From assembly GCA_021800795.1 (NCBI GenBank), contig JAJYYO010000010.1, forward strand, positions 80 through 64,079: a stretch of DNA of 64,000 nucleotides, given 5' to 3'. The translations under genes were made by a program, and so were the position numbers. Every line of letters begins with the position of its first letter. Positions within the stretch are counted from its first letter, which is position 1. The notes under the pieces are model-generated. The model saw only the letters and a list, made by a program, of their open reading frames with translations, made no database searches and had not been told where the DNA came from. Of the stretch, positions 1 to 64,000 are shown piece after piece. The DNA is from Pseudomonadota bacterium (lineage in GTDB: Bacteria > Pseudomonadota > Gammaproteobacteria > Burkholderiales > Gallionellaceae).

Positions 1-200
1 TTAGCTTTCGCTTACACAATCAATGTGAGTCGGCCGGACGCTTACAGTGAATACAAGCCACCGTACGAAACGGTGGCTTGTTTCGGCGAGACTTTAAAAC
101 CAAATATAGATTCTCGCCAAAGTAGGTCATTCCTGGATCAAGTCCAGGACAGGCTTAGACTCCTTACAAACAACCCCCTCCGGAAACGGTGGGGGTTTTT
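1..200 (+). ncRNA. candidate structured non-coding RNA (3' part; may begin before the window)
   Basis: Consecutive hairpins: caagccaccgt-acgaa-acggtggcttg, ggcgaga...tctcgcc and tcctgga-tcaag-tccagga. They end in a GC stem plus T tract. The 60-aa ORF here looks non-coding. No family recognised. Confidence 0.3.
172..200 (+). terminator. Rho-independent terminator
   Basis: aaccccctccg-gaaa-cggtgggggtt followed by a T tract. Confidence 0.7.
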
Positions 201-277
201 GCTTTAAACCAAAAAATTCTCGACTTGAATTTTCGTTGGTCTGCGATAATTACATACATTGTGTAAATTTTCTTTTC

Positions 278-2488
278 ATGCCCATCGTTCGTGTCGCGCT
301 TGATGTACCAATTTCCACCCTGTTTGATTACACGGTGGATGAAACTGTTGTAACTGGCATGAGGGTGGTCGTGCCATTTGGACGCCGTCAGATGGTCGGT
401 GTGGTGATGGAATGCGTTGAAAGTTCGGATTTATCGATTGAGCGCATCAAGCCGGTTATGCAGGTTTTGCACGACAGTGCACCGCTGTCGGCCAAACTGC
501 TCGAACTGCTGCAATTTTGCAGCGATTATTATCACTATCCTATCGGGCCAACGGTTTTGTCGGCCTTGCCGACAAGATTGCGTTCCGATAAGCCCATATC
601 GGTGAAACCGGTTCTGAATTATCGCCTGATCGACGGCGCACCGAATATAGACTCTTTACCGAAACGAAAGGTAATTGCGCGACGCATCGTTGAGAAGTTG
701 CACGAACAAATTTGCAGCCTTGCGCAACTTAGAGCCCTGTCTGCGACGGCGGGCGTACAGCTCAAATGGCTGGAAGAGGCAGGCTGGGTCGAGCAATGCG
801 ATGCTTCCCTCCTCCCCCTCGCCAGCGAAGGAGGGGAGAAAATTTCGGCGCATACTTTTGCCAACGCGCATCCGTTGACGAAAGAGCAGCAGCAGGCGGT
901 TGATGCGGTCACCCAGTCTGCGGGTTATGGCTGTTTTTTGCTGCACGGGATTACCGGCAGCGGCAAAACGGAAGTGTATGTGCATCTCATGGATCACATG
1001 TTGCAGCACTGTCCTGAGCATGGTCGAAGGGGAGGCGGCCAGGTGTTGTTGCTGGTGCCTGAGATCAATCTAACGCCGCAACTGGAAGGATATTTCCACA
1101 GCCGGTTTCCGGATGCAGTGCTTGTGAGTTTGCACAGCGGTCTTTCTGAAAACCAGCGTTTGCATAACTGGCAACTTGCGCAGACAGGTTGTGCTCAGAT
1201 CGTGCTGGGTACCCGTCTGTCGGTATTCGCCGAGTTACCGAGGCTTGCGCTCATCATCGTGGATGAGGAGCACGACAGCTCCTTCAAACAGCAGGACGGA
1301 CTGCGTTACTCTGCCAGGGACGTGGCTATCTTTCGTGCAAACCAGAGCGGCGTGCCTATCGTGTTGGGTTCTGCAACCCCTTCACTTGAGAGTTATCACA
1401 ATGCAACGAGCGGGCGTTACCGGATGCTCAAACTGACCGGTCGTGCGCAAGTCGATGCACGCCTGCCAACAGTCGGTTGCATCAATACCAGCCAGTCGAT
1501 ATTGACGGAAGGCATCAGCGAAAAGCTGTTGCGTGAAGTGGGATTGCGTATAGCACGCGGAGAACAAAGCCTGCTGTTCATAAACCGCCGTGGCTATGCG
1601 CCCGTGCTGATGTGCACCGAATGCGGCTGGTTGTCCGATTGCAAGAACTGTGCGGGAAAGATGGTGCTGCATCTCAGGGACAGGCGGTTAAGGTGTCATC
1701 ATTGCGGTTTTCAGCTACGTGTGCCGACTGCATGCCCGGATTGTGGTCATGCTGAATTAAAGCCGGTGGGTAACGGCACGCAACGCGTAGAGAGTGTATT
1801 GCAGGCGCGCTTTCCCGATGCGCGCATCCTGCGGGTGGACAGTGACAGTACGCGCAACAAGCGCGCCTGGCAGAAGATGCGCGAGCAGATTCATGCGAAT
1901 GAAGTCGACATTCTGGTTGGCACACAAATGCTCGCCAAGGGGCACGATTTTCCCGCGCTGACGCTGGTGGGGGTGCTGGACCCTGACAGCGCGTTGTACA
2001 GCAGCGACTTTCGCGCGGCCGAAAAACTGTTCGCCCAGCTGATGCAGGTATCCGGGCGTGCGGGTCGTGCGGATAAGCCGGGCGAAGTGCTGATCCAGAC
2101 AGCCTTTCCAGATCATCCCCTGTTTCGCTGCTTGCAGAGTCACGACTTTGACGGCTGGGCGGCATTGCTGCTGGCCGAGCGGCAGATGGCAGGTTTTCCG
2201 CCGTTCGTATTTCAGGCCATGTTGCGCGCAGAAGGCATGAACGAAGGCGAAGTTTATGCGTACCTGAATCTGGCAAGGCAGGCGGCGCTGAAATTGAAAC
2301 ACCCTGTTGAGATATTCAGTGTCGTTCCCGCATCACTGGCACGCAGGGCTAATCATTTTCGTGCGCAACTGTTGATTCAGGCCACGTCGCGAAAAGCTTT
2401 GCAGCAATTCCTGCGCGCCTGGCATCTGGATGAAATGCCAGCCCGTAAATTGCGCTGCTCGCTGGATGTCGATCCGCTGGAATTCTAA
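278..2488 (+). CDS. priA: primosomal protein N' (replication restart helicase)
   Basis: GITGSGKTEVY, DEEH, CxxC zinc motifs, QVSGRAGR; start taken at MPIVRVALDVP (278). Confidence 0.97.
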   Translation: MPIVRVALDVPISTLFDYTVDETVVTGMRVVVPFGRRQMVGVVMECVESSDLSIERIKPVMQVLHDSAPLSAKLLELLQFCSDYYHYPIGPTVLSALPTRLRSDKPISVKPVLNYRLIDGAPNIDSLPKRKVIARRIVEKLHEQICSLAQLRALSATAGVQLKWLEEAGWVEQCDASLLPLASEGGEKISAHTFANAHPLTKEQQQAVDAVTQSAGYGCFLLHGITGSGKTEVYVHLMDHMLQHCPEHGRRGGGQVLLLVPEINLTPQLEGYFHSRFPDAVLVSLHSGLSENQRLHNWQLAQTGCAQIVLGTRLSVFAELPRLALIIVDEEHDSSFKQQDGLRYSARDVAIFRANQSGVPIVLGSATPSLESYHNATSGRYRMLKLTGRAQVDARLPTVGCINTSQSILTEGISEKLLREVGLRIARGEQSLLFINRRGYAPVLMCTECGWLSDCKNCAGKMVLHLRDRRLRCHHCGFQLRVPTACPDCGHAELKPVGNGTQRVESVLQARFPDARILRVDSDSTRNKRAWQKMREQIHANEVDILVGTQMLAKGHDFPALTLVGVLDPDSALYSSDFRAAEKLFAQLMQVSGRAGRADKPGEVLIQTAFPDHPLFRCLQSHDFDGWAALLLAERQMAGFPPFVFQAMLRAEGMNEGEVYAYLNLARQAALKLKHPVEIFSVVPASLARRANHFRAQLLIQATSRKALQQFLRAWHLDEMPARKLRCSLDVDPLEF
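806..840. repeat. small imperfect palindrome in frame in priA (SLLPLASEGGEK)
   Basis: tccctcctccccctcgccagcgaaggaggggagaa resembles the CCCTCTCCC...GGGAGAGGG cores of the intergenic repeats. Confidence 0.5.
1011..1030 (+). repeat. CCTGAGCTTGTCGAAGG-type repeat half-site in frame in priA (CPEHGRR)
   Basis: gtcctgagcatggtcgaagg matches the arms of the element in recG (12774-12871). Confidence 0.55.
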
Positions 2489-2526
2489 AGCTGCGCCGGC
2501 GTCGTGAAGCGAATAGGAAAATATGA

Positions 2527-2702
2527 TCGCGACTCCTGATTAGCCATAAAGTTCAGCGCGCGTCATTGCGAGGAGCGAAGCGACGTGGCAATCCAGGTGC
2601 TTATATTCAAAATGTCCTTTGACTAACTGGATTGCTTCGCTACGCTCGCAATGACAGCTCATTTTTTTCGCAGCTGAACTTGGTGGCTAATCAGGTCGCG
2701 AC
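2527..2702. mobile_element. nested palindromic MITE-like element (RPE-like core)
   Basis: Outer IR tcgcgac(tc)ctgattagcca..aagttcagc / gctgaactt..tggctaatcaggtcgcga; inner gtcattgcgaggagcgaagcgacgtggcaatcca / tggattgcttcgctacgctcgcaatgac. Confidence 0.8.
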
Positions 2703-3089
2703 TTGATTTGCATCAATAAGCATAATCTTATTTTCCGGCATAATGAAAACCGGTGGCAATGATTTAGTCGTGCCCCAAGGCAATTTAGGGATGGAGCGCT
2801 GGCAGACATCGAAAAGCCATCAAGGAAGGCAAGGTTCAGGGCGGCGGGCAGGAATTATCCAAGACCATGAAGGGGCTGCCGGCCTTCTTGGCGGAGATGT
2901 TCGGGGGCGAGAGTTTGTTCGTGGCCGGCATCATTTTCATCTGTCCTTATGTTGTGGCTGGCGAGCAAGCAGCCGTCACTCTGGGCAGACGGCAGAAAAG
3001 CCATCGTCTGAACCTGTTTTCGGGTCAGCGTGGTTCGGAGTACACTGCGTACTGAAGTGTGGATCAACCACGATGCGAACAGGAAATAA

Positions 3090-4484
3090 ATGAGTTATCC
3101 AGATTTGATTCACTCCTTGTCACTGATCGTCGGAGATGATGCCGTGCTGACAGGTGAACCGGCGGCATCCTATTGCAAAGACTGGCGCGGTCGCTATACG
3201 GGCGATGCGCTGGCTGTTGTTTTTCCATCCAACACGGGGCAGGTTGCGGAAGTCGTCAAGCTGTGCGCCGCGCAGCAAGTCGGCATCGTTCCGCAGGGCG
3301 GCAATACCAGTCTGTGCGGCGCTTCCGTGCCTTTGCCTCTGGTGCGGCAAATCGTGTTGAATCTGTCGCGTATGAATCGGATATGCGCAATCGATGCAAT
3401 CAATTACACCATGACGGTCGAGGCGGGTTGCAAGCTGGCCGCAGTGTATGAGGCGGCAGAAGGGATCAATCGCCTGTTCCCCCTCGGATTGACGGCGATC
3501 GCGCCGCATTGCGAAATCGGCGGCAATCTTTCCACCAATGCAGGGGGGATCGGCGTGTTGCGCTACGGCAGTGCGCGCAATCTGGTGCTGGGACTGGAAG
3601 TGGTGCTGCCGGACGGACGCATCTGGAACGGGCTGCGCAGCTTGCGCAAGGACAATACCGGCTATGATTTGAAACAGCTGTTCATCGGGGCGGAGGGCAC
3701 GCTGGGCATCATCACGGCGGCTGTGCTGAAGTTGTTTCCGCGCCCGCAGACAACTTGCACGGCCTGCGTGGCTATCGCTTCGCCTGAAGTTGCGGTGCGT
3801 TTGCTCGCCTATCTGCGATCGGCTTGCGGGCCTGCGTTGAGCGCTTTTGAAATCATGTCGCGCAACTGTCTGGACCTGGTATTCAAGCATATCGAAAATA
3901 CGCAGGAGCCTTTCAAGAAGCCGTATGAATGGTATCTGCTGATCAAGATGGACGATGTGCCGCAAATCGAGGTGCGCAACGCGCTGCTCGGTTTCGGAGA
4001 TGAGATATTGGCGGTGGGGCTCGCCTGCGATGCACGGCAGGCTGAACTCTGGTGGAATCTGCGCAAAAATATCAGCGAGGCCCAAAAGCGGGAGGGTGTG
4101 AGCATCAAGCACGACATTGCCGTGCCGGTGAGCCGCATCGCGGATTTCATCGCAGGAGCGAATATCGCGCTGCGCGACAGATTCACAGGGATACGCATTG
4201 TCGCGTTCGGTCATATGGGCGATGGCAACGTCCACTATAACGTGTCCATGCAGGATGCCTCCGTCAATACTGACTTTATCGCTCAGCATGAGAATGAGGT
4301 GAACCACATCGTTTACGGGGTGGTGCGCAAGCTAAACGGCAGCATCAGCGCCGAACACGGTCTGGGACAACTCAAGCGTACAACCATCCGCGATTACAAA
4401 GACCCGCTGGAGCTGGAAATGATGCGCACCATCAAACAGGCGTTTGACCCTGAGGGACTGATGAACCCGGGTAAAGTCATTTAA
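3090..4484 (+). CDS. FAD-binding oxidoreductase (D-2-hydroxyacid dehydrogenase / GlcD-like family)
   Basis: PQGGNTSLCG, IGGNLSTNAGG, FGHMGDGNVH, SISAEHGLG, MNPGKV. Confidence 0.9.
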   Translation: MSYPDLIHSLSLIVGDDAVLTGEPAASYCKDWRGRYTGDALAVVFPSNTGQVAEVVKLCAAQQVGIVPQGGNTSLCGASVPLPLVRQIVLNLSRMNRICAIDAINYTMTVEAGCKLAAVYEAAEGINRLFPLGLTAIAPHCEIGGNLSTNAGGIGVLRYGSARNLVLGLEVVLPDGRIWNGLRSLRKDNTGYDLKQLFIGAEGTLGIITAAVLKLFPRPQTTCTACVAIASPEVAVRLLAYLRSACGPALSAFEIMSRNCLDLVFKHIENTQEPFKKPYEWYLLIKMDDVPQIEVRNALLGFGDEILAVGLACDARQAELWWNLRKNISEAQKREGVSIKHDIAVPVSRIADFIAGANIALRDRFTGIRIVAFGHMGDGNVHYNVSMQDASVNTDFIAQHENEVNHIVYGVVRKLNGSISAEHGLGQLKRTTIRDYKDPLELEMMRTIKQAFDPEGLMNPGKVI

Positions 4485-4628
4485 CCGGTCCATTTGGTTT
4501 GCTGTCTGAATAAGGCGGGGCGGTTCTTACATTCCAACGTTGGTTTCGCGGCTCACGCGGGCGGTCAGAGTTGCAGTATTTGGCATAATGTCCTCACTAT
4601 TTGAACGTTCGCAATAATAACTGCAGCA

Positions 4629-4934
4629 TCAACCGTGTAGCGGGTGCTCAGTAATAAACTGGCGCAGGGCTGAATCCAGACGGGTCTGCCAGCCGTCGCC
4701 TGTGTCGCGGAATTGCGTTACCACGTCACGCGACAGGCGAATGGTGATGCGTTCCTTGGTTACTGCTGACTTCGGTCGGCCAACACGAACCAATGGTTTT
4801 ACCTTTGCCCACTCCTCGTCGGTGTATGGCATGGCATCCGGGTCTGACATGGCTGCCGCCGTAATGATGGCATCCTCTTCAGGCGTGGGTAGTATGAGTG
4901 TGCGCCCTGAGCGCGTTTTAATCGTTTGCGGCAT
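4629..4934 (-). CDS. brnA: BrnA-family antitoxin
   Basis: GRPK...KERITIRLSRDVVTQFRDTGDGWQTRLDSALR ribbon-helix-helix tail; overlaps the toxin end. Confidence 0.85.
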   Translation of the reverse strand: MPQTIKTRSGRTLILPTPEEDAIITAAAMSDPDAMPYTDEEWAKVKPLVRVGRPKSAVTKERITIRLSRDVVTQFRDTGDGWQTRLDSALRQFITEHPLHG

Positions 4935-5308
4935 AGTCTTTCACCTCTTTGTTGTTGGCCTTGCGTAAGCTGATAATTCGCCGACTGTCGGCGCGATATA
5001 CGAATGCGGCGAAGTACAGACGATCACCCAGCGGTACCAAAGCAGATAGTCGCTCTTCACCATATTCATATCGCGTGTCTGTCCAGATCATGGCGCTTTC
5101 CCAATCCAGTTTAGATGCAACCGCCAGTGAGACGCCATGCTTATCGAGGTTACTTGCGTCATTAACGTGAAGCTCGCGTAGCGATTCGTTTGTCCTTTCC
5201 CTCGCTTGCGGGGGAAAGTTTGAAAGGGGGAAACGGGCATGGCGAGCTTCATTATCAGGGATGGCATCATTGTCATGCCCGTTAGGTTGGATCGAATGTG
5301 ATGTCCAT
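4918..5308 (-). pseudogene. brnT: BrnT-family toxin interrupted by a repeat element
   Basis: Native start ATG GAC ATC ACA TTC GAT CCA ACC (MDITFDPT, 5308) hits TAA. The body NDASNLDKHGVSL...RRIISLRKAN resumes 121 nt later in another frame. Confidence 0.8.
5162..5285. mobile_element. family-A modular palindromic element, copy 1 (in brnT)
   Basis: ttaacgtgaagctcgcg...ggcatggcgagcttca...catgcccgttag; homologs at 11815, 16424, 40247, 44885, 52939 and 58955. Confidence 0.85.
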
Positions 5309-5540
5309 GTACTTATTGTATGCACAAAAATAACAGAGCGCAAGCACTTGTTGTGCGATTATCGACTTGCCGTGGCGCTACGACATCAGAAATAAGTGAT
5401 TTTTTCAGAATGAGGCTGACAAAATCCGTCACATCGCTGCCAGAATCCGGCAGTTGCTGTTTGCGAGATATCCGCGCTTTTTAGGTCGTCCGCGTGACAC
5501 AAAAAAATAAATCCGGCTGCCAAGCCGCACCAACACTGAC

Positions 5541-5566
5541 ATCCTCAATCCTCAATCCTCGATCCT
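5541..5566. repeat. heptamer tandem repeat (ATCCTCA/ATCCTCG)
   Basis: atcctcaatcctcaatcctcgatcct. Confidence 0.8.
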
Positions 5567-5574
5567 GTATTCTC

Positions 5575-5590
5575 TGGCACGGCTATTGCT
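5575..5590 (+). promoter_or_regulatory. sigma-54 promoter of pilA
   Basis: TGGCAC-GGCTA-TTGCT is a perfect -24/-12 consensus. TGAC-N7-GTCA at 5417-5431 could be an activator (PilR-type) site. Confidence 0.85.
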
Positions 5591-5670
5591 CTATAATCAT
5601 CAAGGCGAATCGGTGACCGAACCAGTTTTGCCGAATGACCGGATTAACACACTTTAAACAGGAGCTTAGA

Positions 5671-6183
5671 ATGAAAAAAGTACAAATGGTTCAAGCAGGG
5701 ATGACACGTGCACGTGTCAACTCGCAACAAGGTTTTACCCTTATCGAATTGATGATTGTCGTGGCGATTATCGGTATTCTGGCCGCGGTTGCGATTCCGA
5801 GTTACCAGAACTATACCCGTAAGGCGGCATACACCGAAGTGATCATGGCTGCCGACCCCTACAAAATTGGCATTGCAGACTGCTTCTCCAGTCTGGGCGA
5901 TTTGGGTTCATGTACCGCAGGCAGTAACGGTGTTCCGGCAGCTATCACTACCGGTTCCGGTGCAGTTGGTTCCATTGCTGTTACAGCGCCAGCCACTGGT
6001 AGTACTTCGTCAGGTGTAATAAAGATTAATGTTATCCCGACAAACAACTACAAAGGCCTTCTAACTGGAGATAATTTTATGATTGATGGAACTATCACCG
6101 CAGCAGGCACTACGAACACCTATAATCTTATCTGGACTACCGATTCAACCAGTGGCTGTCTGACCAAGAACTACTGCAAGTAA
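5671..6183 (+). CDS. pilA: type IV major pilin
   Basis: QQG|[27 protein letters not shown] prepilin cleavage/methylation site, C-terminal Cys pair, RBS caggag. Confidence 0.95.
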
Positions 6184-6225
6184 TGTACTGCCGGGCCTGA
6201 GTGAAAATCTTCAGGTCTGAAACCG

Positions 6226-6255
6226 AACCCCTCCCTTCTCGGGGAGGGGTTTTTT
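6226..6255 (+). terminator. Rho-independent terminator after pilA
   Basis: aacccctccc-ttctc-ggggaggggtt followed by tttt. Confidence 0.8.
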
Positions 6256-6270
6256 CATGAGGGGTGTTTC

Positions 6271-7902
6271 ATGAAGACGCTGCTTAAAAAAAATATTACG
6301 TTTCTGTATATATTGGCCATCCTTGTCGCGGCAGGCGGTCTGTACGGGCGGTTTTTGTCGAGTCCCATCGTCTTTGACGATTTTTACATGTTCGCCGGGA
6401 ACACGCTGGCGGATTACGGACATTCCTATTTTTCCTTCACGCTGCGCTGGCTTCCCTATGCCACTTTGGGCTGGACCTGGAATACCTTCGGCGAAAACCT
6501 GATCTGGTTCCGTCTGGGTAATCTTTTATTGCACGCGGCAACAGCCGTTGCGCTGTTTTTTTTCCTGAACAGCCTGTTCGAGACGGTTTTACCGCAGGAA
6601 AAAGACCGTTTATCCCATGCAGCTTATGCGTTCTTCGGCGCGCTGCTGTTCGCCTTGCATCCGGTCGCAGTTTTTGCCGCAGGGTATCTGGTGGAGCGCA
6701 GCATCGTAATGGCGACGCTGTTCGGCCTGCTGACACTGTATGCCTATCTGCAAGGGCTGCTGCTGAAAAATAACCGCTGGTTCGTCGCCTCGGCCTGCTT
6801 CTATTTTCTCGCGGTGTTCTCCAAGGAACATGCGGTGATGATCCCAGCTGTGGCGCTCGCATTAACTGTATTGGTGGAATCTCCCTCGAAGGCGCTGTTC
6901 AAGCGCATCGCCCTGCCGTTCATATTTTTTGCGCTGATCGGCATTCTGATCATTTTAAAAAGCAAAGGCGTTCTCGGTGCTTCCTACGAGCCTTTTGCGC
7001 TCGATATGCTCAAGGACTTGTCGGATTCCGGAGAAAAAATCGATCGCGCGCAAGCCTATCCGTTGAGCATCGCAACGCAAAGCCTGCTTTTCTTCAAATA
7101 CCTGGGCTTGTGGCTGCTGCCCAACCCGATCTGGATGTCGGTGGATATGCGCGAGCCCTTCGCATCCAGCCTGCTGGACTGGCATTATCTGCTGGCGATG
7201 GCGGGCTTTCTGGCTTATGGCGGTATCGCGTTATGGCTTTTGCTGCAAAGAGGCAAAAAAGGGCTTGCTGGTTTCGCGATGCTGTTCCCCTGGCTGCTGT
7301 TTGCCACGGAGTTTTCCACGGTGCGCATCCAGGAATCCTTCGTGCTTTATCGCAGTTACCTGTGGATGTCAGGCATTTTTGCAGCGCTGCCGGTATTGTT
7401 TTGTCTCGTTTCCGCCCGCAAGGCGGCGATCTGGCTGGTGTTGCTCTGTTTATTCTACGTTCCGCTGTCGCTCGACCGATTGCAGGACTTCTCGAATCCG
7501 CTTTACCTGTGGGACGATGCCGCGCGGCTGGTGGAACGCAAGCAGGATTTGCCCGGCGTGGCAAGAATCTACCATAATCGAGGCATCTCATTTGCCCATG
7601 TATTCATGAAAACGAAAGCGCTTGAGGATTACAACACGGCGTTAAGGCTCAAGCCCGATGACAGTTATACCTATAATGATCGTGGCGCGCTTTTTTACGA
7701 CTGGGGAAAGTATCCTGAGGCGATGCGCGACTTCGACAAGGCGATCTCGCTGGAAGCGGATGTCGGGCATTTTTACTGGGCGCGCGGCAAGGTTTTCGAG
7801 GCGACCGGAGATATGAGCTCCGCCCAAACTAATTACCGGCAGGGTTGCCAGTTAGGCGAAAAACGCGCCTGCGACAAGCTGGCTGGAATGAAGGGCAAGT
7901 AG
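6271..7902 (+). CDS. polytopic membrane protein with C-terminal TPRs; TMTC-like GT-C glycosyltransferase
   Basis: PIVFDD motif after TM1, HPV...ERS, SKEHA, about 10 TM segments, then TPRs (YHNRG, YNDRG, YWARG). Confidence 0.7.
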   Translation: MKTLLKKNITFLYILAILVAAGGLYGRFLSSPIVFDDFYMFAGNTLADYGHSYFSFTLRWLPYATLGWTWNTFGENLIWFRLGNLLLHAATAVALFFFLNSLFETVLPQEKDRLSHAAYAFFGALLFALHPVAVFAAGYLVERSIVMATLFGLLTLYAYLQGLLLKNNRWFVASACFYFLAVFSKEHAVMIPAVALALTVLVESPSKALFKRIALPFIFFALIGILIILKSKGVLGASYEPFALDMLKDLSDSGEKIDRAQAYPLSIATQSLLFFKYLGLWLLPNPIWMSVDMREPFASSLLDWHYLLAMAGFLAYGGIALWLLLQRGKKGLAGFAMLFPWLLFATEFSTVRIQESFVLYRSYLWMSGIFAALPVLFCLVSARKAAIWLVLLCLFYVPLSLDRLQDFSNPLYLWDDAARLVERKQDLPGVARIYHNRGISFAHVFMKTKALEDYNTALRLKPDDSYTYNDRGALFYDWGKYPEAMRDFDKAISLEADVGHFYWARGKVFEATGDMSSAQTNYRQGCQLGEKRACDKLAGMKGK

Positions 7903-7908
7903 ATTTTG

Positions 7909-8107
7909 CTAAGCCATCGCTAGCCTTGCCGGGCCTTGATACTGTGCCACGGTCGCGTCATCAGTCAGCAATGTAATCCCTTCGACCATTGCCTGCGCAA
8001 TCAGCAGCCGGTCGAAGGGGTCTTTGTGTATCGGTGGCAAGACATCAATCGCAACGGTATGCTCACTGAGTATCGGGAGTTCGCAATATCCGTTGTCGAT
8101 CAGCACA
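7909..8107 (-). pseudogene. C-terminal fragment of PIN-domain (VapC-like) toxin
   Basis: LPPIHKDPFDRLLIAQAMVEGITLLTDD; the 5' half is missing and replaced by REP DNA. Confidence 0.8.
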
Positions 8108-8299
8108 GTAGGATGCGGTGACAACCGCATCGCTCACGTCATTCCCCAAGCTGCGTTCATATCGCCACCGCGAACGATGCGGTTGTCACCGCATCCTACG
8201 CCGCATCAACGTACCAACTCCTGTATCTTGCGGTTCGCACCCTGCAGTTTTTTGAACAGCGCCAGCACCGCGAATGATGCGGTTGTCACCGCATCCTAC
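8108..8299. repeat. GTAG-type REP cluster (3 copies)
   Basis: GTAGGATGCGGTGACAACCGCATC at 8108-8131 (+), 8176-8199 (-) and 8276-8299 (-). Confidence 0.9.
8206..8267 (-). pseudogene. displaced duplicate of the last 19 codons of the cNMP-binding protein gene
   Basis: LALFKKLQGANRKIQELVR* versus ...ELIR* at 9084-9145. Confidence 0.85.
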
Positions 8300-8346
8300 C
8301 GGGTTTATATGGCGGTTTTCTTGGTAAAGGGGACGCTACCCTTTTA

Positions 8347-8628
8347 CTATAGCCCCAGCTCACTATGGGAACCGAGCCGCACAAGTCGCATATTGTCGGC
8401 GTCTGGTTTGTGGTAAATCAATACCAGGTCAGGCTTGATGTGGCAGTCGCGGTGATCCTTCCAGTCGCCAGTGAGCGGATGGTCACGAAAACGCGGTTCA
8501 AGAGGTTGATCGTTCGCAAGACAATCTACAACGGGAAACAAGTCATCATCAAGCGAAGAGCGGTGCCGGCCTTTGGCTTCGCGCTTGTAGTCTCGCTTAA
8601 ATTGGCCGGTCCATTCAATCGTCCGCAC
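8347..8628 (-). CDS. yafQ: YafQ-family (RelE superfamily) toxin
   Basis: FKRDYKR, DHPLTGDWKDHRDCHIKPDLVLIY, LVRLGSHSEL. Confidence 0.9.
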   Translation of the reverse strand: MRTIEWTGQFKRDYKREAKGRHRSSLDDDLFPVVDCLANDQPLEPRFRDHPLTGDWKDHRDCHIKPDLVLIYHKPDADNMRLVRLGSHSELGL

Positions 8629-8878
8629 GGAGTGCTTTTTTCAATTCCGCAATACTGTTGGCGCGAGGCAGATTTCCGGCGCGAGCCTCCATCATGGCCG
8701 CAATAGTGACGGCATTGGGAACCAGAGGGTCAAATGGCAGTGCGTGTTCATGTGCAATTCTTGTTAGCAGCATTCGCACTGCATCGGACACAGTGAGACC
8801 CATAGCGGCCAGCACGCTCGCTGCCTCTTCTTTGATGGCTCCATCAATGCGGGTTTGTACCAGTTGGTTTGCAGCCAT
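8615..8878 (-). CDS. dinJ: RelB/DinJ-family antitoxin
   Basis: VQTRIDGAIKEEAASVLAAMGLTVSDAVRMLLTRIAHEHALPFD; overlaps the toxin start. Confidence 0.88.
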   Translation of the reverse strand: MAANQLVQTRIDGAIKEEAASVLAAMGLTVSDAVRMLLTRIAHEHALPFDPLVPNAVTIAAMMEARAGNLPRANSIAELKKALRADD

Positions 8879-8902
8879 GATCACTTCTCCTTGTTAATTT
8901 GA

Positions 8903-8915
8903 ATTACATTGTAAT
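8903..8915. promoter_or_regulatory. palindromic operator upstream of dinJ-yafQ
   Basis: ATTACA-T-TGTAAT. Confidence 0.55.
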
Positions 8916-8985
8916 GCATTGCGAGTGGCAGCACAAACATTGGGACGCAAATTGGGGCGCAATATTGGTAAAGGGGTAAAGCGCG

Positions 8986-9076
8986 GTAGGATGCGGTGAC
9001 AACCGCATCGCTCGCGTCATTCCCCGGTTGAGTTTATATCGCCACCGCGAACGATGCGGTTGTCACCGCATCCTAC
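8986..9076. repeat. inverted REP pair (REPIN-like)
   Basis: Same 24-bp REP at 8986-9009 (+) and 9053-9076 (-); spacer is homologous to the 8108-8199 pair. Confidence 0.9.
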
Positions 9077-9083
9077 TACAGCA

Positions 9084-9599
9084 TCAACGTATCAATTCCT
9101 GAATCTTGCGGTTCGCGCCCTGCAGTTTTTTGAACAGCGCCAGCAGCAGTGCTTTATCCATATAGGATTTGACTGTGGCATTGCTTTGCAATCGCGCGAT
9201 GCCGGTTTTGTCGATTTCTGCAACGATCAGCTCTCCATCGGCGACGACGGTCGCCGAGCGTGAAATGCTTCCGCTGGCAAAGAAAGTCCCCTCGCCTATG
9301 CATTCTCCGCTGACTATTTTACCGACTATTTTTTTGTCGCAGTAAACGGTGACCGTGCCGAACAGCACGACGTAGAAGGTATTTGAATCATCTCCTTCCG
9401 AGGTGAGGCAGTCATTAGCGGTAAATTTGCGGATTTCGGCCTGTTCGGAGATGAGCTTCAGCCATTCGCCGGGAACGGGATCGAAAAAAGAACACTTGCG
9501 TAATTCTCGCAAACGTTCGCTTGCATCGTCGTCAAGGCGCTTGGTGAAATTGGCAAGACTGGCCTCGATGGATAGCATGGCGTCGTCGAAGTTGTTCAT
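9084..9599 (-). CDS. cyclic-nucleotide-binding domain protein
   Basis: FYVVLFGTVTV, GECIGE, RSATVVA; start taken at MNNFDD. Confidence 0.8.
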   Translation of the reverse strand: MNNFDDAMLSIEASLANFTKRLDDDASERLRELRKCSFFDPVPGEWLKLISEQAEIRKFTANDCLTSEGDDSNTFYVVLFGTVTVYCDKKIVGKIVSGECIGEGTFFASGSISRSATVVADGELIVAEIDKTGIARLQSNATVKSYMDKALLLALFKKLQGANRKIQELIR

Positions 9600-9677
9600 T
9601 TTTGTCCCCTGTGCTGATCTATCCGTAATCTGTGCGTAACTTATCACAAGCCGCAACCGGCGTATATTAATTCGCGC

Positions 9678-10352
9678 TCAAACCGCAGTCACGCCTTTCG
9701 GCGAGATAGCTACGCGGTCATCATGAGCTGCCAGTACGCTCATTTTACGCAATACGATTTTCCGGAACCAGCCGCTTGCCAGCAGCGGCTCATCGCTGAT
9801 GACTTCGAGTTCCGGCGTGGCGAGCAAGACTTCCTCGAATACCACATCCATGCGGGTGGCGATGCGGCGAGAGAGAGGGTTAAGCAAGCGGCGCAGGGGC
9901 GCAGATTGCCCGGGCCGCAGGAATTTGTCGAGCAGGATGATGCCGCCGCCGGGCTTCAAGACGCGTGCGGCTTCAGTCAGGCATCGCGCGGGTTCCGGCA
10001 CCACGGCGGTAATCAGGTGCAGCACGACATGGTCGAAGTGCTCGTCGCTAAAGGGTAAGGCCATGCTGTCGCCCAGCACCCAGTCCACCTGCAAATGGGC
10101 GCCGCGAGGGCGGGCTCGGGAGAGCATCGCCGCATTGAAATCGAGCGCGGTATAGTGATGCAGGGCAGGCAAGAAAGGCAGATCCAGACCCGTGCCGACA
10201 CCGCTCAATAACACCTTTCCAGCCGTGTCGACCGGCAAGGCGCGCAGCGATTGTTTGCGCGGTTCTCGCATCGCGCGTTCGATGACGGCATCGTAGATCG
10301 GCGCGATCAGGCTGTAGCTGCTGCGTAACCGGGGATTGCGAAGATAACTCAT
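9678..10352 (-). CDS. class I SAM-dependent methyltransferase (PmtA-like)
   Basis: [34 protein letters not shown]. Confidence 0.8.
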
Positions 10353-11209
10353 GTCGTGTAATCCAGGGCGATGCCGGCGAAGACAGCAGCGCCGAACCAG
10401 TTGTTATGCAGGAATGCCTTGAAGCAGGCTTCGCGGTTTCTGTTTTTGATGAGCGAGTAGTGATACAGCGCGATGGCGGATGCGATTGCCAGTCCGGCGT
10501 AATACAAGCCGCCCAGATGCGCAATTTTACCTGCCCAGGCCAATAATGCCAGCGTCGCGGCATAACAGCCCATCACCGCCGTCACGTCGTATTTGCCGAA
10601 AAACAGCGCCGATGAGTGGATGCCCAGATGAATGTCGTCATCCCTGTCCACCATCGCGTATTCGGTATCGTAGGCGATCGACCAGAACATGTTCGCGCTT
10701 AAAAGTATCCACGCTACAGGCGGTACGGCATTCAGCTGGGCGGCAAAGCTCATCGGGATGCCGAAGCCGAACGCGATGCCCAGATAGGCTTGCGGAATGG
10801 CCAGAAAGCGCTTGGTGAACGGATAGCTGCCGGCCAGAAAGACCGCCGGAACAGACAGCAACAGAGTCAGCGTATTGAGCGGCAGTATCAGCAGGAAGGA
10901 AATAACGGCAAGCGTCGCTGCCAGCCACAAGGCTTCGCGTGGCGTAATGCGTCCGCTGGTGACGGGGCGGTTTTGTGTGCGTTCGACATGACGGTCTATG
11001 TCGCGGTCGGCATAGTCGTTGATCGCGCAACCTGCCGAGCGCATCAGCAGGGTACCCAGCGTAAAGATCAGCACGATGTGCCAGGCCGGTGTGCCGCCGC
11101 CTGCGATCCATATTCCCCACAGCGTCGGCCATAACAAGAGCAGGATGCCGATGGGGCGATTCAGCCGGGTGAGCTGCATATACAGCGATAAGCGTTCAAT
11201 AAAAGTCAT
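10349..11209 (-). CDS. ubiA: 4-hydroxybenzoate octaprenyltransferase
   Basis: [16 protein letters not shown]...[19 protein letters not shown]. Confidence 0.96.
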
Positions 11210-11922
11210 TTCAGGATCGAGGATCGAGGATCGAGGATCGAGGATCGAGCGTGAGGCGGCGCTGTCACACGATCCTCAATCCTCAATCCTAGATTTAATA
11301 TGCCGGGCAAAAACACTTCCGTGACCAGCAGCGGTTTATTGTGCAGATAAAACAGGGATCTGCGCGCCCAAAGCCTGCCAGGCGGATAGGACAATATGCC
11401 AGCTGCGCGCCGGTACAGCGGATGATGCGGGTGCAAGGCCTTGTAATGCAATGGCAGACGGGCAACCATCGGATGCGAGAACAGCAGCGCGCCCAGCGGT
11501 TTGTTGCCAAGGTTGCGCAAACCCTGCCAAGCTCCGCGCAACGCTGTGGCAGCGCAGGCGCTGTGCGCAAATACCACGGGTTGCTTATCGGCGCACAGGA
11601 AAACTTCGCGCGACCAGGCAAGCTGCCTGGTGGCGATCCCCAGCAGTGCCGATTCATCCGGTGCAATGAGCGCCAGGCCGCTCTTCACGTTGCGCACGGA
11701 AAAATGCTCGCAGTGCTGCATAATGCGCTGCGTCAGCGAACCGCGGTCACGCAGCCAGGGCAGCAATTCTGCTCCGGCTCCCAATGTCGCGCTGCTCCAG
11801 AATGTGTCGTTCATGTGAAACTCGCGCAAGCGTTCGTTTGCCTCCTCGCCCTTTGGGAGAGGGTTGGGGTGAGGGAAGCGGGCATCATGGTTTTTATTAT
11901 CAGAGGTTGCATACTTTTTCAT
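11206..11922 (-). CDS. ubiC: chorismate pyruvate-lyase with repeat-derived termini (core may start at 11814)
   Basis: [48 protein letters not shown]. Confidence 0.92.
11214..11290. repeat. inverted heptamer arrays in the ubiC C-terminus
   Basis: (GGATCGA)x5 at 11214-11248 facing gatcctcaatcctcaatcct at 11271-11290. Confidence 0.9.
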
Positions 11923-11930
11923 GCTCGCTA
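11815..11930. mobile_element. family-A element, copy 2 (recG-ubiC junction)
   Basis: gtgaaactcgcgcaagcgttcgtttg...gggagagggttggggtgaggg...attatcag...catgctcgcta; contains the recG stop and an in-frame ATG. Confidence 0.8.
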
Positions 11931-14087
11931 TACGTGCAAATAGTCATGTTTGTTTGCCATCCAGCGATGCAAGTAGCCGCGCGCAGCCTCCGGATAGTCG
12001 CGCAGCAACTGATCGGCGACATCCCTTGCCATGTTCAATAAATCTTCGTCAGTTTCTATATTGGCAAAACGCAACATCGCCATGCCGCTTTGCCGTGCGC
12101 CGAGCAGTTCGCCCGGACCCCGCAATTGTAAGTCCTGTTGGGCAATCGCGAAGCCGTCCGTGTTCTCGAAAATGACTTTCAGGCGTGTACGGGCCAGTTC
12201 GGACAGCGGTTTCTGATAAAGCAGGATGCACAGGCTTTGCGCCGCGCCGCGTCCCACGCGTCCGCGCAACTGATGCAGCTGTGCCAGCCCCATGCGTTCG
12301 GCATGATCGATCACCATCAGGCTGGCATTCGGTACATCCACGCCGACTTCGATGACGGTGGTTGCGACCAGCAACTGGAGTTCGCCGGTCTTGAATGCGG
12401 CCATCACGCGCACCTTTTCGCTGCTGTCCATCTTGCCGTGTACCAGGCCCACGCGCAGTTCGGGGAAAGTCCCGGTGAGCATTTGGTGTGTTTCCAGCGC
12501 ATTTTGCAATTGCAGCACTTCGGATTCGTCGATCAACGGGCACACCCAATAGGCCTGCTGTCCGGTCATGCAGGCGGCGCGCACCCGCTCGAATACCTCG
12601 TCGCGGCGCGCTTCGCTGACCAGTTTGGTAATCACCGGGGTGCGACCCGGCGGCAATTCGTCTATCACCGATACGTCCAGATCGGCGTAATAGCTCATCG
12701 CCAGCGTGCGCGGAATCGGCGTGGCGCTCATCATCAGCTGATGCGGTTCGGCGGATTTAAATTGTTCATCAGGCCGTTCGTGGTGAGCTTGTCGAACCCT
12801 CTGCGCAGTAAATTCATTCCCTTCGACTAGCTCAGGCGGGTGTCCGACCACCAGGTTTATGGGGCGAACGGATTTTTCGGTCTTGCCTTTGGCATGAAGG
12901 GCCAGGCGCTGCTGTACGCCGAACTTGTGCTGCTCGTCCACGATCGCGAGCCCCAGTTTGTGGAAACTGATCTGTTGCTGGAACAGCGCATGCGTGCCGA
13001 TGGCAAGCAGCGTTTCGCCCGATGCGATTTTGTCTGAGGCTACCCGCTTGTCTTTTTTCTTCAGGCTGCCGGACAGCCAGACCGGCGTCACGCCTAGCGG
13101 CGCCAGCCAGTCACCGAGTTTCAGGTAATGCTGCTCGGCCAGAATTTCGGTGGGTGCCATGAAGGCGACCTGATAGCCGTTCTCGATGGCTTGCAAGGCT
13201 GCGAGTGCGGCGACGATGGTCTTGCCGCTGCCCACATCGCCCAGCAGCAGACGTTGCATCGGATGCGGTTTTGCCAGATCGCGGCTGATTTCGCTGAATA
13301 CTTTCTGCTGTGCGCCGGTCAGTTTGAACGGCAGGTTTTTCAGGAGTGCCGCGGTGTAACGGCCCGTCTGTTTGAGAGCAGGCGCCACGCGATTGCTGCG
13401 TTCACGATGATGCACGCGCATCGAGAGTTGCTGGGCCAGCAACTCGTCGAACTTGATGCGTCGCCAGGCGGGATGCGTGCGTTCTTCCAGAGAACTCGCA
13501 GCAATATCCGGCATAGGGTTATGCAGCACATTAAGGCTCTCTGAAAACCCGAGCAAATTCAAGTTGTTGCAAATTTCCTCAGGCAGGTAGTCCGGCGTAG
13601 GCAGCACTTCGAGTGCGTTGGCGATCAGTTTGCGCAACGCGGTTTGCGACAGTCCGGCTGTGGCAGGATATACCGGCGTCAGACTGGTTTGCAACGGTGT
13701 CTCGTCGTTCACCGCACGGCATTTCGGATGCACCATCTCCAGTCCGTAATAACCCATGCGCACCTCGCCGACGGCGCGTATCTGATTATCCACGGCCAGC
13801 AGTTTTGTCTGGCTGGGATAGAAATTAAGAAAGCGCAGATACAGCTCGCCGCTTGCGTCCTGCAGGCGGCAGATCAGCGTGCGGCGCGGGCGGTGGGTAA
13901 TCCCGGCGTGCGTGATGACGCCCTGTACCTGTGCGGTTTCGCCGGGTTCCACGGCCGCAATCGGCGCGAGATGGGTTTCGTCCTCGTAACGGATCGGCAG
14001 ATGCAGCAACAGATCGGCACGATGGTGGATGCCCAGCTTCGCGAGATTCGCCAGCGTGGCAGGAGAGATTTTCGCGGGGGAGGTCAA
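11928..14087 (-). CDS. recG: ATP-dependent DNA helicase RecG
   Basis: GDVGSGKT, DEQH, MSATPIPRT, QLHQLRGRVGRG. Confidence 0.97.
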   Translation of the reverse strand: MTSPAKISPATLANLAKLGIHHRADLLLHLPIRYEDETHLAPIAAVEPGETAQVQGVITHAGITHRPRRTLICRLQDASGELYLRFLNFYPSQTKLLAVDNQIRAVGEVRMGYYGLEMVHPKCRAVNDETPLQTSLTPVYPATAGLSQTALRKLIANALEVLPTPDYLPEEICNNLNLLGFSESLNVLHNPMPDIAASSLEERTHPAWRRIKFDELLAQQLSMRVHHRERSNRVAPALKQTGRYTAALLKNLPFKLTGAQQKVFSEISRDLAKPHPMQRLLLGDVGSGKTIVAALAALQAIENGYQVAFMAPTEILAEQHYLKLGDWLAPLGVTPVWLSGSLKKKDKRVASDKIASGETLLAIGTHALFQQQISFHKLGLAIVDEQHKFGVQQRLALHAKGKTEKSVRPINLVVGHPPELVEGNEFTAQRVRQAHHERPDEQFKSAEPHQLMMSATPIPRTLAMSYYADLDVSVIDELPPGRTPVITKLVSEARRDEVFERVRAACMTGQQAYWVCPLIDESEVLQLQNALETHQMLTGTFPELRVGLVHGKMDSSEKVRVMAAFKTGELQLLVATTVIEVGVDVPNASLMVIDHAERMGLAQLHQLRGRVGRGAAQSLCILLYQKPLSELARTRLKVIFENTDGFAIAQQDLQLRGPGELLGARQSGMAMLRFANIETDEDLLNMARDVADQLLRDYPEAARGYLHRWMANKHDYLHV
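12774..12871. repeat. palindromic element in frame in recG
   Basis: ccgttcgtggtgagcttgtcgaacc...ccttcgactagctcagg...gcgaacgg, read as PELVEG...VRQAHHER. Confidence 0.85.
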
Positions 14088-14120
14088 TGCACTCTCTTGC
14101 CTGATGAGCGGCGGTGCAAG

Positions 14121-14507
14121 TCAGCTCTGAATGACCAGCACGCCGTCCATTTCCACCAGTGCGCCACGAGGAAGCGCTGCGACACCCACCGCAGCACGCG
14201 CAGGGTAGGGTTGCTGGAAATAGCCCGCCATGATTTCGTTCACCTTGGCGAAATTCTTGAGATCGATCAGAAACACATTCAGTTTTACAAGGTCGCTCAG
14301 ACTCCCGCCGGATGCGGCGGCTACGGCGCGCAGGTTCTGGAATACGCGGTGTATCTGTTCGTCTATGCCTTCCACCATCTGCATGGTGGCGGGATCGAGG
14401 CCGATCTGGCCTGAAAGATACACGGTGTCCTTTACGCGTATCGCCTGAGAATAGGTGCCGATTGCGGCGGGGGCGTCAGGGGTCTGGATGAATTGTCTGT
14501 TTGGCAT
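14121..14507 (-). CDS. RidA/Rid family enamine deaminase
   Basis: [31 protein letters not shown]. Confidence 0.9.
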
Positions 14508-14591
14508 GTTGAAAATCCTGTCTGTATGATGGTTGATCTCAGACGGCGATTATAACCGACGCGCGTATTTCAGCGGCTAACGCAAGCTTCG

Positions 14592-15038
14592 CTACACGGC
14601 AATCTTGAAGATCACCTTTCGAATAAAGCTATCGCTGACCAGCGGTGCGTGGGCATCTTCGGGGAAAAAGAGGCAGAAATGATCCGGCGGCGTGGCGACC
14701 CAGATTGACGGCGCATCGTTGAAGAATCGTATGTCGCGCTCCGCGCTGTATTCATCCACCGGGTCGTTGCAATCGGCCAGCGTCTTCCAGCCCATCTCGT
14801 CCGTTCCATCCAGCACCAGCTGAATGTCTATGTAACGGCGGTGACATTCCAGCTTTGCATCGTCGCGCGTGCGCCCCGGCACATGCTCCACGATGGCGAA
14901 CAGATCGTCGCCGACAATCTGATAAACGCCCGGCATCAGCGCATGCAGGTCCGTGTTGCGCATATACTCGAACGCGCGCGGAAACAGCGGATGCAGCGCC
15001 GCATAGCGGTCGGACTGGGAGAGGGTGGAGAAGATCAT
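14592..15038 (-). CDS. YhcH/YjgK/YiaL family protein
   Basis: LECHRRYIDIQ, FFPEDAHAP, KVIFKIAV. Confidence 0.88.
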   Translation of the reverse strand: MIFSTLSQSDRYAALHPLFPRAFEYMRNTDLHALMPGVYQIVGDDLFAIVEHVPGRTRDDAKLECHRRYIDIQLVLDGTDEMGWKTLADCNDPVDEYSAERDIRFFNDAPSIWVATPPDHFCLFFPEDAHAPLVSDSFIRKVIFKIAV

Positions 15039-15071
15039 GGATTAGGCGCTTCCAATCAGGTTGGGTTATGC

Positions 15072-16421
15072 TTATAAAAACCTTGCAATCATGCCTTTAG
15101 ATAAATCGCCCTGCAACGGTATCTGAACTTTATGGCCGCTGCCGGGGGCGGTCGTGATGGATTCGCCCTTTGCGCTTTTCATATTGGAAAGTTCGATGAT
15201 CCGGTTGCCGGAAGGGTGGATGATCTCCAGCCTGTCGCCGACCTGAAACCGGTTTTTCACATCGATCTCCGCATAGCCGCCTGCGCAGGATACGATATCG
15301 CCGACATATTGCTGGCGGGTGCTCTCGGAGTGACCGCGCATATAGTTCTGCTGTTCGTGAGTATGATGTCGCTCGTAAAAACCGTCGGTGTAGCCGCGGT
15401 TCGCCAGCGCATCCAGCGCACCCAGCAGGTTCAAATTGAATGGACGGTTGGCTACCGCATCGTCGATCGCCTGACGATACACCTGAGCGGTGCGCGCAAC
15501 GTAATAGATGGATTTGGTGCGGCCTTCGACTTTCAAGGAATCGATGCCGATCTTTGTCAATCGTTCGACATGTTCCACCGCGCGCAGGTCCTTGGAATTC
15601 ATGATGTAGGTGCCGTGCTCGTCTTCCATCACCGGCATCAGCTCGTCCGGGTGATCCTGGCGCGAGATCACATACACGCGGTCGGCCATCGGATGACGCG
15701 GTTGTCCGCCGCAATCGGACAGCGCGGACTGGCTCAGTGCCTTGTCGAAATCGAAGTCCAGCTTTTCCACATCGCCGGTACCGTTCTCCTCGGCATTGTC
15801 CATCTTGTAATCCCAGCGGCAGGAGTTGGTACAGGTGCCCTGATTGGCATCGCGATGATTGAAGTAACCGGACAGCAGGCAGCGCCCCGAATAGGCGATG
15901 CACAGCGCACCATGCACAAACACTTCGAGTTCCATGTCCGGGCATTGCTGGCGGATTTCCTCGATCTCGTCCAGCGACAACTCGCGCGACAAAATCACGC
16001 GGGTGAGTCCCAGCGACTGCCAGAATTTCACCGCCGCGTAATTGACGGTATTGGCCTGTACGGACAAGTGCACCGGAATTTCCGGCCAGCGTTCGCGCAC
16101 CATTGCGATCAGCCCCGGATCGGCCATGATCAGTGCGTCGGGGCGCATGCTGATCACGGGCTCCATGTCGGCCATGTAAGTCTTCACCTTGGCGTTGTGC
16201 GGCATCAGGTTGCTGGCGACGAACAGTTTCTTGCCCAGCGCATGAGCCTCGGCTATGCCGGTTTGCAATTCTTCGAGCTTGAATTCGTTGTTCCTTGCCC
16301 TGAGTGAATAGCGCGGCTGTCCGGCATACACGGCGTCCGCGCCGAAAGCATAGGCGGCGCGCATCTTGTCCAAGGTGCCTGCCGGCAACAACAGTTCGGG
16401 TGCGCGCAAGGTGTTCATCAA
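15072..16421 (-). CDS. trhP: U32-family tRNA 5-methoxyuridine hydroxylation protein (YegQ/TrhP)
   Basis: PELLLPAG, HGALCIAYSGRCLLSGY, NQGTCTNSCRW, SLKVEGR. Confidence 0.88.
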   Translation of the reverse strand: MMNTLRAPELLLPAGTLDKMRAAYAFGADAVYAGQPRYSLRARNNEFKLEELQTGIAEAHALGKKLFVASNLMPHNAKVKTYMADMEPVISMRPDALIMADPGLIAMVRERWPEIPVHLSVQANTVNYAAVKFWQSLGLTRVILSRELSLDEIEEIRQQCPDMELEVFVHGALCIAYSGRCLLSGYFNHRDANQGTCTNSCRWDYKMDNAEENGTGDVEKLDFDFDKALSQSALSDCGGQPRHPMADRVYVISRQDHPDELMPVMEDEHGTYIMNSKDLRAVEHVERLTKIGIDSLKVEGRTKSIYYVARTAQVYRQAIDDAVANRPFNLNLLGALDALANRGYTDGFYERHHTHEQQNYMRGHSESTRQQYVGDIVSCAGGYAEIDVKNRFQVGDRLEIIHPSGNRIIELSNMKSAKGESITTAPGSGHKVQIPLQGDLSKGMIARFL

Positions 16422-17332
16422 TTTGAAACTCGCGTAAGCGTTCGTTTGTCCCCTCCCCCCTCGGGGGAGGGTTGGGGTGAGGGAAGTGTGCTATGCACGT
16501 TGGATAATCCCAGTCTTTCGCATATCGCCAGGCAGGGTTTCGCCTGATTGAGCGTGTAGAAATGCAGACCGGGTGCGCCGCCGGTAAGCAGTTTTTCGCA
16601 CAGGCGGGTTACCACGTCCAGACCGAAGGCTTGCACGGATTCATTGTCGTCGCCAAAACCCTCCATGGTCTTGCGCATCCAGCGCGGGATTTCCGCACCG
16701 CAGGCATCCGAAAAACGCGCCAGTTGCGAATAGCGCACGATGGGCATGATGCCCGGAACGATGGGCGCAGTGACGCCCAGTTTCCGGCATTCGTCGACAA
16801 AGTGGAAATAGCTGTCGGCGTTGTAGAAGTACTGCGTGATCGCGGAATCGGCGCCCGCATCGATCTTGCGCTTGAAATTGAGAATATCGTCGCGAGCAGA
16901 TTTTGCCTGCGGGTGAAACTCGGGGTAGGCGGCGACTTCCAGATGGAATTGCTCGCCGGTCTCGCTGCGGATGAATTGTACCAGTTCGTTGGCATACTGA
17001 AATTCACCGGCGGTTGCCATGCCGGAGGGCAGGTCGCCACGCAATGCGACGATGCGGCGGATTCCAGCATCGCGATAAGTCTTGAGTATGGTGCGGATAT
17101 TCTCGCGGGTGGAGCCGACGCAGGACAGGTGCGGCGCCGCCTGAAAACCTTCTGCCTTGATTTGTATCACGGTTTCCAGCGTGCGGTCGCGTGTCGAACC
17201 GCCTGCGCCGAAGGTTACCGAGAAGAATTCGGGATGCAGCGTCGCCAGTTGTGTGCGGGTGCTGGCGAGTTTTTCCACGCCTTCATCGGTCTGGGGCGGA
17301 AAAAATTCAAAACTGATATGTGAGTTGCTCAT
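16418..17332 (-). CDS. metF: 5,10-methylenetetrahydrofolate reductase with repeat-derived C-terminal tail
   Basis: SFEFFPP, SVTFGAGG, ALRGD, ITQYFY, HFYTLN. Confidence 0.96.
   Translation of the reverse strand: MSNSHISFEFFPPQTDEGVEKLASTRTQLATLHPEFFSVTFGAGGSTRDRTLETVIQIKAEGFQAAPHLSCVGSTRENIRTILKTYRDAGIRRIVALRGDLPSGMATAGEFQYANELVQFIRSETGEQFHLEVAAYPEFHPQAKSARDDILNFKRKIDAGADSAITQYFYNADSYFHFVDECRKLGVTAPIVPGIMPIVRYSQLARFSDACGAEIPRWMRKTMEGFGDDNESVQAFGLDVVTRLCEKLLTGGAPGLHFYTLNQAKPCLAICERLGLSNVHSTLPSPQPSPEGGGDKRTLTRVSN
16424..16502. mobile_element. family-A element, copy 3 (truncated, forms metF 3' end)
   Basis: tgaaactcgcgtaagcgttcgtttgtcc...gggggagggttggggtgaggg. Confidence 0.8.
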
Positions 17333-17682
17333 TATTTTCTCATCAATTGTGCTGCGGCTGCGGACAGTGCCCAGGAAAACACGCTGTAGAGCAATGCGCC
17401 CAGTACGCCGTGCCAGAAGCTGTCGACCAGAAAGCCGCGTAATACCGAACCTACCAGCCAGAACAGCAGGCCGTTGATCACGAAGATGAACAGGCCCAGG
17501 GTGAGCAGCGTGACCGGCAGGGTGAGCAGCAGCAGGACGGGGCGGATCAGCGTATTGACCAGCCCCAGCAGGAATGCAGCCATCAGTGCGGCGGCAAAGC
17601 CGTCAACATGGATGCCCGGCACGTAATTCGCCACGGCGATCAGCGCCAGTGCGTTCAGTATCCAGATCAGTAGAAGCTTCAT
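17332..17682 (-). CDS. four-TM membrane protein (YvlD / 'phage holin family')
   Basis: GLVNTLIRPVL, LLTLGLFIFVING; usual position between ahcY and metF. Confidence 0.8.
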   Translation of the reverse strand: MKLLLIWILNALALIAVANYVPGIHVDGFAAALMAAFLLGLVNTLIRPVLLLLTLPVTLLTLGLFIFVINGLLFWLVGSVLRGFLVDSFWHGVLGALLYSVFSWALSAAAAQLMRK

Positions 17683-17685
17683 GTA

Positions 17686-17757
17686 GGATTGAGGATTGAG
17701 GATTGAGGATTGAGAGAAAACCGGTTGTTTTTATCTCAATCCTCGCTCCTCGATCCT
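17686..17757. repeat. inverted heptamer arrays
   Basis: (GGATTGA)x4 facing ctcaatcctcgctcctcgatcct. Confidence 0.85.
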
Positions 17758-17760
17758 GTT

Positions 17761-19173
17761 TTAGTATCGGTAGTGGTCCGCCTTGTACGGGCCTTCCTTG
17801 GGTACGCCGATGTAGGCCGCCTGCTGGTCGGTCAACTCGGAAAGCTGCGCATTGAGCGTCGTCAGTTGCAGACGCGCGACTTTCTCGTCCAGGTGCTTGG
17901 GCAGCGTGTATACGCCGATCGGATATTCGGCCGTGCGTGTAAAGAGTTCGATCTGCGCGATGGTCTGGTTGGCGAAGGAGGAAGACATCACGTAGGACGG
18001 ATGACCGGTGCCGCAACCCAGGTTTACCAGACGACCTTCGGCCAGCAACAGGATACGGCGGCCAGACGGGAAGATCACGTGATCGACCTGCGGCTTGATG
18101 TTTTCCCACTGATATTGCTTCAATGAGGCAACATCGATTTCGTTGTCGAAGTGGCCGATGTTGCAGACAATAGCCTGGTTTTTCATCTTTACCATGTGGT
18201 CGTGGGTGATCACATGGTAGTTGCCGGTGGTGGTGACAAAGATGTCGCCGTGCTCGCAGGCGTAATCCATGGTTACCACGCGATAGCCTTCCATCGCCGC
18301 CTGCAGTGCGCAGATCGGGTCGATTTCCGTGACCCATACCTGGGCGGACAGCGCGCGCATGGCTTGTGCACAACCTTTGCCCACATCACCGTAACCGATA
18401 ATGACAGCGACCTTGCCCGCGATCATCACATCGGTGGCGCGTTTGATGCCGTCTACCAGCGATTCGCGGCAGCCGTACAGGTTGTCGAACTTGGACTTGG
18501 TCACCGAGTCGTTTACGTTGATCGCAGGGAATTTCAACTCGCCGCGTTCGTGCATCTGGTACAAACGATGTACGCCGGTGGTGGTCTCTTCGGTCACGCC
18601 CTTGATGGCGGCAAGACGGGTGGAATACCAGGTTTTGTCGACAGCCAGCTTGGCCTTGATTGCGTTATACAGGCAGATTTCTTCTTCGGAACCCGGGTTG
18701 TTCAGCAGCGATGCGTCTTTTTCAGCGCGCGCGCCCAGATGCAGCAACAGCGTTGCATCGCCGCCGTCGTCCAGGATCATGTTGGACAGACCGCCGTCTT
18801 TCCATTCAAAGATGCGGTGGGTGTAATCCCAGTATTCGGCAAGCGTCTCGCCCTTGACCGCGAACACCGGCACGCCGGTCGCGACGATGGCGGCGGCGGC
18901 GTGATCCTGTGTGGAGTAGATGTTGCAGGAAGCCCAGCGCACTTCGGCGCCCAGCGCGGTCAGCGTTTCGATCAGCACGCCGGTCTGGATGGTCATGTGC
19001 AGCGAGCCTGTGATGCGTGCGCCTTTGAGGGGTTGGCTGGCGGCGTATTCCTTGCGGATGGCCATCAGGCCAGGCATTTCGATTTCGGCGATAGCCAGTT
19101 CCTTGCGTCCCCAGGCAGCCAGGGACATGTCGGCGACGATATAGTCGGTGAATCCGTTTGCAACAGCGTTCAT
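17761..19173 (-). CDS. ahcY: adenosylhomocysteinase
   Basis: [38 protein letters not shown]; RBS GGAG before 19173. Confidence 0.98.
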
Positions 19174-19205
19174 AAAAACTCCATTCATTGTGTTGGTTAA
19201 TGAAT

Positions 19206-19277
19206 AGGTGCCGTTGAAACAAAATCATTACTCCGAGCCTGACGGGGCGTTCAGAACCGCTGCAGCACCTCTCGGAG
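19206..19277 (-). promoter_or_regulatory. SAH riboswitch
   Basis: Minus strand ctccgagaggtgctgcagcgg...ccgtcaggctcggag...aacggcacct matches the SAH aptamer layout, directly upstream of ahcY. Confidence 0.9.
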
Positions 19278-19412
19278 GAGGCGGATTATAAACGCAAAAA
19301 ATATTTTTGGCTAAGTACTCAAATAATAGAATGATTCCAAATGCACAAAACCGTACTCAGACCAAAGTCCGGGTACGGTTTTGTGTGTGGAACAAGCGCC
19401 GCAGGCGTAGCC

Positions 19413-19442
19413 TTACAGGCCAGCGTCATTTAAGGTGTTTTG
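19413..19442 (-). pseudogene. recoded, internally deleted duplicate of the metK 3' end
   Basis: CAA AAC ACC TTA AAT GAC GCT GGC CTG TAA (QNT-LN-DAGL*) versus [15 protein letters not shown]. Confidence 0.65.
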
Positions 19443-19512
19443 GCTACAGCGCACATCTGCTACGCAGATATGTGCCTACGCCGAAATACTGACAAACCCC
19501 TACGGGGCGGGC

Positions 19513-20676
19513 TTATAGCCCGGCATCCGCGCGGAGCGCGGCTGCTTTGTCAGTATTTTCCCAGGTGAATTCGGGTTCTTCGCGGCCGAAGTGACCGTAG
19601 GCAGCGGTTTTTTCATAGATGGGGCGCAACAGGTCGAGCATTTGCACGATGCCTTTCGGGCGCAGATCAAAATGACGCAACACCAGTTCGGTCAGTTTTT
19701 CATCGGAAATTTTGCCTGTTCCATAAGTGTCGACCATCACGCTGGTGGGTTTTGCAACGCCGATTGCATAGGAAACCTGCACCAGGCACTTGCTGGCAAG
19801 GCCCGCCGCAACGATGTTCTTGGCGACGTAACGACCGGCATAGGCAGCCGAACGATCCACCTTGGAGGGGTCCTTGCCGGAAAATGCGCCGCCGCCATGA
19901 GGCGCTGCGCCGCCATAGGTGTCCACGATGATCTTGCGACCGGTCAGTCCGCAATCGCCTTGCGGGCCGCCGACAACGAAACGACCGGTCGGGTTGACCA
20001 GAAAGTTGATATTGCCCTTGATGAGTTCTTTAGGCAACATCGGCATGATGATGTCTTCGATCGCCGCTTCGCGGATCGCTTCCAGGGTCATCTCCGGCGC
20101 ATGTTGCGTGGAGAGCACCACGGTGTCGATGCAGTGCGGTTTGCCGTCTATGTAGCGGATGGTGACCTGTGACTTGGCGTCAGGGCGCAGCCAGGGCAGA
20201 CGGCCATCGTGGCGCAATTGCGCCTGACGCTGTACAACCTGATGTGCCAGGTAAATGGCCACCGGCATCAACGTCGGCGTTTCATCGCAGGCGTAACCGA
20301 ACATCAGCCCCTGGTCACCCGCACCCTGATTTAAAAAGTCATCCGAGGCACGATCCACGCCCTGAGCGATGTCCGGGCTTTGCTTGTCGTAAGCGACCAG
20401 TACCGCGCAACCCTTGTAGTCGATGCCGTATTCGGTGTTGTCATAGCCGATGCGCTTGATGGTGTTGCGTGCGACCTGGATGTAATCGACATTGGCAGTG
20501 GTGGTGATTTCGCCGGCCAGAACCACCAGCCCGGTGTTGGTCAGCGTCTCGGCAGCTACCCGTGCATACGGATCTTGCGCTAGAATTGCATCCAGAATCG
20601 CATCGGAAATTTGATCCGAAACCTTGTCGGGATGGCCTTCGGACACGGATTCGGAGGTAAACAGAAATTCACTCAT
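19513..20676 (-). CDS. metK: S-adenosylmethionine synthetase
   Basis: [26 protein letters not shown]. Confidence 0.98.
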
Positions 20677-20746
20677 GGGTTGCCCGCTTGTTTGTCAATA
20701 AAAATGCATTCTATCAAATTCCCTAAAACTTGGTAGCATTGCGCCT

Positions 20747-21619
20747 ATGACTACTTTTATATTTAATGTATTTTTCAAATTGCTCTCGTCGTTGCCGCTG
20801 AGTGTGTTGCATCGCATGGGTGCGCTGCTCGGTCGGCTGACCTATGCGTTATCCGGGCAGTATGCGGCGCGCATGAGGGAAAATTTGCTGCAGGCGGGCT
20901 TTTCTTTGGATGAAGAGCGGGGCCAACGCCTGTTGTCGGCCAGTATTGCCGAGGCTGGCAAGGGCATCATGGAATTGCCCTGGGTGTGGGGTCGATCCTA
21001 CGAGGAAGTGTTGAGCCGCGTGCTGGCGTGTCGCGGGCTGCAGCATGTGCAAGCCGCTCAGGCGAGTGGCAAGGGCATTATTTATCTGACCCCGCATCTG
21101 GGATGCTTCGAAATGTGCGCATTGTATCTGGCAAAGCAGGCGCCGATCACGGTGCTGTATCGTCAGCCCCGGCTGCTCTGGCTGGAAGGGGTGATGCGCC
21201 GGGGGCGCGAGAGGGGGCAGGCCAGACTGGCGAAGGCGGATTTAAGCGGCGTGCGACTGATGTATAAGGCATTGAAACGCGGCGAGGCCATCGGCCTGCT
21301 GCCCGATCAGGTGCCCAGTCAGGGCGAAGGGGAGTGGGCAAATTTTTTCGGGCGGCCCGCCTACACCATGACGCTGGTGGGCAGGCTGGCACAGTCAAGC
21401 GATGCGACCGTGGTGCTGGTCAGCGCCGAACGGGTGGCGGGCGGGGCAGGTTACGTGATTCATTTTGAACCGTTGTTGCTCGATTATTCGCTGTCGGTCC
21501 CGCAACAGATCAATACGGCGCTGGAGAAGATGATACGGGCCTATCCTGCGCAATACCTGTGGAGTTATAACCGCTATAAAGTCTTGCACGGTATGCAGCC
21601 GGCGGTCAAAGAGCTTTGA
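20747..21619 (+). CDS. lipid A biosynthesis / lysophospholipid acyltransferase
   Basis: TPHLGCFE, LLPDQVP, FFGRPA, QYLWSYNRYK. Confidence 0.88.
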   Translation: MTTFIFNVFFKLLSSLPLSVLHRMGALLGRLTYALSGQYAARMRENLLQAGFSLDEERGQRLLSASIAEAGKGIMELPWVWGRSYEEVLSRVLACRGLQHVQAAQASGKGIIYLTPHLGCFEMCALYLAKQAPITVLYRQPRLLWLEGVMRRGRERGQARLAKADLSGVRLMYKALKRGEAIGLLPDQVPSQGEGEWANFFGRPAYTMTLVGRLAQSSDATVVLVSAERVAGGAGYVIHFEPLLLDYSLSVPQQINTALEKMIRAYPAQYLWSYNRYKVLHGMQPAVKEL

Positions 21620-22488
21620 TGCTGATGCGATTCGGCATTTTCATCTTGTGGCTGATACATTTTCTGCCGTTTCGTGTCATCGTCTCCATAGGCAATGGAC
21701 TCGGATCGTTGCTCTACCTGATGGCAACCGACAGGCGTCGCGTGGGCGAGATCAACCTGAAACTGTGTTTTCCCGAGAGGGACAACAAGGCGCGCGAGCA
21801 GCTTCTGAGAGATCATTTCAGGATGTTTGCGCGTGGATTGATTGAGCGCAGCATCCTGTGGTGGGCGAGTGCCGAGCGCATAAATGGTCTGATCCGCGTC
21901 GAGGGAATCGAACATTTTGAAGCGATCAAGGGCCAGCCTGCCATCCTGCTCACGCCGCATTTTGTCGGCATGGATGCGGGCGGACAGTGGATAGCTCAAC
22001 ATACCGATACGGTGTGCATGTATGCGAATCAAAAGAGCGTCTACATGACGGAGCTGTTGCTGAAAAAGCGCGCGCGTTTCGGCAAACAACTGCTTTATTC
22101 GCGCCAGCAGGGGCTGCGTGCCATCATCAAGGGCATGCGATCAGGCATGCCGTTCATCTATCCCCCGGATCAGGATCAGGGTGTCAAGGATGGCGTGTTT
22201 ATCCCGTTCTTCGGTGTGCCTGCCGCGACCATGACCTCGGTGTCACGCATTGCGCAGATGACGGGTGCGATCGTTGTGCCCAGCATCACGCGCGTGTTGC
22301 CGGGCGGCGCAGGTTATATTCTGACCTTCTATCCTGCATGGGAGAATTATCCGAGCGGTGACGATGCTCAAGATGCGCGGCGCATGAACGAATTCATCGA
22401 GTGTCGTGTGCGGGAAATGCCGGAGCAGTATTTCTGGCTGCACAGGCGGTTCAAAACCAGGCCGCAAGGCGAAGAAAAATTTTATTAG
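21616..22488 (+). CDS. lipid A biosynthesis acyltransferase (LpxL/HtrB family)
   Basis: TPHFVGMD, PPDQD, FFGVPA, QYFWLHRRFKTRP. Confidence 0.9.
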   Translation: MMLMRFGIFILWLIHFLPFRVIVSIGNGLGSLLYLMATDRRRVGEINLKLCFPERDNKAREQLLRDHFRMFARGLIERSILWWASAERINGLIRVEGIEHFEAIKGQPAILLTPHFVGMDAGGQWIAQHTDTVCMYANQKSVYMTELLLKKRARFGKQLLYSRQQGLRAIIKGMRSGMPFIYPPDQDQGVKDGVFIPFFGVPAATMTSVSRIAQMTGAIVVPSITRVLPGGAGYILTFYPAWENYPSGDDAQDARRMNEFIECRVREMPEQYFWLHRRFKTRPQGEEKFY

Positions 22489-22545
22489 CTGGTAGCCTGT
22501 AGCTTGTAGCCGTCGAAGTACCTTTTTTGCTACTAGCTACTAGCT
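22486..22545. repeat. inverted heptamer arrays (TAGCTNG / GCTACTA variant)
   Basis: tagctgg tagcctg tagcttg tagc ... gctacta gctacta gct. Confidence 0.75.
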
Positions 22546-22559
22546 CGAATGGAGTTGTG

Positions 22560-24023
22560 ATGAAATATAAAGATCTGCGAGACTTTATCGCGCAGCTTGA
22601 AAAAATCGGCGAGCTCAAGCGCGTCAGCCTGCCAGTCTCTACGCATCTGGAAATGACGGAAATCTGCGACCGCGTGCTGCGTGTACAGGGTCCGGCGATA
22701 CTGTTCGAGAAACCGGCAGGACAAACCATGCCGGTGCTGGCCAATCTGTTCGGCACGCCGCGCCGCGTGGCATTGGGCATGGGCGAGGAATCGATTGCGG
22801 CGCTGCGCGAGGTGGGAAAATTGCTCGCCTATCTCAAGGAGCCTGAGCCTCCCAAAGGATTGAAGGATGCCTGGGAAAAATGGCCGGTGTTGAAACAGGT
22901 GCTCAACATGTCGCCCAAAATATTATCCAGCGCGCCCTGTCAGGATGTGGTGTGGGAAGGCGCGGAGGTGGATTTGAGCAAGTTACCCATTCAGCATTGC
23001 TGGCCTGGCGACGTTGCACCCTTGATCACCTGGGGGCTGGTGGTCACCCGTGGCCCTGACAAGGCACGCCAGAATCTGGGCGTCTATCGCCAGCAGGTGA
23101 TCGGACACAACAAGGTCATTATGCGCTGGCTGGCGCATCGCGGCGGTGCGCTGGATTTTCGCGATCATTGCCTGAAGCACCCCGGCGTGCCGTTCCCGGT
23201 TGCGGTGGTGATCGGCGCCGATCCTGCCACGATACTGGGGGCGGTAACTCCCGTGCCGGATTCGTTGTCCGAATACCAGTTCGCCGGACTGTTGCGCGGC
23301 AGCAAGACCGAGCTGGTGAAATGTCTGGGCAGCGATTTGCAGGTGCCGGCCAGCAGCGAAATCGTGCTGGAAGGCGTGATTCATCCGGATGAGATGGCCA
23401 TGGAGGGGCCTTACGGCGACCATACCGGTTACTACAACGAGCAGGATAAATTCCCTGTGCTGACCATACAGCGCATCACGATGCGCCGCGATCCCATCTA
23501 TCACTCCACCTACACCGGCAAGCCGCCGGACGAACCCGCGATGCTGGGCGTGGCGCTCAACGAAGTGTTTGTGCCGCTGCTGCAGAAGCAGTTCCCGGAG
23601 ATAGTGGATTTTTATCTGCCGCCCGAAGGATGCAGTTATCGCATGGCGATCGTGTCGATCAAGAAACAGTATGCCGGGCATGCCAAGCGGGTGATGTTCG
23701 GCATCTGGTCTTTTTTGCGGCAATTCATGTATACCAAATTCATCATCGTGGTGGACGAGGATATCGACATACGCAACTGGCAGGAAGTGATCTGGGCGAT
23801 TACCACTCGTGTCGATCCGGTCAGGGATACTTTGCTGGTGGAAAACACGCCGATAGACTATCTTGATTTCGCCAGTCCCGTGTCGGGACTGGGCGGCAAG
23901 ATGGGGCTGGATGCGACCAACAAATGGGTAGGTGAGACGCAGCGCGAATGGGGTACGCCTATTGTGATGGATGAGGCGGTCAAGCGCCGTGTGGATGCGA
24001 TGTGGGGTGAATTGGGGCTGTAG
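22560..24023 (+). CDS. ubiD: 3-octaprenyl-4-hydroxybenzoate carboxy-lyase
   Basis: [30 protein letters not shown]. Confidence 0.96.
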
Positions 24024-24048
24024 AGAAGCCGATAAAAGCAAAGCCTTG

Positions 24049-25860
24049 TTAGCGTTTTTCCAGCCATTCGATCAGTGCATCCTGCGCGGGTTGGCCGTAT
24101 TTCGCGTTGGGGTGATTGATGATGAAAACCATGATCCATTGCTTGCCGCTTGCGGCGTGAACATATCCGGCGATGGATTTCACGCCTTCCAGCGATCCCG
24201 TCTTGAGATGGGCGTGCCCGGCAATTTCCCCGTCCTTGAAACGCCTCTTTACCGTGCCGTCCATGCCGAGTATCGGTAAGGACGCTTCCAGTTCAGCGGA
24301 ATAAGGGCTGAGTGCGGCGCGATTGAGAATGTCGGCGAGGTGATGCGCACTGATGCGTTCCGTGCGCGACAGGCCCGCACCGTTTTCCAGTACGAGTTCG
24401 GGAAATTGCCGGTTGCCCAGCCATCGCGCGATGGCTGAAACGCTGCGTGCAATGCTGGCAGTTCCTCCGTCAGTCGCACCCAAAGTCAGAAACAGTTGCC
24501 GTGCCATCGTGTTGTTGCTGAACTTGTTGATGTCGCGAATTATTTCCGACAAGGGCGGCGAGAGGTGGGTGGAAAAAACGGGCAGGGAGTCTGGTGCGAA
24601 CCCCGTTTTTACATGACCTTGAATCTGCCCGCCGAGCTCTTGCCATAATGCGGCAAACACGGCGAAAAAATAGTCATCAGGCGGCAAGAGAGAAAAATAA
24701 TCCTGCGCTTCGCCGCACAGAGCGGGGATTTTGCCTTCCAGCACGATGTTGCGCCCTTCCAGATGCGACTGGTAGGCGTCTTCGCCGTTGCACGGTAGGC
24801 GGGCGTCGGTGGTGATCCGGTTGATCAGGTGATAGCCATGCAATTCGGGTTCCAGCAGTGCGGTGGTTTGATTGCCGTCCGGCAGTAAACGCAAGTGCAG
24901 GGCGTTCAGATTGAGCAGCAGGGCGTCAGGGCCGACGTTGTAGGCGCGATTTGGCTTGTTGTCGAATGCAGAAGGATCATAGTGATCGTCTTGGAAAAAG
25001 CTGTTATCGAGCACGATATCGCCGCGAATCTCGCGCAATCCGCGCTGGCGAAGCTCATGCAGCCACAGCCAGAATTCTTCTATGGTCAGCTTGGGATCGC
25101 CATAGCCTTTAAAGACAACATTGCCGTGCAAAACGCCGTTCTCCAGTTTGCCGTCAAGATAGGCTTCGGTCTTCCAGCGATAGGCAGGCCCTAAAATTCC
25201 CAGTCCGGCATAGGTTGTCAGCAGCTTCATGGTTGAGGCGGGATTCATTGCCTGCGTGGCGTTCAGACTGATGAGCGGACGAGGTTTGCCTGCTTCGCGC
25301 ACTTCCACTGCGACGGCATTAAGCGGGATGTTTGCTTTTTCGAGTTCAGTTCGGACTGAGTCCGGCAATGGAATTGCATTTGCATTCAAAACGGACGATA
25401 ACAATATGCAGAGTAAAAGTGCGCAAGGCCAAAAAACAGCGTCATTCCCGCGCAGGCGGGAATCCAGTAGAAAAAAACATTCCGCGTAGCGGTCGAAATA
25501 TTTATGTTGTCCCGCGTTGCGGGAGCGTTTTAAATTATCTGGATTTCCGCATGCGCGGGAATGACGTTCAAATAAAATAGCTAGGAGCCTGTCGGACTTC
25601 TTTCGCGAGTGCGACGGGGATGATTTTTTTGTAGTGCAAGGAACGGTAAAGCGCCGTTTGGTCATTCCAAACAAGCAAGCCGCAACGCAGCAATACGTAA
25701 AAATCACCCCGTCCCGGAGGGTTGTCAGCAAAAATGGCGTCTGCGGCGTTACAAATCTTGACAATGGAATAACCATTGTCTGCAATTTGTGCCTTGCATC
25801 CATCCATTTTTTGCCGACAACGCATCTCGCGAAAGAAGTCCGACAGGCTCCTAGATTCAT
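24049..25860 (-). CDS. dacB: D-alanyl-D-alanine carboxypeptidase/endopeptidase PBP4 with ~130-aa repeat-derived N-terminal insert
   Basis: PASTMK (SxxK), SNN, KTGSL; ATG overlaps the bioA stop (ATGA); signal-peptide-like segment lies downstream of two repeat elements. Confidence 0.88.
   Translation of the reverse strand: MNLGACRTSFARCVVGKKWMDARHKLQTMVIPLSRFVTPQTPFLLTTLRDGVIFTYCCVAACLFGMTKRRFTVPCTTKKSSPSHSRKKSDRLLAILFERHSRACGNPDNLKRSRNAGQHKYFDRYAECFFLLDSRLRGNDAVFWPCALLLCILLSSVLNANAIPLPDSVRTELEKANIPLNAVAVEVREAGKPRPLISLNATQAMNPASTMKLLTTYAGLGILGPAYRWKTEAYLDGKLENGVLHGNVVFKGYGDPKLTIEEFWLWLHELRQRGLREIRGDIVLDNSFFQDDHYDPSAFDNKPNRAYNVGPDALLLNLNALHLRLLPDGNQTTALLEPELHGYHLINRITTDARLPCNGEDAYQSHLEGRNIVLEGKIPALCGEAQDYFSLLPPDDYFFAVFAALWQELGGQIQGHVKTGFAPDSLPVFSTHLSPPLSEIIRDINKFSNNTMARQLFLTLGATDGGTASIARSVSAIARWLGNRQFPELVLENGAGLSRTERISAHHLADILNRAALSPYSAELEASLPILGMDGTVKRRFKDGEIAGHAHLKTGSLEGVKSIAGYVHAASGKQWIMVFIINHPNAKYGQPAQDALIEWLEKR
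25441..25565. mobile_element. GTCATTCCCGCG-type palindromic element in frame in dacB
   Basis: gtcattcccgcgcaggcgggaatccag ... ctggatttccgcatgcgcgggaatgac (LLDSRLRGND). Confidence 0.88.
25581..25854. mobile_element. CTAG-flanked MITE in frame in dacB
   Basis: Perfect 29-bp TIR ctaggagcctgtcggacttctttcgcgag; 270 bp net (90 codons, no stop). Confidence 0.92.
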
Positions 25861-27185
25861 GTCAGTGTCTCGATGATGTTTTTCGTGCGCGTGAGCAGAA
25901 TATGCATTTCTTCATCAGAGATAACGTAGGGAGGCATGAAGTAAACCGTGTTGCCCATCGGGCGCAACAGCAGCTCGTGCTGTAATCCAAGCTGAAAGCA
26001 GCGCTGTGCAAAATCCGCATGCGGAGACACCACTTCAAACGCCCAGATCATGCCGGTGTTGCGCCAGTTTTTAACGAAGGGCAGTTCGCGCAGCGGTTGT
26101 GCGATGCTGTTGAGAAAGGCGGCCTTTTGCCGATTGGCAGCCAGCACATTGTCCTGTTCAAAAATATCCAGCGTTGCAAGAGCTGCGCGGCAGGCCAGCG
26201 GATTGCCTGTATAGGAATGCGAATGCAGAAAGCCGCGCGCGGTCTCTGTGGCATAGAAAGCCTGATAGATTTTGTCGGTCGTCATCACGATCGACAGGGG
26301 GAGGTAACCGCCGGTGATGCCTTTGGAAATCAGCAGGAAGTCGGGCGCGATCCCGCCCTGTTCGCAGGCGAACATCGTGCCTGTTCTGCCCATGCCGACG
26401 GCAATCTCGTCGGCGATCAGATGTACGTCATATTTATCGCAAAGCTGGCGTGCCAGCTTGAGGTAGATCGGGTGAAACATCGCCATGCCGGCGGCACCCT
26501 GAACCAGCGGCTCGATGATGAAGGCGGCAAGCTGTGCGTGATGTTGCTGCAAATGTGTTTCAAGCGCCTCTGCGCAGCGCAGCGCGCAGGTTTCACTTGT
26601 TTCGCCTTCTGCAGCATTGCGCGAGTCAGGGCTCGCGATGGTTGCCTGTTGGCGGATCAGCATGCCATAAGCATCGCGGAACAGGGCTACATCGGTCACT
26701 GATAAAGCGCCCAGGGTTTCGCCGTGATAGCTGTTTTGCAAACTGATGAACTGCACTTTGTCAGGCTGTCCGGTATTGCGCCAGTAGTGTGCGCTCATCT
26801 TGAGTGCGATTTCGGTGGCCGATGCACCGTCCGAACCGTAGAAGCAGTGACCGAGGCCTGGCGGTGCAAGTTCACGCAGACGCTCGGACAGCTCGATCAC
26901 GGGCTCGTGGGTAAAGCCTGCAAGCATCACGTGTTCCAGTTTTTCCAGTTGGCAGCGGATGGCGGCATTGATGCGCGGGTTGCTGTGACCAAACAGATTG
27001 ACCCACCATGAGCTGACTGCATCCAGATATTTGTTTCCGTCGTAGTCATGCAGCCATACCCCCTGTCCGCGCGCAATGGGCATCAGTGGAAACGTTTCAT
27101 ATTGTTTCATCTGCGAGCAGGGGTGCCAGACGGCGGACAGCGAGCGACTGATCAGATCGGCATTGGTTGGCGTGTTTTTTTGCAT
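25857..27185 (-). CDS. bioA: adenosylmethionine-8-amino-7-oxononanoate aminotransferase
   Basis: VWHPCSQM, SSWWVN, SYHGET, DEIAVG, SKGITGG, HSHSY. Confidence 0.96.
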   Translation of the reverse strand: MQKNTPTNADLISRSLSAVWHPCSQMKQYETFPLMPIARGQGVWLHDYDGNKYLDAVSSWWVNLFGHSNPRINAAIRCQLEKLEHVMLAGFTHEPVIELSERLRELAPPGLGHCFYGSDGASATEIALKMSAHYWRNTGQPDKVQFISLQNSYHGETLGALSVTDVALFRDAYGMLIRQQATIASPDSRNAAEGETSETCALRCAEALETHLQQHHAQLAAFIIEPLVQGAAGMAMFHPIYLKLARQLCDKYDVHLIADEIAVGMGRTGTMFACEQGGIAPDFLLISKGITGGYLPLSIVMTTDKIYQAFYATETARGFLHSHSYTGNPLACRAALATLDIFEQDNVLAANRQKAAFLNSIAQPLRELPFVKNWRNTGMIWAFEVVSPHADFAQRCFQLGLQHELLLRPMGNTVYFMPPYVISDEEMHILLTRTKNIIETLT

Positions 27186-27469
27186 CGGTGAATCATAGCG
27201 AATTTTGCGGCCTGTGCGCAGAACTTCAGTTTATTCGACAGACGAATTGATCGTCGAAAAAGAAGGCTTATGTTATTGGAATCATGCCGGCTGGCCGGCT
27301 TTGCAACGGTGAATAAAGTATCTGCGAAAAATGAATATTTTAACAATATCGTGACAACTACACCCGCTTCGCTTTGAGTATTGCTCCATCTGTGGCATTC
27401 TTCGCTCTTTAATATGCACTAAATGTATCGCCCCGGTGTTTGAGGCGCGGCAGTTGGAGGATGGCAGTA

Positions 27470-28720
27470 ATGAAATGTGTAGATGATTTCCGCCTGCGCT
27501 TAGGTTCGCGCGAGTTGGTGCCGATTATGATAGGTGGGATGGGGGTGGATATTTCTACCGCCGAATTGGCTCTGGTGGCAGCGCGCCTGGGCGGCGTCGG
27601 GCATATTTCCGACGCCATGCTGCCGACGGTGACCGATAAGCGTTACAAGACAAAGTTTGTCAGCGACAAGCAAAAACAATATAAATTGAACATCTTGCAG
27701 GCGGATAAATCGATCGTGCAATTCGATTTGGCACAGGTCGCGGAAGCTACGCGTCTGCATGTGCGCAGCACGATGGAGGCCAAGCGCGGCGATGGCATGA
27801 TTTTCGTCAATTGCATGGAAAAGCTGACCATGAACGCGCCGCGCGAAACCCTGCGTACGCGTCTGGTTACCGCGCTGGACGAGGGCATAGACGGCATCAC
27901 CCTGGCAGCCGGATTGCATCTGGGTTCTTTTGCCATGATGCAGGATCACCCGCGCTTCCGCGATGCGCAATTGGGCATCATCGTTTCGTCAGTGCGCGCC
28001 CTGCAATTGTTTCTGCGCAAGAATGCCAGGCTGAACCGTCTGCCTGATTATATCGTGGTGGAGGGGCCGCTGGCCGGTGGGCATCTGGGCTTCGGCATGG
28101 ACTGGGCGCAATATGATCTGCGCAGCATTGTTGCCGAGATGCAGTTGTTTCTCAAGACTGAACATCTGGATATCCCGGTCATCGCGGCAGGCGGCATTTT
28201 CACCGGCAGCGACGCGGTAAGCTATCTGGAGACAGGCTCAGCGGCCGTGCAGGTGGCGACACGTTTTACGGTTGCCGATGAGTGCGGCATTCCTGAAAAG
28301 GTGCAGCAGGAGTATTTCAAGGCCAGTGAAGAAGATATCGAAGTAAATATGCTGTCACCCACCGGTTATCCGATGCGCATGTTGAAAAATTGCCCGGCGA
28401 TCGGTTCGGGGATACGCCCGAACTGCGAGGCTTTCGGTTATCTGCTGGACGGTAACGGCGGATGTGCCTACATCGACGCCTATAACCGGGTCGTTGCGGC
28501 AAATCCTGACGCCAAGAAAATTTCCGTTCCCGACAAGACCTGCTTGTGCACGCACATGCGCAATTATGATTGCTGGACTTGCGGGCACTATACCTATCGG
28601 CTCAAGGACACGACCCATCGCAACGAGGATGGTAGCTACCAGATTTTGTCCGCCGAGCATGTCTTTCACGACTATCAGTTCAGTAAGGATAACAGGGTGG
28701 CGCTGCCGCCGAGGAAATAA
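27470..28720 (+). CDS. nitronate monooxygenase family FMN oxidoreductase
   Basis: IGGMGVDIS, EGPLAGGHLG, IAAGGI, QVATRF. Confidence 0.85.
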   Translation: MKCVDDFRLRLGSRELVPIMIGGMGVDISTAELALVAARLGGVGHISDAMLPTVTDKRYKTKFVSDKQKQYKLNILQADKSIVQFDLAQVAEATRLHVRSTMEAKRGDGMIFVNCMEKLTMNAPRETLRTRLVTALDEGIDGITLAAGLHLGSFAMMQDHPRFRDAQLGIIVSSVRALQLFLRKNARLNRLPDYIVVEGPLAGGHLGFGMDWAQYDLRSIVAEMQLFLKTEHLDIPVIAAGGIFTGSDAVSYLETGSAAVQVATRFTVADECGIPEKVQQEYFKASEEDIEVNMLSPTGYPMRMLKNCPAIGSGIRPNCEAFGYLLDGNGGCAYIDAYNRVVAANPDAKKISVPDKTCLCTHMRNYDCWTCGHYTYRLKDTTHRNEDGSYQILSAEHVFHDYQFSKDNRVALPPRK

Positions 28721-28734
28721 ATTTTACCTCTGCC

Positions 28735-28761
28735 CTTGAAATTGCAAGCCGCTATCCCCAT
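28735..28761 (+). promoter_or_regulatory. sigma-32 heat-shock promoter
   Basis: CTTGAAA-N14-CCCCAT upstream of groES. Confidence 0.85.
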
Positions 28762-28838
28762 TGTTAGCGCTTGCAGGCGGAGCATCTTGCGTTTCGCCTC
28801 TGCATTTAATTTAACCCATTGATTCAGGAGAAATAAGT

Positions 28839-29129
28839 ATGAAAATTCGTCCTTTGAACGATCGCGTCATCGTCAAGCGTATGGAAGAAGAGCGTAAAAC
28901 CGCTTCTGGTATCGTGATTCCCGATGCGGCTACCGAAAAGCCGGATCAGGGCGAAATCATCGCCGTGGGTAAAGGCAAGGTCGGTGACGACGGCAAGTTG
29001 CTGGCGATGACCGTTAAGGTAGGCGACCGTGTGCTGTTCGGAAAATATGCCGGTCAGGCCTTCAAGATGGACGGTCAGGAATACATGACCATGCGCGAAG
29101 ATGACATCATCGGCATCGTCGAAGCCTAA
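28839..29129 (+). CDS. groES: co-chaperonin GroES
   Basis: [31 protein letters not shown]. Confidence 0.98.
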
Positions 29130-29130
29130 T

Positions 29131-30920
<1,790 letters not shown>

Positions 30921-30948
30921 ATAGTCAATCGTTGCTGGATTGATCTCG

Positions 30949-30972
30949 CAAACCCCGCTCCGGCGGGGTTTG
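30949..30972 (+). terminator. terminator after groEL
   Basis: caaaccccgc-tccg-gcggggtttg. Confidence 0.75.
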
Positions 30973-30981
30973 TCATTTGTA

Positions 30982-31009
30982 TTGCTGTTCTCGGTAAAGT
31001 AGGTATAAT
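30982..31009 (+). promoter_or_regulatory. sigma-70 promoter of tRNA-Phe
   Basis: TTGCTG-N16-TATAAT. Confidence 0.6.
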
Positions 31010-31065
31010 GCGCGGCTCTCAAGCTTGAAAGCGTTGTTTTCAGGTGCTTGCAGAATGTTAAAAAT

Positions 31066-31141
31066 GGCCTGGTAGCTCAGTCGGTAGAGCAGAGGATTGA
31101 AAATCCTTGTGTCGGTGGTTCGATTCCGCCCCGGGCCACCA
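31066..31141 (+). tRNA. tRNA-Phe (GAA)
   Basis: 76-nt cloverleaf; anticodon arm aggat-tGAAa-atcct, GGTTCGATTCC T-arm, encoded CCA. Confidence 0.97.
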
Positions 31142-31212
31142 AATAAATAAAAGGCTTGCAGCGATGCAGGTCTTTTTGCTTTTCTACAATTGCAGATGTT
31201 TTTCTACAATTC

Positions 31213-32193
31213 TCATTTCAGAGGCTCAACTTTCTCGCCTTTTCTGTTCCGTGTGTAGTGCTCAGTCATGGCGCGTGTCTTGTGTCCAAGCAGCTGCTGT
31301 GAGCGTGCCAGATCATCCGTGTCAGTTGCAGTCTTGGCGCGAATGTCCCGAAACTGAAAGTCAACTCCTGCCGCTTTTCTGGCATTGTCAAAACGCGAGC
31401 GCAACGTGGCATAGCTCAATCGCTGGCCGTTCCCGTTCTGCAACATGGCATCACCACCCATGACGCTGTGCTGACGCCCCAGGATGCGCTGTATCAGCGT
31501 TGCCAGTTCGCCCACAATGTTGATGCGCAGTTTCTTGCCTGTTTTATTTTGGGTGAATAACAGAGATCCTTCACGAATGTCGCTTCTGTTCAGTTTTAGC
31601 AAGTCTGCCGGCCGCTGTCCGGTGAGATAGGCTAAATCCATCGCGTCCTGCACGGTGTAGTGTGCTTTTTCCCAAACATCGAAAAATTCAGTATCTTCGA
31701 TATATCGGTCTCGGCCTGTTTCGCGGTGGCCTTTGACGCCGGCGCAAGGGTTTGGCGCATCGGTGTAACCCCATGCCCTGGCGCAGTTGAAAATATGGCT
31801 GAACAGGGCTTTTTCGCGGTTGGCGCGAGTTGGTGCAACTTGGCCGCGTTGGTCCAGGTAGCGTTTGACATGGTGCGGCTTGATTGCATCTATCGGCATA
31901 GTGCCGAACACCGCTTCAAGCCTGCTCAATTCCTTCTCGTTGTCACGCTGGGTCTGTGGTGCTTTGGTTGGGAATACTTCCTTGCGGTAGCGTGCGGCCA
32001 CGTTCCTGAATTCGCTGCTGTTACGGTCAAACGGTTCGCATTCGATTTCAGCCCAAAGGCGTTTTGCAATGGACAAGTCCTGATCGAGCTTCGTCCACTT
32101 GCGCGGCATGTCGGTTGAGACGTGGTAATACATTTTGCCTTTGAGATTCATCCTCGGTGGCAGGTTGTGATTGATTGTGCGCTTGCGTCCCAT
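31213..32193 (-). CDS. tyrosine recombinase (phage integrase)
   Basis: LTGQRPADL, FRDIRAK, LLGH...TEHY; start MGRKRTINHNLPPRM. Confidence 0.95.
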   Translation of the reverse strand: MGRKRTINHNLPPRMNLKGKMYYHVSTDMPRKWTKLDQDLSIAKRLWAEIECEPFDRNSSEFRNVAARYRKEVFPTKAPQTQRDNEKELSRLEAVFGTMPIDAIKPHHVKRYLDQRGQVAPTRANREKALFSHIFNCARAWGYTDAPNPCAGVKGHRETGRDRYIEDTEFFDVWEKAHYTVQDAMDLAYLTGQRPADLLKLNRSDIREGSLLFTQNKTGKKLRINIVGELATLIQRILGRQHSVMGGDAMLQNGNGQRLSYATLRSRFDNARKAAGVDFQFRDIRAKTATDTDDLARSQQLLGHKTRAMTEHYTRNRKGEKVEPLK

Positions 32194-32201
32194 GAGTGGT
32201 G

Positions 32202-32420
32202 TTACATCGCGCCCCAGTTCGGCTCCGGTGCTGCCGGCGCAGTGTTCGTGATTGCGCTGCCGCATAGACGCGCCTGCACGTGTTCACGCGATACCCTGGC
32301 GTGTCCGTTTGCACCGGTGGCGAAGAGGAAACCGTTAGCCTTCAGCCAGGCGATCTGCTCGGCTTTGCGCTTGCGTTCGGTCAGTTCTGCCAGTTCTGAT
32401 TGAGTAAGGAAGATCATCAT
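32202..32420 (-). CDS. excisionase-like protein (DUF4224 type)
   Basis: FLTQSELAELTERKRKAEQIAWLKANG...NGHARVSR...PNWGAM, directly upstream of int. Confidence 0.8.
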   Translation of the reverse strand: MMIFLTQSELAELTERKRKAEQIAWLKANGFLFATGANGHARVSREHVQARLCGSAITNTAPAAPEPNWGAM

Positions 32421-32421
32421 T

Positions 32422-32613
32422 TCACCTTACGATACCAGGACGTGTACGGCGTGCAGATCGTTTGTACATCAGGCGCGATTGATAGAGGCTGGCGTGTTTG
32501 TATGTTGGGTCAATTTGGCGGATACGATTGTGCAATCTCATGAGCGTGATACTTGCATTGATGCTCATGTCAGCGTTGCTCGTGTGAGGGCTGATAAAAC
32601 GTCTTGGTTTCAT
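32422..32613 (-). CDS. small basic hypothetical protein
   Basis: 63-aa ORF tightly packed between neighbours. Confidence 0.45.
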   Translation of the reverse strand: MKPRRFISPHTSNADMSINASITLMRLHNRIRQIDPTYKHASLYQSRLMYKRSARRTRPGIVR

Positions 32614-33284
32614 GCTGTTTTCTCCTTGAGTTGTTCGGTTGCTGGTGAAAAAGGAATAATTCTGGCTGTGGCAATTCGGGACATCAGGCCGATGATCGTG
32701 TCCTGCATGGCGGCGAGTTCATCCACCACGCCCTGGGCGACATACATCTGCCGCAGCTTGGTGTTTTCTGCCTGTGCTTCATCGAGCAGGGCTTGCAGGC
32801 GTGCATTCTCTATTCGCAGCTCAGGCGCTTCGCCGCGCTGGAACGACAGGACATTCAGCTGCCCAGGTGAAAACCCTTCGCCGCCCACGTCCGGCGACAT
32901 CAGGTTGCCGGTTTCGCTGACGAACCAGCCATCCCAGTCTGCATGTGTGAATTTGAATCTCATGCTTTCGAGTACCAGGCGCAGCAGTTCGAAGGCGATG
33001 AAAGGTATCTGGGTGTCGCCGTTCTCCCATCTGTCAAGCGTGCGCAGTGATACGCGCATATAGGCGGCGCACTGTTTTGGTGTCATGCGAAGCATCGTGC
33101 GCATGTGTTTGAAGTTTTCCGGCGAAACTGTGAAGCATTGCGATAGCTGCACCCATTGCGGGTGATAGCCCGGGAAAGCCTCGTTGATTGCTTGCGAGCT
33201 GGGCTCAATGGCCTGCATCCAGTACGCCCAGCTGGTTTTGTCGCTGGGTTGGTGCTTCTTGGTCTTTTTAGTGGTATTCTTCAT
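32610..33284 (-). CDS. HTH + DUF3653-like + coiled-coil protein (XafT/VC1465-like)
   Basis: MTPKQCAAYMRVSLRTLDRWENG HTH, WDGWFVSETGNLMSPD segment, heptad-rich C-terminus. Confidence 0.65.
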   Translation of the reverse strand: MKNTTKKTKKHQPSDKTSWAYWMQAIEPSSQAINEAFPGYHPQWVQLSQCFTVSPENFKHMRTMLRMTPKQCAAYMRVSLRTLDRWENGDTQIPFIAFELLRLVLESMRFKFTHADWDGWFVSETGNLMSPDVGGEGFSPGQLNVLSFQRGEAPELRIENARLQALLDEAQAENTKLRQMYVAQGVVDELAAMQDTIIGLMSRIATARIIPFSPATEQLKEKTA

Positions 33285-33348
33285 TCAGCCTTCTCCTATC
33301 AAGGCGAGTTGCGCGCCGGTGCTTGGCGGTTCCGGCGCGTAACGCTTT

Positions 33349-34614
33349 CTAAGCGTCCAATAAGTGCCAATTCCCGCTGAAATGCCCCTTGTAGAAATAC
33401 ACACCCTGGTGTGATGCTGGGCGTTGTGCAAGGTCTGCCAGCAGTTCTTCCACAGCTTCCCTTCCGAACTCGGCCGCTTGCAGCACATTCCAGCGTGCAT
33501 TGCGGCTCAGTACCAGCTTCCACATGTCGTGATTCAGGATAATTACCAGCTCGCGTTCCGGCATTTCCTCGGCGGCGATTTCTTCGTCTGTTTTTTCTTC
33601 TTCAGGCAGTACCAGCGCCTTGCGCAACTTGGGCGACCAGAACAGCTGACGCTTCCCCTTGAACTGCTTGGCGTACTCGATGAACAGTTCGCCGGCGCCC
33701 GTATCGCCTTCTGCGAAATCTCGCAGCAGCGTGAAGGGAGTCCGTCCACTGAGACGGCGGCCAATTTTGGCGTTTCCCTTGGTGAGTTCGTGTGATGCGC
33801 CCCAGTGCGAGTCCGTCAACGTCTTGGATGCGGTGCTTGGCTCATGTCCGAACTTGGCGACGTACTCGGCGGCGTAATCGCCCGCCTGAACGTCAAAGGC
33901 ATACAACAGCATTTCATTCACCTGGTCACGATCTGCCAGCCCGATCTTGATGAGGGTATTGATCCATACCATATCCAACCGCTTGAGCAGTTCCAGCTGA
34001 TCGGGTGAGGCGAACACCAGCGTATGGGTGTGTGGATGCCAGCCGTTCGCGCCGTGAGTGACTTCCAGCGCGCGGATGCTGCCCAGGCAGCCAGCTTGTT
34101 CCAAGATGCCTTTGTATGACCTGCTGTTCTTGAACTTGGTTTGAGCTGTTGAAAACAGCTTGAGGTTATCGGCCAGCAGGTGATTCAACTGGTGAGGAAA
34201 TGTCTGGCTCATCAGGTAAACCTTGCCGCCCGTCTTCGCCCAGGCGCTGATTGCGTTCTGTAGCTCGATGCGGCGTTGTTCTGTGATCTTGGCGGCACAT
34301 ATTGGGCAGTGCCACACGCTACCGCAGGTGGACAGGTTGCCAAATGATGCGCCCTTGTCGCCCGTGCGGAACACGCTCACGCCGTTTTCATTCATGCAGC
34401 TGCGCTGACAGTGCTTGACCCGTTCGCCCGGGAGCAGGCCTTGTGCTGTGCGCTGCAACTGGTAACGCATCCGGCGCGGTGCATCTAAGGCTTCGCTGCC
34501 TGTTTTCCGTTTTGGTTTTTGGCTATCCGGAGCGTGTACAGTATTCGCATATATACCAAGAGAAGCACGGCCTGCTGGTTTTGCCTCCTGCTGGCGGTTG
34601 TAACCGGGGTTCAT
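33349..34614 (-). CDS. rolling-circle replication initiator (HUH, Rep_1-like)
   Basis: CGSVWHCPICAAKI, GWHPHTHTL (HUH), AAEYVAKFG (catalytic Tyr). Confidence 0.9.
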   Translation of the reverse strand: MNPGYNRQQEAKPAGRASLGIYANTVHAPDSQKPKRKTGSEALDAPRRMRYQLQRTAQGLLPGERVKHCQRSCMNENGVSVFRTGDKGASFGNLSTCGSVWHCPICAAKITEQRRIELQNAISAWAKTGGKVYLMSQTFPHQLNHLLADNLKLFSTAQTKFKNSRSYKGILEQAGCLGSIRALEVTHGANGWHPHTHTLVFASPDQLELLKRLDMVWINTLIKIGLADRDQVNEMLLYAFDVQAGDYAAEYVAKFGHEPSTASKTLTDSHWGASHELTKGNAKIGRRLSGRTPFTLLRDFAEGDTGAGELFIEYAKQFKGKRQLFWSPKLRKALVLPEEEKTDEEIAAEEMPERELVIILNHDMWKLVLSRNARWNVLQAAEFGREAVEELLADLAQRPASHQGVYFYKGHFSGNWHLLDA

Positions 34615-34823
34615 AGCGTCACTCCGCGCTTTATCAGCTCACGGTTGATGACCAGTGCGCGCTTGATTTCTTTTTGTGCAGCTTCGAGCTTTTCCAAGCC
34701 TTTGGGCATGCCAAGGAAAAAACAGGCGCCATCGATCAGCCTTCCGGCTTCAGAGTTGCGCTCCTTGAATTCTTGTAGCAGTTCATCATCAGATAGTCTG
34801 GGATGGGGTTGGCGGTTTGTCAT
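34611..34823 (-). CDS. hypothetical protein
   Basis: 70-aa ORF whose stop overlaps the rep start. Confidence 0.55.
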   Translation of the reverse strand: MTNRQPHPRLSDDELLQEFKERNSEAGRLIDGACFFLGMPKGLEKLEAAQKEIKRALVINRELIKRGVTL

Positions 34824-34849
34824 GATTTTCCTATCAGGTGTTGAAGGCG

Positions 34850-35062
34850 TTACGCGAGGGGCACCACGGCGCAGACACAGTCAGTGCTGTCTGACAGCTT
34901 CTGGGAGCGGCGTAGGGCATCCTGGTGGCGCGCATAGCGGCGTGCAAAGGTCGGCAGGATGCTGGTGCAATCCCAGCGCCTTCCGGTTAGCTTGGCTTCC
35001 CGCTTGAGTGCGGGCGACTCCGAATAGAAGTCGCCGGTTTCGATATTGAGGACGGCGTACAT
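34850..35062 (-). CDS. hypothetical protein
   Basis: 70-aa ORF in the same operon. Confidence 0.5.
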   Translation of the reverse strand: MYAVLNIETGDFYSESPALKREAKLTGRRWDCTSILPTFARRYARHQDALRRSQKLSDSTDCVCAVVPLA

Positions 35063-35067
35063 GGCGG

Positions 35068-35211
35068 CTACACCTGGCGAGGCTGGGCAGGTGCTGCGGG
35101 CTTTTTGCTTTGCGCTGCTGCGATTGCCAGGACGACCAGCGTTGCCAGCACGAAAACAGCAGCCTTACCGCCGCCGCCAGAAAGCATAGATACAGGGCAG
35201 GGGGCGCTCAT
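35068..35211 (-). CDS. 47-aa single-TM peptide (not in the ORF track)
   Basis: MSAPCPVSMLSGGGGKAAVFVLATLVVLAIAAAQSKKPAAPAQPRQV; ATG overlaps the upstream stop. Confidence 0.55.
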   Translation of the reverse strand: MSAPCPVSMLSGGGGKAAVFVLATLVVLAIAAAQSKKPAAPAQPRQV

Positions 35212-35849
35212 TCTTCACCATCCGTTTCTTCGTCGGTGGATTGCTCATCTGCTTGCTGGTCGGCCAGCAGTGCAGTGCTATACAGGCTGCCAATCAAATC
35301 GGCCTGTGTTTTTGGTTCTGCTTTTTCAGGCAATGGAGCCAAGATGTTCCGGCCTTGCAGTGTTCTGAAAAGCAGGTAGTTTTCAGCCATCAAACCGTAA
35401 AGCTCTTTCGTGTCGGTATCAGTCTTTTCTGAATAGGTCGAAAGGAAGCCGCTTTCCAGCGTGTGTTTCATCAGTTCGGCTATGCGCGCATCGTTACTGT
35501 CCATGCGTTCCAGGATTGAATCGACCTGATCCTGTGGCAATGACTGGTCAACTACAAACCGGCAGGTTTGCAATGGCGTGACGATGCCGACGCCTGGCTG
35601 TGATTTTGGTGTGTTGGGTGTGTCTGGCTTGGCCTCAATGTCGTTGAAGTCGATTCCGTTGCCTTCATAGAACATGCGAAGGTTTTCAAGAAAGGCCATA
35701 TCCGGGATAAACCGGCCCGTCTCAAAATTCTTGAGTTTGTGGCCTGGTAGCTGACTTTGCTCGATAACGTTGGCTTGAGTTAAGCCGAGTTGAAAACGGG
35801 CTGCGCGGGATTGCTCAGCCGTGATTGGTAGTTTTGATGGGATTTTCAT
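35208..35849 (-). CDS. XRE-type HTH protein
   Basis: RAARFQLGLTQANVIEQSQL...LKNFETG. Confidence 0.75.
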   Translation of the reverse strand: MKIPSKLPITAEQSRAARFQLGLTQANVIEQSQLPGHKLKNFETGRFIPDMAFLENLRMFYEGNGIDFNDIEAKPDTPNTPKSQPGVGIVTPLQTCRFVVDQSLPQDQVDSILERMDSNDARIAELMKHTLESGFLSTYSEKTDTDTKELYGLMAENYLLFRTLQGRNILAPLPEKAEPKTQADLIGSLYSTALLADQQADEQSTDEETDGEE

Positions 35850-35955
35850 TTGCAGCTCCTTTGCTATTAAACGTAGCTATTTGCTACGATGGTTTAACTC
35901 TAGCAAAGGCTATCAAAAAAAGCAACATGCTTTTTTAAGTAGCATGTAATGACGT

Positions 35956-35985
35956 AAAAAAACCGGGCTGATTCCTCACCCGGTT
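35956..35985 (-). terminator. terminator after the repressor gene
   Basis: Minus strand aaccgggtgaggaatcagcccggtt followed by ttttt. Confidence 0.7.
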
Positions 35986-36005
35986 AATAAAAGACTGAAA
36001 TTTAA

Positions 36006-36614
36006 TTAAAGCTTTTTGTCTGAATTCTTACTTTCTAGTATTAAACGAAGGTCATCAGCTACGTCCAAAAAAGTCCGATCTGCATGTGCTTCCATCAGCT
36101 TATCAAAACTCTTACGTTCGCCGCGCAGCATTCCAATCATGATCTGCACAAGCGCAATACTTTGTTCCGGTTCCAAAGAACGAAGGCAATAAACTGCCCG
36201 AGCTAAAAACTCAGGTTCTGATTCGGCAACACCGCCATAGTGTAAAGAATCGGCCTTAATGTCGAATGGGTCGTCATCACCATAAATAAAATAAGAAGGA
36301 GAAACTCTGAGCACTTCGGACAAAAGTCGTATTTCTTTAACTCCAGGTCGATTGATGCCAAGCTCATACAATGAAATCACACCTCTGGATAATCCCTTAC
36401 CATCCTTGTCGGCAAGTTTGGTTGAAGAAGCTAGTTGATCCTGTGTTAGGCCTTTAGCTTTGCGCTGGTACTCAAGACGCTTCCCTATTTCGCTTTCTGG
36501 CTCAGATGTGCTAACCCCCAACCCTCCGTCCACTTCATTAGCTAACCGTTCCAGACGGCGCCAGCTTTTCAGCTTATCTAGATCTAAAGGTTCTGGTTCT
36601 TGTTTTTTTGACAT
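36006..36614 (-). CDS. XRE/cI-like repressor
   Basis: RKAKGLTQDQLA...SRGVISLYELG..PG...RLLSEVLRVSPSYFIYG. Confidence 0.8.
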   Translation of the reverse strand: MSKKQEPEPLDLDKLKSWRRLERLANEVDGGLGVSTSEPESEIGKRLEYQRKAKGLTQDQLASSTKLADKDGKGLSRGVISLYELGINRPGVKEIRLLSEVLRVSPSYFIYGDDDPFDIKADSLHYGGVAESEPEFLARAVYCLRSLEPEQSIALVQIMIGMLRGERKSFDKLMEAHADRTFLDVADDLRLILESKNSDKKL

Positions 36615-36981
36615 GGCGGTTTTTAAGTTGAAACGTGTTGGTTGTCTTGGTAAAACTAGCTGGAAGGCCTCTAGTTTATTGGCTTCCAGCTGGTTGCCGT
36701 TATTCTTATCAAGCGCATTATTGCAGGGTTGTGGACAGTGCGCCAGTGCCGGCAATCTGGCCGGCCAGCATTGCCATGAATGCCGGTGATCGATGCGGTG
36801 TTTTGTCCAGGTACAGGCAGAAGCACATCAAACCAAAACCGTTTTGCAGAAGGGTGATCTACGCTGATTTACAGTGTGGCGATGGGGTGGACTCCAGAAA
36901 TTCACCGTAGGCCATGGGCGTTCCGCTCTTCATGCCGGACAGACTTCGCGGGGTGACCGCTCAGCCCCGAAAATGCGTAAC

Positions 36982-37413
36982 TTACGTGCCGGAAATCAGC
37001 GCGGTGTACACCCTAAAAAATCGCAGTATCTTTGGTGATGCGTGGCGAGAGATTGTCAGCCCAGCACAGATTTGGTCGACGATCTTGCCATCCATTAGAT
37101 CCTTTGCAATGAATTCTCCCGTTGCGACACCGTTGACAAGCTTAGTGGCTTCCTCAATTCGGGAGTGAGCATAGCTCACGTAGCTGGTGCGGGTAACGAA
37201 AGGGTGATCGCCTGGATTCAGAATGAAAGTGGGATCATGCGGAAGTGCCGGATTCAACGTGGATAAGCTGGTTAACAGTACGCAGACTTTTCCGTTCTCA
37301 GGATTGTTAACTGGATCAGTGAGAAGGATGAAAAGGTGGTTCCTATTGATGTCGTGCGCTGGGCCCGATGGATAAAGCAGCGTTGCCCGCCGAAGGGGCT
37401 GGAACAAACTCAT
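36982..37413 (-). CDS. putative toxin of a Panacea TA pair (PemK/MazF-like by eye)
   Basis: HLFILLTDP...VLLTSLST...ILNPGDHPFV..TSYVSY; start overlaps the antitoxin stop. Confidence 0.55.
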   Translation of the reverse strand: MSLFQPLRRATLLYPSGPAHDINRNHLFILLTDPVNNPENGKVCVLLTSLSTLNPALPHDPTFILNPGDHPFVTRTSYVSYAHSRIEEATKLVNGVATGEFIAKDLMDGKIVDQICAGLTISRHASPKILRFFRVYTALISGT

Positions 37414-37964
37414 AGTCTGGCAAAAAGCCTGTCTAGTGAGCGCTCCGTTTCAATACGTGCACCGAGTTCGATTGCGGTTTCATCTGACTTGCCTAACGCA
37501 CGGAACACAGCCTCGTAGGGGATGGGCAACGATGAGCCGTTCGGATCTTGCCACTCAGGGCAGGATTTGTGAGTGTAGTCACGAATTGCCCACTGGTTCA
37601 TGTGACCAAATTCCTTCCAGACAGAGTCAAGCGTTTCTATATCTGCAGCGCTTAATTCATCCAGTGCGTCTGGCAAGGCTGGGCGTTTCAGTGTAACTTT
37701 GTGATTTGCCTTGTCAGAAATCCACGATTCCCATCCGTTCTCACATGACTCAACATCGCCATCGATTAGGTTCAATGTCATAGAAAGAACTGGGCCGTGT
37801 GGCATGGCAACGATGCAGTCACCAGAAATCGGGAAGCCATAAAGCTCCATTGACTGACGATCGGCAAGGTAGAGAAGCTTCATGAGCTTCAGATGAGGCA
37901 TGCATTTCTCCCCTCTGTCTAACAGGTAGGCAGCCATCTGAGCTACTTTGCGCTCATTAAACAT
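37410..37964 (-). CDS. Panacea-domain (DUF4065/SocA-like) antitoxin
   Basis: LKLMKLLYLAD, AMPHGPV, THKSCPEW. Confidence 0.85.
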   Translation of the reverse strand: MFNERKVAQMAAYLLDRGEKCMPHLKLMKLLYLADRQSMELYGFPISGDCIVAMPHGPVLSMTLNLIDGDVESCENGWESWISDKANHKVTLKRPALPDALDELSAADIETLDSVWKEFGHMNQWAIRDYTHKSCPEWQDPNGSSLPIPYEAVFRALGKSDETAIELGARIETERSLDRLFARL

Positions 37965-38260
37965 GGTTTACTCCTTGTGTGGTGACAGAAAGTTGATGTG
38001 GGATATAACGGCATAACATGCACGTAGTTTAACGCATTTTTGCAGGTTGAAAATTTTTGATGCAATTTTGCAACAAGTGTCATGCAAATTCTCGTCTACT
38101 AAGGCAAAAAAGCTGGAATTACTACATCATCGCTTTTATGCGGCTGTTGTTCTACAATGCGCGCGATCAATGAGCAATGACGGGCCTTACAAGCAGGCTG
38201 TTTTTTGTGATTTGTAGAACAGGCAGGACGTAACTGCTTGTATTAATTTGGCTTGGGTTC

Positions 38261-38334
38261 GGATTGAAAATCCTTGTGTCGGTGGTTCGATTCCGCCCCG
38301 GGCCACCAAATAAATAAAAGGCTTGCAGCGATGC
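38261..38334 (+). repeat. attR: duplicated tRNA-Phe 3' part
   Basis: Identical to 31094-31167. Confidence 0.95.
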
Positions 38335-38363
38335 GAGCCTTTTTGCTTTGTGGTGTAAACGAA

Positions 38364-40010
38364 ATGATTCAAACTTCAGAAGAAATCCGCACCGGCGAGA
38401 CACCGGTCAGCGCCGATGGAATCGTGCGCGAGGTGAAACGCCGTCGCACCTTTGCGATCATCTCTCACCCTGATGCGGGTAAAACCACGCTGACCGAGAA
38501 GCTGTTGCTGTTCGGCGGGGCGATTCAGATGGCGGGTACCGTGAAGGCGCGAAAGAGCGGGCGGCATGCCACCTCGGACTGGCTGGAAATCGAGAAACAG
38601 CGCGGCATTTCCGTCGCGAGTTCGGTGATGCAGTTCACCTTTGACGATTGCGTGATCAATCTGCTCGACACGCCGGGTCACCAGGATTTTTCTGAAGATA
38701 CCTACCGCGTGCTGACCGCCGTGGATGCGGCGGTGATGGTGGTGGATGCGGCCAAGGGCGTCGAGGAACAGACCATCAAGTTGCTGGAAGTGTGCCGTTT
38801 GCGCAACACGCCCATCATTACCTTCATCAACAAGATGGATCGCGAAGTGCGCGAACCGCTGGAAGTGCTGGACGAAATCGAATCCGTCCTCAAAATCAAG
38901 TGCGCGCCGGTGACCTGGCCGATCGGTATGGGTAAGCGCTTTCAGGGCGTGTATCATCTATTGAACGATCAGGTGCTGCGATTCATGCCGGGTGAGGCCA
39001 AGGCGGGGCAGGAAGTCGAGACCTTGCAGGGTGCGGAGATCGATCAGCTGGCTGCGCAGTGCCCGTCCGAGATGCAGACCATGCGCGATGAAACCGAACT
39101 GGTGATGGGGGCAGGTGCTTCGTTCGATTTGCAGGAGTTTTTGCGCGGTCAGCAAACGCCGGTGTTCTTTGGTTCCGGTGTGAACAATTTCGGCGTGCGT
39201 GAAATATTGCGCGCGCTGGTGGACTGGGCGCCTGCGCCCTTGCCGCGTGCGACCGATGTGCGCATGGTGCTGCCAACCGAATCCGCCTTTACCGGTTTCG
39301 TGTTCAAGATTCAGGCCAACATGGACCCGAATCACCGCGACCGCATCGCTTTCATGCGCGTCTGCTCGGGGCGTTACTCCTCGGGAATGAAGGTCAAACA
39401 TCGCCGTACCGGTAAGGAAATGAAGCTGGCCAACGCGGTGACCTTCATGGCCAATGAGCGCACGCGCATGGATGAGGCTTATGCGGGCGATATTATCGGC
39501 GTTCACAATCACGGCCAGTTGCAGATCGGCGACGTGCTCACCGAAGGCGAAGCGCTCACTTTCAAGGGTATTCCTTATTTTGCACCTGAGCTGTTCAGTC
39601 GGGCGCGGCTGCGCGACCCGATGAAGGCCAAGCAATTGCAAAAGGGTTTGCGCCAGTTGGGTGAAGAGGGTGCGGTTCAGGTTTTTGAACCATTGACAGA
39701 CACCAGCAATCCGCTGATCGGCGCGGTAGGGCAGTTGCAGTTCGAAGTGGTCGAGCATCGCCTGAAAGCTGAATACGGCGTGGATGCGGTGTTCGAGCGC
39801 GCCGGGATACACACGGCGCGTTGGGTGACCTGTAGCGACGCGGCGCATCTGGCCGAATTCGTCAAAGCCAACCAGAGTCGTCTGGCGAAGGACGTGGACG
39901 GCAACTATGCCTATCTGGCCGACAGCGGGGTAAACCTGCGTCTGGCACAGGAGCGCTGGCCCAAGGTACAGTTTCATGCAACCCGAGAGCACGGTCAGCA
40001 ACTGAGTTGA
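38364..40010 (+). CDS. prfC: peptide chain release factor 3
   Basis: [35 protein letters not shown]. Confidence 0.97.
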
Positions 40011-40027
40011 GCATCAGCCGCAGTCAC

Positions 40028-40175
40028 TGGGGGTCGAGAAATAATAAGTTGAACATTCGCTGCTGCACATCCCTTTGTCGCAAGCCTGTGAATAACACAA
40101 CGGCGCGTCGTGCTTCGCGGGCTGCATCGTAAATAAACCCCGGCGATTCTCCAACTTATTATTTCTCTGCCCCTA
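40028..40175. mobile_element. MITE-like element
   Basis: TIR ggggtcgagaaataataagttg / caacttattatttctctgcccc (2 mismatches). Confidence 0.75.
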
Positions 40176-40246
40176 AGGATATGTAATTTGGCTGTAATAA
40201 GTTTACAGTATCGTTGAGCCGCTTATTTACCCGGATTGTCTCTGTG

Positions 40247-40462
40247 TTAACGTGAAACTCGCGTAAGCGTTCGTTTGTCCGGCTCCGCCCCCCTCGCTAC
40301 GCTCTCCCCTCCGGGAGATAACCAGCGACTTAGGCATCGTTCTCAGATGCCTTAGGCGATGGTTAGTTGTTCTATCAGGGTTTGGGTGAGGGAGAGCGCA
40401 GCGAGGGTGCCCGGGCATGGCGAGTTTCATTATTGGGGGTGGCTACATGCCATGCCCGTTAG
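40247..40462. mobile_element. family-A element, copy 4 (triple nested palindrome)
   Basis: ttaacgtgaaactcgcg...catgcccgttag with inner ccctcgctacgctctccc/gggagagcgcagcgaggg and taaccagcgacttaggcatc/gatgccttaggcgatggtta. Confidence 0.9.
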
Positions 40463-40475
40463 GTGCTCTTTGCAT

Positions 40476-41144
40476 ATGGCTGTCGTTATATCTGTCCTGC
40501 TTGTTGAAGATGACCCGATGATAGGCCAGAGCCTGGTTCGAGCGCTCAATGATGCCGCGATGGTGGTCGACTGGGTTAAGGATGGAATTAAAGGCCAGCA
40601 GGCAATCGAGTCCGGAAGCTATACGCTTGTTTTGCTTGATTTGGGACTTCCCGGCAAATCGGGATTGGACATCCTGCAATCGATGCGCACTCGGGGCGAT
40701 CGCACTCCCACTTTTATTATCACGGCCCGGGAGAAAATTGATGATCTTGAGACCGGGCTGGATATGGGCGGTGACGATTATCTCATCAAGCCATTCAGCT
40801 TTAATGAACTGTTGGCAAGAATTCGCAGGGTTTTGCGCTGGCACGGTAAAGACACAACGATTAGCAACGGTGAAATCGCGATAGAGTTGGCGACGCACAA
40901 AGTGACTTACCGAGGAACAGCGCAGTTGGTGTCCGTTAAGGAGCTGGCGCTGCTGAATGCCCTGCTTGAATATCCCGGGATGATTCTTTCTCGCAGCCAG
41001 CTTGAGAGGCACTTGTATGGGTTGAATGAAGAGGTGGAGAGTAATGTCGTCGAAGTGTTGATTCACGCTTTGCGTAAAAAATTCGACAGTGAAATGATAC
41101 GCAACGTGCGTGGCATCGGATGGATGGTAGTAAAACACGTGTGA
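40476..41144 (+). CDS. OmpR-family response regulator (QseB-like)
   Basis: LLVEDD, VLLDLGLP, DDYLIKPF, VEVLIHALRKK. Confidence 0.92.
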   Translation: MAVVISVLLVEDDPMIGQSLVRALNDAAMVVDWVKDGIKGQQAIESGSYTLVLLDLGLPGKSGLDILQSMRTRGDRTPTFIITAREKIDDLETGLDMGGDDYLIKPFSFNELLARIRRVLRWHGKDTTISNGEIAIELATHKVTYRGTAQLVSVKELALLNALLEYPGMILSRSQLERHLYGLNEEVESNVVEVLIHALRKKFDSEMIRNVRGIGWMVVKHV

Positions 41145-42475
41145 TGATCTCTCTGAAGAAACAACTCATCGTCTGGTCAGTCGGACTGTTGACTGTGGTA
41201 GGGTTGCTTGCGGGCGGTTTTTCCTATTTGCTTGCACGAGAAGGCGCGAGTATTTTTCTGGATTACCAGTTGCGTTTGTTCGCAGGAAGTGTTGACGAAG
41301 GCTCGCAGTTGCCGGCAATGCAGGCAAAATTCCTCAGGGAAAACCGGAAAGAGCAGAGAAACAGTTTTGTGATACAAGTATGGACTGCAAGAGAACCGGT
41401 ACGTTCGTCTCGTCCCAACTTTGAACTTCCGATAGAAAAATCTACCGGGTATGCAGATGTCTCATATCGAGGCGAAAAGTGGCGCGCTTACACTATCGTC
41501 TATCCTGAACGCACGGTACAGATTTCCCAGTCTGACGAAGTGCTTCGCGAAATTGCAGCGGATGCTGCGCTGTGCGCGTTGCTTCCTATTTCAGTGTTGT
41601 TTCCCCTGTCATGGGTACTTGTGGTGTTCGGAGTCGGTCGAATTTTAAAGCCGCTTGCCGATGTGACTTGTGCGGTAACGCTGCGGGATGCATCGAGTTT
41701 AACGCCTATTTCCAGCAGATGTATCCCGACAGAAGTCGCTCCTTTAATCACCGAGATCAATGGTTTGCTTTTGCGTATTCGAGAATCGATCGAATCGCAG
41801 CGTCATTTCGTCCTCGATGCGGCGCATGAATTGCGCAACCCTCTCGCCGCGCTTCAATTGCAAATGGAGAATCTGTCCCAGAGCCGATCGCAGGAGGACA
41901 TGGATAATCGCATCAGTGAGTTGAGAGCCGGCATACAGCGGGCTTCGCATATTGTCGGGCAATTGCTGAAAATGGCCCGTTATGAAGCGGAAGTCAGGAC
42001 GGTCAGGGAACGGACGGATTTGGGTGCAATAGTTAAACGCTGCATCAGCGGTTTTGTTCCTGTTGCGGAAAAATCCAGGATAGACCTGGGAATGATACGC
42101 GACGAAACTGTATTCATATGGGCCAGTCCGGATGACCTTCACGTGCTGTTCGACAACCTCCTGGACAATGCGATTCGCTACACGCAACAGGGAGGGCAGA
42201 TTGATGTCAGTGTCGAAGTTTCGGGACAAAAGGCGCTGGTTACCATTACGGATAATGGCCCGGGAATTCCCGATTCTTTGTTGCCGCGTGTTTTTGATCG
42301 TTTTTTCCGTGTTGGATGCCATGAGGCTGAGGGGAGCGGCATCGGGCTCGCCATTGTGAATGCGATAGCGAAGCGTGAATCCGCCGAAGTCAAGCTGACC
42401 AACAGGGAAGACGCACATGGCCTGGTTGCAGTCGTTTCCTTTAACCTTTTTGAATCTTCTCCCCAGTCGGTTTGA
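41144..42475 (+). CDS. sensor histidine kinase (QseC-like)
   Basis: AAHELRNPL, NLLDNAIRY, DNGPG, GSGIGL; two TM segments. Confidence 0.92.
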   Translation: MISLKKQLIVWSVGLLTVVGLLAGGFSYLLAREGASIFLDYQLRLFAGSVDEGSQLPAMQAKFLRENRKEQRNSFVIQVWTAREPVRSSRPNFELPIEKSTGYADVSYRGEKWRAYTIVYPERTVQISQSDEVLREIAADAALCALLPISVLFPLSWVLVVFGVGRILKPLADVTCAVTLRDASSLTPISSRCIPTEVAPLITEINGLLLRIRESIESQRHFVLDAAHELRNPLAALQLQMENLSQSRSQEDMDNRISELRAGIQRASHIVGQLLKMARYEAEVRTVRERTDLGAIVKRCISGFVPVAEKSRIDLGMIRDETVFIWASPDDLHVLFDNLLDNAIRYTQQGGQIDVSVEVSGQKALVTITDNGPGIPDSLLPRVFDRFFRVGCHEAEGSGIGLAIVNAIAKRESAEVKLTNREDAHGLVAVVSFNLFESSPQSV

Positions 42476-42626
42476 TTTGACCGCGCGCTTCTTCAGTTGT
42501 AACAAAAAGTTCATCTTTATTTCACGCTGACTTAAGTCTGTCTGCTTAACCTTCTGCATGCGAAAAATTTAGCCATTGAGCGCTTTGCTTGATGTCTGTT
42601 TTAATCAAACTAATCAGGGGATAGGA

Positions 42627-44822
42627 ATGCAAATCGGATTTGATTTCAAAATGAAACAACTCGCTCGACTCATGTTAAGCGGTGCGTTGATCGCGACGGC
42701 TCAGGCATCTTTAGCTCAGGATGCAGTTGATCTGGGAACGGTGCAGAGCAGCGGTGGCGTTGATGAAGCAGCAACTCAAGGCAAGGCTGCCGCAAGCTAT
42801 CAGGCGCCCACGAAGGGGTCTTTAGTGGCGACTGAGCCGCAGTCCATCATCAATCAGCATTACATCCAGGAAAACGCAGCACCGGGTTCCAATTATTCAG
42901 ATATCGCGTCGATTGCGCCCAGTGTGATGAGCATAGATCCAAACGGCCCCGGCATGATGGAAACACAGGCCCTGTCGATGAGGGGCTTCCAGAACGGTCA
43001 GTACAACGTGACTTTTGACGGCATTCCCTGGGGCGATTCGAATGATTTCTCGCAACATTCGACTTCGTATTTCATGCAACAGGACACGGGGAGCATCGTC
43101 GTTGATCGCGGCCCGGGCGATGCCAGCAATATCGGCAATGCAACTTTTGGCGGAACGATAGCGGTCTCTTCCAAGGATGTCAGTTCAAAGGGCGGCGTCA
43201 CGCCCTATGCGACAGTGGGAAGTTACAATACCAGGCTGTTTGGAGCGGAGCTGGACACAGGCGTGATGAAAGACGCCGGGGACAGCAGCGCCTTTATCGA
43301 CTACAAGAATTTTCAATCCGATGGCTATCTGACCAATGCAGCTCAGCGTCGCGAGAATCTGTTCTTCAAATACATCAGGCCTGTAGGCGACGACTCGGTG
43401 CTGACCTTGGTCACCATGCAAAACAAAATTAAACAAAATGTGGCTTTGGGCACAACTGCCGCGAATATGCAGAAATTCGGCACTAACTTCGGTCTCAACA
43501 ACGACCCGACCAGCCAGGATTATGCCGGTTACAACATCGACAACATCACTTCCGATTTTGAGTACGTCGGCTTGAAAAGCCAGCAGGGCAGCTGGGCGAT
43601 AGACGATAAGCTTTACACCTATGCCTACTATCACAATGGGTCCAATGGCGTGGACCCCGGTCTTGGGCAGGCAAATGGCACCAGTTACGGCGCAAATAAC
43701 GTCCCGGGCCAGTTGATGACCATGAATTACCGGTCGGTCGGCAATACGCTGCGCCTGTCCAAGCCTGTGGGGTCAGGGCTGCTTGATTTGGGGCTGTGGG
43801 TTGACCACCAGTCCAACAACCGCTCCCAGATTGAGGTCGATATGACGCTGGGTGGTGCAATAAACCCGATGGGCGGCGGTGTTAACGGGATAGACCGGTT
43901 AATGACCGATACACTGACCACCATACAGCCCTATCTGCAATATGAATGGAAGCCGACGAACGATTTAACCGTGACACCCGGAATGAAGTATGTGTCTTTT
44001 ACCCGAACGCTGGATGCGACGGTTAATCAGGGCGCAACCGGTGCACCGTTGAATACTTCACAGACCTGGACTAAGGCATTGCCTACATTGACGGCGCGTT
44101 ACATGGTTCAGCCGGATCTGTCCGTCTATGCGCAATATGCGCAGGGTATGCTGGCGCCGAATATTAACGCCTTTTATCCGACCAAGGGTACGGTTGCCAC
44201 CAATCCGTCCACGCTGGAACCTGCTCAGTCAACCAATTATCAGGTGGGTTCGACCTGGAACAGTAATCGGTTGACGCTGTCCGGTGATATCTATCTGATC
44301 GATTTCTCGAATCAAAATACCCCGGTGCCGTGCGGGATTTATACCTGCTATAACAATACGGGCGGCGTGAAGTACAGTGGCATTGAGGGCGAGGGTACTT
44401 ATGTGGTCGGTGCGGGCGTCAGTCTTTATGGCAACTATGCCATCAACAATTATTCTGTAAGCACAGCCGGCACGGTATTGCAGAACATACCCAAGAATAC
44501 CGCTTCGGCTGGCCTGATTTATAACCAGGGTCCGGCGTATGCTTCGCTGATTGCCAAGGAAGTCGGAAAACGTTACAGCGGTGTTGATGTCAACAACAAT
44601 GCGATCCCTATGTCTAGCTATACCATCGTGAACTTTGCCTCAAGTTATGCACTTAACAAGAGCGATATGCTCGGTAAAGACGCCAGGGTTGGATTTCAAA
44701 TCAATAACTTGCTGAACAGGAATTCTATCTACGCGTCGTTTGCCAATGATGCAAATGGCAACCCGATGTTCTATGCGATACCGACCCGCGGCTTCATGCT
44801 GAGCCTGTCCGTCGATATGTGA
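42627..44822 (+). CDS. TonB-dependent receptor
   Basis: Signal peptide, plug region (IVVDRGPG...GG), beta-barrel pattern, FQINNLLN. Confidence 0.9.
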   Translation: MQIGFDFKMKQLARLMLSGALIATAQASLAQDAVDLGTVQSSGGVDEAATQGKAAASYQAPTKGSLVATEPQSIINQHYIQENAAPGSNYSDIASIAPSVMSIDPNGPGMMETQALSMRGFQNGQYNVTFDGIPWGDSNDFSQHSTSYFMQQDTGSIVVDRGPGDASNIGNATFGGTIAVSSKDVSSKGGVTPYATVGSYNTRLFGAELDTGVMKDAGDSSAFIDYKNFQSDGYLTNAAQRRENLFFKYIRPVGDDSVLTLVTMQNKIKQNVALGTTAANMQKFGTNFGLNNDPTSQDYAGYNIDNITSDFEYVGLKSQQGSWAIDDKLYTYAYYHNGSNGVDPGLGQANGTSYGANNVPGQLMTMNYRSVGNTLRLSKPVGSGLLDLGLWVDHQSNNRSQIEVDMTLGGAINPMGGGVNGIDRLMTDTLTTIQPYLQYEWKPTNDLTVTPGMKYVSFTRTLDATVNQGATGAPLNTSQTWTKALPTLTARYMVQPDLSVYAQYAQGMLAPNINAFYPTKGTVATNPSTLEPAQSTNYQVGSTWNSNRLTLSGDIYLIDFSNQNTPVPCGIYTCYNNTGGVKYSGIEGEGTYVVGAGVSLYGNYAINNYSVSTAGTVLQNIPKNTASAGLIYNQGPAYASLIAKEVGKRYSGVDVNNNAIPMSSYTIVNFASSYALNKSDMLGKDARVGFQINNLLNRNSIYASFANDANGNPMFYAIPTRGFMLSLSVDM

Positions 44823-44884
44823 AGGTTGGCAAGTTGTTTAATGTGAAATTGTTTAACGATTCGTGCGTCCTCCAACGCTTCATG

Positions 44885-45128
44885 AACGTGAAACTCGCGA
44901 AAGCGCTCGATTGTCCGGCTCCGCCCCCCTCGCTACGCTCTCCCCTACGGGAGATAACCAGCGACTTAGGCATCGTTCTCAGATGCCTTAGGCGATGGTT
45001 AGTTGTTCTATCAGGGTTTGGGTGAGGGAGAGCGCAGCGAGGGTGCCCGGGCATGGCAAGTTTGCGAGTTGATGCCCGCAGGGCCGAGAATCTTTACATT
45101 ATTCGGGGTGGCTACTGCCATGCCCGTT
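44885..45128. mobile_element. family-A element, copy 5
   Basis: About 175 bp nearly identical to copy 4, direct orientation. Confidence 0.9.
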
Positions 45129-45164
45129 TGATTAACCCTTATATGGCTATCATCTACCACTATT

Positions 45165-45836
45165 ATGAATATTAACCATATCTTTGCACTTGCCAACGAA
45201 TCGGGCGGAACGCTCTATTTGATGGTTTTGCTGCTGTTGGTCGCCTTGACGGTGATCATTGAACGAAGCCGCTATCTGTCCAATATGCTGGAGGGTGGAA
45301 CAGAACTGATCAAAATGCTAAAAGAGGGAGAAGGGAAGATTTCCGGTTTAATCCTGCCCGGCAAACTCGCGCAGTTGCCTCATGCCCGCCTTTTCGAAAT
45401 ATTGAGTGCTGAAGCCACCAGTGTTGACCGAGCCAGTCTGGATGGACATCTCGAAGAGGCCATCATGCACGAAGTGCCGACACTGGATCACTCGCTGTGG
45501 ATGCTGGACACCGTGATCACGCTGGCTCCGCTGCTGGGGTTGTTTGGCACGATTATCGGCATGTTCAATGCGTTTCATGCGCTAGGCGACGTCGCGAATG
45601 ACGCGACACAGGTCACGGGCGGCATTGCCGAGGCGCTGATTGCGACGGCTTCCGGGCTGTTCATCGCAATGATCGGACTGGTGTTCTTCAATGCCTTGTA
45701 CACGCGCGTTCGTGTCATCATGCATCAGCTTGAAACAATCAAGATCATGTTGTTAAACCGTTATGAGCAGTTCGACGGGAAGTTGCCGTCCGGGCAAGGC
45801 GCGATCGGCGTAATCCGCGCTCAGGCGAGGGGTTGA
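45165..45836 (+). CDS. exbB: MotA/TolQ/ExbB proton channel
   Basis: APLLGLFGTIIGM, GGIAEALIATA. Confidence 0.9.
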   Translation: MNINHIFALANESGGTLYLMVLLLLVALTVIIERSRYLSNMLEGGTELIKMLKEGEGKISGLILPGKLAQLPHARLFEILSAEATSVDRASLDGHLEEAIMHEVPTLDHSLWMLDTVITLAPLLGLFGTIIGMFNAFHALGDVANDATQVTGGIAEALIATASGLFIAMIGLVFFNALYTRVRVIMHQLETIKIMLLNRYEQFDGKLPSGQGAIGVIRAQARG

Positions 45837-45837
45837 T

Positions 45838-46230
45838 ATGAGGTATATGGCAACCCGCAAGGCGCGCATCGAGATCATCCCGATGATCGATATCATGCTT
45901 TTCCTGCTGGTGTTTTTTGCAATGCTTACGCTGCGCATGATTCCCACCTCGGGTCACGTGACGAAATTGCCGACAAGTTCAACGGCCGTCGCCATCCCGC
46001 CGGCGAAATTGCTGGTTGAAATCAGTCAGGACGGCTCGCTTCTGGTGGAAGGCCGCGTCCTGACGCCGGCGCAATTGACCGGTCTGCTGCGTCAGCGCGG
46101 CAGCAATAAAACCGCCGTGACCATTGCGGGCAACGACACTTCTTCGCTGCAGCAGGTGATGAGCGTCATCGACGCGGTCAAGGCAGGGGGCGCAACCGAG
46201 ATCGGCCTTGCCGCACGTACGGCTAAATAA
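45838..46230 (+). CDS. exbD: ExbD/TolR
   Basis: IEIIPMIDIMLFLLVFF. Confidence 0.9.
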   Translation: MRYMATRKARIEIIPMIDIMLFLLVFFAMLTLRMIPTSGHVTKLPTSSTAVAIPPAKLLVEISQDGSLLVEGRVLTPAQLTGLLRQRGSNKTAVTIAGNDTSSLQQVMSVIDAVKAGGATEIGLAARTAK

Positions 46231-46235
46231 CCGCA

Positions 46236-46886
46236 ATGCCTATACAGTATAGTCGTCATCCATGGCAGGCTTTCAGTCTGGCAGTCCTCGTTGAAGTGAT
46301 TCTGCTGGTTGGTGCAGGCGTCCTGCTGGCCGGGGTTGCCGTGAAAAAGCCCGTGCCGGAACCTGTAACCATCACGTTGCTAAATGCAGAAAAACAACCA
46401 GTGAAGCCGCTCGAAAAACCGCACGCCGAGCGGCCGAAACCGAAAGTGATGCAGCCCAAAGCGCATCCGCAAATGCCAACGCCGCCAGTGACGCCCCCGC
46501 TCCCTGCGCAGCCAGTGCCGGCGACACAGATGCCAACTGCATTCACCCAGCCTGTGCCGCCGGAACCAGCTCCTACGCCTGTCGCTGACACGAGCAAGGC
46601 CAAGGCAAGCGAACTTTATGCGGCGAAAGTACACGCGGCAGTGCAGGCTGCCCATCACTATCCGCCTGCTGCGGCTGCGCTGGGATATACCGGACGAGTG
46701 CGCGTTGAGTTCAACTTGCGCGACGGCATCCCGGGTAATCCGCGTATCCTGGTTCCAAGCAAAATCGGCATGATAGATCGGGCTGCTTTGAGTGCAGTAC
46801 AAAACGCGCACTATCCGGCGCCGCCTGCTGAGCTGCGGGGGCAAGATATGCTTTATCAGGTGTGGGTCGAATTCAATCGCGAATAG
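46236..46886 (+). CDS. tonB: TonB family protein
   Basis: N-terminal TM, Pro-rich linker, YPPAA...GRVRVEF, DRAALSAV. Confidence 0.85.
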   Translation: MPIQYSRHPWQAFSLAVLVEVILLVGAGVLLAGVAVKKPVPEPVTITLLNAEKQPVKPLEKPHAERPKPKVMQPKAHPQMPTPPVTPPLPAQPVPATQMPTAFTQPVPPEPAPTPVADTSKAKASELYAAKVHAAVQAAHHYPPAAAALGYTGRVRVEFNLRDGIPGNPRILVPSKIGMIDRAALSAVQNAHYPAPPAELRGQDMLYQVWVEFNRE

Positions 46887-46900
46887 AGGAGTTCAATTCA

Positions 46901-48274
46901 TTGAGACGTTTAACGCTCGCTTCGCTTATCCTGCTTGCGAGTGCCGGTGCGGCACAGGCAGGCACGGCTTTCGTCGTGCTGGGGGAAAACGGCAAGCCGG
47001 TGGCCAGGCTGGTGACGGCGGATGCGCATTGTCCGCTGATCCGCTTCGATGCACGTGAAGTGCGGATGGATGTGCGCGCGCGACCGGCACTTCTGCCATT
47101 GCGGCCTACAGGTTCCTCGCCTGCCGACTCCAAGCCATCCGTATTTCCTCTGCTGACTTGTGAGAAAAACATCCCGTCCGGCACGCGACGCGCCATGATA
47201 GGCGATCTTCTCCTGCCCTTGCCTGCCAGGGAATTCAAACGGATCGTGGTGATCGGCGATACGGGCTGTCGCCTGAAAAAAGCTGACGGAGCCTATCAGG
47301 CGTGCAATGACGAGAGCCTATATCCATTTGCCAGGGTTGCGGCGGCGGCTGCGAACTGGAAGCCTGATCTGGTTGTACATGTGGGGGATTATCATTACCG
47401 TGAAAATGCTTGTCCTGAGGGTAATCCAGGCTGTGCAGGCAGCCCATGGGGATACGGTTGGGATGCATGGCAGGCCGATTTCTTTACGCCCGGCGCAACG
47501 TTGTTGAAAGCGGCGCCCTGGGTCATGGTGCGCGGCAATCATGAATCTTGTGCGCGAGCAGGGCAGGGCTGGTGGCGCATGATGGATTCGCGTCCGCTGC
47601 TTGCGGGGCGCGATTGTAACGATGCGGCCAACGACGACCGGGGAGACTTCAGCGATCCCTATGCTGTCCCGTTGGGCGGCGGTGCACAATTGATTGTCAT
47701 GGATACGTCGAACACCCTCAACGGCGCCCTTACGCAAGGCGACATTCGGCGGATCAAATATCGCGATTTGTATAAAAAGCTCGAAACATTATCGCGTCAG
47801 GCGGATTTCAATATTGTTGCTAATCATCATCCGATACTGGGCTTTGGCGCCTATCGGGACAAGCAGGGCAGGGTGAACCTGTATCCCGGCAATCAGGGTA
47901 TTCAATCTGCATTCAGCGCCATTAACCCTCTGATTCTACCGCCGCGTATTGATGTGTTGCTGTCCGGGCATGTCCATGCATGGCAGGAAGTGAGTTTTTC
48001 GAGCCCGCATCCTACGCAGTTTGTGGCGGGTTTTTCGGGCACGATGGAAGACCTGGTGCCGCTGCCTGAACAGTTGCCGGAAGGTGCTGCGCCGGCACCC
48101 GGCGCCATGGTTGAGCACATGAGTTCATGGGTCAATGGATTCGGCTTCATGACGATGGAGCGAAAAGGATACCGGCAATGGGATGTCAAGGTGCGGGACA
48201 CGGAGGGGAAAATACGCAATACCTGTGCCATTGACGGCAACCGTTCCGTCTGCGATCTGACGCAAGTCAAATAG
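46901..48274 (+). CDS. secreted metallophosphoesterase (calcineurin-like)
   Basis: Signal peptide from TTG; GDTG, VGDYHY, GNHE, HHP and GHVH motifs. Confidence 0.85.
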   Translation: MRRLTLASLILLASAGAAQAGTAFVVLGENGKPVARLVTADAHCPLIRFDAREVRMDVRARPALLPLRPTGSSPADSKPSVFPLLTCEKNIPSGTRRAMIGDLLLPLPAREFKRIVVIGDTGCRLKKADGAYQACNDESLYPFARVAAAAANWKPDLVVHVGDYHYRENACPEGNPGCAGSPWGYGWDAWQADFFTPGATLLKAAPWVMVRGNHESCARAGQGWWRMMDSRPLLAGRDCNDAANDDRGDFSDPYAVPLGGGAQLIVMDTSNTLNGALTQGDIRRIKYRDLYKKLETLSRQADFNIVANHHPILGFGAYRDKQGRVNLYPGNQGIQSAFSAINPLILPPRIDVLLSGHVHAWQEVSFSSPHPTQFVAGFSGTMEDLVPLPEQLPEGAAPAPGAMVEHMSSWVNGFGFMTMERKGYRQWDVKVRDTEGKIRNTCAIDGNRSVCDLTQVK

Positions 48275-48409
48275 AAATTTCCGGCACGATTACACCCTCC
48301 TGACTGGAATGTCGGCCAGTATCGGTCATGAACTCAATGCTGATTTTCAGGCCTAAAAACCTTGCGCAACTGACAGGCTTGCTGAAACCGGTACTGATGG
48401 TGCGCGGTC

Positions 48410-48500
48410 AAAAAAATGCCCCTGAACCGTCAAGGCCAGGGGCGAAGTTCTTAACAATTTAGGGAGAGTTAAGATACCCATCCAGGGGGGGAGATGGGTG
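48410..48500 (-). ncRNA. candidate small RNA with intrinsic terminator
   Basis: Minus strand: acccatc-(C-rich loop)-gatgggt, ttaac-(tctccctaaatt)-gttaa, then a cccctg/cagggg stem and T6. Confidence 0.35.
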
Positions 48501-48585
48501 ATAGCTTGCGCTAACTGAATACTCAGGCAAGCATATTTGCAAAAAGTTCATCAAAATATAAAAATATTTAACAGATCACCACAAG

Positions 48586-49488
48586 CTACTTGCCGATGAC
48601 TTCACCGCCCAGCGCGCAGGTCAGGTCGGTCAGCATTTTTGCCAGTTCGCCGGTCATCAGCGTGAAATCGAGCTCGAACATCTCGTCGGCAGAGTCGGCC
48701 AGCGCGGTCGACTCTTCCTTGATGATGTCCAGGAATTCCAGCCGCTTGATTTGCAGTTGTTCGGTCAGCACGAAAGAAATTCTGCTGTTCCAGGTGAGCC
48801 CCAGACGGGTTGCGCGTTTGCCTGCCGCAATATGGGATCGAATCTCTTCACCCTCCAGCGCATGGTGGGCATAACGGACGGTCGCGCGGCTCTCCCCGGT
48901 GGCGCGCAGTTCCAGCTCGCGGTCTATGGTGAAACCTGCCGGAGCATTATCGCCGACAAGCCAGTCAGTCATGGCGGAAATAGGGGAGAGTTCGGTGTGC
49001 AGCGCTCTGAGAGGCAAATCATCCAGCGTCTTGTTTAAAAACTCCAGCAATTCTTCGGCGCGTGCGATGGATGCGGCGTCGATGATCAGGCGTCCATTGA
49101 CAGGATCCAGCCAGACATAGGTTGTGCGCAATAGTGTAAAGGCTTTGGGGAGCAGTTCTTCGGTGACGGCTTCCTTGATGTTTTTAAGTTCACGGCGGCC
49201 GACTTTGTAGCCCTGTTGTGCTTCGATGTCGGTGATGCGCTCTTTGGTAAAGCGGTTGATGACGGAGGCAGGCAATAATTTTTGCTCGACCCCAAGCGCA
49301 AACAGGATTTGCCCGTTGGCTGCGTGAACCAGGCGGTCGTCGCCGCGGCAGGAAATCCAGCCGAGATTCTGTTTGTCCAGGCCGCTGCAAGGCTGTAGCG
49401 GTTTGAGCGCCAGTTTTTCCGCCAGCGTCTCGGCGGTAATCGCGCAATCGGCGGGCAGACGATAGATGAAGATGTTTTTAAACCACAT
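48586..49488 (-). CDS. rdgC: recombination-associated protein RdgC
   Basis: MWFKNIFIYRL, QKLLPASVI, ATRLGLTW, DFTLMTGEL. Confidence 0.95.
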   Translation of the reverse strand: MWFKNIFIYRLPADCAITAETLAEKLALKPLQPCSGLDKQNLGWISCRGDDRLVHAANGQILFALGVEQKLLPASVINRFTKERITDIEAQQGYKVGRRELKNIKEAVTEELLPKAFTLLRTTYVWLDPVNGRLIIDAASIARAEELLEFLNKTLDDLPLRALHTELSPISAMTDWLVGDNAPAGFTIDRELELRATGESRATVRYAHHALEGEEIRSHIAAGKRATRLGLTWNSRISFVLTEQLQIKRLEFLDIIKEESTALADSADEMFELDFTLMTGELAKMLTDLTCALGGEVIGK

Positions 49489-49632
49489 GTTGGAATTCCT
49501 TAGTGAAACTGCCGATTATACAGAGCAAATAAACCGCAAGTCCTGATTTGATAAATTGAATGTCTGCACGGAGCCGGTGTCCGTCGGCGATATGGTATGC
49601 TCATCGGAAGTTCAGTTAGCAATGATTCATTG

Positions 49633-51555
49633 ATGAAATTCCTTTTGCTGTTTTTTATGTTGCTTGTCAGCAACGCGTGGGCCGATCAGGATGACGATTT
49701 TCTGGCTGCTCGCGATGCGTTTCGCACAGGCGATGCGGCCAGATTGGCTACCCTGGCGCTGCGCCTGCAACACACCCCGCTGGAAGTTTATACTGCCTAT
49801 TACCAGTTAAGGTTGAATCTGGAAACGGCGGATGTCGGTGTCATCAGAGATTACCTCGCGCGCCCCGATGATACGCCGCTGATCGACAGAATGCGTGCGG
49901 AGTGGCTGAGGATGCTGGGCAGGAAACAGCAATGGGAGCTGTTTGACAGCGAGTATCCGCGTCTGATCGGCGACGATACCGAACTGAACTGTTATGCATT
50001 GCAGTCGCGCATGAGAACACAGGAGTCATCCGTGTTGCGTGAAGCGCATGATTTGTGGTTCAGCGCCAGGGATTTCCCCCAGAGTTGCACTGTGCTGTTT
50101 GATGCGGCGATACAGACCGGCGCGATCAGCAGTCAGGATATCTGGCTGCGGCTGCGGCTGGCATTGGAGGCGGGCAACCTGTCGCTGGCCAAGTCGCTGG
50201 CCGGACGGCTTACGGGGAATCATGCGGTGTCGGCAGCGTCATTGGAACACGCGATGGACAATCCCGCGCGTTATCTTGAGCGCGCCTCTTTTGCGAGCGC
50301 GGGCCAGCGGGTCGCAGCCTTGTTCGCCCTGCAACGGCTTGCCAAACAATCGCCCGATACGGCTTTCTCGCATTGGGAAAAAATCCGCATGCGCTTTCCG
50401 GAAAGTGAACAGCGCTACTTATTCGGTTGGCTGGCTTTTGAAGCGGCGCGCAAACATGATGGCCGCGCACTGCAATGGTACAGCCAGGCGGCCCAGTTGA
50501 ACGAGCAACAATCCGCCTGGCGGGTGCGCGCTGCGCTGCGTGCAGTGGATTGGCCTGCGGTGCTGTCTGCGGTTGAGGCGATGACCGACGCCCAGCAGGG
50601 CGATGCCACCTGGCGATACTGGAAGGCACGCGCGCTGCAAGCCACGGGCCGCCGTGCAGAAGCGTTGGAAATTTTCGCGCCCCTGAGTGCGGAACATACC
50701 TTTTACGGGCAACTGGCCGGCGAGGAATTGTCCGATACGCCAGTGCTCAGCACCACGCCAACTGCTTATCAGCCCGACAAGCAGGATATTGCGACAATAG
50801 AAAATTTGCCCGGGGTGCGTCGCACGCTGGCCTTGTATCGCATGAATCTTCGCACCGATGCGCTGCGCGAATGGGCATGGGTGACGCGCAATTTCAACGA
50901 TCATGAGTTGCTGGCTGCCGCGGAAATTGCCAGACGAAATGAGATGTACGACAGGGCCATCAATACCGCCGAAAAAACCGTGCTGGTGCATGATTTCAGT
51001 CTGCGTTATCTGGCGCCTTATCGCGCTGCCATGCGCGCGCATATTCGCGAGAATGGCCTGGAAGAGGCCTGGGTTTATGGTTTGATGCGTCAGGAAAGCC
51101 GTTTTGTGACATCTGCAAAGTCCGGCGTAGGAGCGTCAGGGTTGATGCAGATCATGCCGACGACGGCGCTGTGGATCGCAAAAAAGCTTGGGCTGAAAGA
51201 TTATCGCGCATCCTTGCTTCATCAACTGGATACCAATTTGACTTTGGGCACGTATTACATGAAGAATATGCTGTCGTCGCTGGACGGCAGCCCGGTGCTG
51301 GCGTCGGCCGCGTATAACGCAGGGCCGGGCAGGGCGCGGCGCTGGTGTGCAGAGACGCCACTGGAAGGCGCAATTTATATCGAGACGATCCCTTTCGATG
51401 AAACGCGTGATTATGTGAAGAAGGTGATGAGCAACACCATGTATTACGCCCGGGAATTCGGCACGCCATCCCGTTCGCTGAAGTTGCGTCTGGGCGTCAT
51501 CGCCGCTAAAACGTCGGCTGTTCCGGATGACAACTCGCCGGGTGTGACGCCATGA
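49633..51555 (+). CDS. slt: soluble lytic murein transglycosylase (Slt70-like)
   Basis: GLMRQESRF, GASGLMQIMP, AAYNAGPGR, ETRDYVKKV. Confidence 0.92.
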   Translation: MKFLLLFFMLLVSNAWADQDDDFLAARDAFRTGDAARLATLALRLQHTPLEVYTAYYQLRLNLETADVGVIRDYLARPDDTPLIDRMRAEWLRMLGRKQQWELFDSEYPRLIGDDTELNCYALQSRMRTQESSVLREAHDLWFSARDFPQSCTVLFDAAIQTGAISSQDIWLRLRLALEAGNLSLAKSLAGRLTGNHAVSAASLEHAMDNPARYLERASFASAGQRVAALFALQRLAKQSPDTAFSHWEKIRMRFPESEQRYLFGWLAFEAARKHDGRALQWYSQAAQLNEQQSAWRVRAALRAVDWPAVLSAVEAMTDAQQGDATWRYWKARALQATGRRAEALEIFAPLSAEHTFYGQLAGEELSDTPVLSTTPTAYQPDKQDIATIENLPGVRRTLALYRMNLRTDALREWAWVTRNFNDHELLAAAEIARRNEMYDRAINTAEKTVLVHDFSLRYLAPYRAAMRAHIRENGLEEAWVYGLMRQESRFVTSAKSGVGASGLMQIMPTTALWIAKKLGLKDYRASLLHQLDTNLTLGTYYMKNMLSSLDGSPVLASAAYNAGPGRARRWCAETPLEGAIYIETIPFDETRDYVKKVMSNTMYYAREFGTPSRSLKLRLGVIAAKTSAVPDDNSPGVTP

Positions 51556-52784
51556 GCAAGGTTGCAGAAATTTACTGCGTGGGCGGTGCGGTGCGCGATC
51601 GGCAGCTTGGATTGCCGGTTGTCGATCATGACTGGGTGGTGGTCGGCAGCACGCCGCAAGCCATGGCGGAGCAGGGTTTTTTGCCGGTGGGGCGCGATTT
51701 TCCGGTATTTCTGCATCCGGAAACGCATGAGGAGTATGCACTGGCGCGTACCGAGCGCAAAACAGCAAGCGGCTACAAGGGTTTTTCCGTCTATGCCGCG
51801 CCCGAGGTCACGCTTGAAGAAGACTTGTTGCGCCGCGATTTTACGATCAATGCCATCGCGGAAGACTCAGAGGGAAATCTGATCGATCCGTATCACGGCA
51901 TGGATGATTTGCGTGCCGGGATTTTGCGCCATGTAAGCGCTGCATTCAACGAAGATCCGGTACGTATATTGCGGGGAGCCCGTTTTGCGGCGCGCTTCGG
52001 TTTTGCCATTGCACCTGAGACGCTGGCGCTGATGCGCGACATGGTGAACAACGGCGAAGTGGATGCGCTGATTCCCGAGCGTGTCTGGCAGGAGCTGGCG
52101 CGCGGACTGATGGAGAAAACCCCTTCGCGATTTTTTGAGACTTTGCGTAGTTGCGGCGCGTTGCGGAAGATCATGCCCGAAGTGGATGCGCTGTTTGGCG
52201 TGCCGCAGCCTGAAAAATATCATCCGGAAATCGACTGTGGAATCCACACCATGCTGGTGGTGGATGATGCGGCGCGCCACGATTATGCGCTGGAAGTGCG
52301 TTTCGCCGCACTGACTCATGATCTGGGCAAGGCCACTACGCCCGGGGATATTTTGCCGCGCCATATCGGTCATGAAGTGCGCGGGGTGGATCTGGTAAAA
52401 ACACTCACGCAGCGTTTGCGCGCGACGGGCGAGTGTCGCGATCTGGCGCTGCTTGCCGCGCGTTATCACGGGGATATTCATCGCGCACAGCAATTGCGCA
52501 GCGACACCATCATCAGATTGTTTCAATCGACCGATGCATGGCGTCGCCCGGCTCGTTTCGAGCAGTTGCTGCAAGCATGCGCTGCGGATGCGCGCGGAAG
52601 ATGGGGGCATGAGCAGGATGCCTATCCGCAAGCCGACTACCTGCTGCAGTTGCTGGCGGTCGCACGCGCGGTTAATGCGGGGGAGATTGCCGGTGCGTGC
52701 CTGGATAGCGCTGCAATTCCGGCAGCGGTGCAACAGGCGCGTATCAGCGCAATCGAAAATCTGGTGAATCAGCAACACGCGTAA
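51552..52784 (+). CDS. cca: multifunctional CCA tRNA nucleotidyltransferase
   Basis: VGGAVRD, DHDWVV, RRDFTINA, EDPVRILR, HD domain. Confidence 0.96.
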   Translation: MSKVAEIYCVGGAVRDRQLGLPVVDHDWVVVGSTPQAMAEQGFLPVGRDFPVFLHPETHEEYALARTERKTASGYKGFSVYAAPEVTLEEDLLRRDFTINAIAEDSEGNLIDPYHGMDDLRAGILRHVSAAFNEDPVRILRGARFAARFGFAIAPETLALMRDMVNNGEVDALIPERVWQELARGLMEKTPSRFFETLRSCGALRKIMPEVDALFGVPQPEKYHPEIDCGIHTMLVVDDAARHDYALEVRFAALTHDLGKATTPGDILPRHIGHEVRGVDLVKTLTQRLRATGECRDLALLAARYHGDIHRAQQLRSDTIIRLFQSTDAWRRPARFEQLLQACAADARGRWGHEQDAYPQADYLLQLLAVARAVNAGEIAGACLDSAAIPAAVQQARISAIENLVNQQHA

Positions 52785-52806
52785 CGATCGAGGTCGCGCA
52801 GCACTT

Positions 52807-52932
52807 GAAGAGGTGAAAACGAAAGAGCAGTGGCAACTGCTGCTGAATGAGGGTTGCACCCACTTTCAGGGGTATTTATTCAGCAAGCCGTTACCGATAG
52901 CGCAGTTTGAGGCGCTATTGAAGCGGGGTTGA
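52807..52932 (+). pseudogene. orphan C-terminal fragment of an EAL-domain protein
   Basis: EEVKTKEQWQLLLNEGCTHFQGYLFSKPLPIAQFEALLKRG*. Confidence 0.8.
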
Positions 52933-52938
52933 CGCTTT

Positions 52939-53040
52939 TTAACGTGAAGCTCGCGTAGCGATGTCCGGCTTCGCCTCCGCGCTCTCCCCTCCGGGAAATA
53001 ACCCGTTTCGCCTCATCTCACGGGGAGAGGAGGCGAACGA
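52939..53040. mobile_element. family-A element, copy 6 (truncated)
   Basis: ttaacgtgaagctcgcgtagcg...gctctcccctccgggaaataacc...ggggagagg. Confidence 0.8.
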
Positions 53041-53075
53041 TAATAGCACACCCGAATCGCCGCGCAAGTTTTCCG

Positions 53076-54242
53076 TTAATCCGCCTGTTTGCGCAAAAAA
53101 GAGGGGATGTCATAGGTATCCACACCGGATTTTTCCATCGCATCCACTGCGGCACGGCGGCCGCTGCGCATGATGGTGGGCGTTTCCAGTTCCATGTAAT
53201 TGACATTGGTCATCGGCTGATCGTGCGTGCCGGTTCTTTTGTAGTCCTGATCCACATAGACAATTGCGGGCTTGGCCATTTTGCGTTCCAACGGCAAACC
53301 GAGACCCGTTGCAACCACGGTGACGCGCAACTCATCTCCCATCGATTCGTCAAACACCGAACCCAGGATGACCGTCGCTTCTTCGGCGGCGAATTGTACG
53401 CAAGCCATCACTTCTTCCATTTCCCTGACCTTCAAAGAACTGGTGGACGTGATGTTCACCAGCACGCCGCGCGCACCGGTCATATCTACGTCTTCCAGCA
53501 AGGGACTGGCGATGGCGCGTTCAGCCGCCATCCTTGCGCGATCCGGCCCTGAGGCTACGGCGGAACCCATCATCGCCATGCCGTTTTCCGACATCACCGT
53601 GCGCACGTCGGCAAAGTCGACGTTGATCAGGCCAGGTACATTGATGACTTCGGCGATACCCGCAACCGCCCCCTGCAACACGCCGTTTGCCGCCTTGAAT
53701 GCTTCAGGCACCGTGACATCGTTGCCCAGCACTTCCATCAGCTTGGAGTTAGGCACGATGATCAGCGAGTCCACATGCTCATGCAGCGCCTTGATGCCTT
53801 CGGCGGCGAAGCGCATGCGATTGCCTTCGTAAATGAACGGCTTGGTCACCACCGCTACGGTCAGGATATTCATTTCGCGGGCAATTTGCGCAACGATAGG
53901 CGCAGCACCGGTGCCTGTTCCACCGCCCATTCCGGCTGTGATAAACACCATGTTTGCGCCGGTGATTATCTCCTTGATGCGTTCGCGATCTTCCTCTGCG
54001 GCAGCCCGACCTACCGACGGCTTGGCGCCTGCGCCCAGACCCTTGGTGATCGCAGCACCGATTTGCAGCTGTGTGCGCGCCTTGCTGCGATTCAATGCCT
54101 GCGCATCGGTGTTGATGGCGATAAATTCCACGCCCTGCACGCCCTGCTCGATCATGTGATCGACCGCATTGCCCCCGCAGCCGCCGACACCGATCACCTT
54201 GATGACCGCATCCTGAGATTGTGCTTCCATGATTTCAAACAT
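53076..54242 (-). CDS. ftsZ: cell division protein FtsZ
   Basis: GVGGCGGN, GMGGGTGTG, DFADV, DIPSFLRKQAD. Confidence 0.99.
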   Translation of the reverse strand: MFEIMEAQSQDAVIKVIGVGGCGGNAVDHMIEQGVQGVEFIAINTDAQALNRSKARTQLQIGAAITKGLGAGAKPSVGRAAAEEDRERIKEIITGANMVFITAGMGGGTGTGAAPIVAQIAREMNILTVAVVTKPFIYEGNRMRFAAEGIKALHEHVDSLIIVPNSKLMEVLGNDVTVPEAFKAANGVLQGAVAGIAEVINVPGLINVDFADVRTVMSENGMAMMGSAVASGPDRARMAAERAIASPLLEDVDMTGARGVLVNITSTSSLKVREMEEVMACVQFAAEEATVILGSVFDESMGDELRVTVVATGLGLPLERKMAKPAIVYVDQDYKRTGTHDQPMTNVNYMELETPTIMRSGRRAAVDAMEKSGVDTYDIPSFLRKQAD

Positions 54243-54313
54243 CTCTGTCTCCTTTTTATGACAAAATTTTAATTGATCAGACTCTGACCGCTCTTAACCT
54301 AAAAACTGAATCC

Positions 54314-54368
54314 TTCACGCAACAACTTGGGGCATAGCCCCTTAGTTGTGTGGGGAATGCCCTTGCGG
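54314..54368 (+). repeat. family-B 55-bp element, copy 1 (ftsA-ftsZ)
   Basis: ttcacgcaacaacttggggcatagccccttagttgtgtggggaatgcccttgcgg. Confidence 0.9.
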
Positions 54369-54381
54369 CATGGATCTTTTT

Positions 54382-55605
54382 CTAAAACCACGACTTCATT
54401 CTTGCCAGGACATCGCTAAACGAACTTGATTGTTTGCGTGTCTCTTCATTGTTCTTGTAGTGCTCCAGGCCGTATAACAACAGGCCTACCCCGGTCGCCA
54501 TGCGTGGCGTTTTCACCACATCCGACAAACCGCCGACATACCTGGGGATACCCAGCCTGACCGGCAGATGGAAAATTTCCTCGCCCAATTCGACCATGCC
54601 CTGCATGGCGCTGCTGCCACCCGTAATGACAATCCCCGAAGACAGCAAATCATCGAAACCGCTGCGTCGCAGTTCCGCCTGCACCAGTGAATAAAGTTCT
54701 TCCACGCGCGGCTCTATTACTTCAGACAGGGTTTGCCTGGACAACATGCGCGGGCCGCGTTCGCCCACGCCCGGCACTTCGATCACGCCGTCATCCGCCA
54801 GCTGGCGCAGTGCGCAGCCGTGTCTGATCTTGATGTCTTCGGCATCCTGGGTCGGCGTGCGCAGCGCCATCGCGATGTCGTTGGTGATCTGATCTCCGGC
54901 AATCGGTATCACCGCGGTGTGGCGTATCGAACCTCCGGTAAACACCGCGATGTCGGTGGTGCCGCCGCCGATATCCACCAGACACACGCCCAGATCCATT
55001 TCATCCTCGGCCAGCACCGCACGACTGGAAGCCAGTGGTTGCAGGATCAGCTCGTTCACCTCAAGTCCGCAGCGGTGTATGCATTTCATGATGTTCTGCA
55101 CCGCCGCTACGGCCCCCGTGACGATGTGCACTTCCACGTCCAGCCGCATCCCGCTCATGCCCAGCGGCTTCTTGATGCCGTCCTGTCCGTCTATGCTGAA
55201 TGCCTGCTCAAGCACGTGCAATATCTGCTGATCGCCCGCCAGACTGATGGAGCTGGCCGTCTCAAGCACCCGCTCTATGTCGGCCTGGGTGACTTCCTTT
55301 TCCTTGATTTTCACCATGCCGCGAGAATTCGTGCTGCGTATATGGCTGCCCGCGATCCCGGTATGCACCGCACTGATCTTGCAATCTGCCATCAGCTCGG
55401 CTTCCTCCAGTGCGCGCTGAATTGCCCCCACCGTCGCCTCGATGTTGACCACCATGCCTTTCTTTAAACCGGAGGATTCGTGCATCCCCATGCCGATCAC
55501 TTCCAGCAAGCCGTCATCCCTGACTTCGCCTACGATGACCACAATCTTGGACGTGCCGATGTCCAGGCCGACCACCAGATTTTTAGCATCCCTGTTTCTG
55601 CTCAT
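54382..55605 (-). CDS. ftsA: cell division protein FtsA
   Basis: GLDIGTSK, DIGGGTTD, TGGSS; ends MKSWF*. Confidence 0.97.
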   Translation of the reverse strand: MSRNRDAKNLVVGLDIGTSKIVVIVGEVRDDGLLEVIGMGMHESSGLKKGMVVNIEATVGAIQRALEEAELMADCKISAVHTGIAGSHIRSTNSRGMVKIKEKEVTQADIERVLETASSISLAGDQQILHVLEQAFSIDGQDGIKKPLGMSGMRLDVEVHIVTGAVAAVQNIMKCIHRCGLEVNELILQPLASSRAVLAEDEMDLGVCLVDIGGGTTDIAVFTGGSIRHTAVIPIAGDQITNDIAMALRTPTQDAEDIKIRHGCALRQLADDGVIEVPGVGERGPRMLSRQTLSEVIEPRVEELYSLVQAELRRSGFDDLLSSGIVITGGSSAMQGMVELGEEIFHLPVRLGIPRYVGGLSDVVKTPRMATGVGLLLYGLEHYKNNEETRKQSSSFSDVLARMKSWF

Positions 55606-55619
55606 CGCATGATCTCCAC

Positions 55620-55740
55620 ATCAGAAGACAGAGGACAGGGGGCAGAGGACAGCCGTCTATTCCCCGTCAGCGCTCCGGTGTCCTTAACTTTTAATATTTT
55701 CATCCCTCAGTCCTCCGATTTCTGTCTTCTTGTCTGACGG
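55620..55740. repeat. inverted heptamer arrays (GACAGAG variant) across the ftsQ 3' end
   Basis: cagaagacagaggacaggggcagaggacag ... cagtcctccgatttctgtcttcttgtctg. Confidence 0.7.
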
Positions 55741-56419
55741 CAAATCCGTTGCGATAGCGCATATCCACATATTTCACTCCCTCTGTATTCCGCCATGCAT
55801 CTGTCTTCTGAACAGCCACGAATCTGGCCAGGCGTTCATCCATCGCTTCACGTCCCAATTCCACCACCATGTCATTGCTCAAATGCAGCTGCCAGGCATG
55901 ACGCGGCGACAGGGACAACTGGGTCACCTGCAAATGCAACGGCGCGAGTTGTTCGCTGAACTTTGCATATCTTTGCGCCACTTCCGCAGAGCTGCCATCC
56001 GTTCCGATGAATCTTGGCAGTTTCTGCGTCGTTTCAGCCACAAACACTACGCCCTGGCTGTTTATCAGCGCTTCGTCATTCCAGTGCGCGATCGCCTTGT
56101 ATTCTTCTAACTGCACCGCCAGCCGGTTCGGGAATTCGCGGCGTATGCTGACGCGGCGCACCCAGGGCAGCTTCTCCAATGTCTGCCTGAGACTGTCTAT
56201 ATCCACCGTAAAGAAATTACCCCGCACTTCATGTCTTACTGATTCCAGCACCGCAGCGGCTGCCACATGTTCGGGTGCGGCACTCAGGCGCACGCTCTTG
56301 ATGGGCAGCAATTTCGGCATATGCACTGCGTAATGCACCGCGCCGTACAGCGCCGCCAACACACTGCAAGCAAACAGTGCATTAGCGATACTGCGCAGCA
56401 GGGGGGCGTTATCCCACAT
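55700..56419 (-). CDS. ftsQ: cell division protein FtsQ
   Basis: [34 protein letters not shown]. Confidence 0.93.
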
Positions 56420-57419
56420 GGGCCAGCTCCAGCACACGCAACACCAGTTGCTCGAAGCTGATGCCCGCCTTGCGCGCCGCCATCGGCACCAGGCTGTGAT
56501 CCGTCATGCCGGGCGAGGTGTTCGCTTCCAGCACGTAAGGCTGCCCTGACTCGCTCATCAGAAAGTCCACCCGTCCCCAGCCTTGTCCGCCTATCAAGGC
56601 AAATGCCAGCTTCGCAAGTCTCTGCATTTCCGCTTCCTGAGTCGCAGCCAAACCGCTCGGGCACAGATAACGCGTGTCATCGCGCAGATATTTCGCCTCA
56701 TAGTCATAGAACTCATTGACAGGCTCAATCTTGATGACCGGCAAAGCTTGTTCTCCCAGTATCGCCACGGTGTATTCGCCGCCGCCGATAAAGCGCTCCG
56801 CGATCACCAAAGGGTCGTGCTTCGCAGCGCTCGAATAGGCCGATTGCAATTCGACTGTCGCCTTGACCTTGCTGATGCCGACGCTGGACCCTTCATTGGC
56901 AGGTTTCACGAACAGCGGCAGCCCCAGTTGTTGCACGACGTCGGCACCGTTGCTTTGCTCGGTCAACATCACGAAATCCGGGATAGGCAAGCCACCTGCC
57001 TGCCAGACCAGCTTGCTGCGCCATTTGTCCATGCCCAGCGCGGAAGCCATCACGCCGCTGCCGGTATACGGAATCCCCAGCAACTCCAGCGCCCCCTGTA
57101 CCGTACCGTCTTCACCAAAGCGTCCGTGCAGCGCGATGAAAACGCGATCGAATCCTTCGTCCAGCAGCGCCTGCAAATTTCTCGTGGCCGGATCAAACGC
57201 ATGGGCATCCACACCGCTGCGCTGCAAGGCAGCCAATACCGCGGCGCCGCTTTTAAGCGAAACTTCACGCTCGGCGGAACGACCGCCTAACAGCACCGCA
57301 ACCTTGCCGAAAGAACCAGGATCGAGGATCGAGACCGCAAGGGTCTTCCCCGCACAACTAAGGGGCTGCGCCCCAAGTTGTTGCGTGAAGGATTGAGGAT
57401 TGAGATTCTGGTTATCCAT
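56409..57419 (-). CDS. ddl: D-alanine--D-alanine ligase with repeat-derived N-terminal insert
   Basis: [32 protein letters not shown]. Confidence 0.96.
57335..57389 (-). repeat. family-B 55-bp element, copy 2 (in frame in ddl)
   Basis: Reverse-complement homolog of 54314-54368, flanked by heptamers. Confidence 0.9.
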
Positions 57420-58557
57420 GTTTCGCATACTCGCCGATAATTTTTACTTCAGGGTGCAGCAGCACCCCGGTCTGTTTTTCCACTGTCTCACGCACCAGAA
57501 TGATCAGGTTTTCAATATTTGCCGCCGTGGCGTTGCCGACATTGACAATAAAGTTCGCGTGCTTGTCAGATACCTGCGCACCTCCGATACGTCTGCCTTT
57601 CAGCCCGCACATTTCGATCAGGCGCGCCGCATGATCGCCAGGCGGATTGCGGAACACCGAGCCTGCATTCGGCAAACTCAGCGGCTGGCTCACGATTCGT
57701 TTTGCCAGCAGCTCCTTGATTTGCCTGCGCGCCGTTTCACCATTTCCCTGCTCGAATGAAAGCCATGCGCCGACAAAAAACTCTTCAGAGGAATGAGGAG
57801 CGAGGAACGAGGAATGAGAAAAACCAGCCAATTCCCCGCGATCCTCAATCCTCAGTCCTCGATCCTGAATTCTGGCCACGCTTCTGTAGCCAATTTCGTA
57901 TTCCTGCGGCGTACGCTCGATCAATTCGCCGCTGCGCGTCATCACCTGCACCTTCACCACGTGCTGCCAGGTTTCTCCCCCATAGCATCCCGCGTTCATC
58001 GCCAGCATGCCGCCCAGCGTGCCGGGAATACCGGCAAAGAACTCGGCACCGCTGCGCCCGTGCAAGGCGGCAAAGCGTGCCAGTTTCGCACCCGGCACAC
58101 CGGCCTGTGCGTAGATCAGGCCATCTTCCTGAACGGCCAATTCTTTCAGCGCGCCGTGCAGCAGCAAAACCGAACCACCGACTCCGCCGTCGCGCACCAG
58201 CAGATTGCTGCCCAGCCCGACGACCAGCAAAGGCTCATCGGGTGGCAGGCTGCACAAAAACACCCGCAAATCATCCAGGTCGACAGGCTGATAAAACCGC
58301 GCCGCCATTCCGCCGGCGCGCCAGCTGGTGTGGCGGCTCATGGGCTCGTCGAAACTCAACTTGCCCCGCAAACCAGAGGACAGAGGACGGAGGACGGAGG
58401 ACAGGCGTGTTGTTGCCGCTACGCGGCAATCTATTGATGCAGGCGCAGCAATGCTGCCCACCGCCTCTGTCTTCTGTCTTTCACGCAACAACTCGGGGCT
58501 TAGCCCCTTAGTTGTGCGGGGAAGACCCTTGCGGTCTCTGTTCTCTGTTACGTTCAT
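57412..58557 (-). CDS. murB: UDP-N-acetylmuramate dehydrogenase with two repeat-derived inserts
   Basis: [38 protein letters not shown]; ATG overlaps the murC stop. Confidence 0.95.
57788..57867. repeat. inverted heptamer arrays in frame inside murB
   Basis: gaggaat gaggagc gaggaac gaggaat ... atcctca atcctca gtcctcg atcctg. Confidence 0.85.
58480..58534 (+). repeat. family-B 55-bp element, copy 3 (in frame in murB N-terminus)
   Basis: ttcacgcaacaactcggggcttagccccttagttgtgcggggaagacccttgcgg. Confidence 0.9.
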
Positions 58558-60062
58558 GTCTGCGCCATCTGTTTGATTGCACCCGGCACGTTGCCGATAG
58601 AGCCCGCACCCATGGTCAGCACCACATCGCCGTCCTTTACCAGTTGCAGTATGGTCTTCGGCATGTCGGCAATCTGCTCGACAAATATCGCCTCGCTTTG
58701 TCCCGCCAGTCGCAACGCGTGCATCATTGCGCGGCCATCCGCTGCCACCAGCGGTATCTCTCCTGCCGCATACACTTCCGCCAGCACCAGTACGTCCACG
58801 CCGCACAGGATTTTCACGAAGTCCTCGAAAAGGTCGCGCGTACGGGTATAGCGATGCGGCTGGAATGCCAGCACCAGACGGCGGCCCGGAAACGCGCCGC
58901 GTACCGCCGCCAGCGACGCCGCCATTTCGACCGGGTGATGACCGTAGTCATCGATTAACGTAAAGCTACCTCGTCCGCCAGAGGACGAGGTGACGTTTGC
59001 TCTTTCACCCTCCGGGGGATAACCAGTGACTTGCCCGTTTACGGGCTTAGTCAAATGGCTAGTAGTTTCATCAAAGTTGGATAGAGGGAGCGCAATTTCT
59101 CCGTAGCGCTGGAAACGCCTGCCCACACCCTCGAATTCACCCAGGGCGGCAACAATGGCTTCATCCGCCACGCCGATTTCCAGCCCGATAGCAATGGCAG
59201 CCAGCGCATTCAATACATTATGGTTGCCCGCCAGATTGAGGGTAATGTCGAGATCCTTGGGTGTGCCGTTTTGTCGACATTGCGCGGTAAACAACATCCG
59301 GCCCCCCTGTGGGCGCACGTTTACCGCACGGATCTGCGCCGCCTCGCTGAACCCATAGGTGGTCACCGGCTTGGTGATGCGCGGCAAAATTTCCTGCACA
59401 TGGATGTCGTCCACACACAGCATGGCGCGACCATAGAACGGCAGATGTTCGACGAAATCCACGAAGGCCTGCTTGAGGCGCGAAAAATCATGACCGTAGG
59501 TTTCCATGTGATCCGCATCGATATTGGTAATCACCGCGAGTATCGGTTGCAGATACAAAAAAGACGCATCCGATTCATCTGCTTCCACCACGATGAATTC
59601 TCCGGTGCCGAGCTTGGCATTGGTGCCGCTGCTGTTGAGTTTGCCGCCGATCACGAAGGTCGGGTCAAACCCGCCTCTGGCCAACACGCTGGCAGCCAGC
59701 GAAGTCGTCGTGGTCTTGCCGTGCGTACCGGCGACCGCAATCCCCTGACGCAGACGCAGCAGTTCGGCCAGCATCATCGCGCGCGGCACCACCGGAATAT
59801 GGCGCGTGCGAGCAGCCTGCACTTCCGGATTGTCCTGGCCCACAGCGGTGGATACCACCACGACATCGGCGTTCTTTACATTTTGCTCGTCATGACCGAC
59901 GGATACCGCGGCGCCCAACTGGCTCAGGCGTTTGGTCGCCGCGTTTTCGCTCAGATCAGAACCGCTCACGGCGAATCCCAGATTGAGCAATACCTCGGCA
60001 ATGCCGTTCATCCCCGAGCCGCCGATGCCAACAAAATGGATGTGCTTGATTTTATGTTTCAT
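58554..60062 (-). CDS. murC: UDP-N-acetylmuramate--L-alanine ligase with internal repeat-derived insert
   Basis: [38 protein letters not shown]. Confidence 0.97.
58955..59093. mobile_element. family-A element, copy 7 (degenerate, in frame in murC)
   Basis: ttaacgtaaagct...ccctccgggggataaccagtgactt...atggctagtagtttcatc...gagggagcgc aligns with copies 4 and 5. Confidence 0.75.
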
Positions 60063-60073
60063 TTTGTCTGCAT

Positions 60074-60097
60074 GGGCGCGATTAATCGCGCTCCTAT
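60074..60097. repeat. REP-like palindrome overlapping the murG stop
   Basis: gggcgcgattaatcgcgctcctat. Confidence 0.6.
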
Positions 60098-61170
60098 GCT
60101 TCTCCTTTCTCGACTATTTCGGCACATATCCCAGCCACCGTATCTGCTGCATGGCTCTTGGCCGCATTGCGCGCCTGTTGCGCCATCGCCATTAATTTTT
60201 CCCGGACAAGTTCTCTCAATAACTGTGCGAGCCTGTCCGCATTCAGTTCTGACTGCGGCAGCAAAATAGCCGCTCCTCGTTCGCTCAAGAAACGTGCGTT
60301 ATGCGTCTGGTGATCGTCCACCGCAAACGGAAACGGAATCAACAGGCCGGCCACGCCGGCTGCCGCCAGCTCAGCCACGGTCAGCGCACCGGATCGGCAA
60401 ATCACCAGATCAGCTGCTGCGTAACTTGCCGCCATATTTTCGATGAAGGGCTGGATGTCAGCCTGTATGCCCAGCTGGTTGTACAAAGCTACAACCGCGG
60501 TGTGATGAGCACGGCCTGTCTGATGCACTACATTGGGACGCACATCTGCCGGCATTTTCGCAAGTGCTTCCGGTACGGCGTCATTGATGGCCTTCGCCCC
60601 CAGACTGCCGCCCACCACCAGCAGGTTTAGGCGGCCTGTGCGTTTTGCATAGCGCAACTCGGGCGGGTCAATATTCACAATTTGACCGCGCACCGGATTG
60701 CCGCACCACAGCGCGCCGGGCAACACATCCGGAAAACCCGTCAGTACGCGGTTCGCTACATGTGCCAGCACCTTGTTGCTCAGACCCGCAATTGAATTTT
60801 GCTCGTGTATCACCAGCGGAATCCTCAGCGCGGCGGCCATCAAGCCGCCCGGAAATGTGATATAGCCGCCCATCCCCAGCACCAAGTCGGGTCTGACGCG
60901 CATCATCGCAATCAGGCTCTGCCACAACGCTACCGCAAGATTCAGCGGCAGCAGCAGCTTGCGCAATATACCCTTGCCGCGCAGACCCGAAAAACGCACT
61001 GTCTCCATACGGTAGCCGTGTTTCGGCGCCAGATCGGCTTCCATGCTGTTCGGCGCGCCCAGCCAGGTCACCTGCCAGCCTTCACCACGCAACACGTCGG
61101 CCACCGCAAGAGCCGGGAATATGTGCCCGCCCGTGCCTCCGGCCATAATTAATATAGAGCGGCTATTCAT
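60094..61170 (-). CDS. murG: undecaprenyl-PP-MurNAc-pentapeptide GlcNAc transferase
   Basis: [34 protein letters not shown]. Confidence 0.97.
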
Positions 61171-61258
61171 GGCATTTCTCTGAGATGGGCACATTTCTGC
61201 CGAAGGCAAAAATATGGCCCCCGGTTCCACCTGCCATAATTAAAATGTTTCGGCTCAC
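61163..61258 (-). other. 31-codon mini-ORF: recoded duplicate of the murG N-terminus
   Basis: GTG-start [40 protein letters not shown]; stop lies just inside the murG start. Confidence 0.8.
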
Positions 61259-61282
61259 GAAGCACCTCCTGAGTCAGAGGAA

Positions 61283-61403
61283 TAAGGATTGAGGATTGAG
61301 GATTGAGGATACAAGTCGTTGTGTGCCGCGTCGCGGCACACTTTATCAAAGACGCGGCGCAGCCGCGACAATGCTTCTGTCCTCCGCCCTCTGTACTCTG
61401 TCG
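61283..61403. repeat. heptamer arrays enclosing two small palindromes
   Basis: (GGATTGA)x3; gtgtgccgcgtcgcggcacac; cgcggcgcagccgcg; ttctgtcctccgccctctgtactctgtcg. Confidence 0.75.
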
Positions 61404-61409
61404 CCTGAT

Positions 61410-61588
61410 TCATATTGGCAACCCCCGTGCAATCCTGCGATTTTGGCTACGCCTTAAAGAAAGATTGGAGATTATAATTTTCACAATGGCAAGCAACGGG
61501 CAAGTCGACGGTTTTGGCTGCGCCGAAACAGAAGGTTGGAAATTATTGAATTTCATATTGGCAACCCTCTGGCCAACCTTCTGTTTTC
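61410..61588 (-). repeat. ~72-bp tandem units carrying recoded ftsW C-termini
   Basis: Stops at 61553, 61481 and 61410; [30 protein letters not shown]. Confidence 0.85.
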
Positions 61589-62773
61589 ATAATCCACTCT
61601 GAGCAGCACAGCGGCGGCGATGCAATTGACCACCACGCCACTGCCGCCAAAGCTCAGGAAAGGCAAAGTCAAGCCCTTGGTGGGCAGTACGCCCATATTC
61701 ACGCCGATGTTGATCGTCGCCTGCACGCCTATCCATACGCCGATGCCCTGCGCCACCAGTGCGGAAAAGTTGCGCTCCAAAAACGCGGCGTGACGACCGA
61801 TCTGGAATGCGCGTATCACTACCAGCGCAAACAGCAGAATGACGCAAACCACACCAGCCAGCCCCAGCTCTTCTGCGATGACCGCCATCAAAAAGTCGGT
61901 ATGCGCTTCCGGCAGATAGAACAGTTTCTCCACACTGGCGCCCAGCCCCACGCCGAACCACTCGCCACGACCGAAGGCGATCAGCGCATGACTGAGCTGA
62001 TAACCCTTGCCATACGGGTCTGCCCAGGGGTTCATGAAGCCGATCACACGCTGCATACGGTAGGGCGATGAAAATATCAGTGCGGCAAACGCCAAAGGCA
62101 GCGCCACCAGCAATGCGCCGAACACCTTGACGTTGAAACCGCCCAGCCATAAGGTACAAATGGCGATAGACAAGACCACCACAAACGCGCCCATGTCCGG
62201 TTCCTGCAACAACAAACCGCCTATCACCACCATGACCACGAACATCGGCATAAATGCCCTGATGAACAAATGCGCTACCGCACCCTTGCGCACCGTGTAA
62301 TCGGCGGCATACATCACGGCAAACAGTTTCATCAACTCGGAAGGCTGTAAATTGATCACAAACAGCGACAGCCAGCGGCGGCTGCCGTTCACTTCACGAC
62401 CGATATGCGGGATCAGGACCAGCAGCAGGAGGACTGAGCCTGCCAGAAACAGATAAGGCGCATAGGTCTGCCATAATTGCACCGGCAGCTGAAACGCGAA
62501 CACGCCGGCTATCAGGCCGACGGCGATGAACATGCTGTGGCGCGTCAGATAATAGGTAGCCTGGTGAGCCGTGAACTTGCTGCCCTCGGCGGTGGCGATG
62601 GATGAGGAATACACCATCACCAGCCCGATGGAGAGCAGTGCAATGAATACCCAGATCAGCAGGTTGTCGTACTGAGCCTGCGGCGGCGGGGTTCGCGTCC
62701 GGACAGCGAAAGGGTGGGGGTGCAACCCCCGGGTACCCATCGGCGTACTCCTTGCGGGTGCTAACGAGGCCAT
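61553..62773 (-). CDS. ftsW: peptidoglycan polymerase FtsW
   Basis: [44 protein letters not shown]. Confidence 0.97.
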
Positions 62774-64000
62774 GTCGACTCCTTGGTCAGCTTTCGCACT
62801 TCGGCAATGAAAACTTCGGCGCGGTGCGCGTAATTGCGGTACATGTCGAAACTTGCGCAAGCCGGAGATAACAGCACGGCGTCTCCCGGCAATGCCAGCA
62901 TGGCGGCCTGTCCGACGGCCTCATTCATGTCTTTTGCATGCACCACCGGTACTTCGCAGTCCTGCAACGCCGCCGCTATCTTTGGCGCATCGCGGCCTAT
63001 CAGCACAACTGCGCGTGCGTGTTGAATCACGGCAGACTTTAAGGGGGAAAAATCCTGTTCCTTGCCCACGCCGCCGGCAATCAGCACCGATTTACAACCC
63101 ATGCCTTCCAGTGCGGCGACGGTCGCGCCTACATTGGTTCCCTTGGAGTCGTCATAAAAGCTCACCCCATGCAGTTTTTCGACCAGTTCTACGCGATGCG
63201 GCAAGCCCTTGAAGCTCTTCAAGGCTTCCAGCAATACCGGCATCGGTAAATCAATTGCCCGGCACAAGGCCAGCGCGGCCTGGGCATTGGCAAGATTGTG
63301 CAGCCCGGCGAGTTGCAGTTCGGAGGCCCTGATCAGGCGCCGACTACCCTGCACCAGCCAGATTTCTCCGCCATCTCTTTCAATGCCAAAATCAACTTCA
63401 CGCCCGGGCAGGCCCAGGCCAAAGGTGATGTGGTTGTCGCGCAGCATTGCCATGACGCGCGGGTCGTCCCGGTTCAACACCTGCACGCCGCAATCCTTGA
63501 ATATCCTTTGTTTCGCTGCCGCGTACTCATCCATGTCTGCATAGCGATCCAGATGATCTTCGCTGATGTTCAGCACCGTGGCCGCATCCGCCTTCAAGCT
63601 GAATGTCGTTTCCAGCTGAAAGCTGGACAACTCCAGCACCCATATTTCAGGCTGTTGCTTACCCCGTGCCAGCACCGCATCCAGCACCGCAGGCGATATA
63701 TTGCCCGCCGCCACCGCATCACGGCCCGCTGCCCTGCACAGGTGTTCCACCAGGCTGGTGACGGTCGTCTTGCCGTTCGAGCCGGTAATCGCGATAACAC
63801 GAGGATTGAGGATGGTGGATTGAGGATTGAGTTGTTGCGCGAATAGCTCGATGTCGCCGATCACGGGAATGCCGGCTGCCACAGCACGTGACACGAACGG
63901 GTCGCGCAGCGGCACACCCGGACTGATCGCGATCAGATCGATGCCGGCAAATAATGCATCATTGAATGCCCCGCAAAATACTTGTTCAGGGGAAACCAAT
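62761..64000 (-). CDS. murD: UDP-MurNAc-L-Ala--D-glutamate ligase (5' end outside the window)
   Basis: [43 protein letters not shown]. Confidence 0.96.
63801..63831. repeat. heptamer array in frame in murD ([10 protein letters not shown])
   Basis: gaggattgaggatggtggattgaggattgag immediately before the P-loop strand. Confidence 0.8.

What the first reader, a model, noticed from the sequence alone, without database searches (positions are those of the whole stretch)
25380..25860. Two MITEs stacked in frame ahead of the DacB signal peptide
The ATG at 25860 is coupled to the bioA stop. Removing the CTAG-flanked MITE (270 bp net, 90 stop-free codons) gives MNLAILFE.... Removing the adjacent 125-bp palindrome as well brings this next to AVFWPCALLLCILLSSVLNANA, a normal-looking signal peptide. 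As it stands, about 130 foreign residues precede the hydrophobic segment, with no obvious closer ATG. Either export tolerates this, the protein becomes membrane-anchored, or the gene is effectively inactivated despite an intact frame.
Basis: partly seen in the sequence, partly recalled or inferred. Interest (0 to 1): 0.65.

Follow-up and report, generated by a model that had tools for sequence, protein, structure and literature searches.

The report
Two repeats inside dacB's signal peptide
In this Gallionella genome two small mobile palindromic repeats, one old and one very recent, sit in frame between the start codon of the cell-wall enzyme DacB (PBP4) and its export signal; relatives show the old one has long been tolerated, making this a neat but not unprecedented case of selfish DNA read as protein.

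Summary
The 603-codon dacB frame (24049-25860, minus strand) starts at an ATG that overlaps the bioA stop (ATGA). This is the ancestral start: across the genus, dacB begins on or just after the bioA stop and runs straight into a 19-30 aa signal peptide.

Two repeats lie between that ATG and the hydrophobic core.

- **MITE1 (25581-25854).** It has perfect 29-bp inverted ends and a CTAG target duplication, and adds 270 bp (90 codons). The genome holds 11 full copies. The insertion is very recent: close relatives have the empty site.
- **Element 2 (25440-25566).** It is a 127-bp palindromic doublet built like a Neisseria dRS3-RS-dRS3 unit and is read as 42 codons. It sits at the same site in two other species-level lineages and in close alleles. 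One allele has an in-frame 54-bp deletion and another has no element.

Mature DacB stays under purifying selection (pN/pS about 0.1-0.2) in all of them. Translation through element 2 from the coupled ATG is therefore probably real and tolerated.

In-frame palindromic repeats are already known (Rickettsia RPEs), so interest is moderate.

The parts
25857..27185 (-). bioA (adenosylmethionine-8-amino-7-oxononanoate aminotransferase-like, 442 aa). Its TGA stop lies inside the ATGA shared with dacB.
   Evidence: ORF list. Pfam Aminotran_3 on the orthologous genes. The bioA-dacB order is conserved in the genus.
24049..25860 (-). dacB (PBP4, Peptidase_S13) reading frame as it stands: 603 codons plus stop.
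   Evidence: PF02113 matches residues 169-601 with E 2.5e-86. The STMK, SNN and KTG motifs are present.
25857..25860 (-). ATGA overlap: the dacB start codon and the bioA stop codon. This is the ancestral, translationally coupled start.
   Evidence: The same overlap is present in L043, L044, L065, L066, L067 and L068 and in 12 of 23 genus loci.
25581..25854 (-). MITE1: a 274-bp non-autonomous element including both flanking CTAGs. It adds 270 bp net and is read as residues 3-92.
   Evidence: - Perfect 29-nt inverted ends.
- 11 full copies at 88-99% identity, nearly all flanked by CTAG.
- Empty sites in relatives.
- A 99% identical twin at G000:C55:72490-72763.
25826..25854 (-). MITE1 inverted end nearest the start codon. 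The stem begins 6 nt after the AUG. CTAG at 25851-25854 is one copy of the target duplication.
25581..25609 (-). MITE1 distal inverted end. CTAG at 25581-25584 is the second copy of the target.
25567..25580 (-). 14 nt of original dacB 5' coding sequence between the two elements. Together with the preceding CTAG it is read as LAILFE.
   Evidence: Alignment with the MITE1-free alleles L066 and L068, which read ATGAATCTGGCTATTTTATTTGAA.
25440..25566 (-). Element 2: a 127-bp palindromic doublet made of two 28-nt arms around a 71-nt spacer. Each arm contains an ATTCCC-N8-GGGAAT-type palindrome. It is read as residues 99-140 (RHSRACGNP...DSRLRGND).
   Evidence: - Arm matches and inverted repeat.
- Family census.
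- Orthologous copies in L043, L044, L054 and L065, and a 54-bp-deleted form in L066 and L068.
- Predicted RNA hairpin of -64.6 kcal/mol, z = -9.
25375..25440 (-). Signal-peptide core: the hydrophobic segment AVFWPCALLLCILLSSVLNANA, ending in an A-N-A cleavage motif (residues 141-162).
   Evidence: Hydropathy calculation. It aligns with the cleavage region of relatives' signal peptides.
24052..25374 (-). Mature DacB, from IPLPDSV... to the C-terminus.
   Evidence: pN/pS is 0.1-0.2 against every allele.

Best explanation
dacB of this Gallionella strain is an intact PBP4 gene. Its original start codon, which overlaps the bioA stop, has been pushed 140 codons away from the signal-peptide core by two in-frame insertions of different age.

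**First insertion (old).** A 127-bp palindromic doublet with Neisseria-NIME-like architecture landed in the signal-peptide coding region and has been carried in frame ever since. Ribosomes that finish bioA restart at the overlapping AUG and read through the hairpin-forming element. This makes a precursor with a long, basic n-region, in which SRLRGND now lies next to the hydrophobic core. The core and its A-N-A site still direct Sec export and cleavage. This step is inferred from comparative data.

**Second insertion (very recent).** A CTAG-targeting MITE inserted at codon 3, after a synonymous CTG-to-CTA change had created the target. This copy variant adds exactly 270 bp and is stop-free in the frame used, so the reading frame survived. 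The predicted precursor now has a 162-residue presequence.

My best guess is that it is still made and, at reduced efficiency, exported and cleaved, with coupling to bioA helping initiation next to the very stable MITE stem. The outcome for this newest allele is not shown.
For: **The start is ancestral.**
- The ATGA or GTGA overlap with bioA, or a gap of at most 19 nt in all but one locus, is found across the genus and is always followed by a compact signal peptide.

**Element 2 is tolerated.**
- It sits at the same site and in the same frame in P0002/L043, P0003/L044 and G149/L054. These lineages differ from the window by pS 0.45-0.54 in bioA and dacB.
- Mature dacB has pN/pS of about 0.1-0.2 in every pairwise comparison among element-bearing lineages and alleles. 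The gene has therefore worked with the element in place.
- The window allele has no in-frame ATG, GTG or TTG between the element and the core.
- An allele shared by two diverged contigs, L066 and L068 (61 nt differences in the mature part), has lost 54 bp (18 codons) of the element, including its right arm. The frame from the ATG is kept.

**MITE1 is recent.**
- Its inverted ends are perfect and it has a 99% identical twin.
- It is absent from the nearest allele, L065, which differs from the window by pS 0.02-0.05.
- Only 1 amino-acid state and 5 nucleotide states in mature DacB are unique to the window, and the catalytic motifs are intact.

**Frame survival needs no special pleading.**
- The 274-bp variant adds 270 bp and is open in the frame read here, as is its intergenic twin.

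**No alternative expression route was found.**
- No promoter-like site was found inside the elements.
Against:
- Inside element 2, pN is about equal to pS (about 0.1). The peptide itself is therefore not under protein-level selection.
- The element's low divergence means the open frame could have persisted by chance. I estimate roughly a 1 in 3 chance of no stop arising.
- ORF-based databases are biased towards alleles with intact frames.
- The MITE1-encoded peptide carries 17 K/R residues and a 15-residue stretch (VIFTYCCVAACLFGM, residues 52-66) as hydrophobic as the true core. This could mis-target the precursor or invert its topology.
- The mRNA is predicted to fold into two very stable hairpins (-228.8 kcal/mol over 466 nt, z = -14.7), with a 29-bp perfect stem starting 6 nt after the AUG.
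- An allele with a plain signal peptide exists in a very close relative, L067 (pS 0.08). The extension is therefore dispensable.
Confidence: 0.5

Rival explanations
1. The recent MITE1 insertion has functionally knocked out or crippled dacB, although the frame is intact. The possible causes are poor initiation next to the 29-bp stem, premature termination or mRNA cleavage at the hairpins, or mis-targeting by the extra hydrophobic stretch and the basic tail. On this reading the gene is a pseudogene-in-waiting that has had no time to decay.
For: - The insertion is found only in this strain-level lineage.
- A second hydrophobic segment is as hydrophobic as the real core, and the insert carries 17 K/R residues.
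- The predicted RNA structure is extreme.
- MITE1 contains small hairpin-plus-U-tract sites.
- Only this 1 of 11 copies lies in a long ORF.
- PBP4 is dispensable in E. coli (established knowledge).
- Keeping the frame was a 1-in-2 event for this copy variant, so it does not show selection.
Against: - The frame is open and the catalytic motifs are intact.
- There is no excess of unique substitutions, although the insertion is too young for this to count for much.
- The genome has a single dacB.
- The presequence has already absorbed 18-42 foreign codons without loss of constraint on the enzyme.
Confidence: 0.3
2. The real start is a non-canonical codon inside the right arm of element 2, for example CTG in CTG GAT TCC CGC CTG CGC. 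This would give a normal-looking 27-31 aa signal peptide, (M)DSRLRGNDAVFWPCALLL...ANA. On this reading the long upstream frame is not translated into DacB, and its openness is a by-product of the element's intrinsic open frame and low divergence.
For: - The resulting peptide would have a textbook n-h-c layout (sequence).
- The element family is open in frame 0 on both strands wherever it lies.
- pN is about equal to pS within the element.
- The open frame has little statistical weight.
Against: - The deletion alleles L066 and L068 lack exactly these codons, yet keep the upstream frame, and their mature DacB still shows purifying selection against the window allele (pN/pS about 0.14).
- There is no Shine-Dalgarno-like sequence at a suitable distance.
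- The codons are buried in a -64.6 kcal/mol hairpin.
- CTG initiation is rare and weak in bacteria (established knowledge).
- The coupled ATG is retained in all alleles.
Confidence: 0.12
3. Assembly artefact: a repeat was wrongly placed into dacB during metagenome or draft assembly.
For: - The genome is a 63-contig draft.
- Many copies of the repeats lie at contig ends.
- The only 3 mismatches to a second assembly fall inside the element-2 spacer, as if reads from paralogous copies had leaked in.
Against: - The junctions are clean, with a duplicated CTAG that matches the single CTGG or CAGG at the empty sites.
- The same structure stands in a second public assembly, GCA_027439055.1.
- Element 2 is present in at least five independent contigs from different samples.
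Confidence: 0.03

Closest known systems
Rickettsia palindromic elements (RPEs; Ogata et al. 2000, as summarised in PMC10969869)
   Same: - They are small palindromic repeats inserted in frame into unrelated protein-coding genes and read as extra peptide, with the host protein apparently still working.
- The element-2 family is likewise open in one frame on both strands.
- In this genome the family also sits in frame in an HsdM-like gene and an HsdS gene.
   Different: - There is no sequence relationship to RPEs (not tested, and none expected).
- The host is a free-living iron oxidiser, not a reduced intracellular genome.
- The insertion lies in a cleaved signal peptide rather than on the surface of the mature fold.
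- The encoded peptide shows no protein-level constraint (pN about equal to pS).
Neisserial intergenic mosaic elements (NIMEs: dRS3-RS-dRS3; PMC1797815)
   Same: - The arms contain the 20-bp palindrome ATTCCC-N8-GGGAAT. The right arm matches exactly and the left arm has one mismatch.
- The arms flank a lower-GC spacer within the 50-150 bp range.
- NIMEs are proposed to promote recombination that varies neighbouring genes. Here a recombination joint lies at the element in L065, and alleles with and without the element segregate among close relatives.
   Different: - The host is Gallionella, not Neisseria.
- This is a single unit, not an array.
- It lies inside a coding sequence and is translated.
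- No dRS3-specific recombinase or phage was examined.
REPINs/REP doublets mobilised by RAYT transposases (Bertels & Rainey 2011)
   Same: - Two inverted short palindromes form one long hairpin.
- The genome holds 78 single units and about 15 doublets with 60-79 bp spacing.
   Different: - None of the five Y1-transposase matches in the genome is flanked by these units.
- REPINs are typically extragenic.
CTAG-targeting MITEs derived from IS5-group or IS630/Tc1-mariner insertion sequences
   Same: - MITE1 has 29-bp inverted ends and no coding capacity for a transposase.
- Its target is CTAG, which reads either as a 4-bp duplication or as a TA duplication within CTAG.
- It has a dozen copies, plus about eight roughly 50-bp forms made of the two inverted ends alone.
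   Different: - No autonomous partner with the same ends was found in this genome or in the genome collection. The parent family therefore cannot be named.
Extended signal peptides of autotransporters (ESPR; PMC2805444)
   Same: They are Sec signal peptides with an N-terminal extension ahead of a normal n-h-c core, and they still export.
   Different: - ESPR is a conserved extension of about 25 aa with its own function.
- Here the extension is 50 residues (element-2 alleles) or 140 residues (window), consists of translated repeat DNA, and varies between close alleles.

Membership tests
MITE (generic definition) | Terminal inverted repeats | tested here: met
   MITE1 has perfect 29-nt inverted ends.
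MITE (generic definition) | Target-site duplication shown by comparison with an empty site | tested here: met
   The window reads AAT-CTAG[element]CTAG-CTATT. The alleles L066 and L068 read AATCTGGCTATT, and L043, L044 and L065 read AATC(A/G)GG... Ten of the 11 full copies are flanked by CTAG.
MITE (generic definition) | Multiple dispersed copies that are small and encode no transposase | tested here: met
   There are 11 full copies of 273-274 bp plus fragments in the window's own genome. The family is found in 6 of 156 genus genomes.
MITE (generic definition) | A related autonomous IS with the same ends | tested here: not met
   No pair of these ends is spaced 0.7-2.5 kb apart in the genome. 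An exact-end scan of the genome collection found only three contig-end hits.
IS5-group versus IS630-derived MITE | Size of the duplication: 4-bp CTAG (IS5 group) or TA within CTAG (IS630) | tested here: inconclusive
   Both readings give +270 bp and fit the empty site. Which is right depends on whether C...G belongs to the element.
NIME (dRS3-RS-dRS3) | 20-bp ATTCCCNNNNNNNNGGGAAT inverted repeats at both ends | tested here: met
   The right arm is ATTCCCGCCTGCGCGGGAAT. The left arm is ATTCCCGCGCATGCGGAAAT, with one mismatch, and is exact in L044. The definition is taken from PMC1797815.
NIME (dRS3-RS-dRS3) | A 50-150 bp spacer between the dRS3 units | tested here: met
   There are 71 nt between the 28-nt arms.
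NIME (dRS3-RS-dRS3) | Intergenic location, often in arrays, in Neisseria | tested here: not met
   The unit is single, lies inside a coding frame, and the genus is Gallionella.
REPIN/RAYT system | A RAYT (Y1 transposase) gene flanked by the same REP units | tested here: not met
   The genome has five PF01797 matches. None has the palindrome within 2.5 kb, apart from one unit 1.9 kb from C30:12522.
RPE-like in-frame palindromic elements | The element carries an open frame and is found in frame within unrelated ORFs | tested here: met
   Frame 0 is open on both strands. In-frame copies lie in dacB, an HsdM-like gene and an HsdS gene.
RPE-like in-frame palindromic elements | The host protein stays functional | tested here: inconclusive
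   This is inferred only from pN/pS of about 0.1-0.2 in mature dacB of element-bearing lineages. There is no biochemical evidence.
PBP4 / Peptidase_S13 (DacB) | S13 domain with SxxK, SxN and KTG motifs | tested here: met
   PF02113 matches with E 2.5e-86 over residues 169-601. STMK is at 209, SNN at 448 and KTG at 553.
Sec-type cleavable signal peptide | Hydrophobic core followed by a small-x-small cleavage motif | tested here: met
   The core AVFWPCALLLCILLS has KD 2.39, and it is followed by A-N-A before IPLP (alignment with relatives).
Sec-type cleavable signal peptide | Short basic n-region directly after the initiator Met | tested here: not met
   140 residues precede the core in the window. 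The figure is 50 in element-2 alleles, 32 in the deletion allele, and fewer than 10 in plain alleles.
Sec-type cleavable signal peptide | Actual export and cleavage | not testable with these tools
   This needs SignalP or DeepTMHMM and an experiment.

The most novel reading that the evidence does not exclude
Gallionella carries an undescribed, genus-wide family of dRS3/NIME-like palindromic doublets that are coding-compatible on both strands. They encode RHS(R/G)AG.NP...LDS.LR.ND in either orientation and behave like Rickettsia RPEs, inserting in frame into working genes (dacB, hsdM, hsdS).

On this reading the dacB copy is not merely tolerated. It is conserved at the nucleotide level (9-10% divergence against about 50% at synonymous sites). 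It may be kept because the hairpin ties dacB expression to ribosomes arriving from bioA, acting as a translation-dependent anti-terminator or attenuator. It may also be kept because it serves as a recombination joint that shuffles presequence alleles between lineages.
Probability: 0.2. Interest if true: 0.6.

Novelty: new member of a known kind. Interest (0 to 1): 0.4.

Why it matters
It gives a natural allelic series of one exported enzyme. The presequences are about 19, 54, 72 and 162 residues long, and they sit on nearly identical mature proteins. This is a ready-made test of how much foreign, repeat-derived peptide and RNA structure a Sec signal peptide and a translationally coupled start can absorb.

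It also shows that in-frame colonisation of genes by palindromic repeats is not confined to reduced intracellular genomes such as Rickettsia. It occurs in a free-living betaproteobacterium as well, with elements built like Neisseria NIMEs.

For annotation, it warns that long N-terminal extensions on exported proteins in repeat-rich genomes may be real reading frames and not mis-called starts.

Tried and rejected
- The right arm of element 2 supplies an out-of-frame ATG (GGGAATGACG) followed by a T6 run, and T7 would give MTLFFWPCALLL... Residues 1-140 scored lowest (22-42). I take this only as showing no confident fold, and I ran no fold search.\n- **Rfam.** There was no meaningful hit.\n- **Promoter scan.** No sigma-70-like site was found in or near the elements.\n- **Literature.** I found nothing on Gallionella repeats and no MITE within a signal peptide.
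Full report
**What is there**

On the minus strand, bioA (25857-27185) ends in TGA inside an ATGA whose ATG (25860) opens a 603-codon frame. That frame ends at 24049 and encodes a Peptidase_S13/PBP4 protein. PF02113 covers residues 169-601 with E 2.5e-86. The STMK, SNN and KTG motifs are intact.

Names attached to homologues place the genome in Gallionella. The draft has 63 contigs, 3.2 Mb and 55% G+C.

**The start codon is the ancestral one**

I looked at 29 relatives' loci. bioA lies directly upstream of dacB throughout the genus. In 12 of the 23 genus loci with bioA upstream (the window's own included), the dacB start overlaps the bioA stop as ATGA or GTGA. In all but one of the others it follows within 19 nt.

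In every relative the start is followed at once by a compact signal peptide of about 19-30 residues, such as MKTIIFFLILLALALDASA or MRLPILLLPLLFVTAAGA. In the window, 140 residues separate that same start from the hydrophobic core AVFWPCALLLCILLSSVLNANA and its A-N-A cleavage motif. No in-frame ATG, GTG or TTG lies closer than Met66.

**Insert 1 (MITE1, 25581-25854)**

- **Structure.** It has perfect 29-nt inverted ends beginning CTAG.
- **Copies.** The genome holds 11 full copies (88-99% identical), two truncated ones at contig ends, and about eight roughly 50-bp forms made of the two ends alone. Nearly all are flanked by CTAG.
- **Partner.** No autonomous partner with these ends was found.
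- **Distribution.** The family occurs in only 6 of 156 genomes of the genus.
- **Empty sites.** Close alleles read ATGAATCTGGCTATT (L066, L068) where the window reads ATGAAT-CTAG[...]CTAG-CTATT. So one CTAG was the target, created by a synonymous CTG-to-CTA change in Leu3, and the insertion added 270 bp.
- **Duplication size.** It could be CTAG (IS5-like) or TA within CTAG (IS630-like). This cannot be told.
- **Frame.** Most copies are 273 bp and would shift the frame. The dacB copy and its 99% identical intergenic twin (C55:72490-72763) are 274 bp and are stop-free in the frame used. Survival of the frame was therefore about a 1-in-2 event (orientation) for this variant and does not by itself show selection.
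- **Location.** It is the only copy inside a long ORF.
- **Age.** It is very young. The nearest allele without it, L065, differs from the window by pS 0.02-0.05 in bioA and dacB.

**Insert 2 (element 2, 25440-25566)**

- **Structure.** Two 28-nt arms flank 71 nt, and each arm contains an ATTCCC-N8-GGGAAT-type palindrome. This is the architecture of a single Neisseria dRS3-RS-dRS3 (NIME) unit as defined in PMC1797815. It also resembles a REPIN.
- **Copies.** The genome has 78 single units, about 15 doublets with 60-79 bp spacing, and 14 full-length relatives of this copy at 69-82% identity.
- **Distribution.** The family is in 74 of 156 genus genomes.
- **Mobiliser.** None of the genome's five Y1-transposase matches is flanked by the units.
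- **Coding compatibility.** The element is stop-free in frame 0 on both strands, and both strands give a peptide of the form RHS.A..NP...R.RGND.

**Comparative evidence on element 2**

The protein search found two other 90%-identity clusters that carry the element at the same site and in the same frame, without MITE1: P0002 (511 aa) and P0003 (568 aa). G149 is close to P0003. These lineages differ from the window by pS 0.45-0.54 (dS 0.7-0.95) in bioA and mature dacB, with pN/pS of about 0.1-0.2.

Within the window's own 90% cluster there is an allelic series:

| Allele | Locus | Length | Presequence state | Distance from window |
|---|---|---|---|---|
| P0124 | L067 | 459 aa | plain MRAALLCLSLLLALHAQA signal | mature part pS 0.08 |
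| P0121 | L065 | 513 aa | full element 2 | pS 0.02-0.05 |
| P0123 and P0125 | L068 and L066 | 495 aa | element 2 with the same in-frame 54-bp deletion, which removes the right arm | the two contigs differ from each other at 61 nt |
| window / P0001 | window / L047 | 603 aa | element 2 plus MITE1 | - |

All alleles keep the ATGA start and an open frame to the core. Mature DacB shows pN/pS of 0.12-0.18 against each. The enzyme has therefore remained under purifying selection while carrying element 2. In the window allele there is no other conventional way to start upstream of the core. This is the main support for real translation through the element.

**Limits of that inference**

- Inside the element, pN is about equal to pS (about 0.1), so the peptide itself is not selected.
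- The element's divergence (11-13 differences in 126 nt) is far below that of neutral sites. This means either nucleotide-level constraint or later spread of the 5' allele by recombination.
- Recombination certainly happens here. L065 matches the L044 lineage in bioA's last 30 nt or so and in dacB codons 3-8, but matches the window from the element onward. L067 carries a foreign, plain 5' end.
- No compensatory pattern was seen in the hairpin.
- With so few substitutions, absence of stops is weak evidence, and ORF databases favour intact frames.
- My attempts to find alleles at the DNA level found nothing.

**Likely mechanism**

The mRNA from just upstream of the dacB AUG to the core is predicted to form two large hairpins. 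The total is -228.8 kcal/mol over 466 nt (z = -14.7), and element 2 alone is -64.6 kcal/mol. The MITE1 stem starts 6 nt after the AUG.

A free 30S subunit would bind poorly there. A ribosome terminating on the overlapping bioA UGA has already opened the stem and can restart, so the ATGA coupling probably rescues initiation (inference).

No promoter-like site lies in the elements. The translated extension is basic:

- MITE1 part: 17 K/R against 3 D/E.
- Element 2 part: 9 K/R against 5 D/E.

This fits a cytoplasmic n-region, with SRLRGND now adjoining the core. The original n-region residues have lost their charges in the element-bearing alleles (MNLAILFE, compared with MK...R.. in plain alleles). 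This is consistent with that role having moved.

**The risk for the newest allele**

- MITE1 encodes VIFTYCCVAACLFGM (residues 52-66). It is as hydrophobic as the true core over 15 residues, although not over 19. It might be mistaken for a signal or an anchor.
- The AlphaFold model was too poor to add anything.
- No read or RNA data were available.

**Rivals**

- **Internal CTG initiation in the right arm.** It would give a textbook signal peptide. It is contradicted by the deletion alleles that lack those codons, by the missing ribosome-binding site, and by the hairpin.
- **Functional inactivation by MITE1.** This remains a serious possibility (about 0.3).
- **Assembly artefact.** This is unlikely given the clean duplication, a second assembly with the same structure, and five independent contigs with element 2.

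**Comparison with known systems**

In-frame insertion of palindromic repeats into genes is well documented. Rickettsia RPEs are the extreme case, and ERIC, BOX and some cyanobacterial MITEs are further examples (PMC10969869). Element 2's family behaves the same way in this genome. In-frame copies sit in an HsdM-like methylase and between the two target-recognition domains of an HsdS. dacB itself has been hit again, mid-gene, in the P0003 lineage by another abundant repeat.

The new points are:

- the host, a free-living iron oxidiser;
- the NIME-like build of the element;
- the position inside a cleavable signal peptide;
- the stacking of a second MITE;
- the natural series of presequence lengths.

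I found no paper on Gallionella repeats.

**Verdict**

This is a new member of a known kind, of moderate interest.

Noticed in passing
G000:C36:10652-10778 (ORF 10431-13061) and G000:C30:184895-185015 (ORF 184181-185698), outside the window: Copies of the element-2 family lie in frame inside two restriction-modification genes. One is an HsdM-like gene (N6_Mtase plus HSDR_N_2). The other is an HsdS gene, where the copy sits between its two Methylase_S domains. The family is stop-free in frame 0 on both strands.
   Followed up: partly
G000:C46:50158-51609 (hypD), outside the window: An element-2 family copy lies just upstream of the hypD start. hypD itself carries a short in-frame insert (..SRSPHPNPKGEGTNERSRES..) from another repeat family.
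   Followed up: no
L044:3000-4707 (dacB of P0003), residues 239-297: A 57-residue in-frame insert (GHGND...NITGG) lies in the middle of dacB. It comes from a repeat family with dozens of copies in the window's genome. The near-identical genome G149 (L054) lacks it, so it is a recent polymorphism.
   Followed up: partly
L029-L035 (genomes G005, G012, G014, G015, G020, G023, G024): Seven other Gallionella genomes have a 200-300 bp stop-free insert in dacB near residue 327 of the mature query. The match is split in two while the frame stays open.
   Followed up: no
window 25476-25518 (element-2 spacer) versus L047: The second assembly of this strain (GCA_027439055.1) differs from the window at only 3 of 7812 bases. 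All three fall within 43 bp of the element-2 spacer. This suggests gene conversion from paralogous copies, or repeat reads leaking into a consensus.
   Followed up: partly
L065:2440-2530 (bioA end and dacB codons 1-8): The allele nearest to the window is chimeric. Its bioA tail and dacB codons 3-8 match the L044 lineage, while the sequence from element 2 onward matches the window. This indicates a recombination joint at the repeat. L067 carries a plain signal peptide on a mature part that differs from the window by only pS 0.08.
   Followed up: partly
G000:C59:5449-5504, C27:101-157, C63:1148-1200, C30:134934-134985 and others: There are about eight mini-palindromes of roughly 50 bp, each made of the two MITE1 inverted ends fused together. 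Most are flanked by CTAG. They could be deletion derivatives or excision remnants.
   Followed up: no
window 25375-25440: The hydrophobic core of element-2 alleles does not align with that of plain alleles. The +1 frame just after the element reads LFFGLAH, faintly like ..LFGLLLALH.. of plain signal peptides. The old core may now be read in a new frame.
   Followed up: no
P0030 (519 aa dacB homologue), N-terminus: Another Gallionella dacB has a different N-terminal extension that begins with a dRS3-type peptide (ARHSGAGRNPG). There an internal Met before the core is the likely true start.
   Followed up: no
L043:4680-5321: In the P0002 lineage an OmpA-like beta-barrel gene lies between dacB and ubiD. 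It is absent from the window and from L044.
   Followed up: no

Follow-up and report, generated by a model that had tools for sequence, protein, structure and literature searches.

A tRNA-integrated element with a Rep_1-type rolling-circle initiator and a XafT-family gene belongs to a conserved family in Betaproteobacteria

The pSAM2-type ICEs of actinomycetes carry a repSA-xis-int operon, integrate at tRNA genes and undergo rolling-circle replication (RCR) after excision; for double-stranded DNA conjugation, they encode an FtsK-like Tra protein together with spread genes. The Vibrio satellite TLCΦ has a Cri-type Rep and integrates at dif via the host XerCD, activated by XafT. The IMEs with RCR-type relaxases (streptococcal Rep_trans, Rep_2, and PHA00330) are found in Firmicutes, often encode TcpA coupling proteins and TA cargo, and need ICE helpers, while VEIMEs and PICMIs, small satellites packaged as concatemers, are tied to tailed phages and typically show primase-type or plasmid-type replication, AlpA, and Fis. 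Among the corticovirus-like (PM2-type, double jelly-roll, DJR) prophages, those of the int type also have Int, Xis, and a repressor (PMC12715192), and a PM2-type early-region layout can be carried by the plasmid pAS28 (PMC1950889). In DJR phages, homologues of XafT likewise serve as the P15 regulators (PMC12715192, PMC1950889).

Here, we describe a 7.2-kb mobile element that a Gallionella genome carries in its tRNA-Phe gene, contained in a window of 64,000 nucleotides (Table 1). Like the pSAM2 type, it combines a pC194/Rep_1-type initiator with xis and int in one operon at a tRNA 3' end, and its replication would likewise follow excision; unlike it, the element resides in a proteobacterial host, lacks transfer genes, and has other regulators (the XafT-like protein and p213). 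It resembles TLCΦ in its small size, rolling-circle Rep, XafT-family HTH-DUF3653 protein, RstR-like repressor, and lack of morphogenesis genes, but its initiator belongs to Rep_1, its Int and Xis are its own, and its target is a tRNA gene. With the RCR-relaxase IMEs it shares small size, a tyrosine integrase, an HUH initiator, and TA cargo, whereas it encodes no coupling protein and the genomes that carry it lack a type IV secretion system. With VEIMEs and PICMIs it shares a 5- to 8-kb format with an integrase and a replication gene but no capsid, as well as an environmental distribution beyond pathogens; the scaffold of an HUH Rep_1/GPA protein with XafT is, however, not reported for them. 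Markers of P4-like elements, PICI, cfPICI, and PLE (primase-helicase, AlpA, capsid-redirecting, and small-terminase genes) were absent from the Pfam, PHROG, and NCBIfam matches. The Rep lineage and the P15/XafT-type regulator are held in common with corticovirus-like prophages of both the int and dif types and with pAS28, but P2 capsid, packaging ATPase, membrane-protein, and lysis genes of such prophages are missing from element and genome alike, and p213, p47, p70b, and p63 are specific to the element.

Table 1. Features of the element and its insertion site (positions in the window)
Feature	Position	Strand	Evidence or remark
tRNA-Phe(GAA), integration target	31066..31141	+	ARAGORN; 3' 48 nt are part of the att repeat
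attL, direct-repeat copy (tRNA 3' half and terminator hairpin)	31094..31182	+	
Two putative arm-type direct repeats TTCTACAA (31182-31189 and 31202-31209)	31182..31209	+	Adjoin int
Int, tyrosine integrase, 350-aa ORF	31213..32265	-	PF00589 3e-15, PF22022, phrog_1
Xis, excisionase-like DUF4224 protein, 72 aa	32202..32420	-	PF13986 1e-13; PHROG excisionase families
p63, basic 63-aa core protein	32422..32613	-	10/10 aligned elements; dN/dS 0.09-0.46
p224, XafT/VC1465-family protein	32610..33284	-	NF040522; AF2 model
Putative double-strand origin, Rep-xafT spacer	33285..33353	-	Conserved hairpin and CTTGATA
Rep, Rep_1-family HUH rolling-circle initiator, 421 aa	33349..34614	-	PF01446; phrog_11698 9e-72
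p70a, variable small ORF coupled to rep start	34611..34823	-	Homologue only in L049
p70b, conserved 70-aa core protein	34850..35062	-	8/10 elements, 65-97% identity
p47, conserved single-pass membrane peptide	35068..35211	-	10/10 elements, 41-54 aa
p213, first gene of long operon, family marker	35208..35849	-	>=206 homologue clusters
Putative operator, perfect 9-nt inverted repeat CCTTTGCTA / TAGCAAAGG	35858..35909	.	Just upstream of p213
XRE-family repressor, RstR/DicA-like	36006..36755	-	PF01381 1e-8; weak RstR, DicA matches
143-aa partner of Panacea antitoxin, putative toxin, cargo	36982..37413	-	phrog_19071 1.6e-22
SocA/Panacea-domain antitoxin, cargo	37410..37964	-	PF13274 7.5e-27
Distal putative arm-type sites, inverted pair TGTTCTACAA / TTGTAGAACA	38148..38221	.	
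attR, direct-repeat copy	38261..38349	+	Followed by prfC

The direct repeat bounding the element is 89 nt long (97% identity, 74 nt exact, spacing of 7,167 bp) and runs from the anticodon loop through CCA into the tRNA terminator hairpin. Of 61 congeneric genomes, at least 9 show the empty site as an uninterrupted, contiguous groEL-tRNA-Phe-prfC arrangement. As in lambda-type Int/Xis integration, the att core is duplicated at both ends, the target is restored, and relatives have the empty site. An att-bounded element at tRNA-Phe had been proposed in the original prediction with an extent of 31094-38334; the repeat-bracketed element stands, while attR reaches further, to 38349. The motif TTCTACAA occurs six times in the window versus 0.76 expected, with four copies flanking the att cores, and is also found at the ends of a metagenomic relative. 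Since homologues align from residue 24/25, the int gene probably starts at 32193, giving 326 aa. Both the tyrosine recombinase catalytic domain and an excisionase gene were identified, in agreement with the proposal that the element integrates by its own integrase, and the excisionase gene has a dN/dS of 0.03 to 0.08. At the Int N terminus, the Int_N match is weak (19.5 bits, below the cut-off) and no Pfam Arm-DNA-bind domain is present.

All genes of the element are encoded on the minus strand, in the order Panacea TA cargo, XRE, p213, three small ORFs, Rep_1, XafT-like, 63-aa ORF, DUF4224 Xis, and Int. The integrase, excisionase, HUH Rep, and TA pair that had been proposed were confirmed by Pfam and PHROG matches, and capsid, Zot, terminase, and conjugation genes were, as proposed, not found in the element; the small conserved genes p47 and p63 had been left unlisted. 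The length of p63 is exactly 63 aa in nine of 10 aligned elements, with no match in Pfam or PHROG. p47 (dN/dS 0.09 to 0.41) matches no coat family, and p70b has a dN/dS of 0.05 to 0.19. The pair of antitoxin and 143-aa partner recurs in two other elements of the family (L047 and L037).

The claimed pair of HTH regulators is in fact a trio consisting of XRE, p213, and p224. p224 is a genuine member of the XafT family, as suspected, exceeding the NF040522 cut-off (72.2 versus 70 bits), and combines an XRE helix-turn-helix with a DUF3653-like W-x-G-W hairpin and, at the C terminus, a coiled coil; the nine homologues tested all match PF12375, below threshold. Homologues of p224 are also placed at the ends of Gallionellaceae DJR prophages. 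The XRE repressor gene has its own terminator and, on the basis of the alignment with homologues, probably starts at 36614 (202 aa). According to the AF2 model, p213 comprises an N-terminal Cro/C1-type helix-turn-helix, a helical C-terminal domain, and an acidic tail, and only the helix-turn-helix domain was matched by Foldseek.

The match of Rep to PF01446 (36.2 bits, cut-off 33.2) covers residues 101 to 204 only. All 28 homologues compared retain, without change, the motif H193-P-H195-T-H197 (HPHTH) and the tyrosines Y247/Y251 (DYAAEYVAKF). The Reps of small RCR plasmids are relatives at 35 to 38% identity. In the Rep tree, the clade counted (support 96%) comprises 12 DJR prophages and 12 elements, with no inoviruses or small plasmids, both of which fall outside the grouping of elements and DJR prophages; one DJR-prophage Rep falls within the element clade itself, whose sister clade consists mainly of DJR prophages. 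As judged from this phylogeny, the Rep lineage of the element is intermixed with that of corticovirus-like prophages, not with those of inoviruses or plasmids. The spacer between rep and xafT features a hairpin (33312-33339) and, where stem meets loop in a second, small hairpin, the sequence CTTGATA (33297-33303). About 75 nt of this region are conserved among 10 elements whereas the neighbouring 3' end of rep is not, the stem shows compensatory changes at three pairs, and CTTGATA lies 3' of rep in eight of the 10, the other two having the variants CTCAATA and CTCGATA. A comparable two-hairpin arrangement is seen in Dechloromonas and Thiobacillus elements. The conserved hairpin with CTTGATA is likely the replication origin, with CTTGATA as the putative nick motif, of the type that goes with Rep_1 initiators. 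Weighing against the cycle proposed below, the non-coding regions of the element contain no strong single-strand-origin-like fold.

A search for related elements, which had been suggested, uncovered at least 12 syntenic elements of 6.9 to 7.9 kb, ended by repeats of tRNA 3' halves, mostly of tRNA-Phe and sometimes of tRNA-Met; in metagenomes, the p213 homologues form at least 206 clusters, many on contigs of ~7 kb. Nine core genes are present in all 10 aligned elements, and dN/dS ranges from 0.03 to 0.46 across all core genes, small ORFs included, all of which are thus under purifying selection. The ORFs of the Gallionella copy are all intact, so that the gene decay once considered was not seen, while rep or int is frameshifted in some other copies (L035/L056, L036, L037, and L043). 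In Rhodocyclus tenuis isolates and in two further relatives (L130 and L131), a Phage_GPA Rep replaces Rep_1 on the same scaffold, and one of these relatives (L131), unlike the Gallionella element, has a lambda Exc and an Int with Arm-DNA-bind_1. Since Rep and Int/Xis are swapped while the scaffold persists, selection keeps the combination of a rolling-circle Rep with Int/Xis. Our literature search found no description of this family. We regard it as well supported that the element is an integrative RCR replicon of a compact, apparently undescribed family, which is widespread in Betaproteobacteria.

According to our analysis, the element is most likely inducible, integrative, replicated by rolling circle, and in need of a helper for spread. 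In the integrated state, the XRE repressor would bind the inverted-repeat operator and silence one long operon of p213, p47, p70b, p70a, rep, xafT-like, p63, xis, and int. Upon derepression, Xis and Int would recombine the 74-nt att cores, aided by the putative TTCTACAA arm sites, freeing a circle and restoring tRNA-Phe. Rep would then nick CTTG/ATA beside the conserved hairpin directly 3' of its own gene and amplify the circle, and the TA cargo may stabilise the element or defend the host. If this scheme holds, the element, which lacks genes for particles and for transfer, must rely on a helper to move from cell to cell. On balance, we favour the view that it is an intact member of a conserved ~7-kb integrative RCR replicon family that spreads with help.

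A filamentous helper phage in the genome, a search for which had originally been suggested, was not found: profile searches of the whole host genome detected no Zot, PM2 capsid gene, or VirB4. Across the nine element-bearing genomes, the PM2 P2-type capsid PF18628 is absent, as is VirB4 (PF03135) from all nine, while Zot is present in two; no canonical MOB relaxase was found. Two further points weigh against our preferred reading: in the host family, DJR prophages are rare (three of 201 genomes) and inoviruses commoner (21 of 201), and the putative origin sequence, p213, p47, p70b, and p63 were not detected in the DJR or inovirus loci examined. The likeness to the TLC satellite holds for Rep alongside a XafT-family gene but not for the integration site or the initiator type, Rep_1 and not Cri: the host dif lies on contig C51, and the element has no site within 9/28 mismatches and no arm within 1 mismatch. 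With the analogy weaker and no resident helper, "helper-dependent satellite" is a label that we infer.

Several class assignments were rejected: a TLCΦ-type Xer-exploiting satellite, since XafT is present but there is no dif-like attP and integration is at tRNA-Phe; an inovirus prophage, given no Zot in element or genome and no coat-family match for p47; and a corticovirus-like DJR prophage, PF18628 being absent from the genome.

The likeliest helper would be a small non-tailed RCR phage, because the Rep lineage and the XafT/P15-type regulator are common to both; we deem a corticovirus-like DJR prophage the most likely candidate and an inovirus the second. Tentatively, the family could thus represent the first recognised integrase-bearing satellites of small non-tailed RCR phages, that is, PM2-like corticoviruses with DJR capsids and/or inoviruses. 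If so, these satellites, widespread among Betaproteobacteria of freshwater and groundwater, would swap Rep and P15/XafT modules with their helpers. They would be packaged in a particle, either icosahedral with a membrane or filamentous, while encoding no structural gene themselves.

A narrower version, which we consider unlikely, makes the element a satellite of filamentous phages (TLC/RS1-like) whose RCR single-stranded DNA is extruded by a helper inovirus, with the DUF3653 domain of p224 binding a packaging hairpin in the manner of PSB15. In its favour, Xer-integrating inovirus elements typically have XafT/DUF3653 proteins and PSB15 binds the packaging signal, the genes all lie on one strand, and Rep has relatives in inoviruses (blackswan219-6, 40%; L122, 50%; Chitinimonas prophages, 41 to 44%), which the host family harbours at the frequency given above; however, the Rep clade groups with DJR prophages to the exclusion of inoviruses, Zot is missing from the host and from all but two of the carriers, the element has no dif-like site, and p47 bears no coat-protein signature. 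On one IMG/VR contig, a member of the family and an Int-bearing inovirus stand in tandem at tRNA-Phe, but the two integrases are 23% identical, the inovirus there has a Rep_trans initiator, and the co-location may merely reflect a tRNA hot spot.

That the element is instead a helper-independent integrative plasmid or cryptic element seems quite unlikely. It would excise, replicate, and re-integrate with mainly vertical inheritance, spreading only through transformation, vesicles, or generalised transduction, and its XafT-like protein would be purely a regulator like P15 of PM2. No helper signature of any kind was found, TA cargo at a fixed position is typical of plasmid maintenance, and pAS28 shares the early-region layout with PM2 (PMC1950889). 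Nevertheless, the distribution is patchy over genera and families, at 60 to 90% identity and with different tRNA targets, which implies frequent horizontal movement, and the narrow size range hints at constraint.

We regard as improbable an integrative mobilizable element whose Rep acts as a non-canonical relaxase at CTTGATA and whose DNA is carried by a conjugative T4SS, resembling ICEBs1-mobilised Rep_1 plasmids and streptococcal elements with RCR-type relaxases. RCR initiators, including Rep_1, have acted as relaxases (PMC5704250), and the combination of integration module, Rep, and TA cargo without structural genes would suit such an element. Yet the donor has to harbour the conjugative helper as well and none of the nine carriers has a VirB4-type ATPase, known RCR-relaxase mobilisation relies on TcpA-type coupling proteins of Firmicutes, and Rep comes from a viral or plasmid-like lineage that is not tied to conjugative elements.

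Finally, decay from a corticovirus-like or filamentous prophage through loss of the structural genes is barely credible and largely refuted by family conservation, although Rep and the XafT-like gene are common to such prophages: structural-gene fragments are lacking, the ORFs are intact with core dN/dS well below 1, and dozens of lineages share the gene content, gene order, and size, along with family-specific genes.

According to our analysis, the 7.2-kb element is real and intact and belongs to a family, apparently undescribed, that is assembled from known modules; its architecture was not found in the literature searched, which agrees with the undescribed type proposed in the original prediction. 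Its boundaries are given by the longest direct repeat between 30 and 40 kb, which starts in the anticodon loop of tRNA-Phe, runs through CCA and extends into the terminator hairpin, where the differences between the two copies preserve the stem. The element is flanked by groEL on one side and by prfC on the other. When the two flanks were joined in silico and used as an empty-site query against 61 congeneric genomes, a contiguous match (1-654) was obtained in at least 9 of them, and since groEL, tRNA-Phe and prfC are contiguous in these congeners, the 7.2 kb represents an insertion into that conserved arrangement. The element contains no dif-like site and thus does not integrate through Xer; a candidate chromosomal dif (AATACGCATAATGTATATTATGTCAAAT, four mismatches to E. 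coli dif) is located in the source genome (contig C51, minus strand, position 7486). Integration at tRNA-Phe, as originally predicted, is upheld by the att repeats and the empty sites. The motif TTCTACAA occurs six times in the window versus 0.76 expected, with four copies no more than about 120 nt away from the att cores (a direct pair adjoining int and, at the opposite end, an inverted pair), and it is also carried by the ends of a metagenomic relative; this distribution fits putative arm-type integrase sites.

An empty groEL–tRNA-Phe–prfC site is present in one Gallionella genome (G180:C1:190867-191570), which harbors the closest relative of the element (L029/L044; Rep 92% identical) on another contig where no tRNA was detected; this relative may be integrated elsewhere, or the copy may be unplaced or free. 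A 7,141-bp Logan contig (L021) was considered as a circular form and rejected, because a 45-nt att repeat in a k=31 assembly graph produces precisely the 15-nt overlap seen between the contig ends, which is thus uninformative on circles.

Features of the element and of its insertion site, with genes listed along the direction of transcription
Feature	Coordinates	Strand	Description
tRNA-Phe(GAA)	31066-31141		single tRNA in the window (ARAGORN)
att direct repeat	31094-31182 / 38261-38349		89 nt, 97% identity, 74 nt exact, spacing 7167
Panacea/SocA antitoxin	within 36982-37964	minus	PF13274, 7.5e-27; translationally coupled to the 143-aa partner
143-aa partner	within 36982-37964	minus	phrog_19071
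13-nt inverted repeat	36654-36695		AACTAGCTGGAAG/CTTCCAGCTGGTT; directly upstream of the probable XRE start; candidate autoregulatory operator
XRE repressor	start probably 36614	minus	weak RstR/DicA matches; own terminator
9-nt inverted repeat			CCTTTGCTA/TAGCAAAGG, perfect
p213		minus	N-terminal Cro/C1-type HTH domain, helical C-terminal domain
p47		minus	membrane peptide
p70b		minus	small ORF
p70a		minus	small ORF
Rep		minus	PF01446 above cut-off; phrog_11698 at 9e-72
p224		minus	NCBIfam NF040522
p63		minus	basic protein
Excisionase		minus	DUF4224
Integrase		minus	tyrosine integrase

Every credible gene of the element is found on the minus strand, and the integrase, excisionase and Rep assignments bear out the predicted pairing of an integration module with a rolling-circle replicon. 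The predicted XafT-like gene is also present, as p224 scores 72.2 bits against the model "VC1465 family Xer recombination activation factor," whose curated cut-off is 70. A DUF3653 match below threshold was obtained for all nine p224 homologues tested, and the AF2 model of p224 shows a short beta hairpin and a long coiled coil in addition to the HTH domain. Foldseek searches with the AF2 models of p213 and p224 returned helix-turn-helix matches only, the helical C-terminal domain of p213 matching no known fold, and tblastn of p224 against the phage collection gave zero matches. Scans of the small ORFs and of the 143-aa putative toxin with Pfam, PHROG and PADLOC yielded phrog_19071 alone. The 143-aa protein is likewise devoid of NCBIfam matches, and the pair that it forms with the Panacea antitoxin is also the cargo of two further elements (L047 and L037).

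The search for related elements that had been proposed revealed a family. Rep was found in 18 of 201 Gallionellaceae genomes, about ten of which display the full synteny XRE-p213-p47-p70b-Rep-p224-p63-Xis-Int; the hosts are Gallionella, Sideroxydans and other Gallionellaceae, with Thiobacillus and Dechloromonas carrying more distant members. Ten elements could be delimited (6,927-7,938 bp), each with a tRNA 3' half repeated over 45-74 nt at its ends, mostly that of tRNA-Phe and in two cases that of tRNA-Met. Clustering identified nine gene families shared by 10/10 elements, including p47 (41-54 aa) and p63 (63 aa). In a metagenome protein collection, p213 forms at least 206 clusters at 90% identity, many of them on contigs of ~7 kb. 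Cargo is variable and lies between the XRE gene and the distal att site; toxin-antitoxin pairs recur in it: Panacea/143-aa in the window, and PhdYeFM/PIN, MazE/PIN and HTH_17/PIN_3 elsewhere. The replication and integration modules can be exchanged as well. Contigs L130 and L131 and two Rhodocyclus tenuis isolates carry a Phage_GPA (P2 gpA-type) HUH initiator in place of Rep_1 on the same scaffold (toxin-antitoxin cargo, XRE, p213, small ORFs, Rep, p224-like, small ORF, Xis, Int), and in L131 the DUF4224-type pair is further replaced by lambda Exc and an Int bearing an Arm-DNA-bind_1 domain. Across the variants, a rolling-circle initiator remains combined with site-specific recombination and with the p213/p224 regulators. 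In three alphaproteobacterial loci (L071, L073 and L096; Terasakiella, Eilatimonas), an HTH gene follows a Rep_1 gene, with a tyrosine integrase encoded 2-3 kb downstream; these loci possibly belong to a parallel or distant branch of such elements.

The 64-nt spacer between Rep and p224, together with a few flanking bases, is conserved far above the neighboring Rep 3' coding sequence. It holds a 9-bp GC-rich hairpin, GCGCGCCGG-N12-CCGGCGCGC, and 8 nt past the hairpin lies CCTTGATAGG, the pC194/phiX174-type nick consensus; RNAalifold detected compensatory changes at three stem pairs. CTTGATA occupies this position in 8/10 elements, and CTCAATA or CTCGATA in the remaining two. The same layout, in unrelated sequence, recurs in the Dechloromonas and Thiobacillus elements: a long hairpin followed by a small one with TG|AT at the stem-loop junction. 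In Rep, the HPHTH motif and the YxxxY pair are both invariant. We take the spacer site to be a putative double-strand origin. A second CTTGATA (36707-36713) was rejected as a partner bracketing the rep module, as it is not conserved in relatives and the motif count in the window is that of chance, and no outstanding single-strand-origin-like fold was detected in the non-coding regions (z-scores -0.5 and -0.9).

By tblastn, Rep shares 27-40% identity with inoviruses and 33-38% with small rolling-circle plasmids, while its nearest non-element contexts are corticovirus-like prophages encoding the PM2 P2 double jelly-roll (DJR) capsid protein, in Sideroxydans (62%), Sulfuricella (48%), Methyloversatilis, Rhodocyclus, Burkholderia, Azoarcus, Duganella and others. 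A quick IQ-TREE run on 72 Reps, each labelled by its context, gave a provisional tree in which the Gallionellaceae elements form a clade (99% support) that includes a single Sideroxydans DJR-prophage Rep. Its sister clade (98%) is made up of the 2 Dechloromonas elements, 11 DJR prophages and 4 unclassified loci. Inoviruses and small plasmids are both missing from the joint clade (96%): the inovirus Reps (Chitinimonas, L122) fall outside it and plasmids lie in the other half of the tree. Moreover, three DJR prophages of Gallionellaceae encode p224-like proteins at their ends. This link is supported by the literature: XafT, an HTH plus DUF3653 protein, activates XerD for TLCΦ (PMC6744903), in Xanthomonas inoviruses the packaging hairpin is the binding site of a DUF3653 protein (bioRxiv 2024.03.19.585677), p15 is the xafT homologue of dif-type DJR vibriophages, and PM2 P15/P16 are early repressors in an early-region layout common to plasmid pAS28 (PMC12715192, PMC1950889). 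The likeness to TLC seen in the original prediction holds for the XafT-family gene but is weakened by the lack of a dif-like site and by the provisional grouping of Rep with DJR prophages. As the element lacks dif, a role of its XafT-family protein other than XerD activation (transcription control, multimer resolution or packaging) is directly testable, and the Rhodocyclus tenuis isolates put a culturable system at hand.

Corticovirus-like prophages combining the PM2 P2 capsid protein (PF18628/PF25513) with Rep_1-type initiators (L120/L121, L124/L125, L060-L066, L069, L079, L088) are common throughout the Betaproteobacteria, in the seven genera named, with the capsid gene ~3.4 kb downstream of rep. 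Several have no integrase and an XafT-like gene at their end, and so probably integrate at dif. In a gammaproteobacterial MAG (JAWLGZ010000004.1; L122/L123), at least three copies of an 8.3-kb inovirus prophage with Rep_1, G8P coat and Zot lie head to tail in tandem.

In the integrated state, the XRE repressor would keep the long operon off; upon induction, Xis and Int would excise the circle and restore tRNA-Phe, Rep would nick CTTG/ATA and the circle would be amplified, with the toxin-antitoxin cargo possibly providing element stabilisation or defence. Spread would need a helper, for which the phylogenetic signal favors a small non-tailed rolling-circle phage, corticovirus-like first and inovirus second. 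The search of the host genome for a helper filamentous phage was unsuccessful, since no Zot was detected there, nor a PM2-type capsid gene or VirB4. Of nine carrier genomes, 2 contain Zot and none has the DJR capsid gene or VirB4, the family background being 21/201 genomes for Zot and 3/201 for the DJR capsid gene; at 2/9 versus 10%, Zot co-residence was discarded as an uninformative helper signal. The element origin sequence was not found by nhmmer in the DJR or inovirus loci examined, HMMs of p47, p63, p70b and p213 matched only within the family when run against the ORFs of those loci, and no P4, PICI or PLE satellite marker genes are present in the element. Conjugative mobilisation is disfavored because the nine carriers are without type IV secretion systems. 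That the element is a decayed prophage is excluded by conservation across the family and by purifying selection (pairwise dN/dS of 0.03-0.46 for every core gene); rep or int is frameshifted in a few family copies, the window copy being intact.

The family thus joins self-encoded Int/Xis, an exchangeable rolling-circle Rep and an XafT/P15 regulator. Its closest functional analogue appears to be the repSA-xis-int operon of actinomycete pSAM2-type elements, which differ in carrying their own conjugation genes. To our knowledge, good descriptions of satellites and other helper-dependent elements exist only for tailed phages and Xer-using Vibrio inoviruses; this compact and widespread family would extend the satellite picture to non-tailed phages or integrative plasmids, and to environmental Betaproteobacteria (iron oxidisers, Rhodocyclales).

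A tandem array at tRNA-Phe was observed in an IMG/VR contig (IMGVR_UViG_3300021167_000646; L142 1-14100 and L130), in the order intact tRNA-Phe, integrase-bearing inovirus prophage (Rep_trans, Zot, secretin), second 48-nt tRNA-Phe 3' half and Phage_GPA-Rep family member. A shared integration module was rejected, since the integrases of the inovirus and the element are unrelated (23% identical); the second 48-nt tRNA-Phe 3' half is identical to the att core of the window.

Follow-up and report, generated by a model that had tools for sequence, protein, structure and literature searches.

The cell-wall gene murG begins twice in the DNA analysed here, a stretch of 64,000 nucleotides from a bacterium of the Gallionellaceae (referred to as the window; contig JAJYYO010000010.1 of assembly GCA_021800795.1). 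A second start lies upstream and encodes the MurG N-terminus in other codons. This raises the question of how one gene came by two spellings of its start, and what the upstream one does. The most probable answer, with a probability of roughly two in three, is that the upstream copy is a displaced murG gene start (Shine-Dalgarno sequence, start codon and first 17 codons), which lies beside a small hairpin cassette and is still translated, coupling murG translation to translation further upstream.

The duplicated start of murG

The features at the duplicated start are as follows:

60094..61170, minus strand: murG, 358 amino acids, with its ATG at 61170-61168
61163..61258, minus strand: upstream mini-ORF of 31 codons, from GTG at 61258-61256 to TAG at 61165-61163
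61265..61270, minus strand: Shine-Dalgarno sequence AGGAGG, read from the sequence, 6 nt 5' of the mini-ORF GTG
61117..61207, minus strand: 91-nt unit comprising the loop and X' arm of a hairpin, a spacer with a weak Shine-Dalgarno sequence, the real ATG and the first 18 murG codons to TTC

The murG product matches the N-terminal (PF03033, E 1e-36) and C-terminal (PF04101, E 2e-41) Glyco_transf_28 domains of Pfam. Codons 2-17 of the mini-ORF are a re-spelled MurG N-terminus, reaching through the G-loop GGTGGHIF, and its C-terminal tail of 14 residues derives from the hairpin and the spacer. The codon alignment reproduced the count given in an earlier sequence-only reading of this DNA: 4 of the 16 aligned codons are identical, 11 differ synonymously (at position 3 only) and one is replaced (AAC/TCT). 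It also confirmed that each of the nine codons of AGGTGGHIF differs between the copies, at position 3 only. Past the Phe codon, the similarity breaks off abruptly. The binomial probability that at least 11 of the 12 changed codons are synonymous by chance is approximately 2e-6, presuming that roughly one random single-base change in four is synonymous. The direct repeat at the murG start (repeat family D3) has a period of 91 nt.

The strong Shine-Dalgarno sequence belongs to the displaced copy, as the same reading had stated, while the real ATG is preceded by just GAGA as a weak one. The 31-codon ORF likewise ends just inside the real start: its TAG is located 5 nt inside murG, and the overlap with the ATG at 61170 reads ATGAATAG. 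The claimed homology between the 5' UTRs of both copies held up less well, being limited to a common ctcag and scattered matches. The AGGAGG of the mini-ORF is homologous to GGAGGTGCT(T/C)C, which stands ahead of the real murG start in standard cassettes such as that of genome G181.

An assembler might have joined two strain haplotypes of the murG start, given a 63-contig assembly from a strain-rich habitat and two further alleles (A and B, described below) that do occur in such samples. The probability of such an artefact is negligible. Sequence spanning the duplicate, which the sequence-only reading had called for, is present in Logan contigs of two mine-drainage runs, X1 and X2, and of X3, a sediment run from a different study, which show 0 differences over 60900-61700 at depths of 226, 62 and 52. 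These independent contigs, 2.6-12.9 kb in length, thus carry the same arrangement in three runs from two studies. The junction between leader and hairpin is also crossed by contigs of runs X4, X9 and X27, and dozens of other assemblies share the architecture, Mb-scale contigs included.

An ORF relay from ftsW to murG

Upstream of the mini-ORF, the window contains the following features:

61553..62860, minus strand: ftsW (Pfam PF01098, E 1e-99), whose stop at 61555-61553 heads the relay
61410..61556, minus strand: ORF48, relay ORF of 48 codons, whose ATG overlaps the ftsW TGA (ATGA) and whose TGA overlaps the next ATG
61255..61413, minus strand: ORF52, relay ORF of 52 codons, whose ATG overlaps the previous stop (ATGA) and whose TGA overlaps the mini-ORF GTG (GTGA)
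61275..61405, minus strand: MITE-like insert with inverted heptamer-repeat ends and (ATCCTCA)n at 61306-61281

The stops and starts of ftsW, ORF48, ORF52, the mini-ORF and murG overlap without a gap, making the mini-ORF the last link of a four-step relay that begins at ftsW. It has two initiation signals, its own AGGAGG and the GTGA overlap linking it to ORF52. ORF48 traverses two tandem 71/72-nt copies of the ftsW 3' end together with the junction; copies of repeat family D1 are located at 61409-61444, 61480-61515 and 61552-61587. ORF52 traverses the MITE-like element, whose heptamer run has more than 40 matches, dispersed in the genome. The element is found at the same ftsW-murG junction in the relatives L021 and L031.

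Ancestrally, ftsW and murG meet in an ATGA overlap, and many relatives have inserts at this junction. ORF chains bridge 58 of 62 unique insert-bearing junctions, where shuffles expect 18.5. With overlapping geometries only (-1, -4, -5), 56 of the 62 are bridged against 6.45 expected, a ratio that overstates the number of independent events, as the junctions are phylogenetically non-independent and many share one 115-nt insert. The bridging chains employ 26 distinct relay-ORF lengths, and the lengths of single-unit inserts (97, 100, 109, 112, 115, 124, 130, 133 and 145 nt) are all 1 mod 3.

The geometry of these overlaps, on which the proposed coupling of murG is based, suggests that the small ORFs are translated and that murG expression depends on them. 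Ribosomes would reach the displaced start via the overlapping ORFs (ftsW, ORF48, ORF52, mini-ORF), or would load at the strong AGGAGG. On the mini-ORF, they would translate across the hairpin and the stem in which the real AUG is sequestered, and would stop at the UAG 5 nt inside murG. The terminated ribosomes could then re-initiate at the weakly equipped murG start, or free it. The relay and termination-reinitiation at the mini-ORF are thus proposed to preserve the ancestral ATGA coupling of ftsW and murG over 385 nt of inserted DNA. Re-initiation at murG had already been suggested in the sequence-only reading, and conservation of the stop/start geometry in approximately 25 related cassettes speaks for it on comparative rather than experimental grounds. 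In standard cassettes, where the real start has the strong Shine-Dalgarno sequence GGAGGTG, the relay may be dispensable.

The hairpin and the folding of the start region

The mini-ORF runs through a hairpin:

61187..61220, minus strand: hairpin GGGGCCAUAUUUUUGCC-UUCG-GGCAGAAAUGUGCCC, -20.3 kcal/mol, z = -3.4

A fold as good was obtained with 1 of 200 shuffles. The Gly-His-Ile-Phe codons at the end of the upstream copy form the 5' arm, and the 3' arm, X', is an inverted copy of that arm. A stem between 61117-61128 and 61187-61197, spanning the real start, had been put forward from the letters of the sequence. It can form, but is absent from the minimum-energy fold and represents an alternative pairing only. 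In that fold, 61187-61200 is paired with the end of the upstream copy; UUAUGGCA, also in the upstream copy, pairs with the real AUG (UGCCAUGA). Pairing of X' with the end of the upstream copy is both favoured and conserved. The murG start of the window, with GAGA only and a paired AUG, may be weak or masked unless upstream translation occurs, yet the whole 191-nt fold around it has a z of -0.5, and standard cassettes carry the strong GGAGGTG.

Across 19 cassettes, 91.5% of cells are paired in the composite hairpin, compared with 32-47% in slid controls. Seven pairs are changed on both sides, and RNAalifold independently recovers the same structure. Short-range template switching can create hairpins and maintain them (PMC8794818). 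The inverted copy, like the compensatory stem changes, could be a product of such switching during replication, and not of selection on the RNA (PMC8794818). As in that process, an inverted copy of adjacent sequence, X', yields a long stem here, and compensatory changes would be possible in one step. However, template switching by itself explains no direct duplication of a whole gene start, and it fails to explain the foreign core motifs (RGTTACGAC ... TTAGTCTSCRCYGAAA) common to different genes.

A search of 60900-61800 against Rfam returned nothing relevant. A leader-peptide transcription attenuator of the trpL type was rejected, as the sequence 3' of the hairpin contains no U-run and hence no intrinsic terminator of this type. 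The sole terminator-like site lies within the MITE, upstream of the mini-ORF, and does not exceed chance expectation.

A cassette family in the Gallionellaceae

The arrangement is not confined to the window. A break right past His-Ile-Phe, followed by the covariation-supported hairpin and a second start, is found in approximately 26 of 317 Gallionellaceae genomes. In 20 of the 317, two G-loop copies are present at a spacing of 91-133 nt, and a tail-based search, which does not require an intact leader, detected the tail together with the real copy in 24 genomes of six genera. Homologous leader ORFs are present in approximately 25 cassettes. In all of those examined, the leader stop falls on the real start, as ATGNNTAG/TAA or (A/G)TGA, and no repeat period is divisible by 3. 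Such a combination of geometry and period is what termination-reinitiation or unfolding coupling predicts. The stop is created by codons 2-3 of the real murG, which are spelled TCT AGG, ACT AGG or GCT AAG.

The insert sits exactly past the Phe codon of the G-loop (directly after …CAY ATT TTT), and insertions invariably follow a T-run. The murG insert belongs to a group of protein-less hairpin cassettes of 91-133 nt. In murG, nuoD and an epimerase gene, these are located right after a T-run within the first 11-17 codons. Mirror (3') forms occur at the 3' ends of ftsW and cysH, and all members have a duplicated gene end beyond the hairpin. A double start of nuoD with the same layout is found in 43 of 317 genomes and was confirmed in DNA contigs, X21 being without coverage of this locus. 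There, three copies differ among themselves in seven codons, all synonymously; two copies in the epimerase gene also differ in seven codons, again all synonymously. The core motifs of the nuoD inserts are common to the murG and ftsW inserts. Tandem arrays of three copies exist in G063, G185 and nuoD, and at least 10-12 gains or losses of the cassette are placed on a 107-taxon tree.

Censuses of the cores TTTCGG..CCAAAA and GGCG(N)AGCC in genome G000 yielded few copies and no enrichment over reversed-genome controls, which rules out a high-copy REP family for these motifs. The ORFs of the 91-nt insert gave no Pfam hits. As a tentative idea, the inserts may represent an undescribed, miniature, protein-less gene-end cassette, in which a hairpin core is combined with a re-spelled Shine-Dalgarno sequence, start and first 11-17 codons (or last codons) of a gene. 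It would enter essential genes in phase past a T-run, with precise gain and loss and with stacking in tandem, would leave an ORF relay each time, and could serve as a heritable expression dial, perhaps a reversible one. If so, swapping the initiation region without a change of the protein could adjust how strongly core genes such as murG and nuoD are expressed.

Strain alleles and the origin of the two spellings

Strains that are 1-2% apart carry three alleles of this locus. Allele A has no leader and was found in DNA runs. In allele B, represented by a contig of X21, position 61208 is joined to 61116 without microhomology; the 91-nt unit is exactly absent, and the leader is fused in frame to the murG body. 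In this sister strain, murG starts from the upstream spelling and nowhere else, as seen in one 151-nt metatranscriptome contig of depth 4. Allele B was not found in the DNA runs X4, X6, X9, X13, X14, X17 and X27, which contain allele A instead.

The purely synonymous differences between the copies are most likely explained if both spellings once served as real murG starts. In view of the sister strain, the synonymous saturation may reflect two once-functional starts rather than an old duplicate that diverged in place. When each copy was compared with the only copy in sister genomes that lack the cassette, no consistent signal emerged as to which is native, the third positions being saturated.

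Competing explanations

Instead of a displaced start, the upstream copy could be an old in-place duplication that was kept as a regulatory leader peptide, with selection on the peptide itself, for example as a nascent-chain sensor like SecM, MifM or TnaC that controls murG. The leaders do appear protein-like. In 20 genomes, leader and real copies differ by 129 synonymous and 20 non-synonymous codons, a count biased by a search pattern that demanded intact motifs. In the tail-based search, which is free of the requirement for an intact leader, MAGGTGGH is intact in 18 of 23 informative cassettes. The leaders of the close relatives G082, G134 and G151 are 71-88% identical with few amino-acid changes, and the cassette spans six genera. 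Should G000 and G179 have their cassette in common by descent, it would be old, and a protein-like leader would then require purifying selection or repeated allelic refreshment, for which the displaced-start account lacks an explanation. Nevertheless, a selected peptide is improbable. The same synonymous-only pattern is present at the unrelated NuoD and epimerase, which makes a peptide-specific sensor unlikely, and the cassette outlives loss of the leader G-loop: G057 retains just the stem arm GGGCACATTTTT of the leader and G138 has lost the leader, with the cassette persisting in both. Part of the conservation (Gly-His-Ile-Phe) is accounted for by the RNA stem, and allele B shows the leader spelling working as a plain gene start.

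Aberrant recombination or a template switch between two murG alleles might also have left a neutral scar, a dead remnant whose frame and overlap are accidental. Products similar to X-X'-X are given by the tandem-inversion-duplication model. The layout at murG also resembles snap-back or template-switch replication products (PMC8794818), and both the three alleles among closely related strains and the repeated gains or losses on the tree are compatible with this. Such a scar is unlikely to have kept its relay frames far above chance, and accident does not account for a leader stop that coincides with the real start throughout the cassettes, in either of two geometries. The stop-creating codons 2-3, the period that is never a multiple of 3 and the covariation in the hairpin speak against it as well.

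The upstream copy would also stay protein-like if MurG were made from the upstream start, with the 91-nt unit removed by RNA excision or skipped by a ribosome bypass from UUU to UUC. The sole molecule without the unit comes from a metatranscriptome, and its junction is exactly in phase without microhomology, whereas DNA runs contain only the full form or allele A. Furthermore, take-off and landing codons both encode Phe, and the take-off lies inside the hairpin. Still, this is very improbable. The X21 contigs diverge by 0-4% from the window elsewhere, indicating another strain, so that a DNA allele is the simpler reading, and X21 holds no full-form RNA for comparison. The bypass gap of T4 gene 60 measures 50 nt, compared with 91-133 nt here. 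In addition, the would-be take-off codon is succeeded by GCC and not by a stop, unlike in programmed bypass of the gene 60 type, and the skipped part has a complete, conserved start with a Shine-Dalgarno sequence, which would be pointless if it were bypassed. A +1/-1 frameshift at A-TTT-TTG into the murG frame was rejected, as +1 would be needed at a poor slip site and the periods of 121, 122, 124 and 133 nt in relatives place the real frame at differing offsets.

Implications

With a second start and a relay of tiny ORFs, essential genes such as murG and nuoD would tolerate inserts in their first codons, and such inserts would recur. The family would thereby provide a natural, comparative-scale test of how strongly the translational coupling of the dcw cell-division operon is protected. 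At such loci, annotation will get true starts, 'pseudo' starts and small ORFs wrong. Should the cassettes be mobile, they would constitute an added class of elements that carries gene-specific 'repair patches', and could explain synonymous-only gene-end duplicates in other uncultivated lineages.

Comparison with known systems

The displaced start shares features with short upstream ORFs (uORFs), for which translational coupling has been described by RNA-unfolding and re-initiation models (PMC12548453). In both cases, the uORF stop is within a few nt of the downstream start, which has a weak Shine-Dalgarno sequence and is base-paired within a structure that would be opened by translating ribosomes (PMC12548453). 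Unlike in those systems, the uORF at murG is a copy of the N-terminus of the regulated gene itself and would itself be coupled to three further upstream ORFs.

Three separate observations bear on a possible relation to IS200/IS605-type palindrome-associated elements or REP/RAYT, in which a hairpin-bearing unit without a protein gene is inserted 3' of a short conserved target and is precisely excisable: the insertion past a T-run, allele B, which would equal a precise absence, and five Y1_Tnp matches in G000. Such elements are not known to make long target duplications.

Integrative elements of the dusA or prfC type also insert into the first codons of a housekeeping gene. The gene tolerates this because the element supplies a new start and N-terminal codons, and the original 5' end stays behind as a remnant, resulting in two spellings of one gene end. 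At murG, the insert likewise lies between two 5'-end copies, of which the downstream one is functional. Such elements are 20-100 kb in size and have an integrase and att sites. An element with an integrase and att core repeats was rejected here, the insert being 91 nt long with no Pfam hit among its ORFs; the related inserts of 91-133 nt contain no protein gene. Moreover, the remnant keeps its start and forms a coupled ORF, and copies can be in threes.

MIRUs (mycobacterial interspersed repetitive units) are small repeated inserts in operons, the ORF ends of which overlap the neighbouring stop and start, so that ribosomes are delivered downstream at little cost for expression (PMC12548453). 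The relay ORFs follow the same logic with the same -1/-4-type overlaps, and the bridged junctions counted above represent operon inserts with an ORF that overlaps the flanking stop and start. With regard to dispersal, cores are common to the murG, nuoD and ftsW inserts, and the censuses of G000 found only a handful without enrichment. MIRUs are mycobacterial, whereas the host here belongs to the Betaproteobacteria. By their description, MIRUs insert at start codons, with no duplicated gene end mentioned (PMC12548453). The cassette at murG, in contrast, is located within the coding 5' end, past codon 17, and comes with a second, re-spelled Shine-Dalgarno sequence, start and N-terminus.

Duplicate start of murG

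In the window, murG is preceded by a re-spelled copy of its own N-terminus (the leader), which has its own ribosome binding site and forms a mini-ORF. The frames were read as follows:

61270-61265, minus strand: AGGAGG, 6 nt upstream of the mini-ORF GTG
GTG 61258 to TAG 61165-61163, minus strand: mini-ORF of 31 codons
ATG 61170, minus strand: murG (358 aa), within codons 2-3 of which the mini-ORF TAG falls

The identities of murG and ftsW were confirmed with Pfam. Alignment of 16 codons of the leader with the real copy gives 4 identical codons, 11 with a synonymous change confined to the third base and 1 replacement, exactly as counted in an earlier sequence-only reading. Each of the nine codons for AGGTGGHIF differs at position 3 only, and the likeness ends abruptly after Phe. 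The arrangement is real DNA: in three runs from two studies, Logan contigs (2.6-12.9 kb) extend over 60900-61700 and match it fully. Shorter contigs in three further runs cross the leader/hairpin junction. The observation of a duplicated N-terminus with its own ribosome binding site is confirmed, and its interpretation, namely re-initiation at murG and a stem across the start codon, is partly supported.

The ftsW-murG junction

The ftsW stop and murG start overlap as ATGA in outgroups and many relatives; the gap in the window is 385 nt. In the order of transcription, the inserted tract comprises two tandem, diverged 71/72-nt copies of the ftsW 3' end and junction, a MITE-like element, the Shine-Dalgarno sequence with the upstream murG copy, the hairpin, and the real start. 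The MITE-like element has inverted ends of heptamer repeats, and its (ATCCTCA)n run recurs at more than 40 further sites of G000, the genome containing the window. The tract is fully spanned by a continuous chain of frames from ftsW to murG, including two relay ORFs of 48 and 52 codons (ORF48 and ORF52):

Step 1, minus strand: ftsW TGA / ORF48 ATG, ATGA
Step 2, minus strand: ORF48 TGA / ORF52 ATG, ATGA
Step 3, minus strand: ORF52 TGA / mini-ORF GTG, GTGA
Step 4, minus strand: mini-ORF TAG / murG ATG, ATGAATAG

Junctions were taken from 108 distinct genomes, drawn from 41 first-search genomes, 80 named assemblies and the loci of later pattern searches. Inserts of 26-427 nt are present in 62 of them. 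Under a permissive rule, ORF chains bridge 58 of the 62 insert junctions (18.5 expected with the insert shuffled). Chains restricted to overlaps (start offsets of -1, -4 or -5 from the stop) bridge 56 of the 62 (6.45 expected), which are not independent events, as many have an orthologous insert in common. The overlap-only chains contain 111 NTGA-type and 24 ATGNNTAG-type steps, with relay ORFs of 26 different lengths. Single-unit inserts come in nine lengths, every one of them 1 mod 3. That frames are kept through so many variants in length speaks for the relay frames being read.

Together with the tandem copies, the ftsW 3' end and junction occur three times at 61409-61587 with 71/72-nt spacing, and two to three such units are also present in other families (loci L033 and L035). 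An inverted repeat, AAACAGAAGGTTGG / CCAACCTTCTGTTT, straddles the ftsW stop. Its inverted arm fits, in each relative, the ftsW codons of the same genome, which looks like compensatory change. The dispersed heptamer runs, (ATCCTCA)n or (TGAGGAT)n, include one at 61281-61306 and lie in frame within the housekeeping proteins MurB (murB, about 57412-58806) and MurD (murD, 62761-63999). The MITE, which lies between ftsW and the mini-ORF, contains a terminator-like GC hairpin (61353-61367, minus strand; CGCGGCTGCGCCGCG then TCTTTGATAA) that does not exceed chance expectation; downstream of this hairpin, no sigma-70-like promoter was detected.

The cassette family in Gallionellaceae

The duplicated gene end and the protein-less hairpin insert together form a cassette that recurs in the family. 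Two G-loop coding motifs 60-125 nt apart were detected in 20 of 317 Gallionellaceae species genomes, covering four genera, while reversed-pattern controls gave zero matches. A search for the spacer tail and real copy only, which is unbiased toward the leader, identified 24 of 317 genomes in six genera. The standard unit of 121-133 nt has four parts:

Part 1: leader copy, ...ATG GCN GGN GGN ACN GGN GGN CAY ATT TTT
Part 2: spacer, GGYTACGAC-(GC hairpin)-ATTAGTCTCC-CCGAAAAYRTGNCC
Part 3: GGAGGTGCTYC
Part 4: real copy, ATG TCT AGG ...

The break comes after the same Phe codon every time. Stop-on-start geometry is conserved: in all cassettes the leader frame terminates on the real start (ATGNNTAG/TAA or (A/G)TGA), the stop being created by the spelling of real codons 2-3 as TCT AGG, ACT AGG or GCT AAG. 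Repeat periods are 91, 118, 121, 122, 124 and 133 nt, none divisible by three, and three copies of the murG start are present in G063 and G185. The window carries a short variant, whose junction TTTTTGCYTTCGGCA is common to G179 of the same clade. Its strong Shine-Dalgarno sequence precedes the leader in a context, GGAGGTGCTTCGTG, that matches the real start of standard cassettes (e.g., G181). The window leader therefore has the look of a one-time real copy that another round has displaced.

In a tree built from 107 murG bodies, presence of the cassette is clustered (12 changes, compared to 19.4 in shuffles). At least 10 gains or losses are required, and sister genomes differ in its presence. 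Recombination between the copies, or with cassette-less DNA, would remove the cassette without a scar.

The conserved hairpin and the leader sequence

The cassette RNA is predicted to form a composite stem-loop, in which the leader end (GGNCAYATTTTTGG) pairs with CCGAAAAYRTGNCC and encloses the GC hairpin. This stem is conserved: 91.5% of cells are paired, compared to 32-47% for slid partners, and seven pairs show changes on both sides, one of which includes the third position of the His codon. Covariation scored 0.157 versus 0.092 in shuffles, and none of 500 shuffles scored as high. RNAalifold independently predicted the same composite structure. In the window, the hairpin GGGGCCAUAUUUUUGCC-UUCG-GGCAGAAAUGUGCCC has an energy of -20.3 kcal/mol (z = -3.4). 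The stem of the sequence-only reading (61117-61128 / 61187-61197) forms only when the leader arm is unavailable and is secondary; it may be the conformation behind a translating ribosome.

Leader and real copy differ by 129 synonymous and 20 non-synonymous codons in the motif-ascertained set, which is biased. In the unbiased set, MAGGTGGH is intact in 18 of 23 informative cassettes. Three leaders have 1-3 replacements (G094, G151, G170), G057 keeps the stem arm alone, and G138 has lost the leader. Pairing in the stem explains part of the leader's conservation, namely Gly-His-Ile-Phe. Identities for G082, G134 and G151 are:

Spacer and real 5' copy: 93-98%
murG body: 83-91%
Leader: 71-88%

Judged by eye, the leader differences among these genomes are mostly at third codon positions; the leader is therefore relaxed, yet far from neutral.

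Alleles among strains

DNA contigs of runs X6 and X14 come from a sister strain whose murG differs from that of the window at 2 of 247 nt. Its allele A has 24 nt in place of the 270 nt at 61147-61416, a block comprising the MITE, the leader, the hairpin and the first 8 murG codons. It reads ...GGGGGTTGCCGGC ATG AGT CGT TCC ATT CTG ATC ATG GCC GGA GGC..., a simple coupled start (ATGAGTCGTTCCATTCTGATC). At least three spellings of the first 7-8 murG codons thus exist among near-identical strains.

Allele B is a 151-nt contig of the metatranscriptome X21, joining 61208 to 61116. The leader end, ...CAT ATT TTT, abuts the murG-body codons CCG GCT CTT in frame and without microhomology, and exactly the 91-nt unit is absent. 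As X21 contigs elsewhere differ from the window by 0-4%, this is most simply a strain whose sole murG start is the "upstream" spelling. RNA processing, which would yield the same joined form, is less likely; allele B was not found among the DNA runs examined.

Coupling and origin

Translational coupling of murG is likely, as judged from the stop-on-start geometry and the relay; the stem proposed along with it is secondary. We infer that ribosomes arriving from ftsW via ORF48 and ORF52, or loaded at AGGAGG, would translate the mini-ORF and open the hairpin as well as the stem UUAUGGCA/UGCCAUGA holding the real AUG. They would stop 5 nt inside murG and either re-initiate at its start, which has a weak Shine-Dalgarno sequence, or expose that start. 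RNA unfolding and re-initiation are recognised coupling models (PMC12548453), and both fit the window arrangement. The closest precedent for the ORF relay is the MIRU; as described in a review of coupling, MIRUs insert at start codons and contain an ORF that is coupled at -4 (PMC12548453). In the present case a protein-less insert of ~100 nt lies inside a coding 5' end, and neither MIRUs nor dusA/prfC islands combine such an insert with a re-spelled duplicate start, a conserved hairpin and an ORF relay of several steps. As far as found, the murG feature is one case of a recurrent and hitherto undescribed variation on known themes.

In view of allele B and of how quickly cassettes are gained and lost, the favoured explanation of the synonymous-only pattern is that both spellings have served as real starts. 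Recurrent exchange of the ftsW-leader tract for cassette-less alleles may add to the pattern, and direct selection on the leader is possible. Candidate origins of the cassette include an element carrying a replacement start, following the logic of dusA/prfC islands in miniature, and a snap-back or template-switch event that copied the target. Mobilisation of a hairpin element by a Y1 transposase is a further candidate; G000 encodes five Y1-transposase homologues, for which no link to the cassettes was found.

Related arrangements at other genes

Scanning the whole of G000 for N-terminal peptides with a second copy closely upstream revealed three loci besides murG, on contigs C21, C55 and C43:

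C21, about 3926-4181, plus strand (locus L165): nuoD, three tandem copies of MPEIKNYTMNF
C55, indices 151144-151233, minus strand (locus L166): epimerase-like gene, copy of MYYIVTGAAGF
C43, indices 36660-36742, minus strand: cysH 3' end, mirror-image form

Seven codons vary among the nuoD copies, all synonymously, and behind each copy lie a GC hairpin and the preceding codons in inverted form. DNA contigs confirm the array, and a double nuoD start occurs in 43 of 317 family genomes. The nuoD spacer has modules in common with the murG and ftsW inserts (RGTTACGAC, AACTTGC..GCAAGTT and TTAGTCTSCRCYGAAA), pointing to a single family of elements at the ends of several genes. No high-copy repeat emerged from simple motif censuses.

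The first 11 codons of the epimerase-like gene are re-spelled upstream with 7 synonymous differences and zero replacements. An AAGGAG and a perfect hairpin (GGCGTAATG-AGCG-CATTACGCC) belong to the upstream copy, whose TAG stop lies 2 nt before the real ATG. As at murG, a heptamer-repeat MITE is located directly upstream. In cysH, GGGGTTTCGGCGTAGCCAAAAG comes after …KECGLHVSSSQKIAHGAGVSA*, and the last codons are then repeated, a mirror-image 3' version of the design, as at ftsW. The breaks at nuoD, the epimerase-like gene and cysH each follow a T-run (AATTTT, GGTTTT, CTGTTT), after which come a GC hairpin and the pre-break sequence in inverted form.

G000 contains other repeats as well. Contigs C16, C28 and C30 carry exact tandem duplications with a 227-nt period at several loci, overlapping long ORFs, and C47 (29.6-31.1 kb) has a 61-nt-period array resembling a CRISPR array.

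Follow-up and report, generated by a model that had tools for sequence, protein, structure and literature searches.

The ftsW-murG junction of the window genome holds three ftsW tail copies

The window, i.e., the whole 64,000-nucleotide stretch of DNA that was analysed, belongs to a Gallionellaceae genome (referred to here as G000) and carries on its minus strand the ORFs of ftsW (61553..62860, taken as the longest ORF, with the true start probably further in) and murG (60094..61170), with an ftsW-murG gap of 409 nt. Homologues of FtsW, 72-90% identical, were found in 80 Gallionella records. On the minus strand, the working ftsW end reads ..GAA AAC AGA AGG TTG GCC AGA GGG TTG CCA ATA TGA, and a repeat search recovered its last 10 codons and stop three times: as the working copy itself (tail copy 1, the X1 of the module described below, 61553..61585), as NRRLARCLPL* (tail copy 2, 61481..61513), which is displaced and decaying, and as NRRIARGLPI* (tail copy 3, 61410..61442), all on the minus strand. 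The copies are spaced 72 and 71 nt apart and are 69-78% identical, the two spacers between them share 72% identity over 67 nt, and a 14-nt inverted repeat of 100% identity links 61526-61539 to 61573-61586. A previous reading made from the letters of this stretch (the sequence-only reading) had described the three tail copies, the homology of the spacers and the perfect 14-bp inverted repeat, all of which our repeat search reproduced. Its codon counts were the same on recount: relative to copy 1, copy 2 carries four synonymous and two non-synonymous codon changes, and copy 3 four synonymous and one non-synonymous.

Several known arrangements were considered for this locus and set aside. A CRISPR array does not match copies of such identity separated by two spacers that are homologous to each other, and a DGR TR/VR pair does not match differences that involve all bases, mostly at synonymous positions, and are not adenine-specific. 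An integron attC was rejected on its GTT..AAC ends, which are in the wrong order, and programmed ribosomal bypass was rejected because copy 1 has its own stop, making a bypass unneeded.

Repeats this short in a MAG may also raise the suspicion of chance resemblance or of an assembly artefact. Yet window positions 60950-61950 were matched with 0 differences and 0 gaps by one contig each in two public runs, run X1 (mine drainage, contig depth 226) and run X3 (sediment, from another study, depth 52), and the same architecture recurred in dozens of species. Most genomes compared in this work are MAGs, the evidence from public runs consists of assembled contigs instead of raw reads, and either X1 or X3 may itself be the source sample. 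Exact contig matches in two studies thus indicate that the three-copy arrangement is real, and we regard chance or artefact as extremely improbable.

Tail modules combine a hairpin with a palindromic core

Each of the two spacers contains an element of the form TTTCGGCG - nested hairpin - AGCCAAAA. When modules of this kind were compared, their layout was constant: the gene up to GAA AAY, a tail copy with its stop (X1), a loop, an arm termed X', the core, AAAAY and the next tail copy (X2), where X' repeats the first 10-20 nt of X1 in inverted orientation. In module 1 of the window, the hairpin H1 is formed by a 5' arm within the ftsW codons AAACAGAAGGTTGG (61573..61586) and a 3' arm (X', 61526..61539) in which the first codons of copy 1 recur in inverted form, and is followed by the core TTTCGGCGCAGCCAAAA (61512..61528, minus strand), a minimal form of a dispersed palindromic element, longer homologues of which are present in L068/L071. 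Module 2 is a remnant (61443..61468, minus strand), 72% identical to module 1, in which both the inverted arm CCAATCTTTCTTT and the core AAGGCGTAGCCAA are degenerate; copy 2 has lost its complementarity to its own inverted arm and carries a Gly->Cys change. At 8 of 8 module loci in G000 and its relatives, the duplicated stretch begins at an in-frame GAA-AAY (Glu-Asn/Lys), compared to an expectation of 49%, this being the genome-wide share of GAAAAY in long ORFs that falls in the Glu-Asn/Lys frame. The length of the duplicated stretch varies by locus (30-63 nt), and its end always lies just beyond the stop codon.

Each inverted arm pairs with the tail copy immediately upstream of it, and this pairing covaries across 31 modules (24 versions of X1), the complementarity of the arms being 10.1/12 within the same genome versus 7.7/12 across genomes. 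An alignment fold of nine modules yielded a 14-bp H1 and a three-stem core, with eight pairs showing compensatory changes. Together with a GNRA-type loop and a few G.U pairs on the mRNA strand, and with the position of H1, which encloses the ftsW stop and the next start, these changes in H1 and the core stems would suit a selected cis-acting RNA device (a stabiliser, attenuator or coupling switch) for the dcw operon, in which case the tail copies would be by-products of its construction out of local sequence. Arm covariation, however, could reflect either selection on the hairpin or quasi-palindrome template switching, which can yield it without any function. A scan of the window region and of the modules of three relatives with the Rfam 15 covariance models gave no match at E<=0.1, and the fold of the 201-nt region was no more stable than that of shuffles (z = -0.06). 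Moreover, 23 of 78 junctions, including that of a conspecific strain, lack the element, and the same element follows unrelated genes. We therefore consider an RNA device improbable as the explanation of this locus.

Displaced tails are recoded mostly at synonymous positions

Across 29 pairs of working and displaced tails from 26 species, selected at >=6/10 identical residues, we counted 139 synonymous versus 42 non-synonymous codon differences, as compared to the 29% of random single-base changes in the same tails that are synonymous. In several pairs there were 9-11 differences, all of them synonymous. At orthologous loci, then, the extra copies carry a synonymous bias instead of decaying without one, and the recoding pattern is not due to chance. 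Residues specific to a lineage (KAA, MPA, V, T) are common to the displaced and the working copy, yet most synonymous sites differ between the two.

A pattern of this sort could be produced by in-place tandem duplication, if the extra tail were then held under purifying selection as a small protein mimicking the C-terminal tail of FtsW. The way in which displaced copies follow the lineage-specific residues of the working tail would agree with such a protein, as would the 39-aa ORF of the subfamily-A modules, which has a constant length, ends in NRR[IV]ARGLPV and departs from the FtsW tail by as many as 11 synonymous differences with 0 non-synonymous ones (L085). Outside the tail, however, the peptide is unconserved, subfamilies A and B use different frames of the core, and no Pfam family was found. 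The synonymous pattern is also present where the displaced copy has no covering ORF, on which ground we rejected translation of a small ORF as its general cause, and it extends to the first 17 residues of MurG, a segment implausible as a standalone protein. In addition, tail versions are common to different genomes, where they occur in different roles. Taken together, we give the small-protein explanation little credence.

The junction varies between species and strains

To date, the comparison covers 78 Gallionella ftsW-murG junctions, of which 23 are empty (the two genes overlapping as ATGA) and 55 are filled with inserts of several kinds, 50-450 nt in size. Tail modules were found in about 30 of the junctions, with three core subfamilies seen, and GAA AAY precedes the working copy in all 31 genomes that have a module after the ftsW stop versus 6 of the 23 empty junctions. 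The number of units at ftsW-murG among these relatives is 0, 1 or 2, where two units with three tail copies occur, in addition to the window, in L068 (the nearest relative), L072 and L091. In L091, a subfamily-B unit is followed by a subfamily-A unit, and since the units are of different subfamilies, they represent two separate acquisitions. A cultured relative, Ca. Ferrigenium straubiae KS (L085), has one module between ftsW and murG, which makes the system experimentally testable. These observations, along with four tandem units at metK in G082 (described below), support the serial accretion of units proposed in the sequence-only reading, which had missed the dispersed palindromic family, the coupled small-ORF bridges and the fact that the resident copy differs between genomes.

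Most informative was a strain recovered from three further studies (runs X7, X8 and X11), which is ~99% identical to the window in the flanks and has an empty ftsW-murG junction. Its ftsW ends in ..GTG GAC TAC GAG AAT CGC AGG ATT GCA CGG GGG TTG CCG GCA TGA, and this tail overlaps the murG start, ATG AGC CGT TCC ATT CTC ATT ATG GCC... The working tail of the empty allele equals copy 3 of the window over 26 nt, identifying copy 3 as the resident tail of the species. Differences between the filled and empty alleles are confined to 61592-61150, and the codons from 61592 onward are respelled, reading GAT TAT GAA AAC in the window and GAC TAC GAG AAT in the empty allele (Asp-Tyr-Glu and the Asn that opens copy 1), which looks like a homologous exchange tract rather than the product of a fixed-site cut. 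The claim that each copy once served as the real C-terminus thus holds for copy 3, whereas copy 2 may have been displaced already on arrival. Related strains hold further alleles: in run X6, one allele lacks tail modules and has the heptamer element described below, while in another, a different tail version follows the first module.

Evidence of exchange was also seen in other genomes. In L073, whose flanks are native, the distal copy is 1 nt from the tail of its clade, and the version that serves as its working copy is displaced in L145/L071; in G017, the displaced metK tail is 96% identical to the working metK tail of the window genome. The resident copy is distal in L073 and L143 and proximal in L145 and L074. 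When polarity was scored in 26 genomes by the copy that matches the nearest module-free relative, the outcome was 12:12, and we therefore dropped the notion that the working copy is always the newcomer. Such mixed polarity fits recombination with variable crossover points better than strictly polar integration.

Some junctions contained inserts of another make. In L067 (G051, from another family of the order), ftsW-murG holds two tandem 113-nt units, each of them an ORF whose first five residues equal those of MurG and whose last residues resemble the FtsW tail (MSHPARGPAQ..AEVPA*). In L074, L075, L088, L098, L113 and L091, an insert of ~57 nt (ACCCGCAAGGAGTACGCCGG..GGAGGCTTCGCCTCC..) lies in frame as an N-terminal insertion in MurG.

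Inserts preserve a chain of overlapping reading frames

In the window, the gap between ftsW and murG is bridged on the minus strand by small predicted ORFs. The first, of 48 aa (61410..61556), opens with an ATG that shares bases with the TGA of copy 1, i.e., the ftsW stop (ATGA), reads copy 2 out of frame and copy 3 in frame, and ends at the TGA of copy 3. This TGA shares bases with the ATG of the next ORF, of 52 aa (61255..61413), which runs across a heptamer-flanked palindromic element, and the stop of the 52-aa ORF overlaps the GTG of a 31-aa ORF (61163..61258), the stop of which overlaps the murG ATG (ATGAATAG). The 31-aa ORF opens with a displaced murG head, i.e., the recoded first 17 residues of MurG, and the core of this head module, TTTC-TGCCGAAGGCA-AAAA (61194..61212, plus strand), is part of the same layout as that of the tail modules on the opposite strand: working end, inverted copy, TTTC-hairpin-AAAA and displaced end. 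Head modules related to that of the window are present in G005, G027, G033 and L092. A Pfam scan of the small ORFs gave only a sub-threshold match to the MurG head, and none for the 48-aa ORF. The start of the latter resembles ribosomal protein L34 (FQPSV), a likeness that we dismissed as coincidental because the codons are those of the inverted hairpin arm.

As for the element crossed by the 52-aa ORF, its heptamers (GAGGATT x4.9, 61277-61310) and palindrome (61321-61341) constitute a separate dispersed repeat of the genus. A homologue of the 52-aa ORF lies at the same ftsW-murG junction in G024.

An unbroken chain of ORFs from the ftsW stop to murG, in which each ATG or GTG overlaps the previous stop, was found in 54 of the 55 filled junctions (a count that also accepts an insert fused in frame to murG), as compared to 20% of length-preserving shuffled inserts. 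This strict version replaced our first, looser statistic, which was too permissive, with 45% of shuffles passing. In the 23 empty junctions, the ftsW TGA and murG ATG overlap in the ATGA form of translational coupling, and every relay ORF of the filled junctions repeats this overlap. The relay peptides are not conserved and differ from one subfamily to another, with variable residues that coincide with unpaired loop positions, while the frame is maintained and the length of the subfamily-A unit is constant (116 nt). Statistically, then, a coupling filter operates at ftsW-murG. As to its physiology, we infer that murG depends on ribosomes passed on from ftsW, so that only inserts that relay translation, through ORFs predicted here from sequence, would survive. 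Furthermore, since the last codons of ftsW overlap the ribosome-binding region of murG, a tail copy must directly precede murG. We know of no description of chains of up to four relay ORFs made of mobile-element sequence in the dcw cluster.

A low-copy element family resides at Gallionella gene ends

The palindromic element is dispersed in Gallionella at low copy, with ~10 copies per genome, and lies at the ends of ftsW, metK, an OTC-like gene and others. In all cases, three sequences flank the element: the working terminus, the opening codons of this terminus in inverted orientation, and a displaced terminus that is recoded mostly at synonymous sites. A pattern search found cores of the form TTTCGGC..GCCAAAA at no fewer than eight loci (>=8) of G000, and cores with recoded tails at ftsW, at metK (window 19413-19560) and on contigs C12, C43, C46, C9 and C6. 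Scanning for repeated C-terminal peptides added G000 loci on C14, C50, C52 and C53, the inserts of which do not contain the TTTCGGCG..AGCCAAAA core. One tail pair, VEFGQPLFVIG*, shows 8 synonymous and 0 non-synonymous differences; the 20-codon pair on C50 shows 13 and 0, and no ORF covers its displaced copy.

Of 121 genomes of the genus (Gallionella as defined by GTDB, Ca. Ferrigenium included), 75 contain the subfamily-A core (66 nt), each with 1-7 copies, which often lie in tandem at other genes. At metK, the window genome has one module and G082 (L148) four tandem units, and the OTC-like gene of G033 has three tail copies. A module was also found outside the family, in G043 (from another family of the order), with the tail HMKKGRSV* present twice and 3 synonymous differences between the copies. 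On C14, on C52 and in L091, the displaced copy likewise has a matching inverted arm of its own.

With dispersed copies, conserved inverted termini whose stems covary, and no transposase gene, the element is MITE-like, yet a short target-site duplication of fixed length is not seen, as the duplicated stretch of 30-63 nt changes from locus to locus. We weighed whether the units are true site-specific mobile cassettes, either cargo-less miniature SCCs or ssDNA elements of the IS200/IS605 type, that integrate at GAAAA^Y and bring their own substitute terminus. Such integration would agree with the GAA AAY found upstream of the working copy in every module-bearing genome, with the L073 insert being bounded exactly by AAAA on both sides, with the inverted arm always matching the upstream copy, and with the same ftsW and metK sites being hit by different core subfamilies. 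Were a unit excised as a circle, its core would lie between the inverted arm and the substitute tail within a single long hairpin, which we mention, speculatively, as a hint at a free form. G000 has five matches to a Y1 transposase (PF01797), but these genes have no cores within +/-700 nt, and a RAYT/REP link was rejected on the same ground. The empty conspecific allele has GAG AAT and not GAAAAY at the site, the recoded tract reaches 12 nt further upstream than the supposed cut, which homologous exchange would predict, and L145 and L074 use the native copy as the working one. Ordinary transposition, moreover, cannot spread the units, because a cassette with an ftsW tail is useless at any other target. 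In light of these findings, we hold site-specific integration to be doubtful. The five PF01797 matches lie on contigs C16, C26, C30, C20 and C27, and one of them contains an internal stop.

A proposed model of stacking by recombination between alleles

The explanation we favour, and consider rather probable, is that cassettes exchanged by recombination between allelic lineages were stacked at this junction, where only arrangements that keep the coupling survive. The ancestral state would be an ftsW stop overlapping the murG start (ATGA). Two miniature terminus-duplicating cassettes would then have come to be stacked between ftsW and murG, yielding three tail copies, with each cassette running from a tail copy and its stop through a short loop, the inverted first 10-20 nt and the palindrome TTTCGGCG..AGCCAAAA to the next tail copy. 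The tail copies would stem from termini that were in use by ftsW in different allelic lineages and were juxtaposed by recombination between filled and empty alleles, not from drift of one duplicate in place. In the window genome, copy 3 is the resident copy, copy 1 and the modules would be the newcomers, and the four synonymously recoded codons upstream of and opening copy 1 would, judging from the empty allele, have come in together with the modules. An insert would be kept only if its frame opens at the ATG that overlaps the stop of ftsW and ends at the following start, which in the window would make four relays to murG: the 48-aa, 52-aa and 31-aa ORFs, and then murG.

Two aspects sit less comfortably with stacking by exchange. 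The lineage-specific residues shared by both copies fit diverged donors poorly, such that exchange may need donors from within the clade, or else selection favouring direct repeats that diverge in nucleotide sequence. The conserved architecture, namely the GAA-AAY start, the inverted arm and the end past the stop, is left unaccounted for by exchange and coupling.

More tentatively, Gallionellaceae may harbour a class of miniature gene-end cassettes, each made of a palindrome and a respelled terminus placed at an in-frame GAA-AAY near the end of a housekeeping gene. The terminus codons of such cassettes would form their own hairpin arm, and the cassettes would stack serially, move between strains and be tolerated in operons only as translated relays. 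The feature in the window is itself an example of a set of gene-end cassettes that spans the genus, is filtered at ftsW-murG by translational coupling and is apparently undescribed; a brief, shallow literature search found no description of this cassette architecture.

The arrangement described here indicates that an essential, tightly coupled cell-division junction can take repeated insertions and keep both genes, the means of this tolerance being a duplicated gene end and translation relayed through the insert. The tail copies would serve as a natural record of past and foreign termini, usable for tracing recombination between Gallionella lineages, and the modules themselves form a small element family with direct-plus-inverted duplications of the target. 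For annotation, short ORFs and 'pseudo-ends' at such junctions should be taken as systematic and not as noise. If the cassettes have an insertion chemistry of their own, e.g., through a dumb-bell or circle intermediate of ~100 nt, they would represent a new kind of mobile element.

Comparison with known systems

Small structured non-coding palindromes, such as REP/BIME, Correia, ERIC and Rickettsia RPE, occur dispersed, either in frame or at the ends of genes; they are co-transcribed, and nesting is seen in some cases. The Gallionella units are like REP/MITE-type repeats in size and structure, yet they differ from them in their low copy number, in having no short fixed target duplication and in showing no RAYT association; neither the high copy number of REPs nor a Y1 gene flanked by REPs was found. 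To our knowledge, no described family of the MITE/REP type carries a recoded duplicate of the neighbouring gene terminus along with an inverted copy of it. In cdiA/rhs orphan modules, new C-terminal cassettes recombine into a conserved stretch and displace the former C-terminus downstream, giving arrays that record past termini. These cassettes encode different toxins with their immunity proteins and diversify function, whereas the Gallionella copies spell the same ten residues and carry no cargo.

By analogy, the integration of SCC/SCCmec at the 3' end of orfX (rlmH) is the closest known counterpart of the Gallionella units. At orfX, a differently spelled element sequence takes the place of 15 bp at the 3' end of the gene and leaves the peptide unchanged, a precedent that would also suit site-specific integration in Gallionella. 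The former end persists as a direct repeat, and since any such repeat can take the next element, tandem arrays arise (PMC3780952). Similarly, the element-side copy in Gallionella restores the last codons with the same peptide in another spelling, and tandem accretion is seen in L091, L068 and L072. SCC elements, however, are 20-60 kb long, with ccr serine recombinases, cargo and a defined 15-bp site, while the Gallionella units are gene-free, with a variable duplicated length and an inverted arm drawn from the gene's own codons. At 70-110 nt they leave no room for a recombinase gene, and only AAAAY is common to their junctions in place of an attachment core, with GAAAAY absent from the empty conspecific allele. 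Unlike that of SCC, their spread looks recombinational.

A cargo-bearing relative of this gene-end duplication logic was observed elsewhere in the window, where 8108-8267 and 8986-9145 flank an insert at 8268-8985. Here, the duplication, of 89% identity, comprises the last 19 codons of a gene for a cNMP-binding-domain protein (9084..9656, minus strand) together with a GTAG-type REP pair, and surrounds an 878-bp DinJ/YafQ-like toxin-antitoxin operon.
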